From Selaginella moellendorffii (lineage: Eukaryota > Plantae > Lycopodiophyta): DNA of 64,000 bases. Positions 1 through 64,000 of this stretch are shown piece after piece. The stretch covers positions 310,001-374,000 of the forward strand of contig NW_003314298.1 of the NCBI RefSeq assembly GCF_000143415.4, written 5' to 3'. Position 1 is the stretch's first letter; every line of letters begins with the position of its first letter. Made by a program: the position numbers and the translations under genes. Below the pieces are notes generated by a model. It made no database searches, was not told where the DNA came from, and worked only from the letters and a program-made list of their open reading frames with translations.

Positions 1-106
1 GTTATGGCGATAAGTGGCCTTGCAGCCTACTCTAGTTCAAACACACACTAGCAACACTAAGCACTCATGTGTGCTGCAGTAGAGAGGATGATTCCAGATT
101 TCTTCA
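1..106 (+). pseudogene. Decayed partial duplicate of the 5' exon of the adjacent FKBP gene
   Basis: Aligns by eye, with indels, to 396-528 (atggcg..aagtggcct; tctagttcaaacac..tagcaacact; gctgcagtagagaggatg.ttccagatttcttc). Confidence 0.7.
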
Positions 107-392
107 CCCGAAATCCAAGGAAAATCCCATAAAAGCTTTTAAAAGGCTAAGGGTTGGCAGAAGACACCACAGTGGAATGGCTAACGGTCGGACGGTGGAA
201 TGGTCGGAAACATGGACGAGAACCCGCTGTTGAGAGGCATGTCGCTCTCGGTTATATCCGAGTTCTTCGCCAGGGCTTCCGTCAAGCAAGCTTAGTTTCA
301 GAATGAAAATCAAAGTATCCGGCTTTCTTATCGCTCCATCCTCTTGCCTTTGAAAATGAGAAAGCAAAGCTCCTATTTTATCAGTTCAAGGT

Positions 393-1289
393 ATGGCTAT
401 GGCGGTAAGTGGCCTCCATTTTCGAGCAGTGGCAGTGGCAGCACACTCTAGTTCAAACACTAGCAACACTTGCAGCTCGAGAAGCACTCGTGTTTGCTGC
501 AGTAGAGAGGATGGTTCCAGATTTCTTCGAAGAGAAGCAGCAGCAAGGGTGGTGCTTGCTACCATTTTCTGCAATTCAGCACCCTCGTTTTTGAGTTCTT
601 GGGCTGTAGCTGCGGAGGAGGAGCCAAAGCTGACGGTTTTGGATTCAGGGCTTGGATTCTGTGACACAAGAGTTGGAGTGGGAAATCCTGTTGTCAATGG
701 CAGCTATGTCAAGGTTGGTTTTCTTCTTCGTTCTTTCTTTCATTTTCTTGAGTAGTGAGCGCAGGTTCACTACACAGGCAAGCGTGAGGATGGAACTCAG
801 TTTGAGAGCAGCTACACATTCAACAGGCCGCTTGAATTCAGACTTGGAGTTGGAGAGGTTTGATTCTACTGCTCCTTCCTTTTGAGAAAACTTCCTTTCT
901 AGCTTTGACAACTTCAGGTGATTGATGGATGGGATCGAGGAATTCTTGGAGGAAATGGCATACCTCCCATGCAACCAGGTGGAGCACTCTCTCGAGTTTT
1001 TCCTGAGATCATACGTTTCCCTGTGACTTGTTTAGGTGGTAGGAGATTGTTGCAGATTCCAGCGAGCATGGCGTTCGGCGAGGAAGGCGTGGGGTGCAAG
1101 AAAGGAAAGCCGCTCCTGACGCTGCTTAAGAGCTACTTCAACCCCGGCAAGAGCTCCAATCCACCAGCAAAGCCCACTGCTCCAAGCTGCTTCATCCTTC
1201 CAAACGCAACTCTGTTTTTCGATGTGGAGCTGCTCGAGGCCTTCGAGCTCCCCAAGAGCAGCAAGGACGTGAAGAAGAAAAGGCGCTAA
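393..1289 (+). CDS. Chloroplast (thylakoid lumen) FKBP-type peptidyl-prolyl isomerase, FKBP13/FKBP16-2-like, 4 exons
   Basis: Transit peptide with RR motif; LDSGLGFCD..VG.G; VHYTGK..DGTQFESSY; VIDGWDRGILGG.GIPPM; GGRRLLQIP; ILPNATLFFDVELL; GT-AG introns. Confidence 0.88.
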
Positions 1290-1342
1290 AAACGAAAAGG
1301 TCTTGCTTTTCTTCTTCATATTCTTGCCGAGCACGAGGCAGG

Positions 1343-2745
1343 CTACGCGTCATTTGTTTGCTCGTGCCTTGCCACATCGTACTTTTGCCGGAGCTGCTTT
1401 GTTGGAATGTAGTCACCAGCGGAATCCATTCCAAAGAACAGGAAATAGATGTATGGATGATCCAAAGCTTCCTGAGAACCATATGTGAAAAAAACATATA
1501 AAAAGGGAGTTTTTCTTACCATGTCGGGTTCAGCAGGAGCTTCCAAGCTGTCCTCCGCAACTGCATCAAGTTTTACTTATCAAACTTCAGAAAAAACAAA
1601 AACAGGAACCGCACCATATGCTGCTTCCTGCTGAGGTTCGCTCTCAACATCGACAAGCACCTGTTGATCCGACATTCATAAGCTCATTTACTCGAGGCCT
1701 TGGAGGAGTGAAGGAGATTAACCTGGTAAAAGGGCTGGTTCTTTCGCTGATCGTAGACTCTGGCCCTGTCGCACCATTTCTCCGACTCACAGCACACTGG
1801 ATCCATTCCGCAAACAACTCCTCTATAACCTGTGCTTAACGAGCTCTCTCAGCCAAAACCAGAAAAAGTCAACAAAGACTCACCAAACAGCTTGTGCCGG
1901 ACCTTCTGGCCAAGACGAAATGCGTACTTCACATTCTGGTAAGCCAGAGCTCTTACGGATGCTGCTAGCGATTCTGACTGAACATGAAAGAATAGAAACG
2001 AAAACAAACAACTGAATCCATCTCAAATACCTCGAGTTTGGAGATCTTATCTTTCAGCTGCCTGGCACCTTCGTAGTCCTCTCTCTCTATGGAAGCGGAA
2101 AGCTCGCTCCTGCACGTCCCAAACAAGTTAGCAAAGAGTGTCCTTTACGATACTAAGCTATATCACCTGAAACGAAGCAGCGCGATCTCTTTGTCTTGAG
2201 CTTCGTTCTTGGCTGAAACCGCGCCGGCTTTCTTCTCGCGTAGTTTGGAAACCTCTTTCTCGACCTGTGAACCTAGTAGCTTTTTACCATCTAGAGCTTC
2301 CACGTAACAAACGGAGAACATCACCTGGCTGATCTTCTCACGAATGGCTTGAGCGGCATCATAGTGGTCTTGATTCAAGGCACGCTGCGAACAAGAGAAA
2401 AAACCAGCCAAGAATCAACCGCTTTGAAAACTTTCCAAGTGTTTGATTTTTGTTTACCTGGAGTCGCGTCGCCAAGTCGAGCTGGAACAAGAAATAGAGG
2501 AGCTCCTCGTTCACGCTCTCGCTATACTCGTCCTTGGGCGATAGGCTTGTCGATGAGGATGAGCTACTGGCAGAGCTCTTGTCGTCTCCTCCTCGTGGTT
2601 GAGCGGCAGCAACCACGAATTTTGGGGACGAAAATCTCACCGAAGCCCTCGTAAAAAGAATGCTGGGCGCCGCAAACAGCTGCTTGGGGATTGGCAATCG
2701 CGACGAGGAGAGGACGCCACCGTTTGGAGGAAGCGCGCGAGCCAT
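1343..2745 (-). CDS. CLPF: Chloroplast Clp protease adaptor ClpF-like (UVR motif plus YccV-like domain), multi-exon
   Basis: NEELLYFLFQLDLATRLQ-RALNQDHYDAAQAIREKI; C-terminal DHPYIYFLFFGMDSAGDYIPTKQLRQKY, matching recalled ClpF motifs. Confidence 0.8.
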
Positions 2746-3194
2746 GAGATTGCCGGAATCAATCCATGCCTCGAGCATACTCCTTCAATCAGAGACCCAG
2801 CAGCTGGAAATTCGATCGAAAACAGGCCGAAGCTTACCTCGACTCCAAGAACCCTAGTCAGCCATGGAGAGGAGAATATGCCCGTGAGATCCCACACCCA
2901 TTTAATCAACGCCACGATTTTGACCAGAATTTGAAAATACGCATATTCTGGGAATCGTCGACGGCACGCAAAGTCTTTTAAACCGCGTTAAGGACACCTG
3001 TGCATTTAGACCCAAAAAAAGAGGGCTTTCATTCTTTTCTTTGATTTGTGGCTATGGCGGCGAGCGACCAGGTTAGAGCAAACTGTGGGCACTCGCGGGA
3101 TCGCCATTGCGTTAATTTTGATCTCCTCCCTATAGGCTAGAGCGTAATTGTTGGTAGCTAGAGAAGAATCACAATCGCCCACGGCCCAGAATCC

Positions 3195-4764
3195 ATGGTA
3201 GAGGTGGTCTACGTCCACAATGCTCAAGCGCTGTCACCGACGGGATCTGATAACAAGCGGCGTGCCATGAATTCGCCCTCGTCCTCCAGCTCCATGATCC
3301 TCCCGAGCCAGCAGCAGAATGGCCAGCAATTGCAACCGGACGCCGCCCTCTCCAGCGCTGCTCCTCCCCCATTCCTCACCAAAACGTATGATATGATCGA
3401 CGATCCGGACTCGGATGCCATCGTCTCGTGGACGGGCAAAGGCAACAGCTTCGTGGTGTGGAACCCGCTGGATTTCTCGCGGGATTTGCTGCCCAAGTAC
3501 TTCAAGCACAACAACTTCTCCAGCTTCGTCCGGCAGCTCAACACCTATGTGAGTTCTCTCTCCTCTCCCCTGCGCAATTCTTCCATTTTTCCAGCTTTGA
3601 TTTTATCTGACTTTACCAGCGCACTGTGCTCTACAGGGATTTCGCAAGGTGGATCCCGACCGCTGCGAGTTCGCCAACGAAGGATTTCGTCGAGGTGAGA
3701 GGCATCTCCTCAAGAACATCCACAGGAAGAAGCCGACGAGCCAAGGCCACTCGCAACACCAGCCGGGGCAATCCACCGAGGTTGGAAAGCTGGGACTGGA
3801 AGGCGAAGTTGACAGGCTCAACCGCGACAAGAATGTGCTCATGCTGGAGCTAGTCCGATTGAGGCAGCAGCAGCAGCAAACCGAGCGGGACCTCCAGGTG
3901 ATGGGACAAAGGCTCCACGGAACCGAGCAAAGGCAGCAACACATGATCTCCTTCATGGCCAAGGCGATCCAAAACCCCGGATTCCTTTCCAGCCTCGTCC
4001 ACCAACACGCCAGCGTCGAAGGTGGCAGCGGCGGCGGCGCGTATCTACCAGGCAAGCGAAGAAAGTTGGAGCTGTGCGATCACGACCGGGACGACGTCGA
4101 GCTCGATGGACAGCTCGTGCGCTACGATCCGTCCAACGAATCCACTCGCGCCCGGCTGGTCGAGTTCTTCAGCAAGCCCGACCTGGCGTCCAAGCTCGAG
4201 GTCGTCCCGCTCGAGGTCCTGGTCCGCGAGCTTCTTCCCGAGGACGAGGAGACGGAGAGGCAGACGCGAGCAACGCTGACGGAGATGCAGGCATTGCCAA
4301 TCTCTCTCGAGGAGCGGCTGTCCATGGGAGCTACAGTGGTGACGGACGTGAGCGATCGATCTCCGATCGACGTTCCAGCAACACCGCCGCTGGATCTGTC
4401 CTTGGAAGCCAAGGATCTTGACAATGGCATGGCCACTACGTCACTCGACGTCGAGGGTGGCGGGGGTGGTGGTGGTGGTGGTGGTGGTGGCGCCGATCGG
4501 GATCATGCGACGAGCTCGCTAGCAACCAGCGGGAGCTCCGACAATGTTGGAGGGACGAGCGCGTTCAAGCTGCTGGGAGAGGTGAATGCCAGCGTCGACA
4601 GTGGTGCCGTGGGTGTTGGCATGAACAATGGCTTCTGGGAACAGTTTCTCGGCCCCGCCGCGAGCAGCGCTCCTCCCCGGCTCGAGACGAGGAGTAGCTC
4701 CGGGATTCCGTGGTGGGCGACCGGCGCCAAGATCCATGACAAGCCCGACCAACACGACTTGTAA
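3195..4764 (+). CDS. Heat shock transcription factor, class A (HsfA1-like); intron 3549-3636
   Basis: DNA-binding domain [14 protein letters not shown]...[20 protein letters not shown]|GFRKV with the conserved intron; class-A HR-A/B; NLS KRRK; AHA motif FWEQFL. Confidence 0.95.
4456..4491 (+). repeat. (GGT)n coding microsatellite (poly-Gly in HsfA)
   Basis: ggtggtggt run encoding about 12 Gly. Confidence 0.9.
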
Positions 4765-5491
4765 AAACGAAAGGTTTGTTCAAACATAAAGTTTGATCGA
4801 TCGCTCACAACATCATCGTTTTCCACACAACAGATGTTCTTTATTTGTTTCAAGGAGTGGGACTACTAGCACTGAGCGGCTCATGGATCTCGCAAGTTTG
4901 TCCCACAATTCCTGGACAGGTACCCGTAGCTATCGCGAAAACGCTAACAAAATCTACTCTTGCTTGATTCCTCAGGAGGAAGGCATGGATGCGATCATCA
5001 ATGAGATCATGGTGGTGTACAGTGAGAGAAAAGTAGAAGATACCACCACATTTTGTACTCGACTTGTATAGACATCTCTCGATCAATCGATTGAGTTGAG
5101 TGAAATCCTTGCAGCTATAGATCTCATGGTGGTGTGACAAAAAAAAAAAAAAAAACGGAATTATCCCACACAGAGATAAAACGCAACCGTGGGTCAAAAA
5201 GCTCTAGAAGCGTGAGGGAGTTGGTTGTTTTGCCTCGCTTTTTTCTCTCCTTGTGGCTTTTTGTTTTGCCCACCCAACACCAACTAACAACAAAAACAGC
5301 CTTTGACTTTCAAGATTGTTTAATGGTGGTTGGTTGGTTGTTTGTTTACACCTTCCAGTCAACCGACACTATTCGGCCCAGTCAAACACTCTCCCGTGCG
5401 ATCGCGATTTTTCCATGGGCGATAGCTTCGTTTTATTCCAATTTGTAAAATTCCAGTCCTAGAGAAGAGGACCGGAGGAATCTTGCTGTGA

Positions 5492-6208
5492 TCAGTAGCG
5501 TCCGCGCTTGCGAATATTCCTGTGCCTCTTTGCCGCCGGCTTCTTCTTGGCGGCTTTGTTGCGCTTGCGCCCCAGCGCTGGTCGTCGCGACTTTGACCTT
5601 GACTTTGACCGTGACATCGCCCTCGCCCTCGACCTGGACCGCCGCTCTTGCTGACTGCTCCTCTTTGTCTTCCTCGTCTTAAGTTTCTTCTTGTTTGATT
5701 TTTTCACTGGTGAGATCTTTCTAGTCGATTGTGATCGTCGCGGTCTCTTTGTGTTTCTGGGCTTCTTCGGGCCGCAAGATCTTGTCCTCTTCTTCTGGCT
5801 TGATGGCGCTCTGGTTCTTGGCCGGCGACGTCTAGATGGCTGCGGCTCCTCGGTCTGCTTGACGAGGGATGCTTGGGGATTCTTCTTGAACCAGGGCGTG
5901 CATCGGAACTTGGACTGGTCCTTGACGATCCGGCCGGAGCGGACGAGCTTGCGGAGCTGGAGCGTGAGCATCTTGCGGAAGTTGTCGGGGAGCTGGCCCT
6001 TGTGCTTGCTCTGGATCGCCTTGGCAATGCTCAGCGCACTAGCCCCCTTGCGCTGCTTGGTGGAGACGATGGCGTCGCGGACCATGACCGCGTACTTTGG
6101 GTGCTGGGAATTGGGCGAATTGCTCAGGTTGAGCGTGGCCGAAGACGATGCCCCTTTTTTCCCCATCTGATCGTCTCGAAGCCGCTGCTGCTGCTGGAGT
6201 GCCTCCAT
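5492..6208 (-). CDS. Linker histone H1-like protein with Arg/Ser-rich tail (protamine-like), intronless
   Basis: H15 winged helix HPKYAVMVRDAI...KGASALSIAKAIQSKHKGQLPDNFRKMLTLQLRKLVRSGRIVK; tail rich in R, K and SR dipeptides; start could be 6208 or 6166. Confidence 0.85.
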   Translation of the reverse strand: MEALQQQQRLRDDQMGKKGASSSATLNLSNSPNSQHPKYAVMVRDAIVSTKQRKGASALSIAKAIQSKHKGQLPDNFRKMLTLQLRKLVRSGRIVKDQSKFRCTPWFKKNPQASLVKQTEEPQPSRRRRPRTRAPSSQKKRTRSCGPKKPRNTKRPRRSQSTRKISPVKKSNKKKLKTRKTKRSSQQERRSRSRARAMSRSKSRSKSRRPALGRKRNKAAKKKPAAKRHRNIRKRGRY

Positions 6209-6583
6209 TGGAGTGAAATGGGCGCGAATCCAAGAGAAAATGGAGCCCAACAAAGGCTCGAACAAGATAGCAAGAGCAGCCAGAATGGATTCAACAGGCG
6301 CTTTCTTGCGCCAGTTACCCAGATTTGAAATTCAAAATGGCCCCCCGCGCCCGCAAATCTCGCGCGCAAGGAATATGCGCCGATGCGTTTCACCCTTGCA
6401 GGATTCGAACCTGGCCGTTTTCAAATCAAGCTAGGGTTCTGGGTACCGGGCATTTTCGTTCGTCCCGGCGGTGGCGCTGGCGCTGGCGATGGCGATGGCG
6501 ATCGCGGTGGAGAGAAATGGAGGAGCCGCCGTCGCCCTGTGAGTGATTCATGCTGCTTGGAAGTAGGGCAGCTGGGGATCGAG

Positions 6584-8303
6584 ATGGAATACCGCAGGCG
6601 CAGCCTCAGCATGCACGGCCTGCGTCCTTCCAGGTCGCTCTTCAAGCGAAATTGCGACATGGCGACGCTGGAGAGGCTGGACAAGCGCATGATTAAGCTC
6701 ATCACGGTGGATGTTGTGAGGGATATTGTGAGCCAGCGAATGGGATTGAAAGCCATTGACGACGAATGGCGAAACGATCATGTGGTGAAGCGAAACTATA
6801 CGGTTCGATCGACACCCAAGAACCGGGAGGTGGAGGACTACGCTAGGAGAGTCGCGGCTGGGACGCCCGCGAGTAAGGCAAGCAGTAATCTTCAGAAGGG
6901 TCCTACGACGTTTTCCATGGGCTGTGGTGCTAGTACTAGTGATGGTGCTGGAGCTGGTTCTAGTAGTTCGTCCCAGATTCCGAAATGGCTGGAGATTTAC
7001 AATGGCACGAAGTCAAGTCCAGCAGAACAAATTGATCGGGAGGCGACACTCACGGCGAACAAGCTCAAAGAACTTCACGTCACAAAAGGGAAGTTGTGGG
7101 AGGAGTCAGACAAGAAGAAGCGTCAACTTCTCAAGAAACAGCAGAAGCCCGACGTGGTAAGCTTGATTGGTCTTCTAGTTTTATATTCTAGCGATTTCAT
7201 ATCGGGGTGATTGCAGAGTGATGCCTTCACGAGGCTGTCGGATGAAGAAGAGAGGGCAGTCGAAAGTGCGCTTTACAGTAAAAGCAGGTGCGAGTCACGT
7301 TAGTTTTTCTATTTCTTAAATGCATTAATCTCTCTGTGCATCAGGCAAAAGGTCCTCGTGATGCATGAGCAATCAAATATTGAAATCACTGGAGCTGTCA
7401 TGGAGTGTTTGCGCCCTGGCACCTGGCTCAATGACGAGGTAATGTTGCTACTTTTTCGTTTTCTTCAGCACTGTTTACAAGTTGCTTTAATAACAGGTGA
7501 TCAATTTGTACATGGAATTGCTGAAGGAGAGGGAGATTCGAGAGCCCAAAAAATTTTTGCGGTGTCATTTCTTCAATACTTTCTTCTACAACAAAGTAAG
7601 CCAGTCTTGGAAAAGAAAGAAACTTACATTTGGTTTACTCGTTAAGCTCTTCAAAGACAAGGAGAAATATGACTATAAGGCAGTTAGACGTTGGACAACA
7701 CAGAAGAAACTAGGATACAGCCTACTTGATTGCGATAAGGTGTGGCATTTATTCCCTTTATTTATGCGTTTGCTTATTTGCCTCTTGCAGATTTTTGTTC
7801 CCATTCACAAAGATATTCACTGGTGCCTGGCCATTATCAACATTCGGGACCAGAAGTTTGAGTATCTCGATTCTCTCAGTGGGATTGACGAAGATGTGTT
7901 GGAGGTGTTGGTAAGTACCCATGCCCGTCTTTCACGTTCTAAAGCGTTTCTTTATAGAGCAATTACATTGCGGATGAAGCGAAAGATAAGCTTGGAAAAT
8001 CTATAGATGTCAGTGGGTGGGGGAAAGAGTATCCGGAGGACATACCCGGTCAGGAAAACGGGTATGCAAGCTTCATCACTCTCAAATCGTTTGTTTATGT
8101 TTCTGCTGCTGCAGGTGTGATTGCGGCATGTTCATGATCAAGTATGCGGACTTCTACAGTCGTGGGAGCTCTCTCCCTTTCACGCAGGTACTTTCGATAT
8201 GGATTTTGATTGTCCTTGTGTATAAACTGGATACAAACAGGGGGACATGGAATACTTTAGAAGGAGAACGGTCTGGGAAATACTCCGTCTCAAGGCAACT
8301 TGA
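6584..8303 (+). CDS. SUMO protease of the ULP1/ESD4 class (peptidase C48), multi-exon; start uncertain
   Basis: CLRPGTWLNDEVINLYMELL; CHFFNTFFYNK; IFVPIHKDIHWCLAII; YLDSL; QENG-CDCGMF; MEYFRRRTVWEILRL. Confidence 0.92.
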
Positions 8304-8460
8304 GCTTTACAAGTAAACCCTGATCTTTTCTGCTCTCTTTCCTGGTCTGATACTATACTATCCCAGCAGTTCATTCGAGCGAGAGCAATAAACCAGAAAT
8401 GACATTTTTTTGATCCGTCGTTTGTACATGCCAAGAAGTTGGCAGGCGGCTGGTTAAGAA

Positions 8461-10020
8461 CTATGAGCTGTTGTTCGAGTAGAGCTGGTGCCAAAGATCG
8501 GTGAACACCCGGATAATGAGATCGTGAAACTTCTCGTTATTGAGCATCAAGTACGTTCGGAGCAGCTCCTCAAGGTCCCGGCAGTGGAAGAGATCCTTTT
8601 TGAGGATCATCTCCACCATGGATTCTCTGAAGTCCCTGTAAGGGTTAACCGACGCTTTCTCGACAGCAAAGCTCTCCATTACTCTGCTGGTAAATGCTTG
8701 ACTTAGCTCCGTTCTTTTCAGCCTGTTGGTGTCATGTTCTTCAATGCTCAGGTGGATTGGTGGACTCTCAAGCTCAGTGCGGTAATGTGCCTGGACGCCT
8801 TGTTCACCTGCCTCTTCATCAGCGGATAGACAAAACCGGGACCTTTCCCATGCCTTAGATAAAGCTTCCGGATCGTTGTGAAAAGCTTGGTGGTCATCGA
8901 ATTGACCCGGTGCCAGTGGTGGTGATACTGACCAATGGAACCGGGACTGCCTTCGCTCACTACCAGGGGACACTAGTTTGAAGACGCCGCTACCACTGCT
9001 ACTGCCGCTGCTGTTACTGCCGAGGCACCTCGAGGACATAAGAGTTTTCCTGTGCTGCGGAGAGACACAAATCCTGTTGCCAGCGGACCTGTTGAGATTG
9101 TTGGGAGAGTCGAATGAGTTGAAGATGCTACTCTCGCTTGCGAACGGCGACAGATCCTTTTCCCAGGCGTAAGAGGTGTCGTTCTCCATGCTCTGGTCGG
9201 GAGACGTGGTCATCAGTTTGTACATGGCTTCTTCTGTTCCGGGCTTGAAGTTTGCTATGGGACTTTCGGCCAGTGTTGCAAAACCGGCGTCACTCATCAT
9301 CATCTTCTTCAACTTGGATTCCTGCTGCTGCGGCTGCTGCTGCTTGAGCGACGACGAGACGGATAGCTTCTTCTGGAGGACAACCTGTCTCTGAACTACT
9401 TTGTTCTCAGATCTGGCCACCACCTTCCAGCGCATCTCCGGCTGCCAGTCTTCTCGGTTGTGCACTGCTGCTGGAGAGGAAGAAGAGGCTGGGAATCGAG
9501 CTTCGTCGGCAACGGGTGAACAAGTAACAGGCGTGACAGAAGACGAGGAAGTGCCGAGCTTCGATCGATGCTTTCGCCTTCTTTGCCGCACCCGGCTACC
9601 AGCATTGTCATACAGTTCCGGACGGTGGATAGCAGCAACCGAAAGCTTGTAATCTTCGTGCATCAGGCTCGTGTGCTGCTTGCAAGGATCACAGCCGAGT
9701 GTGAGCCACTTCTTTGGAAGAGGAGTAACGGGAACAGAGGCTCCAGGCCGGGCAGGGAATGTGATGTCCGCAGCTTTCCTGTTGACGGGGGACTGGGGCA
9801 GCTTGTGCTGCTCGTCGGTACTGGTGGGAAGTACCTTTGGTGGCTTGCCTTGGAGGAATCCGCAGCGAATGTAAGGAATTCGAGGAAGGCCTTGATCTTG
9901 CTGCTGCTGCCGCTGCTGGGAGGGAGGAGAAGAGGCACGGCTGGCTGCCATCTTACCGTGCAGCTTGGTGCTCTTGCTGTGACGCTGCGACGACGACAGC
10001 TTGAAGCGGAGCTTCGCCAT
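8461..10020 (-). CDS. OVATE family protein (transcriptional repressor), intronless
   Basis: C-terminal OVATE domain FAVEKASVNPYRDFRESMVEMI...DLEELLRTYLMLNNEKFHDLIIRVFTDLW. Confidence 0.93.
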   Translation of the reverse strand: MAKLRFKLSSSQRHSKSTKLHGKMAASRASSPPSQQRQQQQDQGLPRIPYIRCGFLQGKPPKVLPTSTDEQHKLPQSPVNRKAADITFPARPGASVPVTPLPKKWLTLGCDPCKQHTSLMHEDYKLSVAAIHRPELYDNAGSRVRQRRRKHRSKLGTSSSSVTPVTCSPVADEARFPASSSSPAAVHNREDWQPEMRWKVVARSENKVVQRQVVLQKKLSVSSSLKQQQPQQQESKLKKMMMSDAGFATLAESPIANFKPGTEEAMYKLMTTSPDQSMENDTSYAWEKDLSPFASESSIFNSFDSPNNLNRSAGNRICVSPQHRKTLMSSRCLGSNSSGSSSGSGVFKLVSPGSERRQSRFHWSVSPPLAPGQFDDHQAFHNDPEALSKAWERSRFCLSADEEAGEQGVQAHYRTELESPPIHLSIEEHDTNRLKRTELSQAFTSRVMESFAVEKASVNPYRDFRESMVEMILKKDLFHCRDLEELLRTYLMLNNEKFHDLIIRVFTDLWHQLYSNNSS

Positions 10021-12630
10021 TGAGCGGCGAGCTGGTGTCGTGCTGAAAGCTCTCGAGATCGCTGCTGCCTTTTTTGCTTTTCGGGGGCTCGAAATTTTGC
10101 GGAGATCCGAGCAGTAGGAGAAAGAGAAGAACTTTTGCGCTGCGCCTAGAGAGCTTACCTGCGACAGCTGTGCTCGCTCATCTTCCCAAGAATGCAAAGT
10201 CACAAGAGGTGCTCTCCTGGGGGCACATTTTCATGTCTCCTCCCACCCTTCCAAACAAGTTTTTAGTTCTCCTCCTCGGCCTCCACTCGGGGTTGACATG
10301 GCTAAAAGCTGAAGAATATTGGATTAAAATAAAACTATCTTTTTTCTTCTTTCTTTTTTCTCAAGAAAGGTAGAGCAAAAGCTTGCAGTGGCCGTGAGCC
10401 ACCAAACATACACACACATCAAATGCCCCTATCATTGCACGTGAAAGAGGAAGCAATGCAAATCAATTGAGCCATCAATCAGTGAAGAACTACCTTGTGC
10501 TATGGGCTAAACTCAAGACTTTGGTTTGGTATTTTGTGGAGCTGTTCCATCCTTTGCTGTTGCATGCAAGCATCAATTGTGTGTTTGTGCACCCATAGCC
10601 TTCATAGACCAGCCAAGCTCTCGCAGGGACAAGAGGGCCTATCGCCACTTTTGCTGCAATGCTGAGATGATTGTAACTGGGACAATGGATGAAGTTGGGG
10701 AAAGGTTTTTTCTTTCACTTTCAACTTTGCTTGCTTATCTTTCCCTTGAGAAATCAACTCCACTCCATGTGGTTGAGTGTTGGATCATGGAGGTTAAGAC
10801 AAAGCCACATTTGCAGACAGCTTTCAAAACTTGCAATGAGCATGATGTCTCCCACATATGAGCAGTGAAGATCAGTGAGGTGAGGGATTCCCTGACCCTG
10901 CATGCATCTCTCAGCCCAGATGTTGCTGCTGCACAACAATATATCAAACATCAATTTGCACAGCAGCAGCTTTGGTTTGTTTGTATTGATTATTATTTGC
11001 AAACTTAAGTTAGTAGGCTTCAAGCTTCAAAGGGCCAAGCAAAGCCACCAGAAAGCACCCCCAAAGTTACATTGCATTGTGTATATGGAGAGAAGAGATT
11101 TAGTTTGCAAACAAACAAACTGTACAGCTTCCTCTGTACAGACAATTATTCCCCCCCTTTTTTCCCCTCTTTCTTCCTTTTATCTTTCTATTTCCTTGCA
11201 TGGCAGCTCATTGCCTTGGCGCCTCTCTCTTCAATTTGGAAGCCCCTATACTGTAGAGTAGACGTATAGGATCCCAGGGCGAAGAACAGCGATCTTATAC
11301 CTGTGAAATATGTATCGACTTGATATGGCAGAGATTGCATCCAATTCCCTGTAAGCTGTGGTTGATGTGTCTTACATTGGAGCATCCACATCAGCACCAG
11401 ATGCACAGAGACAGACAGTGGCAACAGTCTTTTTGTGTGAAGGTGCAGCAGCGCCCTGTGCCTGTCTGCTGCTGCTCCTCTGATGAATAAGAGGGGGAAA
11501 TTGCTTGCACCAACTACAAGAACAAAGAAAACAGAAAAAAACCACTCAAAGGCCAAATCTAGAGCAGTTTTCTTTTCTTCACTATTTATCTATCTTTGCT
11601 CCCAAAGTATTTAGGAGCCACTACTGTCCTTTAGTGAAGTTGCAGGGCCTTGATTGACTTGGAGAATAAGGTGAGATCACGCCAAAGAAAAAACTCTGAA
11701 CGAGCACCACATACGAACAAAAATGGGTTTCGCTTTCTAGTGCTATGTGCGGCCAAAGCGCATATCATATTATACTAATCAAAACACTTTACATGTCTCC
11801 CTGGTAGACAAAGCAGCATTTTTGTGGCCATGAAAACCGACACAAGCAGCATAAACTAATCCTTGTCGTCACCTTTATACATGGCTCGTCTCAAGCAATC
11901 TTTCCGTCACGTTCGCTCCATTGTGTGCTGGTGGACTTTGAACAGGACAGTTAAGCTCCTCGCTAACAGCATCTCTAGAAACTTATACCTTATAGAACTT
12001 TGGGATGGGATGGCCTGGGATCTTCTTCTTATTCTCCTTGGTTAGAGTAGCAGAAAAAAGTCCGCCGGGTCAAGAAAGTTACAGGCATCGCAGGATATTG
12101 ATATTTTCCCAGCGTACGTATTGCATGCAAGCAATGGCCGACAAACCAGCTCTACGTATTTAGAAAATGCACGTGGAATTTGAGGAGAAGAACAGTTTCC
12201 CCATTTAACTACTAGATGCCAATGTGTACCTTGAGACTACTTTTCATCAATAAAAGTATATGTTTGCAACTCGCCAACTTTTGTTTTTGCTGCTAGGAAT
12301 TTGGATTGGATTGGATAGGATTTCCTTGACGCAATCAAAAAGTCTGAGGAGTTTGATTTCTAAGTTTTATAAACACTTTGTATATGTATACCTCTTTCTC
12401 TCTCTCCTCTTCCATGCACACCGACAGCCAGATTAGCTCCCATGGCAAGAAAGCCTCACTTCTCCTTGCACAAGCAAGAAAGGGAGGCTCTTCACACGCA
12501 GCTTGTGACCCCCTTCCACGCCAAGAACATGTGCCACCAAATAAACAAATTCTTCATAGCACACAAAATGTCTAGTTTTGATTCGCAATCCATCCTCCAA
12601 GGACGATGATTTAAGCTTCCTCCCGGCCGG

Positions 12631-13850
12631 GGCCTCAGAGTCATGCGGGATTCCTGAGCGCCGTTACCACTGCCTTGACTTGCGTGTAGTTGTGGAGGAC
12701 GTACTCGCCCTTCTCTCGTCCTTGCCCGCTCATCTTTGGACTTGATCCGCACGGATCCCAGTTGGCCGTGTCGATGTCCTTTGTGAAGACACCGCACACC
12801 TCGGCCAAGACATACTTGGTGTTGTTCGTTCTCTCCGTGGCTTCTTGCACGGTCCTGCGATCAACGGAGCGCCAGAGTTTTAGACTTCTAGTTTGTAAAG
12901 TTACAACGTGCATACCTGAATTTTGTTACCAACTGGTCCAAAGATCTCGTCTCTTGATATCGCCCTGTTGTTCTGAAGCATTCACGCAACATCATGAATG
13001 GAAGAGCGTCTAGCCAATAAGCAGAGGCTCACCTTCACATCACTGAAAATTGTATACTATCCTTTGTTTCCGGGGCGGCACCAGTGCTTCCTCTTGTCTT
13101 TAGCTCAGGATCTTGTCAAACTGGGTGATAGAAAAAGGAAGTTTAAGAAACAGACCTGAGGTTCCTGCTGTTGGATGGATTTCCAACAAGGCACGAGCCT
13201 TCGCTTTCTTAATGTACTCGTCAAAATGCTGTCGAGGAACAAACGCTCATGATCTTGATCCATTGTCCCCGAGTTGAGACTTGGAGCTAGATGTTAGGCA
13301 GAAAGCTTAGCTGATTGGACGAAGCAAAGCGAGAGACCTCCACCGCATGGTCAGTATTCATCATGATGGAAGGAAACTGTCCTTCAGGTTGCTTCAGGCT
13401 GCTGCTTGCAAATTACCAGTCTGCCAGTTTCAGTGAGCAACCTTCACGGGAGAAAAACAAAATTATAACGTAGTTGTCAAGCTTTAAAAGCTCTTACCTT
13501 GTCTGTATCCACGCTGTAGACGGCGGTAAGAACTTCAGGTGGTAAAACAGCCTTTCTTCAAACAATAGCCATCCAAACAGAAATCCTCATTGCAAGTAGA
13601 CAGGCAACAATTCGGCGGTTTTGAGGACGATGGTAAGCACTTTTCAGGCAAACGTCATGTGTCAGCCCGTCCTGTAAGTTATTACCATCAAGCATTCATT
13701 CATTCAGATAGCTGCATAGTAGCGAAAGACACAATGAACTTTCCACCGTCTATAGCAAGTATTTCTCAGTAAGATCTTCGATCTTTCCTACGAGGTCAGG
13801 AACGAAAAACTTACATAAGCTGTGTTCAGGGACCTTGATCGAAATCTATT
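12631..13850 (-). pseudogene. Decayed tandem duplicate of the ALDH2B gene
   Basis: Colinear similarity to 15843-17620 including introns (e.g. [22 protein letters not shown]), with many deletions and frameshifts. Confidence 0.9.
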
Positions 13851-14061
13851 AACAGATTGAAAGAGTCTCACACGCACGAAAATGGTTAGCTGATCTGGAC
13901 GAAGCGGCCCAGCGGGAAGCTGCTACTAATTCCTAGAACAGTCATTATAAACTGTAGATAGTAAAACTCAGGTGTACCTGTGAAACGTTAGAAATTGAAA
14001 AAACACGAACCTTGTTCAGCTCAACAGGTTTCTGCGCTTTCCGATGAGCCTGTCTTCTGAT

Positions 14062-15356
14062 TCATCCGAGTTTGTCATCCCCATTGGACAGACACAGACT
14101 TCGTCCGCCTGAAATCGAAATACTTTCGATGCTTTTCTGACTGAATATTTTCTTTCTACTCACCTCCAGTCTCGTTCGCTTGCCATGCTTGGATGATTTC
14201 CTGTAAAGATTTTGAATCAGACAAGCAACTCGTGAGTAACTTCGAATTCTCTTACTTGTAGCTCCAGCTAAAGCAAAAGTGGGGAGAATCCGTTTGTCCA
14301 TCTGAAAGCCTCTTGATGCTGTAGCAGATGAAAGCAGGCTTCTCGTTCAGTGATACTTCTCCCTTTGTCCACTTCACCGTTGTCATGTCTGAAATTCGGT
14401 CCCGGGGCCAGAAGGACAGAGAATCCACGTCAATCTTGAAGGAGCTATGATTGATGAGACCAAACACTACGCGCCACGATGGTGCTCCTTGTTCTCGGCA
14501 CATCCTTGCCGTCATGGTCATCTCAACATCCAGAAGTTCCTCAGCCTCGTCGCTTGAGTTTGTTGCGGGAATTGCTCCGCTCTCAAAGAGAAGTGGTACA
14601 GTTTCTTCTCGTTCCTCCGCTGCTGGTGATGGTTCAACCTTGACGAGATTTTTCTGCGGAGGATTTGCATCCAGAGTCACAGAACTTGCGTCCGATTCGG
14701 GCCTGGAAAAGGTGATGGGGTGCAGGCACTCTTTGATATCAGCCATCAAGAGGTCTCGATCGAGGGACTGTAGATGCGCGTCATCCTTCCTAGAGATCCA
14801 AATCAGTCACAGAGAAAGCTCGAAGTTCACTTTGTTACCAGCTGCTGGCTATGTGCTGCATCAAAACGTTGTCGAGATCGTTTTCCACCTTGATCAGATG
14901 TGCTTCATCTAGGAAGAAGGAAAAAAAAGCATATGAAAAACCATGGGAAGGTTTTTGCTTACCACGACCAGAAGTTCTGAGAAGATTGCAAAGAGTCCTC
15001 CTCAGATCGATGAGCATCAACGCATCTGATTGTACGCACGATTCCTGGTCAGGAACGCTCTTGACGGCCTTGAGACCCCATATTACCCTGCCAAAATCTC
15101 TGCGATCGGTAAAATCTCCACCAGATCGAAGAGAAGGAAAGAGCAAACCTATCGCTGCATCTTGGGAAAGGATTCCTGTATGGCGCCGACCAGATGAGCT
15201 CCTGGATGCTGGACAACAGCACGCGCCGATGGAGAAGTGAGAACGCAATGGCGAGAAGACTTACAAGGAGAATTCTTGAGTGAGCGCTCCTTCCTTGGCG
15301 ATGTTGATCCCCGGCGTAGCAAACACAGAGCTCGGGCTGTCTTCCTCGAGCGCCAT
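14062..15356 (-). CDS. Hypothetical multi-exon protein of unknown function; 3' end uncertain
   Basis: Short GT-AG introns keep the frame: MALEEDSPSS...QEFS|FIQELIWSAPY...CSD|RDFGRVIWGLK...SGR|DEAHLIKVENDL...; long exon 14252-14790; no recognised motif. Confidence 0.55.
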
Positions 15357-15842
15357 ATTACCCTTTTAGGGCAACTTCCCGCCATTTTCCTGTTAAATGT
15401 CATATATTCAAATTGAATTGTATTAAAAATAATTTTTTAGTATTTAGCATTAACTACGATAAAAACACAAAATCTTTAAATATAACAATTAATTTACTAA
15501 TAAATAAGATTAAAATTTATTAATTCCATTATAAGTTTTTTGCTGTTCTCTCCATATTAAAATAGATAATTAATATTTTCTTTCAAAATAAAAACCAAAC
15601 TTTAAGGTTGAGAGAAGTTTTTAGATATTACGGTAATTTATTTCATTAAAATTTTGAAACTACATATTTTAGTCTGTTAAAGTTTATAAAATGAAAAAAA
15701 AAACTTATCCCATTTAAAAATTCATTTATATTGTTTTTAAGTATATTATTCCTTGATTATATTAAGAGTGTTATTTCTAAATTAAACTAACTACTCCGAA
15801 TATTTCTTGTTCTAGTAATCGATATTTCGAACGACGAAAGCT

Positions 15843-18051
15843 TCAGAGCCACGCGGGATTCCTGAGCGGCGTTACCACTGCCTTGACTTGCGTGTAGTTG
15901 TGCAGCACGTACTCGCCCTTCTCTCGTCCTTGCCCGCTCATCTTATAGCCGCCAAAGGGAATCGCCGCATCAAACACGTCGTAGCAATTGATCCACACGG
16001 ATCCCACTCGCAGTGCACGGCTGAACGTGTTGGCCGTGTCGATGTCCTTTGTGAACACTCCCGCGGCTAAGCCATACGTCGTGTTGTTCGCTCTCTCGAT
16101 GGCTTCTTGCACGGTCCTGAAGCGCCCGATTTTTAGTTCGTGAAGCTACACTACTTCCTACGTTCATACCTGAACTTTGTCACGGCCTGGACGGGGCCAA
16201 AGATCTCGTCTCTCGATATCGCCATGTCGTCCTGATGATCATGAATGAGAGAGCGTCTAGCCAAGGACAGAAAATAAGCAGAGGCTCACCTTCACATCAC
16301 TGAAGATTGTTGGCTGGATGTAGTATCCTTTGTTTCCGATACGAGTGCCGCCAGTGACCAGATTTGCTCCCTCATGTCTTCCTACGTCAATGTAGCTCAG
16401 GATCTTCTCAAACTGAGCTTTGTCAACCTGATAAAGAAGATACAAGCGAAAGTTAGAACTCACTATCGAAACCAAACAGACCTGAGGCCCTTGCTCCACC
16501 CCGCTCTTGAACGGATCGCCAACAACGCGCTTCAATGCACGAGCTTTCGCCTTCTCAATGTACTCGTCATAAATGCTCTCGTGAACGAACGTTCTTGATC
16601 CCGCACAGCAGCATTGTCCCTGAGTTGAAACTTGGAGCTAAAGCCTGTTTCGTATCAACCAGAGGACACTTACCTGGTTGAAGAACAAAGCAAAGTGAGA
16701 GAGCTCCACAGCTTGGTCAATATCCGCATCCGGCATGATGATGAAAGGAGACTTTCCGCCCAATTCCAAAGTAACTGGCTTCAAGTTGCTTCTAGCGGCT
16801 GCTTGCATTACGAGCTTGCCGGTCTCAGTAGAACCAGTGAAAGCAACCTTCACGCAAGAAAAACAGATTACTACGTACCCTTCAAGCTTAACCAGCTCTC
16901 ACCTTGTCTATGTCCATGTGGCTCGAGATTGCGGCACCTGCAGTTTCCCCAAAGCCCGAAACGACGTTAAGAACTCCCGGTGGTAAGCCAGCCTTTCAAG
17001 GAACAGCCATTGATATGAAGAAACAAAAAGAAGAAAATCTCCAAGAGCTCATGACGAGTACCTCGACTGCAAGTTTTGCTGCGAGACAGGCCGAGAGCGG
17101 TGTCTGTTCGGCGGTCTTGAGGACGATGGTATTACCACAGGCGAGAGCAGGAGCCACTTTCCAGGCAAACATCACCATGGGAAAGTTCCACGGAATGATC
17201 TGGCCGACTACACCAATTGGCTCGTGAAATGTAAGCACCTGATGTGGTCCGTCAGCCGGCAGTGTTTTACCATGGATTTTATCCGCCCATCCTGTCAAGA
17301 TCGAGAGTTTTAACCACCAAGCATTCATCGGGAAAAGCTTTCTCTACCTGCATAGTAGCGAAAGAGCCTCGTCACAAAGTGAGGAATCTCAACTCCTTGC
17401 GACTGCGAGTAAAGCTTTCCACTGTCCAAAGAATCCAGCGTTGCCAGCTCATCGTTGTGCTTCTCAAGGAGGTCGGCATACTTCAGCAAGATCTTCGATC
17501 TTTCCTACGATACGATGTCATGGTAAGAGAAAAAATGCTCAAAGCCAACCATGAACCGCCATCTCTACAAACAGGGGAACGAGGAACTTACATAAGCCGT
17601 CATTCTTGGCCAGGGACCGTGATCAAAAGCCTTGCGAGCGGCTTTCACAGCCCGATTGATATCTTCCACGTCCGCCTTGGCAACATCGGCAAGGACTTCC
17701 TCGGTTCGAGGATCCACAGTCGGGAATGTCTCGCCTGGACAAGCTCCGATTGAGTCTCTTTGCAGAAAAAAAAAAAAACAGAGAGGAAGACTTACCAGAG
17801 GCAGCGTCCACAAACTCCCCATCGATAAAGAGTTTAGAATGCTGGACTTCGTACGATGGCTTCACGGGTGCTTCCGCCGCAGCTACGGCAAAGCTCCGGA
17901 TCGCGCCTCCTCGACCTAAATTCACATGCACAAAAGCTCAGGTTCCTCGATCTAGCAGCGATTCACAATGGTTACCTGATCTCGACGAGAGACGGCCGAG
18001 CGGGATGGATCCAAGGCGAGTGAAGCTGGAGACGATAGCGCGAGACGCCAT
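15843..18051 (-). CDS. ALDH2B: Mitochondrial aldehyde dehydrogenase family 2 (ALDH2B-like), multi-exon
   Basis: Presequence [13 protein letters not shown]; [16 protein letters not shown]; [11 protein letters not shown]; TLELGGKSP; GQCCCAGSR; PFGGYKMSG; ends LRNPAWL. Confidence 0.95.
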
Positions 18052-18423
18052 AGCTGCCGCGGATGGGCTGCTAATAATCCCTAGTGCTAGCTCCATAGCT
18101 GCTGGATGGGATAAACATACTTCATACGGGTCCAAAAATGCGGCCTTTATTATGGGCCGTTGGATGGCCTCGCCGTTCACGAGGCTGGACCACAGTTAGA
18201 ATAAGAACGCACCGTGATTTTCGGATCAAAAGATCATTCGCAATTATAAATAGCTCACGAGATCGACGTGCTAAACTATTAGATACTAGAGCCCTCGAAA
18301 CCATAGCAAGAAAGCTTAGTTGCATGTACTCCAAAAGGGCAGCTCCATGGTACTTTGAGAATCTACGTGGATAGGTAACGCCGTGTATATAAGGGCAATG
18401 TTGGGGAAGGGTAAACCCTGGCA

Positions 18424-19486
18424 ATGGAGCTGAGGTTGAGGCCTGAGCAGCGGGAATGGTGTCGCCAAGCGTGCGTCCCTCTCAAGAACAAGGCATACCA
18501 GCAAGCCAAGAATGAATACCGTAAGTCTTTGGATTATAATGAGAACTCTTATCGATCGTTCTTCCTTTCCAGAGGAGCTCGTCACCGCCCATGCTAATGA
18601 AATGCTCCATGCTTCCACGAGTGATCACCCATATTGCCGCAGCGGCACCAGGGTGGTGCTGCAAGGCAGCTCCGAGTTTGTCAACGCGAATTTCATCACT
18701 CCGAATGCCATCTGCGGGGGAGAACCAGATTCACCACTCCATTTCTGGGAGATGGTCGTGCAGTGCAAATGCCGAGCAGTCGTCAAGCTCACACAGGCAC
18801 GTTCCAGTTTCATAGTGTATAGTTTCAACTGAGAACTTTGCGCAGGACATGGGTAGCGAATACTTCCCACTGAGAACAGGAGAATCGCAGGTGTATGGTA
18901 GAATCACAGTAACGAACCGGAGCTCCTCGCGCAGCAGCAACGAAGTCACGAAACGAATTCTCGGAGTGGAATGCCAAGGCTATCAGCCTTTCACGCTTGA
19001 GCACTTCCAATACTCGTGGTCAGACTTTGGCGTCCCCAAAAGGATAGAACCGATTCAAGAGATGTTTGCTGCGCTCTACAGGCTCCCTTCAGACTGTTCC
19101 TACTTTGTCCATTGCAGGTTGGACTTCTTCCTTCCTTTTGCCTTTTTCCTTTTTCTTACAAGAGTGACTTTTTGACAGGGCTGGGATTGGCCGTGCTGGA
19201 ACCTTTATCACAATCGATCACGTACTGAGATGCATTCTTGGTGGAAACCTTAGCGTGGTGAATATTTCCGAGACTGTGGCTCGTCTAAGAGAACAGCGGC
19301 GTGGATTGGTCGAGACACATGTAAGTTTGACTTTGCTTTAGCAGCTCTTGTTTGAATTTCATGCTGGTGCAGGACCAGTACTGGTTTTGTTTCAAAGCAG
19401 TCATCAAGGAACTCGAATTATTGATGTTCTCGGCGCAGCCCAAAAATCAAGAGTTTCATGCCAGCGCCAGGAAACTCGAAGTTTAG
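18424..19486 (+). CDS. Divergent classical protein tyrosine phosphatase (PTP1-like)
   Basis: FVNANFI; HFWEMVVQ; WSDFGVP (WPD loop); VHCRAGIGRAGTF across an intron; LREQRRGLVET.DQYWFC (Q loop). Confidence 0.85.
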
Positions 19487-19701
19487 CTATGAGAAAATCG
19501 TGTCCGGTCGGAGGCCAAAGAGTTTTCGGATAACTTCGCGTTCTCGAGCATCTAGCTTTGTCTCCAGAAGACGATCCAATTCTTCTTGAGAATCATACAA
19601 AATGAGAACTTTTGTTAAGAACAGCTTGAAAGTAAGTTAAGCTTGCATCCCTTTCGACCATGATCCGCTAGCTAAATAAAGAGAGAGAAAGCAAAGTTGC
19701 A

Positions 19702-20844
19702 TCAGACCCATGCTTCAACCATGCTCCTGGTTTGGATTTTAAGCTCGCCGTCTCCAAACGCAGCACTTGGATCCCACCTCCAACTCTTAGAGCTTAATTC
19801 ATAGCTCATCAGCAGCTTAGATACCCACACTGTATTAACCCCGTCGGTGCAGCATAGAAACCAGCCATCGCGATCGGCACGCTGTTGCTCCTGCATAGAT
19901 AGCATCTCACTCTCGAGCACCAAGTCAACCTCCAGCGTCTCACTATCCTGCACCACAGATCTGTGCCTGATCCCGCACACTTGCGTCCCCGCCCCGGTCA
20001 CAATCAGCAGCTGCCCTCCGCAGTGCACTGGCTTGGCTGTCTGCGAAGAAGCGGCGCCGCCATTAAGCCACCAGTACGACCACGAGTCCTCTCGCACGCG
20101 GTAGCTGCTCCGACACCCAGTCGAACGAATACGACACGTCCCCGCCACCTTTCTCCCACGCAAAATATCGATCTACGCAGAGTTGAGGGACGCAGCTGCT
20201 TCTCGCGGCCCACGAGTCGGTTGTGGAATCATAGATCCAGGCGGTGAGCCACCTGACCAAGACAAGCTTGAAGCAGCCAGAGTGCAAGGAAAACCAAGCT
20301 TGAAAGCTTGGTTTTGAAATCCTTTACGCAGGTTTCGATGAGAGTATGGACTTGGGTGTAGCGACCCGACAGTGGATTGGCAACCAGGTAGCGTGAGCTG
20401 CAGCAGCCATACGAGAAGCAGAACAAGATCGGTCCAGGATGTGGAGCAGCACAATACTCGAGGTTGTAGTCTTGCGGGCAGTAGCCATGGAGCGGGAGCA
20501 GCGAGAACTTGGTGCTCATGGGAGGCCCGTGCGCGATCGCCAGCCGGGGCTTTCGGAGCTGATTAGAGGAGTCGCAGAGACAAAATGCCAGAGTGGTGGT
20601 GGTCGCGGTGCCTAGCGAGAAGCTCCGGGCTGCTCAGCCTGGCATTCCAGGCCCTCGACACCATCCTGGCGTTCATGAGCGAGGGCGCGGGCAGCCGGAG
20701 AAGAATGTCGTCCTCGAGGAAGGCCGGGAGGAGGCCATGAAACAGTAATGCCAGATGGAGCTCCTCTTCCTCATGGTGGTGATCTCGGCTGTCATCTCCA
20801 TGGGGTGCTTGCAAGGAGGCAGCTCCTCCAGTGTTTGATCCCAT
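19702..20844 (-). pseudogene. F-box protein with F-box-associated/kelch-like C-terminus, frameshifted
   Basis: LLPAFLEDDILLRLPAPSLMNARMVSRAWN F-box; YLVANPLSG and WIYDSTTDSW lie in other frames, with stops at 20563 and 20063. Confidence 0.7.
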
Positions 20845-20899
20845 ACCTGTTGCTCGCCCGGCACATCAAATGACCACACGCGCGCCTGCTCAAAGCTGC

Positions 20900-22209
20900 T
20901 GCCGCCCCGCTTCTTGGCCTCCTCCTCCTTCCCAATTCCTCGGCCCTGGCACAAAATCGGATAGCCGATCGCATTGACTTGACCTGTTTGTAATGGCTTG
21001 GTCTCCTCGCTTATCTTGAGCTCCTCGCCCGTAAGCTCGCCGCTTCTATGGATCACTCTGGAATGCAGCAGCACAAACTTGCCATTGGCCAGCTCCACAA
21101 CTGCGTTGTGCCATGGCGTTGGAGTGTGGAAGTTCTTCTCCTCGGATGACCGCTGCGCCGCCACCAGGGGTGGATCAAATTGACACCTTTGTTGGGATGC
21201 CTGAAAAAACAGATTTTTTTTTCTTGCTGTAAGGCCTAGGTGATCGTCTCTTTTCGTCAACTTACGGGTGGATTGAGATACGTAGTTGGAGGGGAACCAC
21301 TCTACCATTGCCGAGTATGCGCGGTTCCTCTGGATCATCAAAAAGCCAACTTTGCTGCATAGCTTCTTCTTTGCAGACTTCGTTGGCAGCGCCTTGCAAG
21401 GCTCGTGGTCGTACAAATCCTCCAACATAAATCTGGAGAAGCCACGATAGAGATTCCGTGTCTCTAGATCCTCTTTGATGTGTCTTGTGATAGACGACTC
21501 ATCGCTTCCAAACAAGCACATGAGAGCTCTCCGGGCAGTCTCCGCATTCGAAGTTAGCAACGTTTTGACTGGATGCTCCAAAGTTGTGTTTGAAGATTGA
21601 CAACTTTTCAACCATGTCGAAAAGTCATCCAGTCGATAGAAACTGATCAAGCCTGGATACAAATTGTGTGCCGTCTCTCGGAACATCTCTCCATAGGTGT
21701 CAACGGTTGCATCAGAGCCAACTACGTCAAATAGCTGACAACTCTAAGAACCAAGTTGTACGAGGAATTGCATTTGAGAAAATCTTACCCAGGTCAGAGA
21801 AGCCATGACTGTCGGAAACTATGTTGTAGTGCACGCCGGAGGACACACAGCCTCAACATGCTCCGCAATGATCTTCATGGAATGTATGGCTAGTTCTTCC
21901 GCTTTGTCCGGGAACTTTCCTAGAGTTTTGTCCAGGTTGCACGACTTGACAGAGAAAGCTGCCAGGATGAACTCGAGAGAAATGTCACAGGAGATGTGGT
22001 ACTCGACTTGATCTGAAAACTATGAACCACTGGTCGTGTTTTGGAAAGTAGATGTAGTTTCGTTTGATGATTCCAACAACTTTGTTAGATCCTCCACCTC
22101 TTGACGAGTGTACCTCATGAAAGGTTCCACAAGACAATCTCTTGTCTTTATGCTCTTGTCCAAGATAATTTATTTCGCCTCCCAAGCTGCTAGGACTCTG
22201 AAATACCAT
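20900..22209 (-). pseudogene. Isocyanide synthase (Dit1/PvcA family), fungal-type; two introns (21788-21722, 21265-21201) and about 4 frameshifts; 3' end uncertain
   Basis: Ordered motifs HDQW; FILAAFSVKSCN-LDKTLGKFPDKAEELAI; AVCPP-G..IVSDSHGFSDL|VG.D.TVDTY; LYRGFSRFMLEDL; MIQRNRAYSAMVE; SIHP|HPNKG; FHTPTPWHNAVV. Confidence 0.88.
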
Positions 22210-22724
22210 CCATTTTTGATAAATTTCTTGTAAATGGAGGAGTTTAATTCCGTCCCTTAGTTTAGTGGTCTAAAACTCAACACAAAAAGCTAGGTTTTGT
22301 TCCATGGTTATTATATGATAATTTACCATATAGTATATAATGCTGAGAGTTTATTATAGTGTATAATACGGTCAAGTAAAATTTAATTTGGAATTTTCAC
22401 TATACTTTACAAGTTAAAATATATATTATAATTTTTTGTTTGGAATTACCTCAAATTTCCCCTTTTCTTCCCTCCCTTGGGAGTGTTCTTTTTTCTTCAG
22501 CTTGATAAAAGAAGAAAAAAAAGAAAAAGATGAATCATAAAGACATTCATTCTTTGTTGTTATGATTAGAATACTTTATATCAACTTAGCAAAAATATGA
22601 GAACTATTAATTAAATTACACATTGATCACTAAACAAAATAACAATTATATTTATAAATTACCAATAGATAAATAAACATATAAATTTTATTCTAAGTAT
22701 ATTCCTAACTATTCAAAGAATGGA

Positions 22725-23395
22725 GCAAGGCTCTCACTTTGCTCCTCGGCAACTCTTTGCTTGCTGGTATAATTCCACACCGGATTCATGTTCCTCTATT
22801 GTGGATTTTTGGATGGTGCCCCTATCCCGGCAACAGTCGGCACTTACTGTGTCTCGCCTTTTGGAAGTCTGAGCGACCACATTCCATCGCGCTTCACGGT
22901 TCCCCCAACTTCAAGCGGCCGAAACCATTCTTCTCTTTGAATCGCCTCAAAAATCCGAGGTAATCCAAACGAACATGAAACATAGAAGAGAATGATCAAT
23001 CAATTTACCTTCAGTGCGACATCACACTCGTTTTGGCGTTCCAATTCCTTGAAAACTTCCAAAAGAACTTGCTTGAGCAATCGACCACCTGCTTAGCCTA
23101 CCTGCGCTGGCACCCTCCTTGCTCAGAGGGCTCGTCACTGTCTCTCGCACAAGTGACTTCCTGCATCCCGAGCAATCAGCATATCCCTCCTTCTATCGTC
23201 CATCGCCCCGCAGCGCCACAGGCGACGAGGGCAATCGAACGCAGCTAGAACCATAAACCAATGATTAAAAGTTGACTCTACAAACCATCGAGTCCAAGGG
23301 AAAGAATGGCAGTAGAGAGCATGCAAGAAGCACCAAAATCTTCATCCAAAATCACGATTCCTGAGCTCAACCCACTTTTATTTTGGATCTATGCA
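22725..23395 (-). pseudogene. Decayed duplicate of the THA8-like gene plus adjacent aldolase 3' flank
   Basis: Similar to about 25025-25940 (cgccacaggcgacgagggcaatc; tctctcgcacaagtgacttcctgc; tagagagcatgcaagaagcaccaaaatc). Confidence 0.85.
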
Positions 23396-23654
23396 TCTTG
23401 TAATGGTGCAGGCAATTCGAACAGGCATTTCCAGAGCAAATGTGTGTAACCAAGCTCAGGGTGAAGGCAGGTGAGGTCGTTTTTCTTTTTCCCCCCCTCT
23501 AGTTCCCACATTGGCAATGCATGCACTTGGATATAGCTGGAGAGTCAGTTGGAGGTGTATAAGTATCCAGAGAGGAGGAGGAAGATGTCTTCACACTCAA
23601 GACGCCTCTGATATTTGGAGCACGATTGATGAAATGTGAGTGATGGTAGGGCCT

Positions 23655-23735
23655 TTTAAAGACTTCTCTCGCTTCTCTCAAATGCGGGCTCTCGGCAAAT
23701 GCCCTTAGCATTGCGGTCCAAACAACGTTTCGTTT
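23655..23735 (-). pseudogene. Isolated PPR motif remnant
   Basis: NVVWTAMLRAFAESPHLREAREVF resembles the S/P motifs of the PPR gene at 41595. Confidence 0.55.
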
Positions 23736-23971
23736 GAGCTTGCATTCTTACGCAAATCTTTTTATCTTTCCACGTAAAATCAGGGATCAGCTTTCTTAAA
23801 TTTCCAGTGTTTTGAGAGATCGGTTGTGCGCCACAACCAATGGTGGCGCTGGTTGGGCGAGAGTGAGCCCCGCCGCTGCCCCGGCAAGGTGTAATTGTGA
23901 TCAGAATAAACTTTTCCTTAAAAGGGAGCGAGAGTATTTATTTACTCTCCACTTAAGAATCTTAGGGTATT

Positions 23972-24445
23972 ATGAAAGGCTCGGGCGCTGGCTGCCAAGC
24001 TCCGCACACATGCTCGCTGGAGAAGCTTTGCAAATCAGGATTTATCAGCGTGAAGGCTAGGATGGGAGAAAAGATTGTCCGCTTCAGCGTGCATCACAGC
24101 AGTCTCAACTATGGTCTCCTCAGGACGGAGGTGAGCAGCAGGCTCCGCATGGCCAACTTCACCATCAGCTACTGCGACGAGGATCAGGACTGGGTGAGTC
24201 TGACTAGAGACTCCGAATTGTGGGACTGCCTCTGTGTGGCAGATAAGAACTCCACTTGTGTTAAGTTGCGGATCGAGAATCCACTTGTGCCGCCTGATGT
24301 AATACATGCAGCGCAACTCTTTGGGACTGGGGTCCTGCTCTGCGGCGGGCTTGCAGCAGCGGTGTGCTGCATATTTGAGCACCCCATAACTGCTCTTCCT
24401 CTGTGTTGTTTGGGGGCGATTCTGTTAGGCTTTACTGAACCATAG
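23972..24445 (+). CDS. Small PB1-domain protein with a C-terminal hydrophobic (probable transmembrane) tail, intronless
   Basis: ISVKARMGEKIVRF...FTISYCDEDQDWVSLTRDSELWDC...VKLRI (conserved Lys plus OPCA acidic motif), then two hydrophobic segments. Confidence 0.75.
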   Translation: MKGSGAGCQAPHTCSLEKLCKSGFISVKARMGEKIVRFSVHHSSLNYGLLRTEVSSRLRMANFTISYCDEDQDWVSLTRDSELWDCLCVADKNSTCVKLRIENPLVPPDVIHAAQLFGTGVLLCGGLAAAVCCIFEHPITALPLCCLGAILLGFTEP

Positions 24446-24612
24446 GTTTTTGGATTCTTATCGTTCTCTTTATTAAATTTAATGGATATATTTATCTTTT
24501 ACATGGCGACCACAACACCTTCAGTATCTTGCTGCTTCCAGCAGCTCCAATTGGTTTGCTCGGCCTTCTTGTCATATTCCAGGTCCGTGCTAGTTCTTTC
24601 TCTTAGCATTGC

Positions 24613-24616
<4 letters not shown>

Positions 24617-24648
<32 letters not shown>
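24617..24648 (+). repeat. (TG)n microsatellite
   Basis: tgtgtg run of about 16 units. Confidence 0.95.
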
Positions 24649-24650
<2 letters not shown>

Positions 24651-24888
24651 AGTGTGAGAGACTGTTTTTCTTTTTTCTCCTTTTTTTTTTGAGTTTGGTA
24701 ATTCACCTGTAAAGAGGCTGAGGAGTTGGTCATTGCTGATGGTACCTGGGAAAGATCACCACCTTTTGTGAGCATGTGCTCTAGATTGGAGCAATTAGAA
24801 AAGTTGCATATAGTTGGCATCTGGCTGGATAAGAGCTCCTCTCAAACCATCAGTAGTAGTATTCATAAATTTTTTTAAGACAAGCAAT

Positions 24889-25677
24889 TTAAGTTCTACA
24901 AATCTTTGGGAAGGCTCGACCAAGATCTTCTTCCACAGCAGCAGCAAGCTCAATCTTCCCACAACCTTGGAGCTCTCGAATGACGAGCCCGTATGTTTTC
25001 TCGTTGAGCTGAAACTTCATCCCCTTTGCTTGCTCGTACAGCTCCATGGCTGCCACCGGATTGCCGTGCTTGAGGTGAGCCACCATCAGTTCCCTGTGGA
25101 GAAAGAAATCCGGCTCCATTCCATCGCGCTTCACTTGCTCGTAAACGTAGACCATGTCGTCCACTCGGTTGTTCTCCCACATCACTCCAAACATCCGGCG
25201 GTAGAGCCGAAAGTCGGGCTTGAACCATTCTTCTCTTCGAATCGCCTCGAAAATCTGTGCGGTGACCCATGAAACACCGAAGAGAATAAAAAAAGAGCGC
25301 GATCACTTTACCTTCAATGCGAGATCACACTCGTTTTGGCGCTCTAGTTCCTTCAAAACTTCCAAAAGATCTCGCTTGAGCAATCGGCACACCTGTGTAG
25401 CGAAAACTCTCCGCAGCTCCTCCTGATCGTTCTTGGCGCCCTTGAGCGCTTGCACGACGGTAATGCCCTCCTTGCTCAGAGGGCTCCCGCTCGTCACCGT
25501 CTCTCGCACAAGTGACTTCCTGCCTCCCCGAGCAATGAGCAAATCCCCCCTTTGGGCGATCTCAATTCCCACAAACGCAGATGACCGGAATCTTACCCCT
25601 ATCGCGGAGCACTGCTCCGGCAGCTTTCCATCTCCTCGCAGCGCCACAGGCGACGAGGGCAATCCAACGCTTCCCAT
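24889..25677 (-). CDS. THYLAKOID ASSEMBLY 8-like short PPR protein, 2 exons
   Basis: LSKEGITVVQALK...RLLKRDLLEVLKELERQNECDLALK|IFEAIRREEWFKPD, followed by PPR-like helices. Confidence 0.85.
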
Positions 25678-25949
25678 GAGCTAGAACCCTAGCGAATGTA
25701 AAATCGCATATCCTTTCAACGGTCTATCATTGACAAACAAGATTGTCAACGGTCAACACTTACTTTTGAGTCAAACACGTTGACCTTTGGAGGCGTCAAC
25801 CCAAGCGAACGAATGGCAGCTAGAAACACTAGAAAAATCTCATTTTTATTAGATGGATAGTAGAGAGCATGCAAGAAGCACCAAAATCCTCATGCAACAT
25901 CGTCAGTTCCTCAAGCTCACCATTCTGGTTGTGGATCTATAGCGATCGA

Positions 25950-27101
25950 TCAGTACTTGTAATCCTTGACGTGCAAGCTCTCCGACGCCCCCTCGGCACT
26001 CTCGGTCTCGCCCGAGTACTTGCCCAGCGTCGCGTCCGAGTTGGCCTTGGCACGAACCAGGAAAACCTTCTGCGCCGCCGCCACATTCTCCTTCTTGCCA
26101 CCCCACGTCTTGAGCGTGCTCTGCTGGAGCGCCCGCCCGAACGAGAAGGACAGCGTCCACGGCTTGAGGATGTCCAGCTTGTTCATCGCGTCCAGATTCT
26201 TGGTCGCCTCCACCTCGCTCTGGCCGCCGGACAAGAACATGATCCCGGGCACCGCCGCCGGGACCGTCCTCCGCAGCGCCAGCACCGTCGCCTCGGCAAT
26301 CTCCTGCGCGCTCGCCTTGGGCGCCTCGGATCCGTGCGTCACCATGTTGGGCTTGAGCAGCGTCCCCTCGAGCAGGACGTGGTGGTCGCTCAGCGCCTTG
26401 TACACCGCGGCCAGCACCACCTCCGTCACCTTGGCGCACGTCTTGAGGTCGTGGGATCCGTCCACCAGGATCTCGGGCTCCACGATGGGGACGAGGCCGT
26501 TCTCCTGGCAGATCATGGCGTAGCGCGCCAGCCCCTGCGCGTTCTCCTGGATCCCCAGCTCCGACGGCTGCGAGGGTCCGATGTTTAGCACCGCCCTCCA
26601 CTTGGCGAACCGGGCACCGGCCTTGTAGTACTCGGCGCAGCGTCCCGCGAGGCCGTCCAGCCCCTGGGTCGTGGTCTCACCATTGGTACCGGCGATGGGC
26701 ACCGTCCCCTTGTCCACCTTGATTCCCGGGAGGACGCCGTTCTCCAGCAGCACGTCCACGAACGGCTTGCCCGCCGCGGTCTTCTGGTAGAGCGTCTCCT
26801 CGAAGAGGATGACGCCGCTCAGGTACTGGAGAGCGCCCGGGGCGGTGAAGAGGAGCTCGCGCAGCGCCTGCCGGTTGGATTCCACATTCTCGACCTTGAT
26901 GCTGGCCAGGCGCTTGCCGATTGTGCCTGTGCTCTCGTCCGCCGCGAGGATGCCCTTGCCCGGGGTCGCAATGTACTTGGCATTCTTGATGAGCTCGTCT
27001 GTGGGGAACCCAAATCGAGAGAGGGAGAGCTCAGATCCACAGACTTAACACTCGCGCTAGCTATGGCGCTTACCTGCGTACTTGCCCGCCACGGCCGCCA
27101 T
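25950..27101 (-). CDS. FBA: Cytosolic class I fructose-bisphosphate aldolase, 2 exons
   Basis: [18 protein letters not shown]; [10 protein letters not shown]; VPIVEPEIL; GTLLKPNMV; FLSGGQSE; SFSFGRALQ; terminal Tyr. Confidence 0.97.
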
Positions 27102-27350
27102 AGCCTCGCGCTCGCCTTTTTGCCGGAGATAGTAAAATCCCTAGGCCTTATCCCCACAAAAAAGACAATGCATGAAAAACCAGGGTGCCAGCGCAGCCCT
27201 AAATAGGGCTTTCTTGGAGTCCACGCTGGCAGAAGCGATTGGTTAGTATTGATTTGCGGCTATTTCAATCTGGCCACCAGTCCATGTGCATGGAATTAAT
27301 TTACGCTTTTACATTGACAGGTAGAAGTGGACGTGTGGTTAAGCGACGTT

Positions 27351-27959
27351 TGAACTGTTTCTTGGCAAAGTTGATAGGGCACCAGCAAAATCCTTCGTCC
27401 TTCGTTTGTTTGTCACGCACCAGATGCCCACTGTCGGCATTTGGAGCAAACATATAATTCGCCACCATTTTGATGGCCTAAACCCTGTTATGAAGTGCTT
27501 TGCTGACTTAAAGATCGTTCTCACTAATTAATTTAAGGAAGCCTATCTTCCAGAAGGCAATGGCCTCGCACCTTCCATCTTAGACACTCGATAAACTGCG
27601 CTTTTAAAAAGGATAGGGTTTGTCGTTTCTTGGCCCATGGATCATGCAATGGCTTTGCTTTCATCATCGACGCCTGAACTGTTTCTTCATAGGTCACCGG
27701 CAAAATCCTTCGTTTGTTTGTCAGCATTTGGAGCAAACATATAATTCGCCACCCATTTTGAACTTGATGATGGCCCAAGGAAGTTCTTTGCTGACTTAAG
27801 CTCGGTTTCACTAATTAATTCGACGAAGTTTATCTTCAAGAAGGCAAGAGCCTCGCACCTTCCACCCGATGAAACTGCACTTTTAAAAAGGATATAGTTC
27901 GTCGTTTCTTGGGCCATGGATCATGCGATGCCGAGAAGAGGCTTTGCTTTCTTCATCGT
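27351..27959. repeat. Diverged two-copy tandem duplication (about 325 and 285 bp), non-coding
   Basis: Units start tgaactgtttctt at 27351 and 27676; shared gcatttggagcaaacatataattcgccac and cttttaaaaaggata. Confidence 0.85.
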
Positions 27960-29060
27960 TCCGCGGGAAAACAAAGTTAAGCCCCATCTTCCAGAAGGGT
28001 TTAGTGGACGGACTTGCAGCCCCCTAGATGCCCAAACAGTGCAACTCTAAGTGCTACAATTCCTAGCGCGCAATTGTTTACCACGGAGCTGTTCGAATCG
28101 GAATTTGCGGCGAGGTCCCCAAAGAACAAAACCATGATCATACCACTGAGCGAAACACGGCATCACTCGGTGAGCACTCCGTGGAGGCCCTCCCGATCCG
28201 TGCCATGAGGAAAAGAGGATCGAAAGAGAGACCCAAGTAACAAAAACGTGCTCGGCACTGCAATTTCACGAGAGCCTTTCGAGCGAGTGGTGGGCACAAA
28301 GCTGATCTTTACGGCGCGCCAAGAGGGGTTTCTAGCGCATCGACGATGCACAGATCCAAAAACCTCGGGTTGCTGTCATCTCGGCAATTGGAGAGCCTGC
28401 GAGAGAGAGAGCGAAACAAATAATTTTGGCTTGACTGCTACAGCGCGCAAAGAAGAGTTGCGAGTCCGGCAGAGGAGACAAAGCTCCAAACAGTGGGGTC
28501 AACACAAGGCGCTAAAAAGCATCCCGATCAACAGATCACGGGCGACCGGACACGTCTGGCCACACACTGTAGAGCGAAGCGACCCGGCTCTGGCGCGCTT
28601 CGCAGAAGAGGATTAGTTTTTGTACGGTTTCCGAGAGGAGCTTCTTGTCTGGATATGTGTTTCGGGCCTGATCATGGTGTGTCTGATTCGATGAGATTGG
28701 GATTCGAATTGGATCCTTTTGACGAGCGCTCCAAACAAAGCCCACAAAAGAGATGGATCCATCCAGCCATGGACAACGCACAATTGTGATCTCGCACTGC
28801 TCGTTGCGCGTCCCGCCACTCGCGGTGGAGGACAAAGCGATAAAAAAAAAAGGAGGGCCAAATCAATCAAGGCGAGGACACGAATCGATCATGTTTGCTA
28901 GCCAAAGACCGAATTCGCGAGCTTTGTTCCGGGTTTCCAGACACTGGAAATCATGGCGCCCAGCAAAATAATTCACACACCCAGAAGAGATTTGGCCGAG
29001 TCAAATGATCCCACAACATGATACACCGGGGCCCCCCATTGTCCGCCAACTTGACGCGGG

Positions 29061-29112
29061 GAATATCCCCTGCAAGCGGGGGAGAATATGCCCCACAGTG
29101 CCACGAATATTC
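29061..29112. promoter_or_regulatory. Cluster of three P1BS (GNATATNC) PHR-binding motifs
   Basis: GAATATCC 29061, GAATATGC 29084, GAATATTC 29105; TATA-like TATTTAAA at 29181. Confidence 0.7.
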
Positions 29113-29687
29113 GCGCCGAGATTCCCCCCTCGCTGGTCGGTGTTTTCCAATAAGGGAGGAAGAGATCTCTCCTCTCCCGGTATTTAAATCCACGCGCTGG
29201 AGCGCTGGGAATTAGGTATCGCTCGCCCTTTGGTCTTCGCTACAGCCCATTCTTTCTTCTTCCCCGTGGAAAGATTTTCTTCTTTCGCTCGCTGGACTTC
29301 TTCTCCCATTTTCTCTACCCGTTTTGACAGATTGGAATCCAGAAGGCTGCAAGGCCGTGTTTTTCCGCGTCTCCACTGCTCCATCCTCACAGCCAACGTG
29401 TGAATCGCGCGGCTTCTCGCGCCCTTCCTCAAGCGCATTCGCCGCCCTTCCTCCCCAATTTCCTCCCTGCCGAGCTCGTCGCGCCACCAGACTCGGTCGC
29501 GATCTAGTTGCTTGCTTGCGCGCCCGCCCGCATCCTTAAAAACCGGCGCTCCTCTTTTCTTCTCTCCACTCGCAGAGAGGAGATTTGGGCCGCCAAGAAG
29601 AGCGCGAGCGAGGTCTATCACACACCGTTAGAGATCGAACGACTTCCAAACGATCGAAGTTTCTTAGATCGGTCGACGTGATTCGCC

Positions 29688-30477
29688 ATGGGTGCCGAGA
29701 ATCGCTACAATGCACAAGGGCAGAGGATGGTGGCTGGATGCATTCCCTACCGGAGGGAAAAGGACAGTGACACGGTTGAGATTCTCATGGTGAGATCGCA
29801 AAATGGTCACAACATCGTCTTCCCCAAGGCAAGTGGATCCCTCTCTCTTCTTGGCGATTTTCCTCCCTGCTAACTCGATCCAATCCCTCGCTTCTACAGG
29901 GAGGATGGGAAGTCGACGAGAGCGTACAAGACGCTGCAATTCGCGAAGCGCAAGAGGAGGCTGGAGTTCATGGCCACGTCCGGGTAAGCGACGACAAGAA
30001 GAGATCGATTGCTGGTGTCTAATTGGGATCGAATTCCTCGCGCAGGATGAGCTGGGCGTTTGGATCTTCCACAAGAGAAGCCACCAGCAATGGGAGACCA
30101 ACCCAGACGGCGCTTGCGAAGTTCACATGTTCCTCCTCGAGGTGACCCAAGAGCTGGATACATGGCCGGAGCAACACCGAGGGAGAGTATGGGTAAGCGC
30201 AATCCAGATCTCTCTTCCTCTCTCTCTCTCTCTGTGTGGAGAAGAGAAGACGAAAAAGACTCCATAGCTTACTTACCACCACCACTCTCTGTTCACCCAG
30301 ATTGACCTCAACGAGATCGAGAAGATAACGCTGGAGCGGTGCCACCACAATTGGATGCGCGAGGCTCTGGGAATTTTCATCCAGAAGCAGACAAGCAGCT
30401 CCCTCATCGCGGAAGCTTCTCCCAACGAGCCGCGCCACACTCTCTCCTTTAACGCGAGTGTCAGGTGTAGACTTTAA
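29688..30477 (+). CDS. Nudix hydrolase of the DIPP-like plant clade (NUDT12/13/16/17/18/21-like), 4 exons; first intron GC-AG
   Basis: RY..QGQRMVAGCIPYR; FPK|GGWEVDESVQDAAIREAQEEAGV Nudix box; MFLLEVTQELDTWPEQ; WMREAL. Confidence 0.92.
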
Positions 30478-30778
30478 CCAGCCGAAGACTTGTACAGTAA
30501 CCACCATGGCCGAAAGAAAGAACCCACCAACATTGACACAAATGGTCCTGTTGCCTGTCTGTCTGTGTGCTCTTCTCGTTCTCTCGTTGCGTTCCAAGAT
30601 CCCAGCGGCAGTCCTGGTAGAATCAAGCAAGTCTCTAAAAGAAAGAATGGAAGAACTTTGTTACCTCGAAGTGGAAGTTGACTTTAGTTCCGATGATTGG
30701 TTTCGTTGATTAGATTGCTGGTTTAGTAGTAGTAGTCGTAGTAAGTTGGCTTTAGAGTGGGTGATACGTTCTCGTCGC

Positions 30779-32719
30779 TCAGCGCAAAGCAGCTCTTATC
30801 TGCTTGAGCCAAGCTCCCATCCCCTTTTTCTGGTCAGTAGCAGCAGCGCTCTCCACCACGCCGGTGCTGCTCACGATGTGGACGAGGGCCTTGTTGATCT
30901 TGTCCTCCACGGAGCTACCATTGTTCTCGTCGCTGGCCACCACCTGGTTACTACCCCTGCGTTGTTGGTGGTGTTGTTGAGGTGAGCCTCCTCCTCCGCC
31001 AAACTTGAGCAAACGACGAGCACCTGACTTGCTTCCTCGAGCCGGCGATTCCATCGTGCCAGCACCAGCAGCGGCGCTGCGGGATTTGGACCGTGACATT
31101 GGTGGCGTCACGTAGCAGCTCTGTGGAGTCTGAGGGGACGCAGGAAGACGAGCACGGGGTGTCTCAAACCTCTCGGGTGTGTCAGCTAGTGGTGGCGGCG
31201 GAAGTTTGTGAGCGCTGTTTGCGGGCCGTGGCTTCAGAGGACTCGGTCCAGTCAAACAGTTCACGCTGGCACTGCTGTTCCTGGGAGGAGTTCCAATCGA
31301 AAAGTTGGTTTCCTCCAGCGGCCTGAGCGAGCGCTTCACTTTCCTCCGCAGGTCTCCGACCGTGTCTGATGTTAGTACTGGAATGGTTATAGTTCCAGCC
31401 ACAACTCCTTTGCAAGTACGCACCATCTTCAGCTTCCTTGCAGCTGGAGTGTAGCTGGGATCGCCGTCTATCACATGAACAAGAGTGGAGTTAGCCGACA
31501 AAAACTTGGATCAAGTCCAGTTTGGTACTTACCCCTGTTCTCCGAGGCTGCGTGAAAAAGCTTTCCAGCCTTGAAAGACGACTTCAAGGGACTTTTGAAA
31601 GGAGCAACCTGTAGAGTAGACTGAGGGCAAACGAAGTATTCTGCCAGCGTTTTCTTGTCCTGCAAAGTGTTGCCTGGAACAACGGAATATAGAAAGCACA
31701 GGCGTGAGGACAACAGCACACAAAGCGAACTAGAAAGCAACCTGAGAAACTGATGCGCTGTTGCCATTGCGGAATCCCCGTACGAGCTTCAACAATGTTC
31801 GTCACATCTTGCACGCGGTCCCGGCCTTGGACGATCAAGCGAAACTCCTCGTGTCCCAGCACATTGACAGTAACGAGCATACGCCTGTGTGCTTGCTCGT
31901 TGTTCGTATCCCCTGAATGGATGACAAAGCTTAGCAGGACGAGAAAAAGGAAGACGAGAGTACAACATACCTGATACAGTCAAGTCCACAATGCTATCCT
32001 CGTAGATTGCATGAACACCATCGAAATCCTTGATGCAAAACTCATCGTGCATGACACAGCCGATGGAGGACAGAAGTTGCCGTGACTTTAGAATGCCCGT
32101 GTGCTTTTCTATGGCATCCTTGAGAGCTGACACGCGCGTATCACCACAGATGCCTTGCAAAGGCAGAATCCCATCCTTGGTCTCCACGAACAAGCGACCA
32201 CCTCTTCCCGAAAGAAGCTGGGGAGCTTTCTGGAATATAGTTATTTTTTCGGCCAAAGTCAGCGAAGAACCAAGTTCCAAAAACCAAGGAAAAGGAGAAA
32301 GACGAACATACCCGGAGCTCAACGATGGATTTGTCGAGAATGTTGTAGTCGTGGAGCTTGGCATCGTCCGGAAGATCGACAGTCTTCCCAGCCTCTCTCC
32401 CAAAGAATGTGAGACTCTCTTCGTCCACAAAGAGCTCACACTCGTCTCTATCAGCCTGGCAAGCGTACCTCTTGTAAACCTCCTCCACTGGCACACTCTC
32501 ACTCAGCCTCGTGAAGAGCGGCGCCACAAGCTGCTGCTGCTCCTCTCCAAAAAAGAGATTGTCCCTCACAAACTCCTTGAGTGTGCTCCTCACGCTGCCA
32601 TTGTAGAGCAGATTGGGCGCCAGGATCAGCTTGGAGCGATCGCCAAGCGGAGCCACAGCGCCAGGGTACACATTAGCAACCGCGAGATGCTCTACTCGAA
32701 TCCCTACTGTGATTGCCAT
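30779..32719 (-). CDS. Protein with 3-4 divergent ubiquitin-like domains and a Ser/Thr-Pro-rich tail
   Basis: DDAKLHDYNILDKSIVEL; DTRVSALKDAIEKHTGILKSRQLL; DRVQDVTNIVEARTGIPQWQQRISFS|GNTLQDKKTLAEY; SDTVGDLRRKV. Confidence 0.7.
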
Positions 32720-33203
32720 CCAAGAGCAGACACATCCGATCACAGAGCCGACAGAGGAGAGATCTGGAAGAACCGAACCCAAGATCTGGAAGAACCCAAC
32801 CCAAGATCGCTCGCCCAGAGGAGAAAAATACGAAGAACCCTAGCCTCTCATGACCGTTGAAGACTGAATATCCCAGGATCTCCCCGGAAAAGAATATCCT
32901 TTAGAATGTACCCGAGCCCCTTGGACCACAGGACAACTATAGTCCATGGGGACCCCGCACGAATTAAAAACGGCCACGTCACGCGGTGTGGGAAGTGGTG
33001 TGACATGGCCAATGGTGATGCAAGCAATCATTCATACATCGGCCAAAGTTTTATTTTTCTCGCCCAAAATTTTATCATACATGCAAGGATGATTTGCGCT
33101 GCATGTGTGTGCATGTGTTTTTAAGGATCTTTGTGTGGAAATCTGTGTTGGAATGTCTTGACCTCCCTCCTCCATCCTTTTTCCCCCATTTCCCTGCGCG
33201 GCA

Positions 33204-35464
<2,261 letters not shown>

Positions 35465-35998
35465 GTGAAAGGAAGAGTTACCCGAGTTGTAGAGTAGGCT
35501 GTAGCAGATGAATCTGCTGCATTTTTGCAAGAGTAACTCCTGCTGTCAGGAATGTCACGGTCTGTTTGAGTGAGAATCCGATTCTCTGAACCAAGAATCA
35601 CGTTGATTTTGTGTGCGGCACAAGACACGAGCTCTTCAACTCAAAAGCTTTTTTTATTGCTTAATTTCAATGTCCACTACATTCTTCCGAGAACATGCTG
35701 CCACAAGAAAACGTGTCATATGCCAGCAAACTAGAGGGGTTTTGGGACATGCATACCGTCGTGTTCCGCCCGGAGGAAAAGAGAACTCCGCTTTTGCTTC
35801 CAAACGCTCAGTCAAATACCTGCAGAAGTTCATTCATCGATAACATGTCAAACGGAGACAAGTAAACAACACCTCTTCTAGTGTGCCGATCAGCCTTTTC
35901 TGCTTCGGAAAACGGGCCATCTGAAATACAAAATACATTCTTCTCACGTACCTTGTCAGACGCCGACGAACAAACCCGCGACGACAAAGTCGTTTAAA

Positions 35999-38900
35999 TC
36001 AGTTGTCATACTCGTCATACTCGTCACAGCTATCATCGAGAGTCCCGGTCCAGCGATCAGTTTCCCGGTGGCGCGGGTTTTCCTGCCTCTTGTAAACTAA
36101 ATCGTCCGCTTGACCAGATGGAGACTCGTCATACGAATAGTCTCGCTCGTCCCCAGGATTATCAGTCTCATAGTCACGGTCCATCTCAAACAACTGTAAA
36201 AGCAACAGGGTCGCATAAGAAATCTATAACACAGTAACACAATTACCTCGTCATTGTATCTTCGTCTCTTCCGCTTGTACGTGTAGCCATCATCTTCCCA
36301 TCTGTCGTCCTCACATTCTACATCTTCGACGTACACAACTTCTTCACATTCTCCTTCTTCCATTTCCCAACCGTCAGCTCCATCGTCATTATAATCCCTT
36401 CTCCTATACCTCGAGTCGGAGTACCTCTGCGACCGTCTTTCAGAGAGGTCACTCACCTCGTCTTCCTCCACCCCTAACACATCGTCATATCTCCTCCGTT
36501 TTCTCTTACGATCATCTCTGCATTCATGCCCAGTAAAGTCTGCATCTTCCATTTGCCAGCGTTCGTCCACTTCCTGATAATAATCATCGCAATCCCTTGC
36601 ATCTTCATCTTCAGACTTTAGTCTCCGCCGTTCCCTCCTGTCCTTGTGTCTTCGCTTTCTTTCTTCTTTTCTCTCTCTCCTGTTGTCGTCTTCTAATTCT
36701 TCTGAAGCGTACGCCGTCTGTGTGTCACGGACGGTACTATTATGATACCCGCCAGCTCCTTCTTCGTTGTCCTTCTGATCTGGTTTGCTAAGATTTTCCC
36801 TCTTCCTCCTTGCATGAGCATCATCCATGCGAAGATGGAGCTTCCATCTAGCAGAGACCTTCTCAAGGACTTTCATCCTCAAGTCATCCTTGGCACCGCT
36901 ATCCTGTTGCTTGAACTTTGGTCTATCCTCCGACTTCGAAAGCGAAGGTGCTCTCGTAAGTTGCCGTGGCTGGCCAATCCTCTCATTTGAATCCCTTGCC
37001 GGTTGCTCTTCTTCATCATCTTGCTCAAATTCCATGTCCGCAGCTCTCAAAGATACTTGTCGTCTCTCTACAGTCACTTCCGATCTCCTCTCTACTCTGT
37101 CGGCTGTCCTTTCCGATATCAGCTGGCTTCTTCTCTCTGCATTTAGCCGTATGGTCCTCCTTGCAGGCTCCATTGTTGAAACCAACTTCTTTTCTTGAGG
37201 TGATTTTGTTTCATTTACCAGTTGAGTAACTCTTCTAACCAGAGAAATTGGTCGTTTCTCCACTTGTTCACCAAGCCTTCTCTGTGGTTTCTCCCTCGCC
37301 AGTTCACTGGGCCTCCTCTCCGCCACCAGTTCACTAGGCTTTCTCTGTGCTTTCTCCGTCACCAGTTCACTGGGCCTTCTTTCAGCTTTCTCCGTCACCA
37401 GTTCACTGGATCTTCTTTCTGCTTTCTCTGTGACCAGTTCACTAAGCCTTCTCGGTGGTTTCTCCGTCATCAGTTCACTGACCCTTCTTGGTGGCTTCTC
37501 TGTCATCAGGTCACTGAGCCTTCTCGGTGGTTTCTCTGTCCCAACATCACTGAGCCTTCTCTGAGGTTTCTCTGCCACCATTTCACCAAGCCTTCTCTGC
37601 GGAGCTGAAGCAGAAGCTCTTTCGAACCTCGGTGGTGACCTCCTAACTGGTGTCTCCTCTTCTTCGCTTAGACGCTTGGACAGTGTACGAAACCCGTTTT
37701 CAACGGAACCTTGAACCCCACCAGGCGACGATCGGGAACTAAACGTTGATCGTCCACTATGAACACAGAAAATAATATGATGAGCATTAATAACAACTGC
37801 ATACCTGGTAGACGTAGAAATGATCCCGCCTGAATAAATCCCACCGAGATTTGTCCGAGGACCGGGGGGCGTGCGACCACCTAGCCTTCCGCTCAAAGGT
37901 GAAGAGCAAAGCATTGTTTGTTCCGCGGATTGACTTTCTCGGTGAAATCCTTTCCGTCTAGGCAAATCGTCATTTCTTTGTTTGCGCCTGAATTCCCCGT
38001 GACTGTTTTCGTATCTTCCCTCGTCGATCTAAAAAAGGGAAAACGAGTTGGACCAGATAATTTTTACACAGTCAAACCTGTATTCCTTCGGAATCACGAA
38101 GCCTTTGCCGTCGTAATTCGGAAGATCGCCGTTCGTTTTCACCTTCTTCTACCTGGATTGCTCTACCAGACTGAAACAAGGCTGGTTATAAAAAGCAAAC
38201 GACTCCGTAAATCCTACGCACATGATTTCTCATTCCCCGTTGTCCTTGAGCACGTCCTCTTTGAGGCTCCGGCGTATCATTGTATCTCGCATTATCATAG
38301 TTCCAGCCCTGAGATGAACGAAAAATTTATCAACTATTGATATGCTCAAAGAGAATTCATACCTGCTGCGAATGGCCGTTATCAAGACCACGCATCTTGC
38401 TCTTTTTAGATGCCTCGGCTTTGGCCCTGGCCTGAAATGGTTATCCAAGTTATATAAACTGGACACACATCCATAAACAACTCGCATTACTTACAAACTC
38501 CTCACAGTACTGCTTCCAGGTGTCTTCAGTGAAACCAAAGTTGAAGTAGTCCGTTATGTCTGTCCCTTCGTACTCCCAGGGTTTCTCTTCAAACTGATCG
38601 ATGTCAATATCAAAGACCGTCCTGTAAGCACCACCCTGAAACTTACAAGAATCGCATGAAAAACCCGAGCTTACTTTGATGGTGGAAGAACAAACTCGTA
38701 TGCAGGCTGGAAAGTGTGGAAGTCCCACATCCCCAAGCCGTAGCCGGCAAACGGGATGGGCGCAATCGCCGTCGCTCCCGGTGTTTGAGGGTCAGGCACC
38801 CCAGGAGACGTGGTAGCGGGTCCCGATCCTGGTCTCACGTACTACAAATCAAAGCACACGTCAGTACGACTTGGGGAAGCGTACAAGAGAACGAGAAAGA

Positions 38901-39532
38901 AAGAATGGAAGAAGGAAAAAGTTTACCTTGAATTGGGAATGACGGAAACGCATTTCCGCTGCCCAGTCCACCTCTTCGTAATGCTCCTCGCCCCCGACCG
39001 CGAAGACTTCCTCGGGTTCGGCATCTTCGACCCCCTCGACTCCATGAGGGTAGAAGATATCTTCGTCGTTCACAATGAGCTGTAGATCATCCTCGCTATC
39101 ACTGTCATCGGACACTGGATCTCCATCGTCCTGGGGCTGCGGCTCCTGCCCATCCACAACCTTGAGCTGCTCGTCCAACCCCTCAGAAGTAGTAGCTGGT
39201 CCCAAGTTCTCGGCTTGAGGAGGTCCAAAGTCCTCGGCTTGAGGAGCTACCTCGTCACTCTCCAGCGATGTTTCACTGTCAATGACCTTGACCTTTGAAG
39301 CGTCGCTGCCCGGCTCCAAGTTCTCCGCTTGAGGAGTTCTCCCACTCACCACGTCAATGACTCTGATCTCCGAGGCTTTGCCGCTGGTCTCGCAGTCCTT
39401 GACAGCCTCCTGGACGCCGGAATACATCACCTCCGTGACCACAAACGAGCGATCGAGAGCCCGGTCCTCAATGCACACAACCCTCTTGATGCTTTCTTCC
39501 AGCGACGCCGCACTCGGTTCTAAATCCTCCAT
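35999..39532 (-). CDS. FIP1-motif protein (pre-mRNA 3'-processing factor-like), multi-exon, largely low complexity
   Basis: DSDSEDDLQLIVND; TVFDIDIDQFEEKPWEYEGTDITDYFNFGFTEDTWKQYC Fip1 motif; R/D/E-rich C-terminus. Confidence 0.85.
37255..37600 (-). repeat. Coding minisatellite, about 10 x 36 bp (RRxSELVTEKP/A)
   Basis: Repeated cagttcactgggccttct / ttctccgtcacc units; 12-aa periodicity. Confidence 0.92.
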
Positions 39533-40111
39533 AGCTTGCCTGTGCACGCTCAGCCGCTAGCGCCGCGAATCTCACATCCGAGAAAGCCCCGAAATATGCA
39601 CAGCCTGGTGGATTGGGAGACGAAAAATCGAGCGCTCTCCTGCGGCGGCGGCCCTATGCGGCGAATCTAGAATGCAAAAACCTGAGCATGGGAGGAGGAG
39701 AAGCTGCCAGCTTGTTCTTCACAGCGCCATCGCCTTATCGCCGCTGCCGCAAGCCCTAAAATCCGTGACGCATTTCCGTACTCCGGATAAAAAAATGTTC
39801 AAGAATATTCGGGACAAATTTCATTTTTGTATGAATTCAAACAAAAAAGCAAACGCAATTAAACAACAATCAATCGGAGTGGCGCAGCGGAAGCGTGGTG
39901 GGCCCATAACCCACAGGTCCCAGGATCGAAACCTGGCTCCGATATCACTAGAGATTCTCTTTTTCATTTTGCTTGCGCCGGAAGCTCTGGCCACTTTAGT
40001 TCATGTGCCACAGTGTGCCAAAGTAACGTAGCTAGCTTCCACTGGAAACAAGGAACAGCTCTTGCAGTTAAAAGCTCCACACGATCGCTCTCCTAGGAAA
40101 CTCAAGGAGCT

Positions 40112-41484
40112 ATGGCGGAACTTAGCTCCAAGAACACGGCCAAGCTGGTGGTCTACTTGGTTCTTGCCATCGCCTCAGCAGGTTCGCTAACTTTTGGTTG
40201 ATTGATCTTCTTGGTCGTGGTTGTTGATTGAAAGTCTAGAACTTTTTCGGTGCTTGCTTGATTGATCTGATCTTCTTCTTAGCTTTCCACTCCTTGAGGA
40301 GCTTCTGCTGATCGAGATCTTCTGCTTTGTTCGTGATTGAGCGGATCTTCTTCTTGGTCGTGTTGATCGAGAGCTCTCCATGCCTCGAGAAGCTTTAGCT
40401 GAGCGGCTAACTTGATTGATCTGATCTTCTTTCATCCCTCGAGGAGCTTGAGCTGATCGAGATCTTCTGCTTTGTTCGCTAACTTGATCTTCTCGGTCGT
40501 GCCTGTTGATCGAGAGCTCTCCATTCCTCGAGGAGCTTGAGCTGATCGAGATCTTTTTCTGCTTTGTTCGTTAACTTGATTGATCTGGTTGGCCGTGAGA
40601 GTCCTCCATTCCTCGAGGAGAGCTGATGGAGATCTTTTTCTGCTTTGTTCTCTATTGATTGATCTGGTCTTCTTGGTCGTGCAAGCCTTGTTGATCGAGA
40701 GCCTCCATTCCCCGAGGGGGTTCGTAGAGCTGATGAAGATCTTCTTCTGCTTTGTTCCAGGAGAGATCGACGCCACCACCATCCGCCTCTACAACGCCTG
40801 CCCCTTCACGATCTGGCCGGCGTGGCTCTCCAACGCCGGCAAGCCCCAGCTCGGCCCCGGCGGCATCAAGCTCAACCCCTGGCAATCCTACGACGTCTAC
40901 GCCTTGAACAACTGGGCCGGACGATTCTGGGGGCGCACCGGCTGCGATCTAGATGGCTACTATCCCCGCGGCTGCGACACGGGCGATTGCAATCGCACCA
41001 TCTCCTGCAACACCCCCGGCGCCACCCCGACCACCCTCGTCGAGTACTCGCTCCACAACAACAATGTGGACAACTACGACGTGACGCTCGTGGATGGCTA
41101 CAATCTGCCCATCCGCGTGTCGCCCAGCCACCCCGGCTGCTCCATAGCCGGCTGCCGTGCCGATATCAACGTCCACTGCCCTCCCGAGCTCGCCGTGCGC
41201 AACGCCGACGGCTATGTCATGGCCTGCAAGAGCGCCTGCCTCGCCTTCCCTGCCGAGGATCGGTTTTGCTGCCGCAACCAGTATGACAACGAGCACTGCC
41301 CCAACAACGAGTACGCCGCGCGCTTCAAGGACTCGTGCCCTAGCGCCATCACTTACAAGTACGATCGCGAGAACAGCAGCTTCCGCTGCCCGTCCGGGAC
41401 GGATTACACCATCACATTCTGCCCATCCGGGAATGCCGAGGATGGGATCATCACGCTGGGGCGCCGCGAGAAAGAGGACGCCTA

Positions 41485-41485
<1 letters not shown>
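40112..41485 (+). CDS. Thaumatin-like (PR-5) secreted protein; intron 40182-40760
   Basis: Signal peptide exon; NACPFTIWPAW; WAGRFWGRTGC; CDTGDC; YDVTLVDGYNLPI; CKSACLAF; FKDSCPSAITYKYD; YTITFCP. Confidence 0.95.
40186..40760 (+). repeat. Diverged tandem repeat array filling the thaumatin intron
   Basis: Motif gaggagctt..gctgatcgagatctt.ctgctttgttc recurs at about 40296, 40441, 40530, 40615 and 40714. Confidence 0.85.

Positions 41486-41487
<2 letters not shown>

Positions 41488-41517
<30 letters not shown>
41488..41517 (+). repeat. (GA)n microsatellite between the thaumatin and PPR genes
   Basis: gagaga run of about 15 units. Confidence 0.95.
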
Positions 41518-41520
<3 letters not shown>

Positions 41521-41594
41521 AGAACCCTAGATTTTGAATTTGCCCCAAATTGATGTTTTCCCGCGCCAAAGTGAAGTTTCAAATGAAAATGTGA

Positions 41595-43673
41595 ATGAGC
41601 AATGCTTGGCAGCAGCGAGATCTCGCGTCCGCGATCCAGCTCTGCGGAGACGCACGCGATCACGCTGCTGGCTCGCGGATCCACGCCGCCATCGCCAGCA
41701 GTAGGCGGTGGAATGGTGACCGGTACCTCGCAAATCTGCTCATCGAGATGTATGGCAAGTGTGGGAATCTGGGCGTCGCGCGCGCGGTCTTCGACAACTT
41801 GGGCTCCCCGAATCGCTTCTCCTGGACGATCCTCTTCGCGGCTTATGCGAGGAATGGGAAGCTGGAGGAAGCGCGGAGGGTTTTCGAGGAGATGCCGGAG
41901 AGGGGGATCGTCGTATGGAATTCATTGCTTAGTCTTCTCGGAAAACGGGGAATGATCGCAGAGGCCGAGAGGGTATTCGAGACTATGAAGGGAAAGAGGA
42001 ATGTTGTCTCGTGGAATGCCATGATCACCGCATATGCCTTAAATGGGCATTTGTGTCGAGCGGAAGATTTGCTCAAGAAAATGCCAGAATCATCAGCTTG
42101 CTCTTACAATATCCTGATAGATGCTTACGCACAAGCTGAAAATTTTGTTCGTGCGAAGGACTTGTTCGATCGAATGCCAGATAGGGATCATGTATCTTGG
42201 AACACTATGCTAGCGGCATATGACAAGTATGGGCATTTTCTTTCAATGACTACGTTGTACAGCAAAATGCCTCAGTTCGATCTCGTTTCTTTCAACTCCA
42301 TGCTCGCGGGTATCACAAATCATGTATCAACCTCAGAAGCGCAACGATTCTTCCAGAGGATGCCCGAGAAAGATATCATTTCCTGGAACACTATGCTCCA
42401 CGCGTTTGCCCGCGTGAGCGACGTCACAAGCGCTTTGGACGTGTTCCACAGGATGCCCGAGCACGACGTACTGACGTGGACAGCCACGCTTGCAGCGCTG
42501 TCCGGTGACGTGGACCGAGCCAAGTCTCTGTTCGATGCATTGCCCGCACGCGGCCTAGTGACGTGGAACGCCATGCTGGCAGCCTATGCCCGTGCCGGGC
42601 ATATCGCCCCTGGCCGAGCTCTCTTCGACGCAATGCCTGCTCGAGACCTCTCGTCCTGGAACATCCTATTAGAAATTATGGCTGTGAATGGATCATTAGA
42701 AGAGGCTGCGATGATCTTCATGGCAATGCTTCCAGAGCATTGTTTGTTTTCTGGAAATCTCGTGCTCTCTTCGTATGCCCGGAGTGGTTTCGTTGACAAT
42801 GCTTTGAGCGTCTTTTCGTCGATGCTCGAGGTGGATTCCGTGTCGTGGAACGCTCTCCTGGGAGCTTGTGCTCGAAGCGGTCAGATCGAAAACGCCCAGC
42901 TGATCTTTGCGAGAATGCCCGAGTGGAGCTTGAGCTCGTGGACGAACTTGATCTGGATGCACTGCCAGGGATCAAACTTGGAAGGATCAAAGAGAGCTTT
43001 TTATGAGATGCCCGAGTGGGATACAGTGAGTTCCAACGCAATGCTCGCCAGCTTTGCAAGAAATGGCCAAACGCACGAAGCTCGAGAGCTCTTTGACGCC
43101 ATCTCCGACAAAGACGAGGTCTCCTGGAACACAATCCTCGCGGCCTACGCCCAAGCCGGGGATCTCACCTCGGCCTCGTCAATCTTCCTCGGAGCTCCCG
43201 AGCGATCTTCCATATCCTGGAACACAATGCTCGCATCAACTTCTAGCTTTGCTTGCGCGGCTCAAGCGATGGAGCTCTTCAACGAGATGGCCATCGAGGG
43301 CCACTCTCCCGACCAGCTCTCCTTCTCAAGTTTGCTCAACGCTTGCAGCCACGCCGGGTCGATCGACCAAAGCTTGCTACTCTTCCACGCCATGGCCCGT
43401 GATCACCAGGAACTTCTCATCGAAAGCCAGCACGTAACCACGATGGTGGATGCTCTGGGCCGAGCCGGACGAACCTTGGCAGCTCAAGAACTGGCAGAAG
43501 ATGATGGTAGGGACGCGGTGGCCGTGCGGTCACTGCTCGGAGCTTGCCGGATACACCATGATGTGGAGCTTTCAACACGCTTGGCCGGAGAAAACTTTTC
43601 TCCACCACTCCGGTGTGGATCAAACTTTTCTCTGCTTGCAAACACATACTCCGCGACAGCAGCAGTCCTATAG
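41595..43673 (+). CDS. PLS-class pentatricopeptide repeat protein with a partial E domain (likely organellar RNA-editing factor), intronless
   Basis: Many short repeats (FxxMPExDxVSWNxMLxAYA); NACSHAG; MVDALGRAG; SLLGACRIH...LLANTY; no DYW domain. Confidence 0.93.
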   Translation: MSNAWQQRDLASAIQLCGDARDHAAGSRIHAAIASSRRWNGDRYLANLLIEMYGKCGNLGVARAVFDNLGSPNRFSWTILFAAYARNGKLEEARRVFEEMPERGIVVWNSLLSLLGKRGMIAEAERVFETMKGKRNVVSWNAMITAYALNGHLCRAEDLLKKMPESSACSYNILIDAYAQAENFVRAKDLFDRMPDRDHVSWNTMLAAYDKYGHFLSMTTLYSKMPQFDLVSFNSMLAGITNHVSTSEAQRFFQRMPEKDIISWNTMLHAFARVSDVTSALDVFHRMPEHDVLTWTATLAALSGDVDRAKSLFDALPARGLVTWNAMLAAYARAGHIAPGRALFDAMPARDLSSWNILLEIMAVNGSLEEAAMIFMAMLPEHCLFSGNLVLSSYARSGFVDNALSVFSSMLEVDSVSWNALLGACARSGQIENAQLIFARMPEWSLSSWTNLIWMHCQGSNLEGSKRAFYEMPEWDTVSSNAMLASFARNGQTHEARELFDAISDKDEVSWNTILAAYAQAGDLTSASSIFLGAPERSSISWNTMLASTSSFACAAQAMELFNEMAIEGHSPDQLSFSSLLNACSHAGSIDQSLLLFHAMARDHQELLIESQHVTTMVDALGRAGRTLAAQELAEDDGRDAVAVRSLLGACRIHHDVELSTRLAGENFSPPLRCGSNFSLLANTYSATAAVL

Positions 43674-43924
43674 CTTGTGCCAATCACAGTGGTCCCGAAA
43701 GCTTGTGGTGAGGTCCCGGAGTTTCCAGAAAGTCACGAAAACTATAATCAGGAATGGACCTTCGCACTGTGCCAGAAACACGGCTTTGATTTTGACTAAC
43801 TCCAGTCGTGGGGTCGACTCCAGACTTTGCGGATTTAGCGGCCTCAACCTGTGGACTTGCAAAGACTACCGCTCGCTAGTCTTTAAAATCGGGAGTGCAC
43901 AGCTTAGAAGAAGAGAGTCCATGA

Positions 43925-44627
43925 ATGGCACTCGAAATGGAGAATGGTGGCGATGAAGACGTGATGCTTCCAGGCTTCCGCTTCCATCCCACTGACGAGG
44001 AGCTCCTCACTTTCTACTTGCACCGCAAGGTGGAGCACAAGCCCCTGGCGATCGAGGTGATCACGCAGCTCGACATATACAAGTTTGATCCATGGGAGCT
44101 CCCAGGTAAAGACCATCCTCGGATCTTGATCGAAAGCTCTCGATCAGCGAGATATCAATTGTGGATTTCTTCGGTCTCGGCAGGAGCATCATCGACTGGT
44201 TGTGGAGAGCAAGCGTCCTACTTCTTTTGCCCGCGGGACCGGAAGTATCGCAACAGCAGCAGGCCAAACCGGGTGACCTCGGGCGGATTCTGGAAAGCCA
44301 CGGGCACGGATCGGGTCGTGCACTCGGCCAAGCCGGGCCACAAGTGTATCGGGCTCAAGAAATCGCTGGTTTTCTACAAGGGACGAGCGGCCCGGCCTGT
44401 CAAGACGGACTGGATGATGCACGAGTTCCGGATGCCGCAGCTGTCCAACAAGGATATCTTCCAGCCGCGAGGACCAGAGGTAGAGTGATGCGCTCTCGAT
44501 CATGGTTGCTTTAATTCATGCTTGTTCTTGCTTGATCTATCTCCAGGAATGCTGGACGGTATGCAAAGTGTTTAGAAAGCTTGGGCCAGTGCACGGACCT
44601 CTCAAACGACGGGCGCTGGGAGAATAG
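43925..44627 (+). CDS. NAC transcription factor, FEZ-like, essentially NAC domain only, 3 exons
   Basis: [14 protein letters not shown]; [27 protein letters not shown]; [26 protein letters not shown]; WTVCKVFRK, then a stop 15 codons later. Confidence 0.9.
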
Positions 44628-44779
44628 TGAAGAAAAAATGCCAAGTGAATGTTTACTATGCTTATAAATTAATAATAATTGCAGGACTAATACCATGGTT
44701 ATTAAAACAGATCTTATCCATCATCTTGAGCCTGATTTGCTTATTAGCATAACAGTAATTAACTAGCACTTGCTTAGCA

Positions 44780-45555
44780 TATGCTGCGTAGTTAGCAAAA
44801 TATTGTTTTAATTTTTTAATAAATTAAAGATTAAATTGGAATAGTATCAAAACAACAAATATTATATTTCATTTCGAAAGAAGAATTGTGGGAATTATGT
44901 CAAAAAATGCTAGATAAATACAAAATGTAAACTTGACAATATAAATATTTAGAACAAAATATATTCCTAGGCATAAGAAAAAATAAATATTCATTAATAA
45001 AAATATTAGATACAAATTATTATTTGGAAATATGAATATATTTAATGAATATAATTATTTGTAAATATATATGTTATAGAAACTATAAATTTAAATCTTA
45101 TATTCCATAGTATTATGCACTAATAAACTATATTTGTAAAGATTTCAAAATATTACTGTCTAATCAAATACTGCATACATTATCTTAATTTTTTTTTATA
45201 ATGAGTTACATTATAAATAGCTAAGGTTACATATAAAAATATAATATATACTCTTATTGTTAAATTTGTTTAATTTTTTTGTATTAACAGTTGAAGCTTT
45301 GATCATAATCCTACATATTTATAAAACTAAGTCAACCCACATTTGATATACCATCATCTGGTATTGGGTTTTATATATTTTAATGATATTTGGACAAACC
45401 ATCTATACAGAATATAATTTTCATATTATATTTGAAAATATTGTTAAATTAAATTATCAAGTTAATTTTGACCTAAAATATTCAAAGATTCTAATACTTT
45501 ATAAAACAGAATAAGTTTAGGTAAAGTTGATTATTTTATTCATAAAGCATTAACA
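44780..45555 (+). repeat. AT-rich repeat, copy 1 (probable non-autonomous transposon remnant)
   Basis: Colinear with 47660-48403 (caaaatatattcctaggcataag; ttgaagctttgatcat; ataaaacagaataagtttaggtaaagttgattattttatt). Confidence 0.85.
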
Positions 45556-46022
45556 TAAAAATATTTGGGATAACCCATTAAACAGAATTGAAATCTCTGC
45601 CAGTTTTAGATTTTGATCTGGTGATGCCACCAAAGACATATATAATCTATCACCTCAAGGGTACAACTTGTCATTTGTTAGATTAGCAAGAGCACTATGT
45701 ATTGCCATCTGGATAACCCAATGATACCACACTTTCATCACCATGGTAGCACAATTAGCAAGAGATAGAACCTATTGTCAGAGTTTGGCCAACACTCAAC
45801 ATGCAATGTCCCAATCTCTACACCTATAAATTCATCTAGTAAAGAAAGTAAAAAACTTACCATCCTAATGACTATATAAATTTGCCACCATGAGAAGCAT
45901 ATGCCTTCTCTGCTGCCAGTGGTTAAGAAACTACATTCCAAGCAATTTTTCAATGTGATGCCCAACATAATCCTCCTAGCATTGGGCATGACAATAAGCC
46001 CAAGAAAGATCAAAGAATGTTA

Positions 46023-46465
46023 CCATCCAAGCATAAACTCAAGTTAGAACTAATTGTCATAGCTACTATTGCAAGTTTTGACTCCTTCACTTCTGCATTC
46101 TTTAGAACTTGTGCTGCCACCTAAAGAACATAAAAAACTCTTAAAACTTCCATTGAAAGGAGAATAGCTTACTTTGTTGATCGCTTGCTTGTGGTTTAGA
46201 CATGTTGCTAGAGGCATCACACCACCATACTGTCAAGGCAACTTTGCCTTGAATCCAAAGAAACAAAACAAAACAGAATAAATATGAAGAGAGAAAAAAA
46301 AGTACTTGTGATCTTAGTGACTCCCAAAATCTTTCCATCACTAGTGACCAGATATGAAGTTTGAGAAAATGCAATCTCGCTGCAAGAAAATCCACTTACA
46401 ACAGCGGCTTTAGTGGCATCACAACTCATCTCAATTCCCAAAACAGGCAATAAACCAGCAGCCAC
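46023..46465 (-). pseudogene. 5' fragment (4 exons with introns) of organellar tRNA t6A synthase GCP1/TsaD
   Basis: VLGIEMSCDATKAAV|VTSDGKIL...|AKLP*QYGGVMP...HKQAINK|VAAQVLKNAEVKESKLAIVAMTISSNLSLCL parallels recalled VLGIETSCDDTAAAV, YGGVAP and AVTIGPGLSLCL. Confidence 0.8.
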
Positions 46466-47659
46466 AACGAGAAAAAAAGGGCACTATGCAGGAATTTGTG
46501 CATTTGGGATGAATGTAAGATGCCATTGCCAAGGATTGGCAAAATAGCTTACAAAACCCTAAATTGAGGGAAAGAGATTCAAATATAAACTTGAATCACA
46601 ATTTGAAGTCACCAATAAAGCCTACTGCCATTGTATACACTCTCCACTAAACCTTCAAAGTGATTGCATTGTAAAAGGTTGAGTGTCAATGCTGGTCAAC
46701 ACTTTACATGTGACATGTGTCGTAGTGCCTTCTTCTAGAAAAGAAGAGCCTTTGCCACAAGCACTGGAATGCTTTGCTAGCTAGATCAACCAATGGTCCA
46801 GATGGATTTGAGTTTCTCTTATGTGCTATAAAAGATCTTCACAAAAACCCATAACTAATACCTCCTTCACTACTGATATGTTAGATTTGGATTTGTCAAT
46901 AACTATTTGGATGTTCTTGGCACCAAATTTTCAAAGAAGCCAATTTAAGCTACAATCATAGACTATCAGACCAAAGGTTTAATCAACATACAAATACTGT
47001 TAGAATCAATGGCTTGGATAGAGCAAGCAAGAGAGAGACATAGGGACAGGGGAAAAAGGAAGTTTGTTTGATTGGCTTGCCAACTGGTATGAGATCCAAT
47101 GGTGCTCTACGGACAAAGGTTTAGCTATTTGGACCTCCACATAGTCGAGAGTCAATTGCAATCTATTGCCTGCACAATGCCAAACCAGTGACCTTGGCCT
47201 AGGGTATGGATTTCTGGACAGGATCCTTGCAATTTCTTGTATTGTCTCATGGGATTGCTGCATTGTTATTGTGATTCTGTGTGCTTCAGTGCTTGTTTCG
47301 TGTGATTTGATACTCAGGAGGGTTAGATCTTGCCTGCATTTTCAATTCCCCCCCCCTCCCCCCCAAGAACATTCCATTGGGCCTTAATGGGATTATTGGA
47401 ATTCTTCTCAAAATCATGCCACTTTTCAGATGAACAATGTGATGTCTCAGTGTCTGAGAAGGTCTTTGGACGATTTGGGAGGCAATGGATTGTCCACCTC
47501 CACATAGGCTTGGAGCACATCGAACTCCTCTTTCCTCGACAGAATATAGGTGCAATCATGGTCAACATATGCATTTGACATGTGTTGCAACTCCTTCTTC
47601 TCTCACCCCAGTTTGGGTGCCTCCTATTGGCCCGAGAGCAAACATCAGCACCTGCCCGC

Positions 47660-48403
47660 ATATGCTGCCTAATTAGCAAAATACTTTTTTTATATTAAAA
47701 ACTAAATTGGAATAGTCACAAAAATCACAAAAAAAAATATTGTATTTCACTTTGAAAGAAGAATTGGGTGAATATAAAAATCAATTCTTGTAAACTTGAT
47801 AATATGAATATTTACAACAAAATATATTCCTAGGCATAAGTAAGAATAAATAATCATTAATAAAAATATTAGATGCAAATTATTATTTGGAAATATGAAT
47901 ATATTTTGAAAAATATCTGACCCAGGAAAAGTAAAAATGAAATTTCTATTATTCATAATATGTTATATGTAAATTATAGTTTTAGCTGGGATAAACTTAT
48001 ATTAAGATTTTATCGAATAGAAGAGATAATGATTTAAATTATAAATAGCTAAGGCTACATATAAAAATATAATATGTACTTCTATGTTAAATTGTTTAAT
48101 TTGTTTGTATTAACACTTGAAGCTTTGATCATCATCCTACACATTCATAAAACTAAATCAACTCACATTTGATATACCATCATTTGGTGTTAGGTTTCAT
48201 CTGTTATAGTAATATTTAAATAGGCCATCTAATATATTCTAGTTTATTCTTACAAAATAAGATTATCCTATAATACATTTTTCTTATTATATATACAAAT
48301 ACTGTTAAATCAAATTATAAAATTTAATTGTGACCTAAAATATTCAGTTTATAAAACAGAATAAGTTTAGGTAAAGTTGATTATTTTATTAGTAAAGCAT
48401 TAA
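47660..48403 (+). repeat. AT-rich repeat, copy 2
   Basis: Direct repeat of 44780-45555. Confidence 0.85.
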
Positions 48404-49045
48404 AAATGTTCACTTAAAAATAAATATTCATAAAGGTGTTTAATGGTAACTGTCAACCTCATGTTTAAATGTAAGTTTCATGCTCCATTACTATAATTGC
48501 CCGATCAATACATCATTACAAAGAAGAAAAATGTATGAGAGGCTAAGTGGCATCTTCTGGCTCCTCTCCAGTGGCCATGCTCACCTCTGTTGTCGTTGGC
48601 GGAGGCACCATTGCTACTGCTAGGGGCTTGGGAGTGGATCTAGAGCCTGCGGCTTTGAATCTGCTACTAGTGCTTGTTCTTGTAGGGACTGAGAGCCGCA
48701 ATTTCACTGGCCATTTACTCTCCTCTAGGGCTATGCCCTTTCCCTCAAGCAGCAGTGGAGAATGCCAGGAGCAACAGTGGCGAGATTGTAGAAAGGCATC
48801 CCATCAAGCTCTGGATCTGCTGCTGGCACCTATTCCCATGGGGATTGCTGTGGCGATTGAGTAGGAGATCTCTGAGTGGGATCTTTGCTTGGGAGATTTG
48901 GGAGCCACAGCTTCACTGGCCATTTACTCGAATGCATTGCTCTCCTGCCCTTTCTCCTAAGCAGCAGTGCTCCACATCGAGAGTGATGGTGGCGATTTCT
49001 GCAGGAAATTTAAAATTCAAAATATCTAAAAAAATAATCTGTATG

Positions 49046-49504
49046 NNNNNNNNNNNNNNNNNNNNNNNNNNNNNNNNNNNNNNNNNNNNNNNNNNNNNNN
49101 NNNNNNNNNNNNNNNNNNNNNNNNNNNNNNNNNNNNNNNNNNNNNNNNNNNNNNNNNNNNNNNNNNNNNNNNNNNNNNNNNNNNNNNNNNNNNNNNNNNN
49201 NNNNNNNNNNNNNNNNNNNNNNNNNNNNNNNNNNNNNNNNNNNNNNNNNNNNNNNNNNNNNNNNNNNNNNNNNNNNNNNNNNNNNNNNNNNNNNNNNNNN
49301 NNNNNNNNNNNNNNNNNNNNNNNNNNNNNNNNNNNNNNNNNNNNNNNNNNNNNNNNNNNNNNNNNNNNNNNNNNNNNNNNNNNNNNNNNNNNNNNNNNNN
49401 NNNNNNNNNNNNNNNNNNNNNNNNNNNNNNNNNNNNNNNNNNNNNNNNNNNNNNNNNNNNNNNNNNNNNNNNNNNNNNNNNNNNNNNNNNNNNNNNNNNN
49501 NNNN
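49046..49504. other. Assembly gap
   Basis: Run of N. Confidence 1.
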
Positions 49505-51028
49505 GGTCAGCTATCGATGAGATGCGTCAGGAGAGGCAAATATTTTCAGCAGATTTTGCCAAGAACTCGAAACAATGGCTCGGCAATGAGGACGAGTCTC
49601 AGCGGCCTCTCTTCCGACGGTAAGATCGTGCTCGCAAAATTGTGCCAGAAAGACCTACCGAGAGCGAATTGAAAATTCCTGGAGGGGGGGGGGGGGGGTT
49701 GAGATTGGGGCTAAGGGGCCTTGAGTGGGAGTGAGCATGGACTCGGGTGGTGCCGAAGGGGCCACCCAAGGAAGTGCTTAAGAGTAGCTCCCACTCCCAG
49801 AAGGGAAACCGACTACAATGCTCCCGACTCATGTGGAGTGGTGCCCCACTTAAGTATCTTGTGGCTGATTGGTCCTCACCTTTTCTAGAGGCTTGGGCCT
49901 TCCCTTCGGGATGGAAGTGGGGGAGTAAGGGTACCCATATTGGACCGTTACACCATGATGTTTCCCCTCAGTGTCCCAAAGCAAGCGTTGCACCGAAGGT
50001 TTGGGATTTATAGGGTCCTATGATAAAATCTTGTTCTATTAAGGGATGTTAGGAACCTGGTGGCTTGGTGTGCTTGGCTATTTATGCCTATAGGGAGTGT
50101 AGCCAAATCTTAAGCTAAGTTTAATCCGGGGAAAGGGATTGGGAGAGATTTGGGAATCTGTGGATGGATGGATAATGCTCCATTGCTCATCCAGTGAGTA
50201 GCTAAAACCAAGTAAAACCAAGTAGAAGCTGGTATAATAGGAAAGAACCTTGGCGAGGGAACTTAACTAAGGTGAAGGCCATAGTGGTTGGATAGACGAA
50301 GTAAGCTAGCAAATTGAAAAGAAAAATTTTGTGGCTTACAATTTGGTATTAGAGCCTTTTCCTTAGTTCTAGCGAAGAATAAAGGTCGATTGCTGGGAGA
50401 TGGCGAAGACAGTCTTGCACAAGGAGGACTCCAGTGAGGAATCTTCCAAACATAAGTCCAGTGGAGAGGTTTGGTTATCCAAAGCTCGATTGGACATTCT
50501 AAAAGGACAATTGGCACAAACCAATGCCCTACTAGAGACCCTCATATACAAGCTAAAGCATGACAAGAAGCGAAAGAAAAAGCCAAAAACTACAAAGGCT
50601 AATAGTGTGGAAGGCGTGGAACCTTTAGCGGGGATTGAGGTAGAACCGAACAAGGTTAAATAAACCAAAGTGGAATCAGTCTCCCAGGCAGTTTCCAAGT
50701 ACAAACCAAAGCCCCTATCAGTCTTCAAGGGAGTGAATAATTATAAAGTGCTAGAGTATTGATTTTACGATATGGAAGATTATTTACTAAAGTTGCAGTT
50801 ACCAAGCTCGAAGAAGGTCTTATGTGCAAAACTATACTTGGCAGATAATGCTAAGTCATGGTGGAGAATAACAGAGGCTAACGAAGGACCGGTGGCCACT
50901 TGGGAAATGATGAAGGCGAAGATCTATGCAACCTACATTTCATTGAATACTACTTTACACCTAAGGGATGAACTAAGCAGGCTGAAGCAAGTAAGAACCA
51001 TCCAAGAGTATGTGAATTTGTTTATGGC

Positions 51029-54000
51029 TGTCAAGATCCCCAACAAGATCAAGACTGGAAAATGCAAAAGACAAAGAGAAAAACTAGTGGAAACAAAGAA
51101 GAAGCCTTAGACTGGTGTTGATTCAGATTGTGGATAAATGGAACAAGGCTAACCTATATATACTATAGGTTGATGAAGCTCCACCACTCTTGGATCGAGG
51201 ACGGCCTAAATATAGCTGAGGTCGAAGAGGCGCCACATCATTATCAGGAATGTGGCTCAAGACTCAGGAATCGTGCAGGAAATCAGAGAGTCAGGAATAG
51301 GGAAGAGTCTCGAGAGTTAGGAATAGGGAAGTGTCTCGAGAATCAGGAATGTGGTCTGCAGGTTAGGAATCCAGCAAGATTCAGGAATGTGGTATGAATT
51401 GGGGGATTCCTGACAGTACCCCCTCCTCAAGAACAAGTGGAATGAGGACGTGAATGAGAACGAAGAGGAGGATGAGATGGGCGGTGAAGGACGGGAGATG
51501 GAGAAAAAGAATGAGGACTGGGATGAGAAGGATAGCAGCGGTGGAAGTCCTGAACAAGGTCAGGAGAATGAATCAGGTTGTCCGCAGGTTCCCAAGTGCG
51601 TTCTTCAGGTCTATAACCCTTCCAGTCGACCAAATAATAGAGTTTAGACCATGAGATCTTGGAATCAAGGATGTCTTGAACCTTGTACTCAGACCCATCC
51701 TCGAGCTGTATTGGTGGAGGCAGAGGAATGACCCAATTTGGAATAGGACTGGGAATATAAGGCTCAAGGAGACAGGAGTGTAAAACGGGGTGAATTTGAT
51801 AGGAGGAGGGAAGTGCAAGGTGATAAGTAACAGGATTAATGATAGTAATGATAGGGAAAGGACCTAGGCGTTTGAAATCGAGTTTGGGACAAGGCCTGGT
51901 GGTGGAGATATTTCATCTGAGGAGCCAGACTTTATCCCCAATATTGTAAGGGGAACAACCCTGACAATGGGCATTGGCAAATGTTTTATGAAATTCCTAA
52001 GCACGATGGAGGTGGAAGGAGATGGAGTTGTGGATTTCCTTGAGGTTGGAGACAAATGTCTCAGAGTGGGGATTTGAATGAGAGGATTCGGATGGAGAAG
52101 GAAGTGAGAGATTGAATTGGGGATTTTGGCCAGAGTTTGCAAAGAAGGGGGAAACTCGAAGAGAGGAGTGAACAGAGTTGTTATAGGAGAACTCAGCAAG
52201 GGGAAGGATATTGAACCAGTCATCTTGATGATAGTTGATGAAGCACCTTAGGAATTTTTCTAACGTCTGAATCGTTCGCTCGGACTGTCCATCAGTTTGA
52301 GGATGATATGCCGAAAAGAGGTTGGCCTTCACTCCAAGCAGCTACAAAAACCATTGCCAAAAATGAGAGATGAACTGAGGTCCCCAATCCGAAACCACAT
52401 CTGCAGGAATCCCATGAAGTCGGAAAATTTCCCTAAATACCAGTTTTGCCATGTCCTTGCCCGAAAACTCCTTCGTACATGGCAGGAAGTGCGCAATCTT
52501 TGTGAAGCAATCCACCACGACTAAAATGCTGTTGAAGCCTCCAGAACTTGGAAGATCACTCAAGAAATCCATGGAGATGGATTCCCAAGGACCTGAAGGG
52601 ATCGGGAGGGAACGAAGCAAATCTGAAGGAAGATGGCGAGGTACCTTATTTCGGGAGCAAGTGTCACAAGAGGTAACAAAAGTTTTGATGTAGTCGTCCA
52701 TGTGAGGCCACCAAAAGTCCCGTGCAACCAGCTCATAGGTTTTTGCGATGCCGAAGTGACCAGCAGTCGGGCTATCGTGGCATGCCATCAGGACCAACCT
52801 TCAAGCATCACCTTTAGGAACGTAAAGTTGCTCCCCACGGTACAACAAGCCATCTAAGAACTCGAACTCGTCAAATTGCCGACAGTCGGGAGTCACTGGC
52901 TGTCCAGCCTGAAGATGGGGGAAAATGTCGCTGGCGAGTTCATCAGATTGAAGATCGTTTCTAATCACATCCATCAAGGAGGAGTCCTGAGGGGCTAGGG
53001 AAATTGCCATAACTTGAAGCCGATTAGGACCAAGGATAACTTGATCCTACTGATCGAAGGCAGGATTACCAGGCCTGAGACTAAGATTCCCGCCTTGAAA
53101 GAGCATCAGGAAGGCCTTGAAGCTTTCCAGGTCTATACTTTATAACAAAGTCAAACCGACTCAGGAATTGTGCCCACCTTGTTTGATGACGGCTCAAAAC
53201 TCAGGAAGTGGCAAAGTACTCGAGATTTTTGTGATCCGTCTAGACTGTTGTTTGATGGCCCACCCCGTCCAAGAAACGGCGCCACTCTCCAAAGGAATCC
53301 ATGATGGCAAGGAGCTTCTTGTCGTGGATTTCGTAATTGATCTCCACAGGCTGGAATTTCCGAGAATGGAAAGCGACCGGATGAAGTTCTTGATTTGCTC
53401 TGAGTTGAGACAGCACAGCACCGATGGTAAAGTCGGAGGCGTCAGCCTCGATGAAGAAAGGTTGTGAGGGATCAGCGTGGATCAAATCGAGAGCAGAACT
53501 GAAGGCCACCTTGAGTGTGTCGAAGGCCTGCTAGGCAACAACAGACCAAGAGAAGGGAACATCCTTGTGAGTGAGATGCGTGAGAGGAAGGACAATGTTA
53601 GAGTAGTGATCAATGAATTTGCGGTAGAAGTTGGCAAAGCCAGGGAAAACCTGAATGTTCGACATTGATTGTGGACAGTCCCATTTGAGAATAGTCTTGA
53701 CTTTGGTAGGATCCATTGTGATACCCTCAAGAATGACAATGTATCCAAGGAACTCTACAGATTGCTGATCAAATGAACATTTCTCAAGCTTCGCGTATAG
53801 GCCGTGTTCTTGCAGCTTCGCTAGCACCTGTAAGCAACAAAAGGGAACGACTCAAGAGACGATCCATAAGGGTTCAAATATAAAGGGAAAGGGCCTATGA
53901 ACAAAAATGCACCTCTTTTTCCAATCGGTTAAGGGTCTTGGGATATTTGGGGTTAAACGTCCTTGGGTTTGAGTAGTACTGGGCTGGGTGACTTCCCGGG

Positions 54001-55908
54001 AAGTCCAAACTCACAGCACCTTGCGTACATGTTTGTCGTGCTCCTCCTGAGTTTTTGAGTAGATGAGGATGTCATTGAGGTAGACGATCACCATCTGATC
54101 AAGAAACTCCCGAAAGACGTCGTTCGCCATGTGTTGGAAAACTGCTGGAGCATTTGTCAAGCCAAATGGCATGACAGTGTACTCGAAGTGGCCATAGCGG
54201 GTTCAAAACGAAGTCTTCCATTCATCACCAGGCCTGATCCGGATCAGGTTGTATGCTCCACGGAGGTCGATCTTGGTGAAGAAGCGGGGGCAGCGGATAA
54301 CAGTTCCAAACAGTCACCTTGTTCAAACCTCAGTAGTTGATGACTAGCCGCAAACTCCCATCCTTCTTCTTGACAAAGAAGACAAGCGCTTTAGTCGGGG
54401 ATTGCGAATGCTGAATGTACCCTGAGGCAAGGTTCTCATCCACGTACTTTTTGAGGGCCTTAAGCTCGGACGGGGATAACCTGTAGATAGGCCCCCACGG
54501 AGGTGACTCTCCTTCCTGTAAATCAATGGGACAGTCATAAGGCCGATGAATAGGCAGTACACTAGCTTTTTCCTTGTCAAACACATCCCCAAAATCATGA
54601 TACTTCTCAAGAAGACTGATAAAAGAAACATGCAAAGCAAAAAGGAAAATAGGTTCTTTATGAAAGAGTTCTTTCATAATGCTTGTGGAGATAAGAGGAG
54701 GCGTACGAATAAATGGAATGATGAGATGAGGATATTGTCCAGGGTAAGATGGAAGAGAGCAAAAAGAAGAAGGTGAAAACTTCGTAGAGTCAAGAATAGA
54801 ACCCCGATTTGAGTTTAGGGAACTTTTCCTGATTCGGACTCAATGAACACCAAGGGAAGTCGTGGGAGATGGTGATGTGGGAGAGATGAGCTGATTCCTT
54901 CCAACTGAGTGTCCAAGGCAAGGAGTTGGAACTCTACAACGTATATTGAGGCAGGACGAGACTCCTAAGAGAGATGTCTCATCTTTGTGGTAGCAGCCTG
55001 AACCCGATCCGTCTCACCAAAACATGCTTCGAGCTTCTCTTTGAATAATTGAAGATCCATCAGCTCCGGAACCACGACCCCTTTCATGCTCTTCTCTAGA
55101 AGAGGAGAAAACCATGACAAAGCTGCACCTTCGAGCAACGTCCCAATCACGCTGATTTGAAACTCGGGAGTGGGGTACCGCTGATGTTGAAGTGCGAAGA
55201 TCAACTCTATCTAGTTTAAGAATCCGCAAAGCTCCAAACGCTTGCCTGAAAATTTCGCCGGGAAACTCACCTTCAGTTCAGGAACTTTGCTGGATCCTTG
55301 AGCCGAAAGTGAAGCAAGCTCCTGCTGCATGCGAATAAGGGTCGCCTTCAGCTTGGTTTTCTCAGACTGGATTTTTGCAAGGACTTCGGCAAAGAAACCA
55401 GGATGGCTTGGAGACTCCATCGGCAGAAAGAATGGAAAAAAGGGGGAAAAAAGGCAAAGGCAGTCAAACAATCAAAACGAGCTAAAGGAAAAAAAATGAA
55501 AAAACACAATCTGAATCAAACTGTCAAGACCCCCAACAAGATCAAGACTGGAAAATGCAAAAGACAAAGAGAAAAGCTAGTGGAAACAAAGAAAAGGCCT
55601 TAGACTGGTGTTGATTCAGATTGTGGAAAAATGAAACAAGGCTAACCTATATATACTATAGGTTGATGAAGCTCCACCACTCTTGGATCAAGGACAGCCT
55701 AAATATAGCTAAGGTTGAGGAGGCACCACATCATCATCAGGAATGTGGCTCAAGACTTAGGAATCGTGCAGGAAATCAGAGAGTCAGGAATAGGGAAGAG
55801 TCTCGAGAGTCAGGAATAGGGAAGTGTCTCGAGAATCAGGAATGTGGTCTGTAGGTTAGGAATCCAGCGAGATTCAGGAATGTGGTATGAATTGGGGGAT
55901 TCCTGACA
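51029..55908 (-). mobile_element. Chromovirus (Tcn1/Tf1-sushi-like) Ty3/gypsy element B, nested in the gag of A; LTRs 51029-51415 and 55522-55908
   Basis: 387-bp TG..CA LTRs; TSD ATGGC both sides; PPT; RT, RNase H, integrase (SAYHPQTDGQSER); chromodomain LVDWKGYRPEERTWEP. Confidence 0.95.
53829..54015 (+). mobile_element. Solo LTR (187 bp) with a 5S rRNA-derived segment, Cassandra/TRIM-like, inserted in the RT of element B
   Basis: TG...CA ends; TSD GCACC at 53824-53828 and 54016-54020; absent from sister element C; 53952-54006 resembles the 5S A-box/IE/C-box region. Confidence 0.85.
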
Positions 55909-58600
55909 ATGGCGAGGAAGATCCTTGTCATGGACATGGGTGATATGAAAGCATTCTATGCCTTCATATCAAGCTTCCAAACCTAGGCTTGAGGCAAGGT
56001 GATGTGTTGGAACCTGACCAACTACAAAGAAACGTTAGATGCAGTTATCAAGGTGCATTTCAATGATAACTTGCGAAAAGGTAACACAATAGGGTCAGTG
56101 TCCACGTTTAGTAAATGGGCCAAACCAAGGGGGACATATGGCAAAGGGAAATGCAAGAAGAGTTTCTCTAAAAATGAGTCCTCAGGTTCTGGAAAGGCAA
56201 ATCCGGTGGCCAACGAACAAGTATATGGGAGAGTTATGTGAAAAGGGACAAACTCACAGATAAAAAGGTCAAGTCTACTAGTAGTGTGGGAAACAACATA
56301 CGCTTCAACTACAGTGAAGCAAAACACTTTTCGAGGGAATGTCCCTACCCAAAGAAAGCTAGAGCTAATATAGCCATTAAGTCGAGTGAAATTCAAATTG
56401 AGGTATATAATCCAATCTCTAACTCAAAGTTACTCATTACATGAACAACTTTGATAGAGAGTCATTCACAACATTTCCTACCCCTCTAAGGGAAGCTCAG
56501 AGGTAGCTTTATTAAGATTTTTATTGACACAAGTGTTTCAGATAATTTTGTGGCTGCAAATATAGTTTGGTAAGCCGGACTAATGGTGTAGTGGCTGGGT
56601 GAACCAAGGACACTAAATTTTGTTTAAAGTAACCAAAGCACCGATGAGGTACTTCGATAAACGAGAGTCGAAGTAGGGATACGGAAAGTAGACATGGATT
56701 TCACTATGTTGAACATGGCGGGATTTAATATAATTTTTGGGATGGATTGGTTCAATTGGTTTGCAATAGTCCTACATGGACAAGGTAGGAACTTTGTGGT
56801 ATTGGCGAATGCTTGGGGAGAACGATTTAGGGTGGAGGCCCAAGATCTAAAGGTAGGGCAATGTAATGCCAAAAACTTTTGCTTAAACCTGATGTCCATG
56901 AAAGGACAATTCGCTAAAGGAACCAAGGCAACATTTTTGTGCTTACTCTCATTAAGGAGTAACAAAAAGACAGGAACAGAAAAAATACTTTTAATGATCC
57001 AGCGAGTGTTAAACTAATTCTAAGATACCATGTCAGAGGAGTTACCGACAGAGTTGCCCCCCGCACGACTGATAGAATATAAAATTGAGCTAATCGAGGG
57101 TGCTAAGGCAATAGTTCGTCCCCCCTATCGTTTGAACGAAAAAGAACTCCAAGAGCTCAAATGCCAACTAAAAGAGTAAGGTATGTTAGGTTGAGCAAAT
57201 TGTTGTATGGGGCACTGGTGTTATTTGTGAAAAAGAAAGATGGATCTATCCACATATGTATAGATTATTGATTGCTCCATAAATATACAAAGAAGAACAA
57301 GTACCCTTTGCCAAGGATTGAGGATTTGTTCAATAGGTTAGGAAAGGCAAAATACTTCTCGAGGATTGACCTAAGGTCAGGATACTACCAAATCAGGGTA
57401 GCAGAGAAAGATGTCAAAAAAACAATCTATCGGACAAGGTATGGGAGCTTTGAGTTTTTGGTGATGCCCTTTGGGTTGTGCAATGTGCCAGCAACGTTTT
57501 CGGCACTAATGAACTATATCTTTGTACCCTATTTAAATCATTTTCTAGTCATCTATATTGATGACATCCTGATCTATAACGAAACACAAGAGGAGCATGC
57601 AAAACACTTGACGAAGGTGTTTGAGAAACTAAAGGAACACAAATTGTATGCTAAAGAGAGCAAATGTGATTTTTCTTAACAAAATGTAATGTTTCTCAAA
57701 CATATAGTGGGCAAGGACAAGCTCAAGGTGGACCTTGAGAAGGTCCAAGTGATCCAGGAATGAGAGTGACCATCGAATGTACATGAGTTGAAGGCGTTCC
57801 TGGGCCTATGCAACTACTATCGAAAGTTTATCAAACACTATTCAAGAGTAGCCTTGCCCTTAACAAACCAAACAGGTAAAGGGAAGATGGTATGGACAGC
57901 AGAATGTGAGGTGGCATTTGTCCACCTCATAGGGAAGTTGAGGAAGACTCCCGTGTTGGCATTACCAAACTTTAGTAAAGATTTTGAGGTAGAAACGGAT
58001 GCTTTAGATTTTGCGTTGGGCACAGTTTTGAAGCAAGACAACCATCTAGTGATATTCTTCTCGAATAAGTTAGACAAGGCTCAGCAAAAGTGGCCTGCCC
58101 ACAAGAAGAAATTATTTGCGGTGATCAAGATGCTCAAAGAGTGGCAATACTACCTTAGGAGGCACTTCAAAATTTACATAAATAATATGGCAATGAAACA
58201 CTTCTGCTCGTAGCCCAACATAAGAGGGAAACAAGGTTGGTGGGCCAATACTTTGGCCGAGTTTGATTGCGAGATTTTGTATAAACCTGGGAAGAGCAAC
58301 ATCGTGGCGAATGCTCTAAGTCGAAAGGCAAGCTTGAAGTTGGCGGTATCTAGCGCAACAACAACCTTTTAGGATGATGTGCAGACAGCATATGAGAATG
58401 ATGGTTTAACACAAGAAGTGTTGCTAAGGAATCAAAAGGCGCAGGATGCTCACTAGAGAGGTGAGCTACTAATGGAAGAAAAAATAAGTTATACAGAACA
58501 CAATAAACTCATCTATTATAAACAAACGAGAATGTATGTTTTAGAAGGGGAACTAAGAAAGGTAGCCTTAGAAGAGTGTCATGATGGACCTTTTGCAGGA

Positions 58601-61600
58601 TGTCAGGAATCCCCCAATTCTTGCCACATTCTTGACTCTCGCCGGATTCCTAACCTGCAGACCACATTCCTGACTCTCGAGACACTTCTCTATTCCTGAC
58701 TCTCTGATTTCTTGTACGATTCCTGAGTCTTGAGCCACATTCCTGATGATGATGTGGCACCTCCTCGATCTCAGCTATATTTAGGCCGTCCTCGATTCAA
58801 GAATGGTGGAGCTTCATCAACCTATAGTATATATAAGTTAGTTTTGTTCCATTTCTCCATAATCTTAATCAACGCCAATCTAAGGCCTCTTCTTTGTTTC
58901 CACTTACTTTTCTCTTTGTCTTTTGCATTTTCCAGTCTTGATCTTGTTGGGGGTCTTGACAGTTTGATTTAGATTGTGTTTTTTCATTTTTTGCTTTAGC
59001 TCGTTTTGATTGTTTGACTGCCTTTGCCTTTTTTTCCCCTTTTTTCTTTCTTCTTGCTGATGGAGTCTCCAAGCCATCCTGATTTCTTTGCCAAAGACCT
59101 TGCAAAAATCCAGTCTGAGAATACCGAGCTAAAGGCGACCCTTATTCACATGCAGCAAGAGCTTGCTTCACTTTCGGCTATAGGATCCAGCAAAGTTCCT
59201 GAACCAAAGGTGAGTTTCCCGGCGAAATTTTCAGGCAAGCGTTTGGAGCTTCGCGGATTCTTAAACTAGATAGAGCTGATCTTCGCACTTCAACATCAGC
59301 AGTACCCCACTCCCGAGTTTCAAATCAGCATGATTGGGACATTGCTCGAAGGTGCAGCTTTGTCATGGTTTTCTCCTCTTCTGGAGAAGAGCATGAAAGG
59401 GGTCGTGGTTCCGGAGCTGATGGATCTTCAATTATTCAAAGAGAAGCTCGAAGCATGTTTTGGCGAGACGGATCAGGTTCGGACTGCTACCATAAAGATG
59501 AGATGTCTCTCTCAAGGGTCTCGTCCTACCTCGATCTATGCTGTAGAGTTCCAACTCCTTGCCTTGGACACTCAGTGGGATGAGCGGTCCTTGATTGACC
59601 AATTTCGTTTTTGCCTCAACAACAGTGTCAAGAATTTGTTGCTCACCATAGAGGATCCCAAGGACTTATCGGACGCCATCAACAAAGCTGTTCGATATGA
59701 CAATCGTCTCTTTGAACATCGTCAGGAAAGTCGCCGCGCCGCTGTTTTTCCATCCCAGACTCAGGAATCCCAGCTTGAGTCTTTGGGGCATACTCTTGAA
59801 CCTACTCCTCCGGTCCCGATAGATATTTCTGGTACTCCCCGACTCATTAGAGGGAAGTTGAGTCCTGCTAAGAAGCAACATCGAATATCTCATAATCTTT
59901 GCCTCTACTGTGCTGATCCTAATCACAAAGCAGCTGTGTGTCCCAAGAAGCCTCGCCGACTGCTTGAGTTCACTCTACCTCAAAGTCCACCTCTGTTGCA
60001 GTTGGGAAACGACCCCGTCCGAACATAGTAGGAGCTATCTATTTGGACTCCCCAAATAAAAATCACTTTTCTTCTTTATCAAGCTCTTCACCACCTTTCA
60101 TCAAAGCCACCACCAATTCCCGCAACTTCCGCGTCCCATGTCTGCTTTCTTTCACCAAACAATCAGGATTCAAAGCCCTGGCATTACTGGACTTGGGTGC
60201 AACTTCCTGCTTCATAGACATGGACTTTGCTGCCTGACATCACGTTCCTCTTTCTCCTACCATATAGGATCTGAGGGTTGAAGGAATTGATGGGCATTTT
60301 GTGTCTCCATCTTTTGGACTTAGGGAAACGTTGCCCATTTGAGTACACATTGGGTCCACCATCATCGATATCGCCTTCAACATCATCAACAGCAAGTCCT
60401 CCTCTATGGTGCTTGGTCTTCCTTGGTTCCAACTACATTTGCCTCAGATCTATTGGAAGGAATTACAGCTCATCTCTCCCACATCACCATCTCCCACGGC
60501 TTCCCTTGGTGTTCATCGAGTCCGAATCAAGAAAAGTTCCCTAAACTCAAATCGGGGTTCTGTTCCTGACTCTACAACGTTTTCACCCTCTTCTTTTTCC
60601 TCTCTTCCATCTTACACTGGACAGTATCCTCGTCTCATCATTCCATTTAGTCGTATGCCTCCTCCTATCTCCACAATCACTATGAAAGAACTCCTTCATG
60701 AAGAACCTATTTTCCTTTTTGCTTTGCATGTTTTTCCTGTCAGTCTTCCTGAGAAGTATCATGATTTTGGGGATGTGTTTGACAAGGAAAAAGCTAGTGT
60801 ACTGCCTGTTTATTGGCCTTATAATTGTCCCATTGATTTACAGGAAGGAGCGTTACCTCTATGGGGGCCTATCTACGGGTTATCCCCGTCCGAGCTTAAG
60901 GCCCTCAAAGAGTACGTGGATGAGAACCTTGCCTCGGGGTACATTCAGCATTTGCAGTCCCCAATTAGAGCGCCTGTCTTCTTTGTCAAGAAGAAGGATG
61001 GGAGTTTGCGGCTAGTCATCGACTACTGAGGTTTGAACAAGGTGACTATTTGGAACTGTTATCCGCTGCCCCTGATCTCGGACCTGTTGGAACGCCTTGG
61101 CGGTGCCCGCTTCTTCACCAAGATCGACCTCCGTGGAGCATACAACCTGATCCGGATCCGGCCTGGTGATGAATGGAAGACTGCATTTGGAACCCGCTAT
61201 GGCCACTTCAAGTACACTGTCATGCCATTTGGCTTGACAAATGCTCCAGCAGTTTTCCAACACATGGCGAACGACGTCTTTCGGGAGTTTCTTGATCAGA
61301 TGGTGATCGTCTACCTCGATGACATCCTCATCTACTAAAAAACTCAAGAGGAGCACAACGAACATATATGTAAGGTGCTGTCGAAGCTGCAAGAACACGG
61401 CCTATATGCGAAGCTTGAGAAATGTTCCTTCGATAAGCAGTCTATGGAGTTCCTTGGGTACATTGTCACTCCTGAGGGTATCACGATGGATCCTGCCAAA
61501 GTCAAGACTATTCTTGAATGGGAGCCTCCACAATCAATGTCGGACATTCAGGTTTTCCTTGGCTTCGCCAACTTCTACTGCAAATTCATTGATCACTACT

Positions 61601-62793
61601 CTGACATTGTCCTTCCTCTCACGCATCTCACTCGCAAGGATGTTCCCTTCTCTTGGTCAGCTGCTGCCCAGTAGGCCTTGGCTAAACTCTGGCCAAAATC
61701 CCCGATTCAATCTCGCACTTCCTTCTCCATCCGAATCCTCTCATTCAAATCCCCGCTCTAAGGCATTTGTCTCCAACCTCCAAGAAATCCACAACTCCAT
61801 CTCCTTCCACCTCCATCGTGCTCAGGAATCTCACAAAAAATTTGCCAATATCTATCGTCAGGATTGTCCCCCTTACAATATTGGGGATAAAGTCTGGCTC
61901 CTTAGGTGAAATATCTCCACCACCAGGCCTTGTCCAAAACTTGATTTCAAACGCCTCAGTCCTTTCCCTATTACTGCCATCATTAATCCTGTCACTTATC
62001 GCCTTACACTTCCCTCCTCATATCAAATTCACCCTGTTTTTCACTCCTCTCTCCTTGAGCCTTATATTACTAGTCTTATTCCAAATTGGGTCATTCCTCC
62101 GCCTCCACCAGTGTAGCTCGAGGATGGGTCTAACTACGAGGTTCAGGACGTCCTTGATTCCAAGATCTCACAGTCTAAACTCTACTATTTGGTCGACTGG
62201 AAGGGTTATGGACCTAAGGAACGCACTTGGGAACTTGCAGACAACCTGATTCATTCTCCTGACCTTTTTTAGGACTTCCACCGCAACTATCCTTCTCATC
62301 CCAGTCCTCATTCTTTTTCTCCATCTCCCATCCCTCGCCACTCATCTCATCCTCCTCTTCGTTCTCGTTCACGTCCTTGTTCCACTCGTTCTTAAGGAGG
62401 GGGTGCTATCAGGAATCCCCCAATTCTTGCCACATTCCTGACTCTCGCGGGATTCCTGACTTGCAGACCACATTCCTGACTCTCGAGATACTTTCCTATT
62501 CCTGACTCTCAAGACACTTCCCTATTCTTGACTCTCTGATTTCCTGTATGATTCCTGAGTCTCGAGCCACATTCCTGATGATGATGTAGCGCCTCCTCGA
62601 CCTCAGTTATATTTGAGCTATCCTTGATCCAAGAGTGGTGGAGCTTCATCAACCTATAGTATACATAAGTTAGCCTTGTTCCATTTCTCCACAATCTGAA
62701 TCAACACTAGTCTAAGGCCTCTTCTTTGTTTCCACTAGCTTTTCTCTTTGTCTTTTGCATTTTCCAGTCTTGATCTTGTTGGGGGTCTTGACA
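58601..62793 (+). mobile_element. Chromovirus element C (same family as B), nested at the integrase start of A; LTRs 58601-58961 and 62407-62793
   Basis: TSD CAGGA both sides; gag with CLYCADPNHKAAVC knuckle; protease LDLGAT; [10 protein letters not shown]; chromodomain; PPT aaggagggggtgc. Confidence 0.95.
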
Positions 62794-62894
62794 CAGGACA
62801 CATCAGAGTGCTGTAAGGAACCAACTCCCCGAGATGTCATAGGCTAAAGGATCCCTTAAAGCACGACCGAAATGATAAAGAGTTCATCAGATTG

Positions 62895-63145
62895 GACCGA
62901 GTTCGAGATCGAGTCCAAGACCAACTTTGGGACCAAGTTTGAGATAGAGTCCGGGATTGAGTCTGAGGCCAACTCTGAGACCAAGTTTGAGACTGAGTCC
63001 GAGATCCAAAATCAGGTCCAAAACTGAGTCTGAGGTTGAGTCCAAGGTCGAGTATGAGATTGGGTCCGAGGTCGAGTTTGAGATCGAGTCCGAGACCAAG
63101 TCCGAGGTCGGGTCCGAGATCAAGTTCAAGACTGAGTCTGAGAAC
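62895..63145 (+). repeat. Degenerate 6/12-bp tandem repeats inside the right-hand LTR, followed by a long G run
   Basis: gagtcc/gagacc/aagttt units; poly-G at about 63189-63213. Confidence 0.8.
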
Positions 63146-64000
63146 TAATACAGGTCGAGGGGTGGAAGCCCAAAGCGTGCATCTCCCAAGGGGGGGGGGG
63201 GGGGGGGGGGGGGTTTCCCAGGGTACCCCCAAAATTTTTAGGGGGAGGGGGGGCTCAAAAACCCCCCTTGAGGGACCCCCCAAAGGGGGTTCCCAAACCA
63301 ACTTGGGGTTAAAACAAGGGCTAGGGGGCCTTGGGTGGGAGTGAGCATGGACTCAAGTGGTGCTAGAAGGGCCACCCAAAGAAGTGCTCAATAGCAACTC
63401 CCACTCCCGGAAGGGAAACCGACTATGGTGCTCCCAGCTCATGTGGAGTGGTGCCGCATTTGAGTACCTTGTGGCTCATTGGTCCTCGCCCTTCCTAGGG
63501 GCTTGAGCCTTCCCTTCAGGATGGAAGTGGGGGAATAGGGGCACCTATACCAAACCATTAGGCCACGATATTTCCCTTCAGTGTCCTGAAGCAAGTGTTG
63601 CATCGAAGGCTTGGGATTTAGAGGGTCCCATAATCAAGTTTTGTTGTACTAAGGGATGTTAGAAACCTGGTGGCTTGGTGTGCTTGGCTATTTATGCCTG
63701 CGAAGAGTGTAGCCGAACCTTAAGTCCAATTTAACCTGGGGAGGTAAATTGAGAGAGATTTGGGAATCTGTGGATGGATGGCTAATGCTCCGTTATTCGT
63801 GTAGTGAGTAGTTGAAACTAAGTAGAACCAAGTAGGATTTAATACAATAGGTGGGAACCTTGACGAGGGAACTTAACTAAAGCAAAGGTCGTGATGGTTG
63901 GATAGACGAGGTAAGCTAGCAAATTGAAAAGGAAAATTTTGTGGCTTATAATATTCTAACTACACTTAACCTTTTATTTTGCACGTGAATAATTCTGATA

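What the first reader, a model, noticed from the sequence alone, without database searches (positions are those of the whole stretch)
20900..22209. Fungal-type isocyanide synthase (Dit1/PvcA) gene resident in a plant genome
Seen: seven colinear motif blocks (DQW; AAFSVKSCN..K..PDKAEELAI; PP-G..IVSDSHGFSD; LYRGFSRFMLEDL; RNRAYS; SIHPHPN; HTPTPWHN), two host-sized GT-AG introns (67 and 65 nt) and about 4 frameshifts, embedded among ordinary plant genes. Known: this family (yeast Dit1, PvcA, IsnA, XanB, CrmA) converts amino-acid amines to isocyanide/N-formyl products in bacteria and fungi, often copper-chelating or antimicrobial. I know of no characterised plant member. Inference: horizontal transfer, probably from a fungus (recalled fungal motifs PAFPCKSSN, SDGHVFSD, HIPTPWHN), followed by domestication. 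This copy looks dead, but intact paralogs may encode an undescribed plant isocyanide or dityrosine spore-wall pathway.
Basis: partly seen in the sequence, partly recalled or inferred. Interest (0 to 1): 0.9.

Follow-up and report, generated by a model that had tools for sequence, protein, structure and literature searches.

The report
Dead fungal-type isocyanide synthase gene, Selaginella
This is a decayed, silent copy of a fungal-type isocyanide synthase (Dit1/PvcA) gene in the spikemoss Selaginella moellendorffii; the family's presence there is already on record, but this copy keeps two intron positions shared with fungal DIT1 genes, which points to a fungal origin.

Summary
On the minus strand at about 20981-22240 lies a PF05141 (DIT1_PvcA) homologue (E 1.6e-32) with all seven motif blocks and two GT-AG introns of 67 and 65 nt.

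The window is Selaginella moellendorffii, and the locus is the old chimeric gene model SELMODRAFT_418146. It is an unprocessed pseudogene:
- It has no start codon and lacks the first ~85 codons.
- It has at least 7 frame-breaking indels, in-frame stops and no normal stop codon.
- 12 of 62 family-invariant residues are lost.
- Four of the frameshifts and one in-frame stop are shared with the colinear second-haplotype copy (SELMODRAFT_410977).
- dN/dS between the two copies is 0.91.
- RNA-seq shows no reads over the gene body.

Intact paralogues exist (at least 6 examined). They have at most one intron and dN/dS of 0.09-0.15.

New here: both introns sit at exactly the position and phase of two of three introns conserved in DIT1 genes of three chytrids and one ascomycete. 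The gene therefore most likely came from a fungus as genomic DNA. The best non-Selaginella matches among 15 billion proteins are chytrids, but AU tests leave the donor lineage unresolved.

Not new: Lim et al. 2018 (mBio) already list the Selaginella ICS proteins, and RefSeq names them DIT1. Five other first-stage notes of this scan flag the same family elsewhere in this genome.

The parts
20981..22240 (-). Whole relic of the DIT1/PvcA-type isocyanide synthase gene (part of the chimeric GenBank model SELMODRAFT_418146). Homologous to residues ~90-518 of the intact paralogue P0003.
   Evidence: tblastn of P0001-P0012 on the window; nucleotide alignment to intact CDSs; Pfam PF05141 on two pieces.
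21822..22019 (-). Stop-free piece holding the LAAFSVKSCN...PDKAEELAI block (PF05141 profile positions 1-60).
   Evidence: E 4.8e-13.
20676..21743 (-). Longest stop-free piece (356 aa). It holds LYRGFSRFMLEDL, RNRAYS and HTPTPWHN (PF05141 profile positions 77-267) and reads through intron B and two frameshifts.
   Evidence: E 1.6e-32.
21722..21788 (-). Intron A: 67 nt, GT..AG, phase 1, after DSHGFSDL. Same site and phase as fungal DIT1 intron i1 and as the single intron of paralogues P0002 and P0006.
21201..21265 (-). Intron B: 65 nt, GT..AG, phase 2, inside the Pro codon of SIH-P. Same site and phase as fungal DIT1 intron i3. Among the Selaginella loci examined it is kept only in this copy and its haplotype partner.
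22170..22172 (-). In-frame TAA, shared with the L003 copy.
22083..22087 (-). 4-nt deletion (frameshift), shared with L003.
22020..22026 (-). 17-nt deletion after ..HDQWF (15 nt and in frame in L003; 2 more nt are lost here), creating a TAG at 22020-22022.
21836..21840 (-). 1-nt deletion in the PPG codons before VHYNIVSD. Specific to the window copy.
21287..21291 (-). 4-nt deletion between MVEW and PLQLRISIHP, shared with L003.
21169..21190 (-). 12-nt in-frame deletion that removes GPKY (window only), followed by a 4-nt frameshift deletion before LVAAQ (shared with L003).
20981..21040 (-). Decayed C-terminus: deletions of 12 and 22 nt (shared with L003) and 34 nt (window only). The RPSHYKQV motif lies at 21004-20981, and there is no stop codon at the family's normal position.
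20566..20865 (-). F-box domain ORF immediately downstream. It is a separate host gene that the old gene models fused to the relic.
   Evidence: PF00646, E 9.6e-5; RNA contigs at 20372-20522 and 20688-20958.

Best explanation
The locus is an unprocessed, transcriptionally silent pseudogene of the DIT1/PvcA-type isocyanide synthase (ICS) family of Selaginella moellendorffii. The family entered the Selaginella lineage from a fungus, most similar to today's chytrids, as a piece of genomic DNA carrying the fungal introns. It then multiplied: many gene models exist, some in tandem arrays. Most copies lost their introns and stay under purifying selection. The window's lineage was constrained for most of its history (dN/dS 0.14 against intact paralogues) and then decayed before the two haplotypes (or recent duplicates) diverged. 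It has no enzymatic function now. Its value is as a fossil, because it is the only copy examined that still has two of the three ancestral fungal introns. Shown here: family membership by sequence, the lesions, haplotype sharing of the lesions, neutral evolution since the two copies split, lack of RNA, shared intron sites, and genomic integration. Inferred: the direction and source of the transfer, and the activity of the intact paralogues (by analogy, conversion of the tyrosine amino group to an isonitrile or N-formyl group).
For: Family: PF05141 at E 1.6e-32 and 4.8e-13. The nearest solved structures are Tyr/Trp isonitrile synthases 9dhm/9dh4 and PvcA 3e59.
Identity of the locus: the exons of SELMODRAFT_418146 match the window at 98-100%.
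Pseudogene: and one search give the lesion catalogue. Four frameshifts, a TAA, loss of the N-terminus and loss of the stop codon are shared with the colinear copy L003, which is 92-97% identical over 23 kb. dN/dS between the window copy and L003 is 0.91. 12 of 62 invariant residues are lost. In two RNA-seq runs, with 1.38 Gb read from each, only 6 and 8 reads fall on the 3.8 kb laid, none fall in 21070-22720, and there are no spliced joints.
Family is functional: intact single-ORF or one-intron paralogues have dN/dS of 0.085-0.145.
Fungal origin: an exhaustive search of 1.84 billion representatives ranks chytrids first after Selaginella, and every hit above 60% identity is S. moellendorffii. 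Introns A and B coincide in site and phase with introns conserved in Phlyctochytrium, Zopfochytrium, Cladochytrium and Coccidioides DIT1. In the tree, the eukaryote clade separates from bacteria at 100/100, Selaginella is monophyletic at 100/100, and Selaginella plus chytrids has 90/91. Mean identity is 40.1% for Selaginella-chytrid, 31.8% for Selaginella-ascomycete and 34.8% for chytrid-ascomycete.
Integration: plant genes flank the locus in both haplotypes.
Against: AU tests do not reject Selaginella as sister to all fungal Dit1 (p 0.495), or grouped with Ascomycota (p 0.286) or Dikarya (p 0.52). The donor lineage is therefore unresolved, and strict nesting inside fungi is not demonstrated.
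Only 25 substitutions underlie the dN/dS of 0.91.
The RNA evidence comes from two runs sampled at about 12% each plus assembled contigs, so low or tissue-specific transcription is not excluded.
Only 9 Selaginella ICS loci were inspected, so another copy may also keep intron B.
No other lycophyte genome could be searched, so the age of the transfer is unknown.
Expression and activity of the intact paralogues were not tested. No Logan (run-assembly) source is listed for any Selaginella ICS protein.
Confidence: 0.87

Rival explanations
1. The gene is functional, and its apparent breaks are assembly or sequencing errors or unusual splicing, as the 2010 gene models (SELMODRAFT_418146 and 410977) assumed when they spliced around them.
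For: GenBank models exist that join the pieces. The longest piece is a 356-codon open frame.
Against: Four frameshifts, a stop codon, the N-terminal loss and the stop-codon loss recur in the independently assembled colinear copy L003. The models skip conserved family motifs and fuse to a downstream F-box gene. dN/dS is 0.91. 12 of 62 invariant residues are lost. No RNA covers the gene body and no splice joints were seen.
Confidence: 0.03
2. The sequence is fungal contaminant DNA mis-assembled into a plant scaffold.
For: The nearest non-Selaginella relatives are fungi.
Against: The relic lies inside 23 kb that is colinear between two scaffolds, with plant genes (Ovate, PB1, aldolase, NUDIX, phosphatase, aldehyde dehydrogenase) on both sides. 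All Selaginella copies form one clade that is at most 46-50% identical to any fungus. Paralogues are scattered among plant genes on at least 8 scaffolds.
Confidence: 0.01
3. The gene is an ancient eukaryotic gene inherited vertically. It was kept in fungi and in the Selaginella lineage and lost everywhere else in plants. The shared introns are then ancestral eukaryotic introns.
For: The AU test does not reject Selaginella as sister to all fungal Dit1 (p 0.495). Shared intron positions fit common descent of any kind.
Against: No other plant or alga appears among 1,277 significant representatives or in the named hit lists. This history would need many independent losses across Archaeplastida. 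Selaginella is more similar to chytrids (40.1%) than chytrids are to ascomycetes (34.8%). The maximum-likelihood tree groups Selaginella with chytrids at 90/91.
Confidence: 0.06
4. The relic has been co-opted as non-coding sequence, for example as promoter or 5' UTR of the downstream F-box gene, or as a regulatory pseudogene transcript.
For: RNA-run contigs and a few reads cover 20688-21069. This is the relic's 3' tail just upstream of the F-box ATG at 20844.
Against: Depth is minimal, DNA carry-over in those libraries is not excluded, and nothing covers the relic body. Nucleotide identity to L003 is lower in the relic (92%) than in the flanks (94-97%).
Confidence: 0.05

Closest known systems
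Intact S. moellendorffii paralogues (RefSeq 'spore wall maturation protein DIT1', e.g. P0003, P0004, P0005, P0006, P0007; SELMODRAFT_417826 = P0002)
   Same: They form one monophyletic family with the window copy (100/100). They are 63-71% identical to the relic's conceptual translation and share its motif order. P0002 and P0006 share intron A.
   Different: They are complete ORFs of 498-521 aa with all 62 family-invariant residues tested in P0003, P0002 and P0006 and dN/dS of 0.09-0.15. They have no intron B. The window copy is truncated, frameshifted and silent.
Fungal Dit1 of the dit cluster (DIT1-DIT2-DTR1; S. cerevisiae Dit1, Coccidioides, and the chytrids Zopfochytrium, Cladochytrium and Phlyctochytrium)
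   Same: They share the PF05141 domain plus the N-terminal extension and are 40-50% identical to the intact Selaginella proteins. Two of the three conserved introns are shared in site and phase.
   Different: In the fungi the gene sits next to a P450 (Dit2-like) and an MFS transporter (Dtr1-like). No P450 or MFS relic lies near any Selaginella copy examined. Fungal intron i2 (phase 0, before RN.AYS) is absent from all Selaginella copies.
Bacterial isonitrile synthases PvcA/IsnA (PDB 3e59) and the Tyr/Trp isonitrile synthases 9dhm/9dh4
   Same: Same Pfam family and core motifs. The intact paralogue matches these structures at E 1e-25 to 2e-28.
   Different: They are only about 30% identical, about 330 aa long without the N-terminal extension, and lack introns. 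They form a separate clade (100/100). They are usually paired with a TauD-type dioxygenase (established knowledge; Lim et al. 2018).
Report of ICS outside fungi and bacteria: Lim et al. 2018, mBio (PMC5974471)
   Same: The paper records PF05141 proteins of S. moellendorffii ('one species of moss'). Its supplement lists SELMODRAFT_410977, the haplotype partner of this locus.
   Different: It gives no analysis of gene structure, pseudogenes, selection or donor. The partner model was dropped from their tree for gaps.

Membership tests
DIT1_PvcA isocyanide synthase family (PF05141) | Significant match to the family profile above the curated cut-off | tested here: met
   113.5 and 49.7 bits against a cut-off of 26.4.
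DIT1_PvcA isocyanide synthase family (PF05141) | Complete open reading frame with start and stop codons | tested here: not met
   No ATG, the first ~85 codons missing, at least 7 frame-breaking indels, in-frame stops, and no normal stop codon.
DIT1_PvcA isocyanide synthase family (PF05141) | Residues invariant across Selaginella, chytrid, ascomycete and basidiomycete members are retained | tested here: not met
   12 of 62 invariant positions are substituted or deleted, e.g. in the LPAFP.KS and SDGHVFSD blocks.
DIT1_PvcA isocyanide synthase family (PF05141) | Isonitrile or N-formyl forming activity on an amino acid | not testable with these tools
   Needs an enzyme assay. This copy cannot encode a full protein.
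Fungal dit gene cluster (DIT1 + DIT2 P450 + DTR1 MFS) | Adjacent CYP56-type P450 and MFS transporter | tested here: not met
   They are present beside the chytrid and Coccidioides genes. tblastx of those clusters against the window and 9 Selaginella loci hits only the ICS gene.
Unprocessed pseudogene | Disabling lesions that are real, not assembly errors | tested here: met
   Four frameshifts, one stop codon and both terminal losses are shared with the separately assembled colinear copy L003.
Unprocessed pseudogene | Neutral substitution pattern since inactivation | tested here: met
   dN/dS is 0.91 between the two copies, against 0.09-0.15 among intact paralogues. The estimate rests on only 25 substitutions.
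Unprocessed pseudogene | Introns retained, so it is not a retrocopy | tested here: met
   Introns A and B are in place.
Unprocessed pseudogene | No mature transcript | tested here: inconclusive
   No reads fall in 21070-22720 and there are no joints in two RNA-seq runs (12% of each run read) or in the contigs of two further runs. The tissues sampled are unknown.
Horizontally acquired gene (fungus to plant) | Patchy distribution: absent from the recipient's relatives | tested here: inconclusive
   S. moellendorffii is the only plant among the hits in the 5.8-billion and 1.84-billion protein libraries. Other lycophyte genomes could not be searched directly.
Horizontally acquired gene (fungus to plant) | Recipient sequences nested within the donor clade in a supported tree | tested here: inconclusive
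   Selaginella plus chytrids has 90/91. AU tests do not reject fungal monophyly (p 0.495), Selaginella with Ascomycota (p 0.286) or Selaginella with Dikarya (p 0.52).
Horizontally acquired gene (fungus to plant) | Donor-type gene structure (shared intron positions and phases) | tested here: met
   2 of 2 Selaginella introns coincide with 2 of 3 introns conserved in three chytrids and one ascomycete.
Horizontally acquired gene (fungus to plant) | Physical integration among host genes | tested here: met
   Paralogues sit beside cellulose synthase, PPR-DYW and kinase genes.

The most novel reading that the evidence does not exclude
The intact S. moellendorffii paralogues are active tyrosine (or tryptophan) isonitrile synthases acquired from a chytrid-like fungus. 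Having lost the fungal P450 and transporter partners, they now work with plant enzymes, for example the plant-type 2OG-Fe(II) oxygenases adjacent to P0002 (a pairing that would resemble PvcA/PvcB). The product would be an isocyanide or N-formyl-tyrosine-derived metabolite, a compound class not described from land plants as far as I know. Possible roles are metal binding, defence or spore-wall chemistry. The window's relic documents the ancestral, intron-bearing form of the transferred gene.
Probability: 0.4. Interest if true: 0.7.

Novelty: already known. Interest (0 to 1): 0.38.

Why it matters
The locus itself is a dead gene, and the presence of this family in Selaginella is already catalogued, so the headline claim is not a discovery.

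The relic still adds one piece of evidence. It preserves two intron sites that are conserved from chytrids to ascomycetes. Transfers between eukaryotes seldom leave that kind of structural trace. It argues for DNA-level transfer from a fungus, not from a bacterium and not through a processed mRNA.

The family is expanded and under purifying selection, and it has never been studied functionally. If the intact copies make isonitriles, that would be a plant route to a metabolite class known only from microbes. It would also be another fungal contribution to Selaginella's unusual chemistry.

Tried and rejected
ESM Atlas look-alike search on the longest piece gave only chance hits at 0.56 (retrotransposon gag) and was uninformative.

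Literature searches for Selaginella with isocyanide, DIT1, dityrosine biosynthesis, horizontal gene transfer or isocyanide synthase found no dedicated study. Only the PF05141 search led to Lim et al. 2018.

A first attempt at a home-made protein-to-DNA dynamic-programming aligner was dropped in favour of a nucleotide MAFFT alignment to the intact CDSs.

AU tests of three alternative deep placements rejected none of them, so the donor lineage stays open.

tblastx for relics of the fungal P450 and MFS neighbours in the window and 9 Selaginella loci was negative.

The ICS-2OG oxygenase adjacency seen at two loci (L004, L092) turned out to be one duplicated segment, not two independent associations.

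Expression of the intact paralogues could not be tested.

A homologue search for the neighbouring 2OG oxygenase was left out, because the gene is split into short exons and has no stop-free reference long enough.

Full report
**What is there**

Pfam scans of the stop-free pieces give PF05141 (DIT1_PvcA). The scores are E 1.6e-32 for window:20676-21743:- (profile positions 77-267 of 273) and E 4.8e-13 for window:21822-22019:- (profile positions 1-60). An F-box domain lies in a separate frame just downstream, at 20566-20865.

**Which genome and which locus**

A protein search returns S. moellendorffii proteins first. The exons of the old JGI model SELMODRAFT_418146 (P0001) match the window at 98-100%, so the window is S. 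moellendorffii and the locus already has a GenBank gene model. That model is chimeric. It takes small upstream exons, skips conserved ICS motifs, and runs into the downstream F-box-type gene.

A second model, SELMODRAFT_410977 (P0008), lies on scaffold GL377579.1. Its 23.6-kb locus (L003) is colinear with window 10170-33350 at 92-97% nucleotide identity and has the same neighbours: NUDIX, aldolase, phosphatase and aldehyde dehydrogenase. From published knowledge that this assembly contains both haplotypes, L003 is most likely the other haplotype, or else a very recent segmental duplicate.

The window's own flanks carry a plant-specific Ovate gene, a PB1 gene and a class-I aldolase. Contamination is excluded.

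**Anatomy and state of the copy**

I aligned the window copy, L003 and the coding sequences of four intact paralogues at nucleotide level and listed every indel.

Lesions shared by the window copy and L003:
- Homology begins only at codon ~90 of the intact protein (about window 22240). There is no start codon, and AT-rich unrelated DNA lies upstream.
- A TAA at 22170-22172.
- 4-nt deletions at about 22085, 21289 and 21171.
- A 22-nt deletion near 21022.
- No stop codon at the family's normal position.

Lesions only in the window copy:
- Two extra bases lost after HDQWF, giving a TAG at 22020-22022.
- A 1-nt deletion at about 21838.
- A 12-nt deletion that removes GPKY.
- A further 34-nt C-terminal deletion.

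Lesions only in L003:
- A GT-to-GA change at the donor site of intron A.
- A 1-nt deletion.
- A 13-nt deletion that removes HTPTPW.

Inactivation therefore predates the split of the two copies, and both have kept decaying.

Of 62 positions invariant across Selaginella, chytrid, ascomycete and basidiomycete members, the window copy has lost 12 and L003 has lost 9.

dN/dS between the two copies is 0.91, from 25 substitutions with dS 0.026. Intact paralogues compare at 0.085-0.145, and the relic against intact paralogues gives 0.14. The lineage was therefore constrained for most of its history and died relatively recently.

Reads from two RNA-seq runs (1.38 Gb read from each) put 6 and 8 reads on the 3.8 kb laid. 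None fall between 21070 and 22720, and no splice joint appears. One contig from a run of unknown type covers 21289-21928 with intron A unspliced. The copy is a silent, unprocessed pseudogene.

**The two introns**

Intron A (21788..21722, 67 nt) and intron B (21265..21201, 65 nt) have canonical ends. Removing them restores the conserved peptide exactly.

Among the Selaginella genes:

| Copy | Introns |
|---|---|
| P0003 (two identical tandem copies), P0004, P0005 | none |
| P0002, P0006 | one intron at the site of intron A |
| Window copy and L003 | A and B |

I then reconstructed exon structures of fungal orthologues from their genomic loci. Phlyctochytrium arcticum, Zopfochytrium polystomum and Cladochytrium tenue (chytrids) and Coccidioides posadasii (ascomycete) all share three introns in the ICS domain:
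- i1: phase 1, after DGHVFSD(L/C).
- i2: phase 0, before RN.AYS.
- i3: phase 2, in the codon after SIH.

Intron A equals i1 and intron B equals i3, in both site and phase, within invariant motifs that leave no alignment ambiguity.

With roughly 1,500 possible site and phase combinations, two out of two coincidences with a set of three or four sites is very unlikely by chance. My rough estimate is of the order of 1e-5, before allowing for proto-splice-site bias.

The simplest reading is that the gene reached Selaginella as fungal genomic DNA with its introns. i2 was lost before the family diversified, i3 survives only in the window's lineage among the loci examined, and the most expanded subfamily lost all introns.

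**Origin**

In a word-indexed search of 5.8 billion proteins and an exhaustive HMMER search of 1.84 billion cluster representatives, the best non-Selaginella matches are chytrids, followed by ascomycete Dit1 at about 40%:

| Chytrid | Identity |
|---|---|
| Blyttiomyces | 49-50% |
| Zopfochytrium | 48% |
| Cladochytrium | 45-47% |
| Phlyctochytrium | 45-48% |

All hits above 60% identity are S. moellendorffii, and no other plant appears.

I built a tree of 51 rows with 11 bacterial outgroups fetched from genome contigs:

| Grouping | UFBoot / SH-aLRT |
|---|---|
| Eukaryote clade separate from bacteria | 100/100 |
| Selaginella monophyletic | 100/100 |
| Ascomycota monophyletic | 100/99 |
| Selaginella + chytrids | 90/91 |

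AU tests do not reject fungi as a clade excluding Selaginella (p 0.495), Selaginella with Ascomycota (p 0.286) or Selaginella with Dikarya (p 0.52). The donor lineage is therefore suggested but not established.

Over the 472 kept columns, Selaginella-chytrid identity averages 40.1%, against 31.8% for Selaginella-ascomycete and 34.8% for chytrid-ascomycete.

The chytrid and Coccidioides genes sit in the classical dit arrangement, next to a P450 and an MFS transporter. No trace of either is found near the window copy or in 9 other Selaginella loci, so only the ICS gene was kept.

Vertical descent from an ancient eukaryote is not formally rejected by the tree. It would need many losses across plants and algae, and I give it about 6%.

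**What it does**

The window copy does nothing as an enzyme.

For the family, by homology to PvcA/IsnA and yeast Dit1 (established knowledge; nearest solved structures 9dhm/9dh4 and 3e59), the expected chemistry is conversion of the alpha-amino group of tyrosine or tryptophan into an isonitrile or N-formyl group. The intact copies keep all family-invariant residues tested and are under purifying selection, so an active enzyme is likely. I could not test expression or activity. No run-assembly source is listed for any Selaginella ICS protein.

**Prior knowledge**

Lim et al. 2018 (PMC5974471) state that ICS proteins occur in 'one species of moss'. Their supplementary table lists S. moellendorffii SELMODRAFT entries, including 410977. 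RefSeq annotates the intact copies as 'spore wall maturation protein DIT1'. I found no paper on their function or origin.

Five other first-stage notes of this scan flag ICS genes on other pieces of this genome.

**Verdict**

This locus is a dead copy. The new element is the fungal intron signature it preserves.

Noticed in passing
window 20566-20865 (-), continuing to about 20066: An F-box domain ORF (Met at 20844) lies directly downstream of the relic. The old gene models fuse it to the ICS pieces. RNA-run contigs at 20372-20522 and 20688-20958 and a few reads at 20816-21069 suggest it is weakly expressed and that its 5' end lies in the relic's tail. The frame changes after 20566, so it may have an intron or be broken too.
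   Followed up: partly
L004:15331-16510 and 19821-20999 (-); L092:1633-2813 (-): Plant-type 2OG-Fe(II) oxygenase genes (PF14226/PF03171) lie 4-10 kb from the intact ICS gene P0002 and 1.2 kb from a truncated ICS copy (P0009). The pairing recalls bacterial PvcA/PvcB. L092 and L004 are duplicated segments (87-93% nucleotide identity), so this is one association, not two.
   Followed up: partly
L006:6346-8027 (+) and L010:5858-7239 (-): A PF02458 'Transferase' (BAHD-type) gene lies 2-3 kb upstream of two different intact ICS paralogues (P0005, P0006). PF02458 is also one of the domains fused to ICS in fungal CrmA, according to Lim et al. 2018. This could be chance or a duplicated segment.
   Followed up: no
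L001 and L002 (GL377593.1, genes at about 1,750,273 and 1,764,233): Two copies encoding the identical 521-aa ICS protein P0003 lie about 14 kb apart. The cluster listing shows many more ICS models on this scaffold and on the 2.09-Mb scaffold, so the family forms tandem arrays.
   Followed up: partly
L092:3950-4721: A truncated ICS copy starts at residue ~258, just after the position of intron A, as if only exon 2 had been duplicated.
   Followed up: no
L009:5001-8247 (Cladochytrium tenue); P0139 (Irineochytrium annulatum): Chytrid gene models fuse DIT1 with the neighbouring MFS (Dtr1-like) transporter into proteins of 881 and 1108 aa. This is either a real fusion or merged annotation. The p450-DIT1-MFS order is conserved from chytrids to Coccidioides.
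   Followed up: no
L007:2918-4969 (+), Phlyctochytrium arcticum: An AMP-binding (PF00501) enzyme gene sits immediately upstream of the chytrid ICS gene, and an OPT transporter lies beyond it. This differs from the p450/MFS neighbours of the other fungi.
   Followed up: no
window 22268-22700; L003:10793-11120: AT-rich sequence replaces the missing 5' part of the relic. L003 carries a 326-bp insertion relative to the window at 22636/22637, and the window has 63 extra bases at 22268-22330. No homology to the ICS N-terminus was found anywhere in the window.
   Followed up: partly
L093:4272-5060 (GL377566.1): Another ICS-like stretch (SELMODRAFT_403268) is only 39% identical to P0003 over residues 41-320 and gives a weak Pfam hit. 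It is probably an older relic.
   Followed up: no
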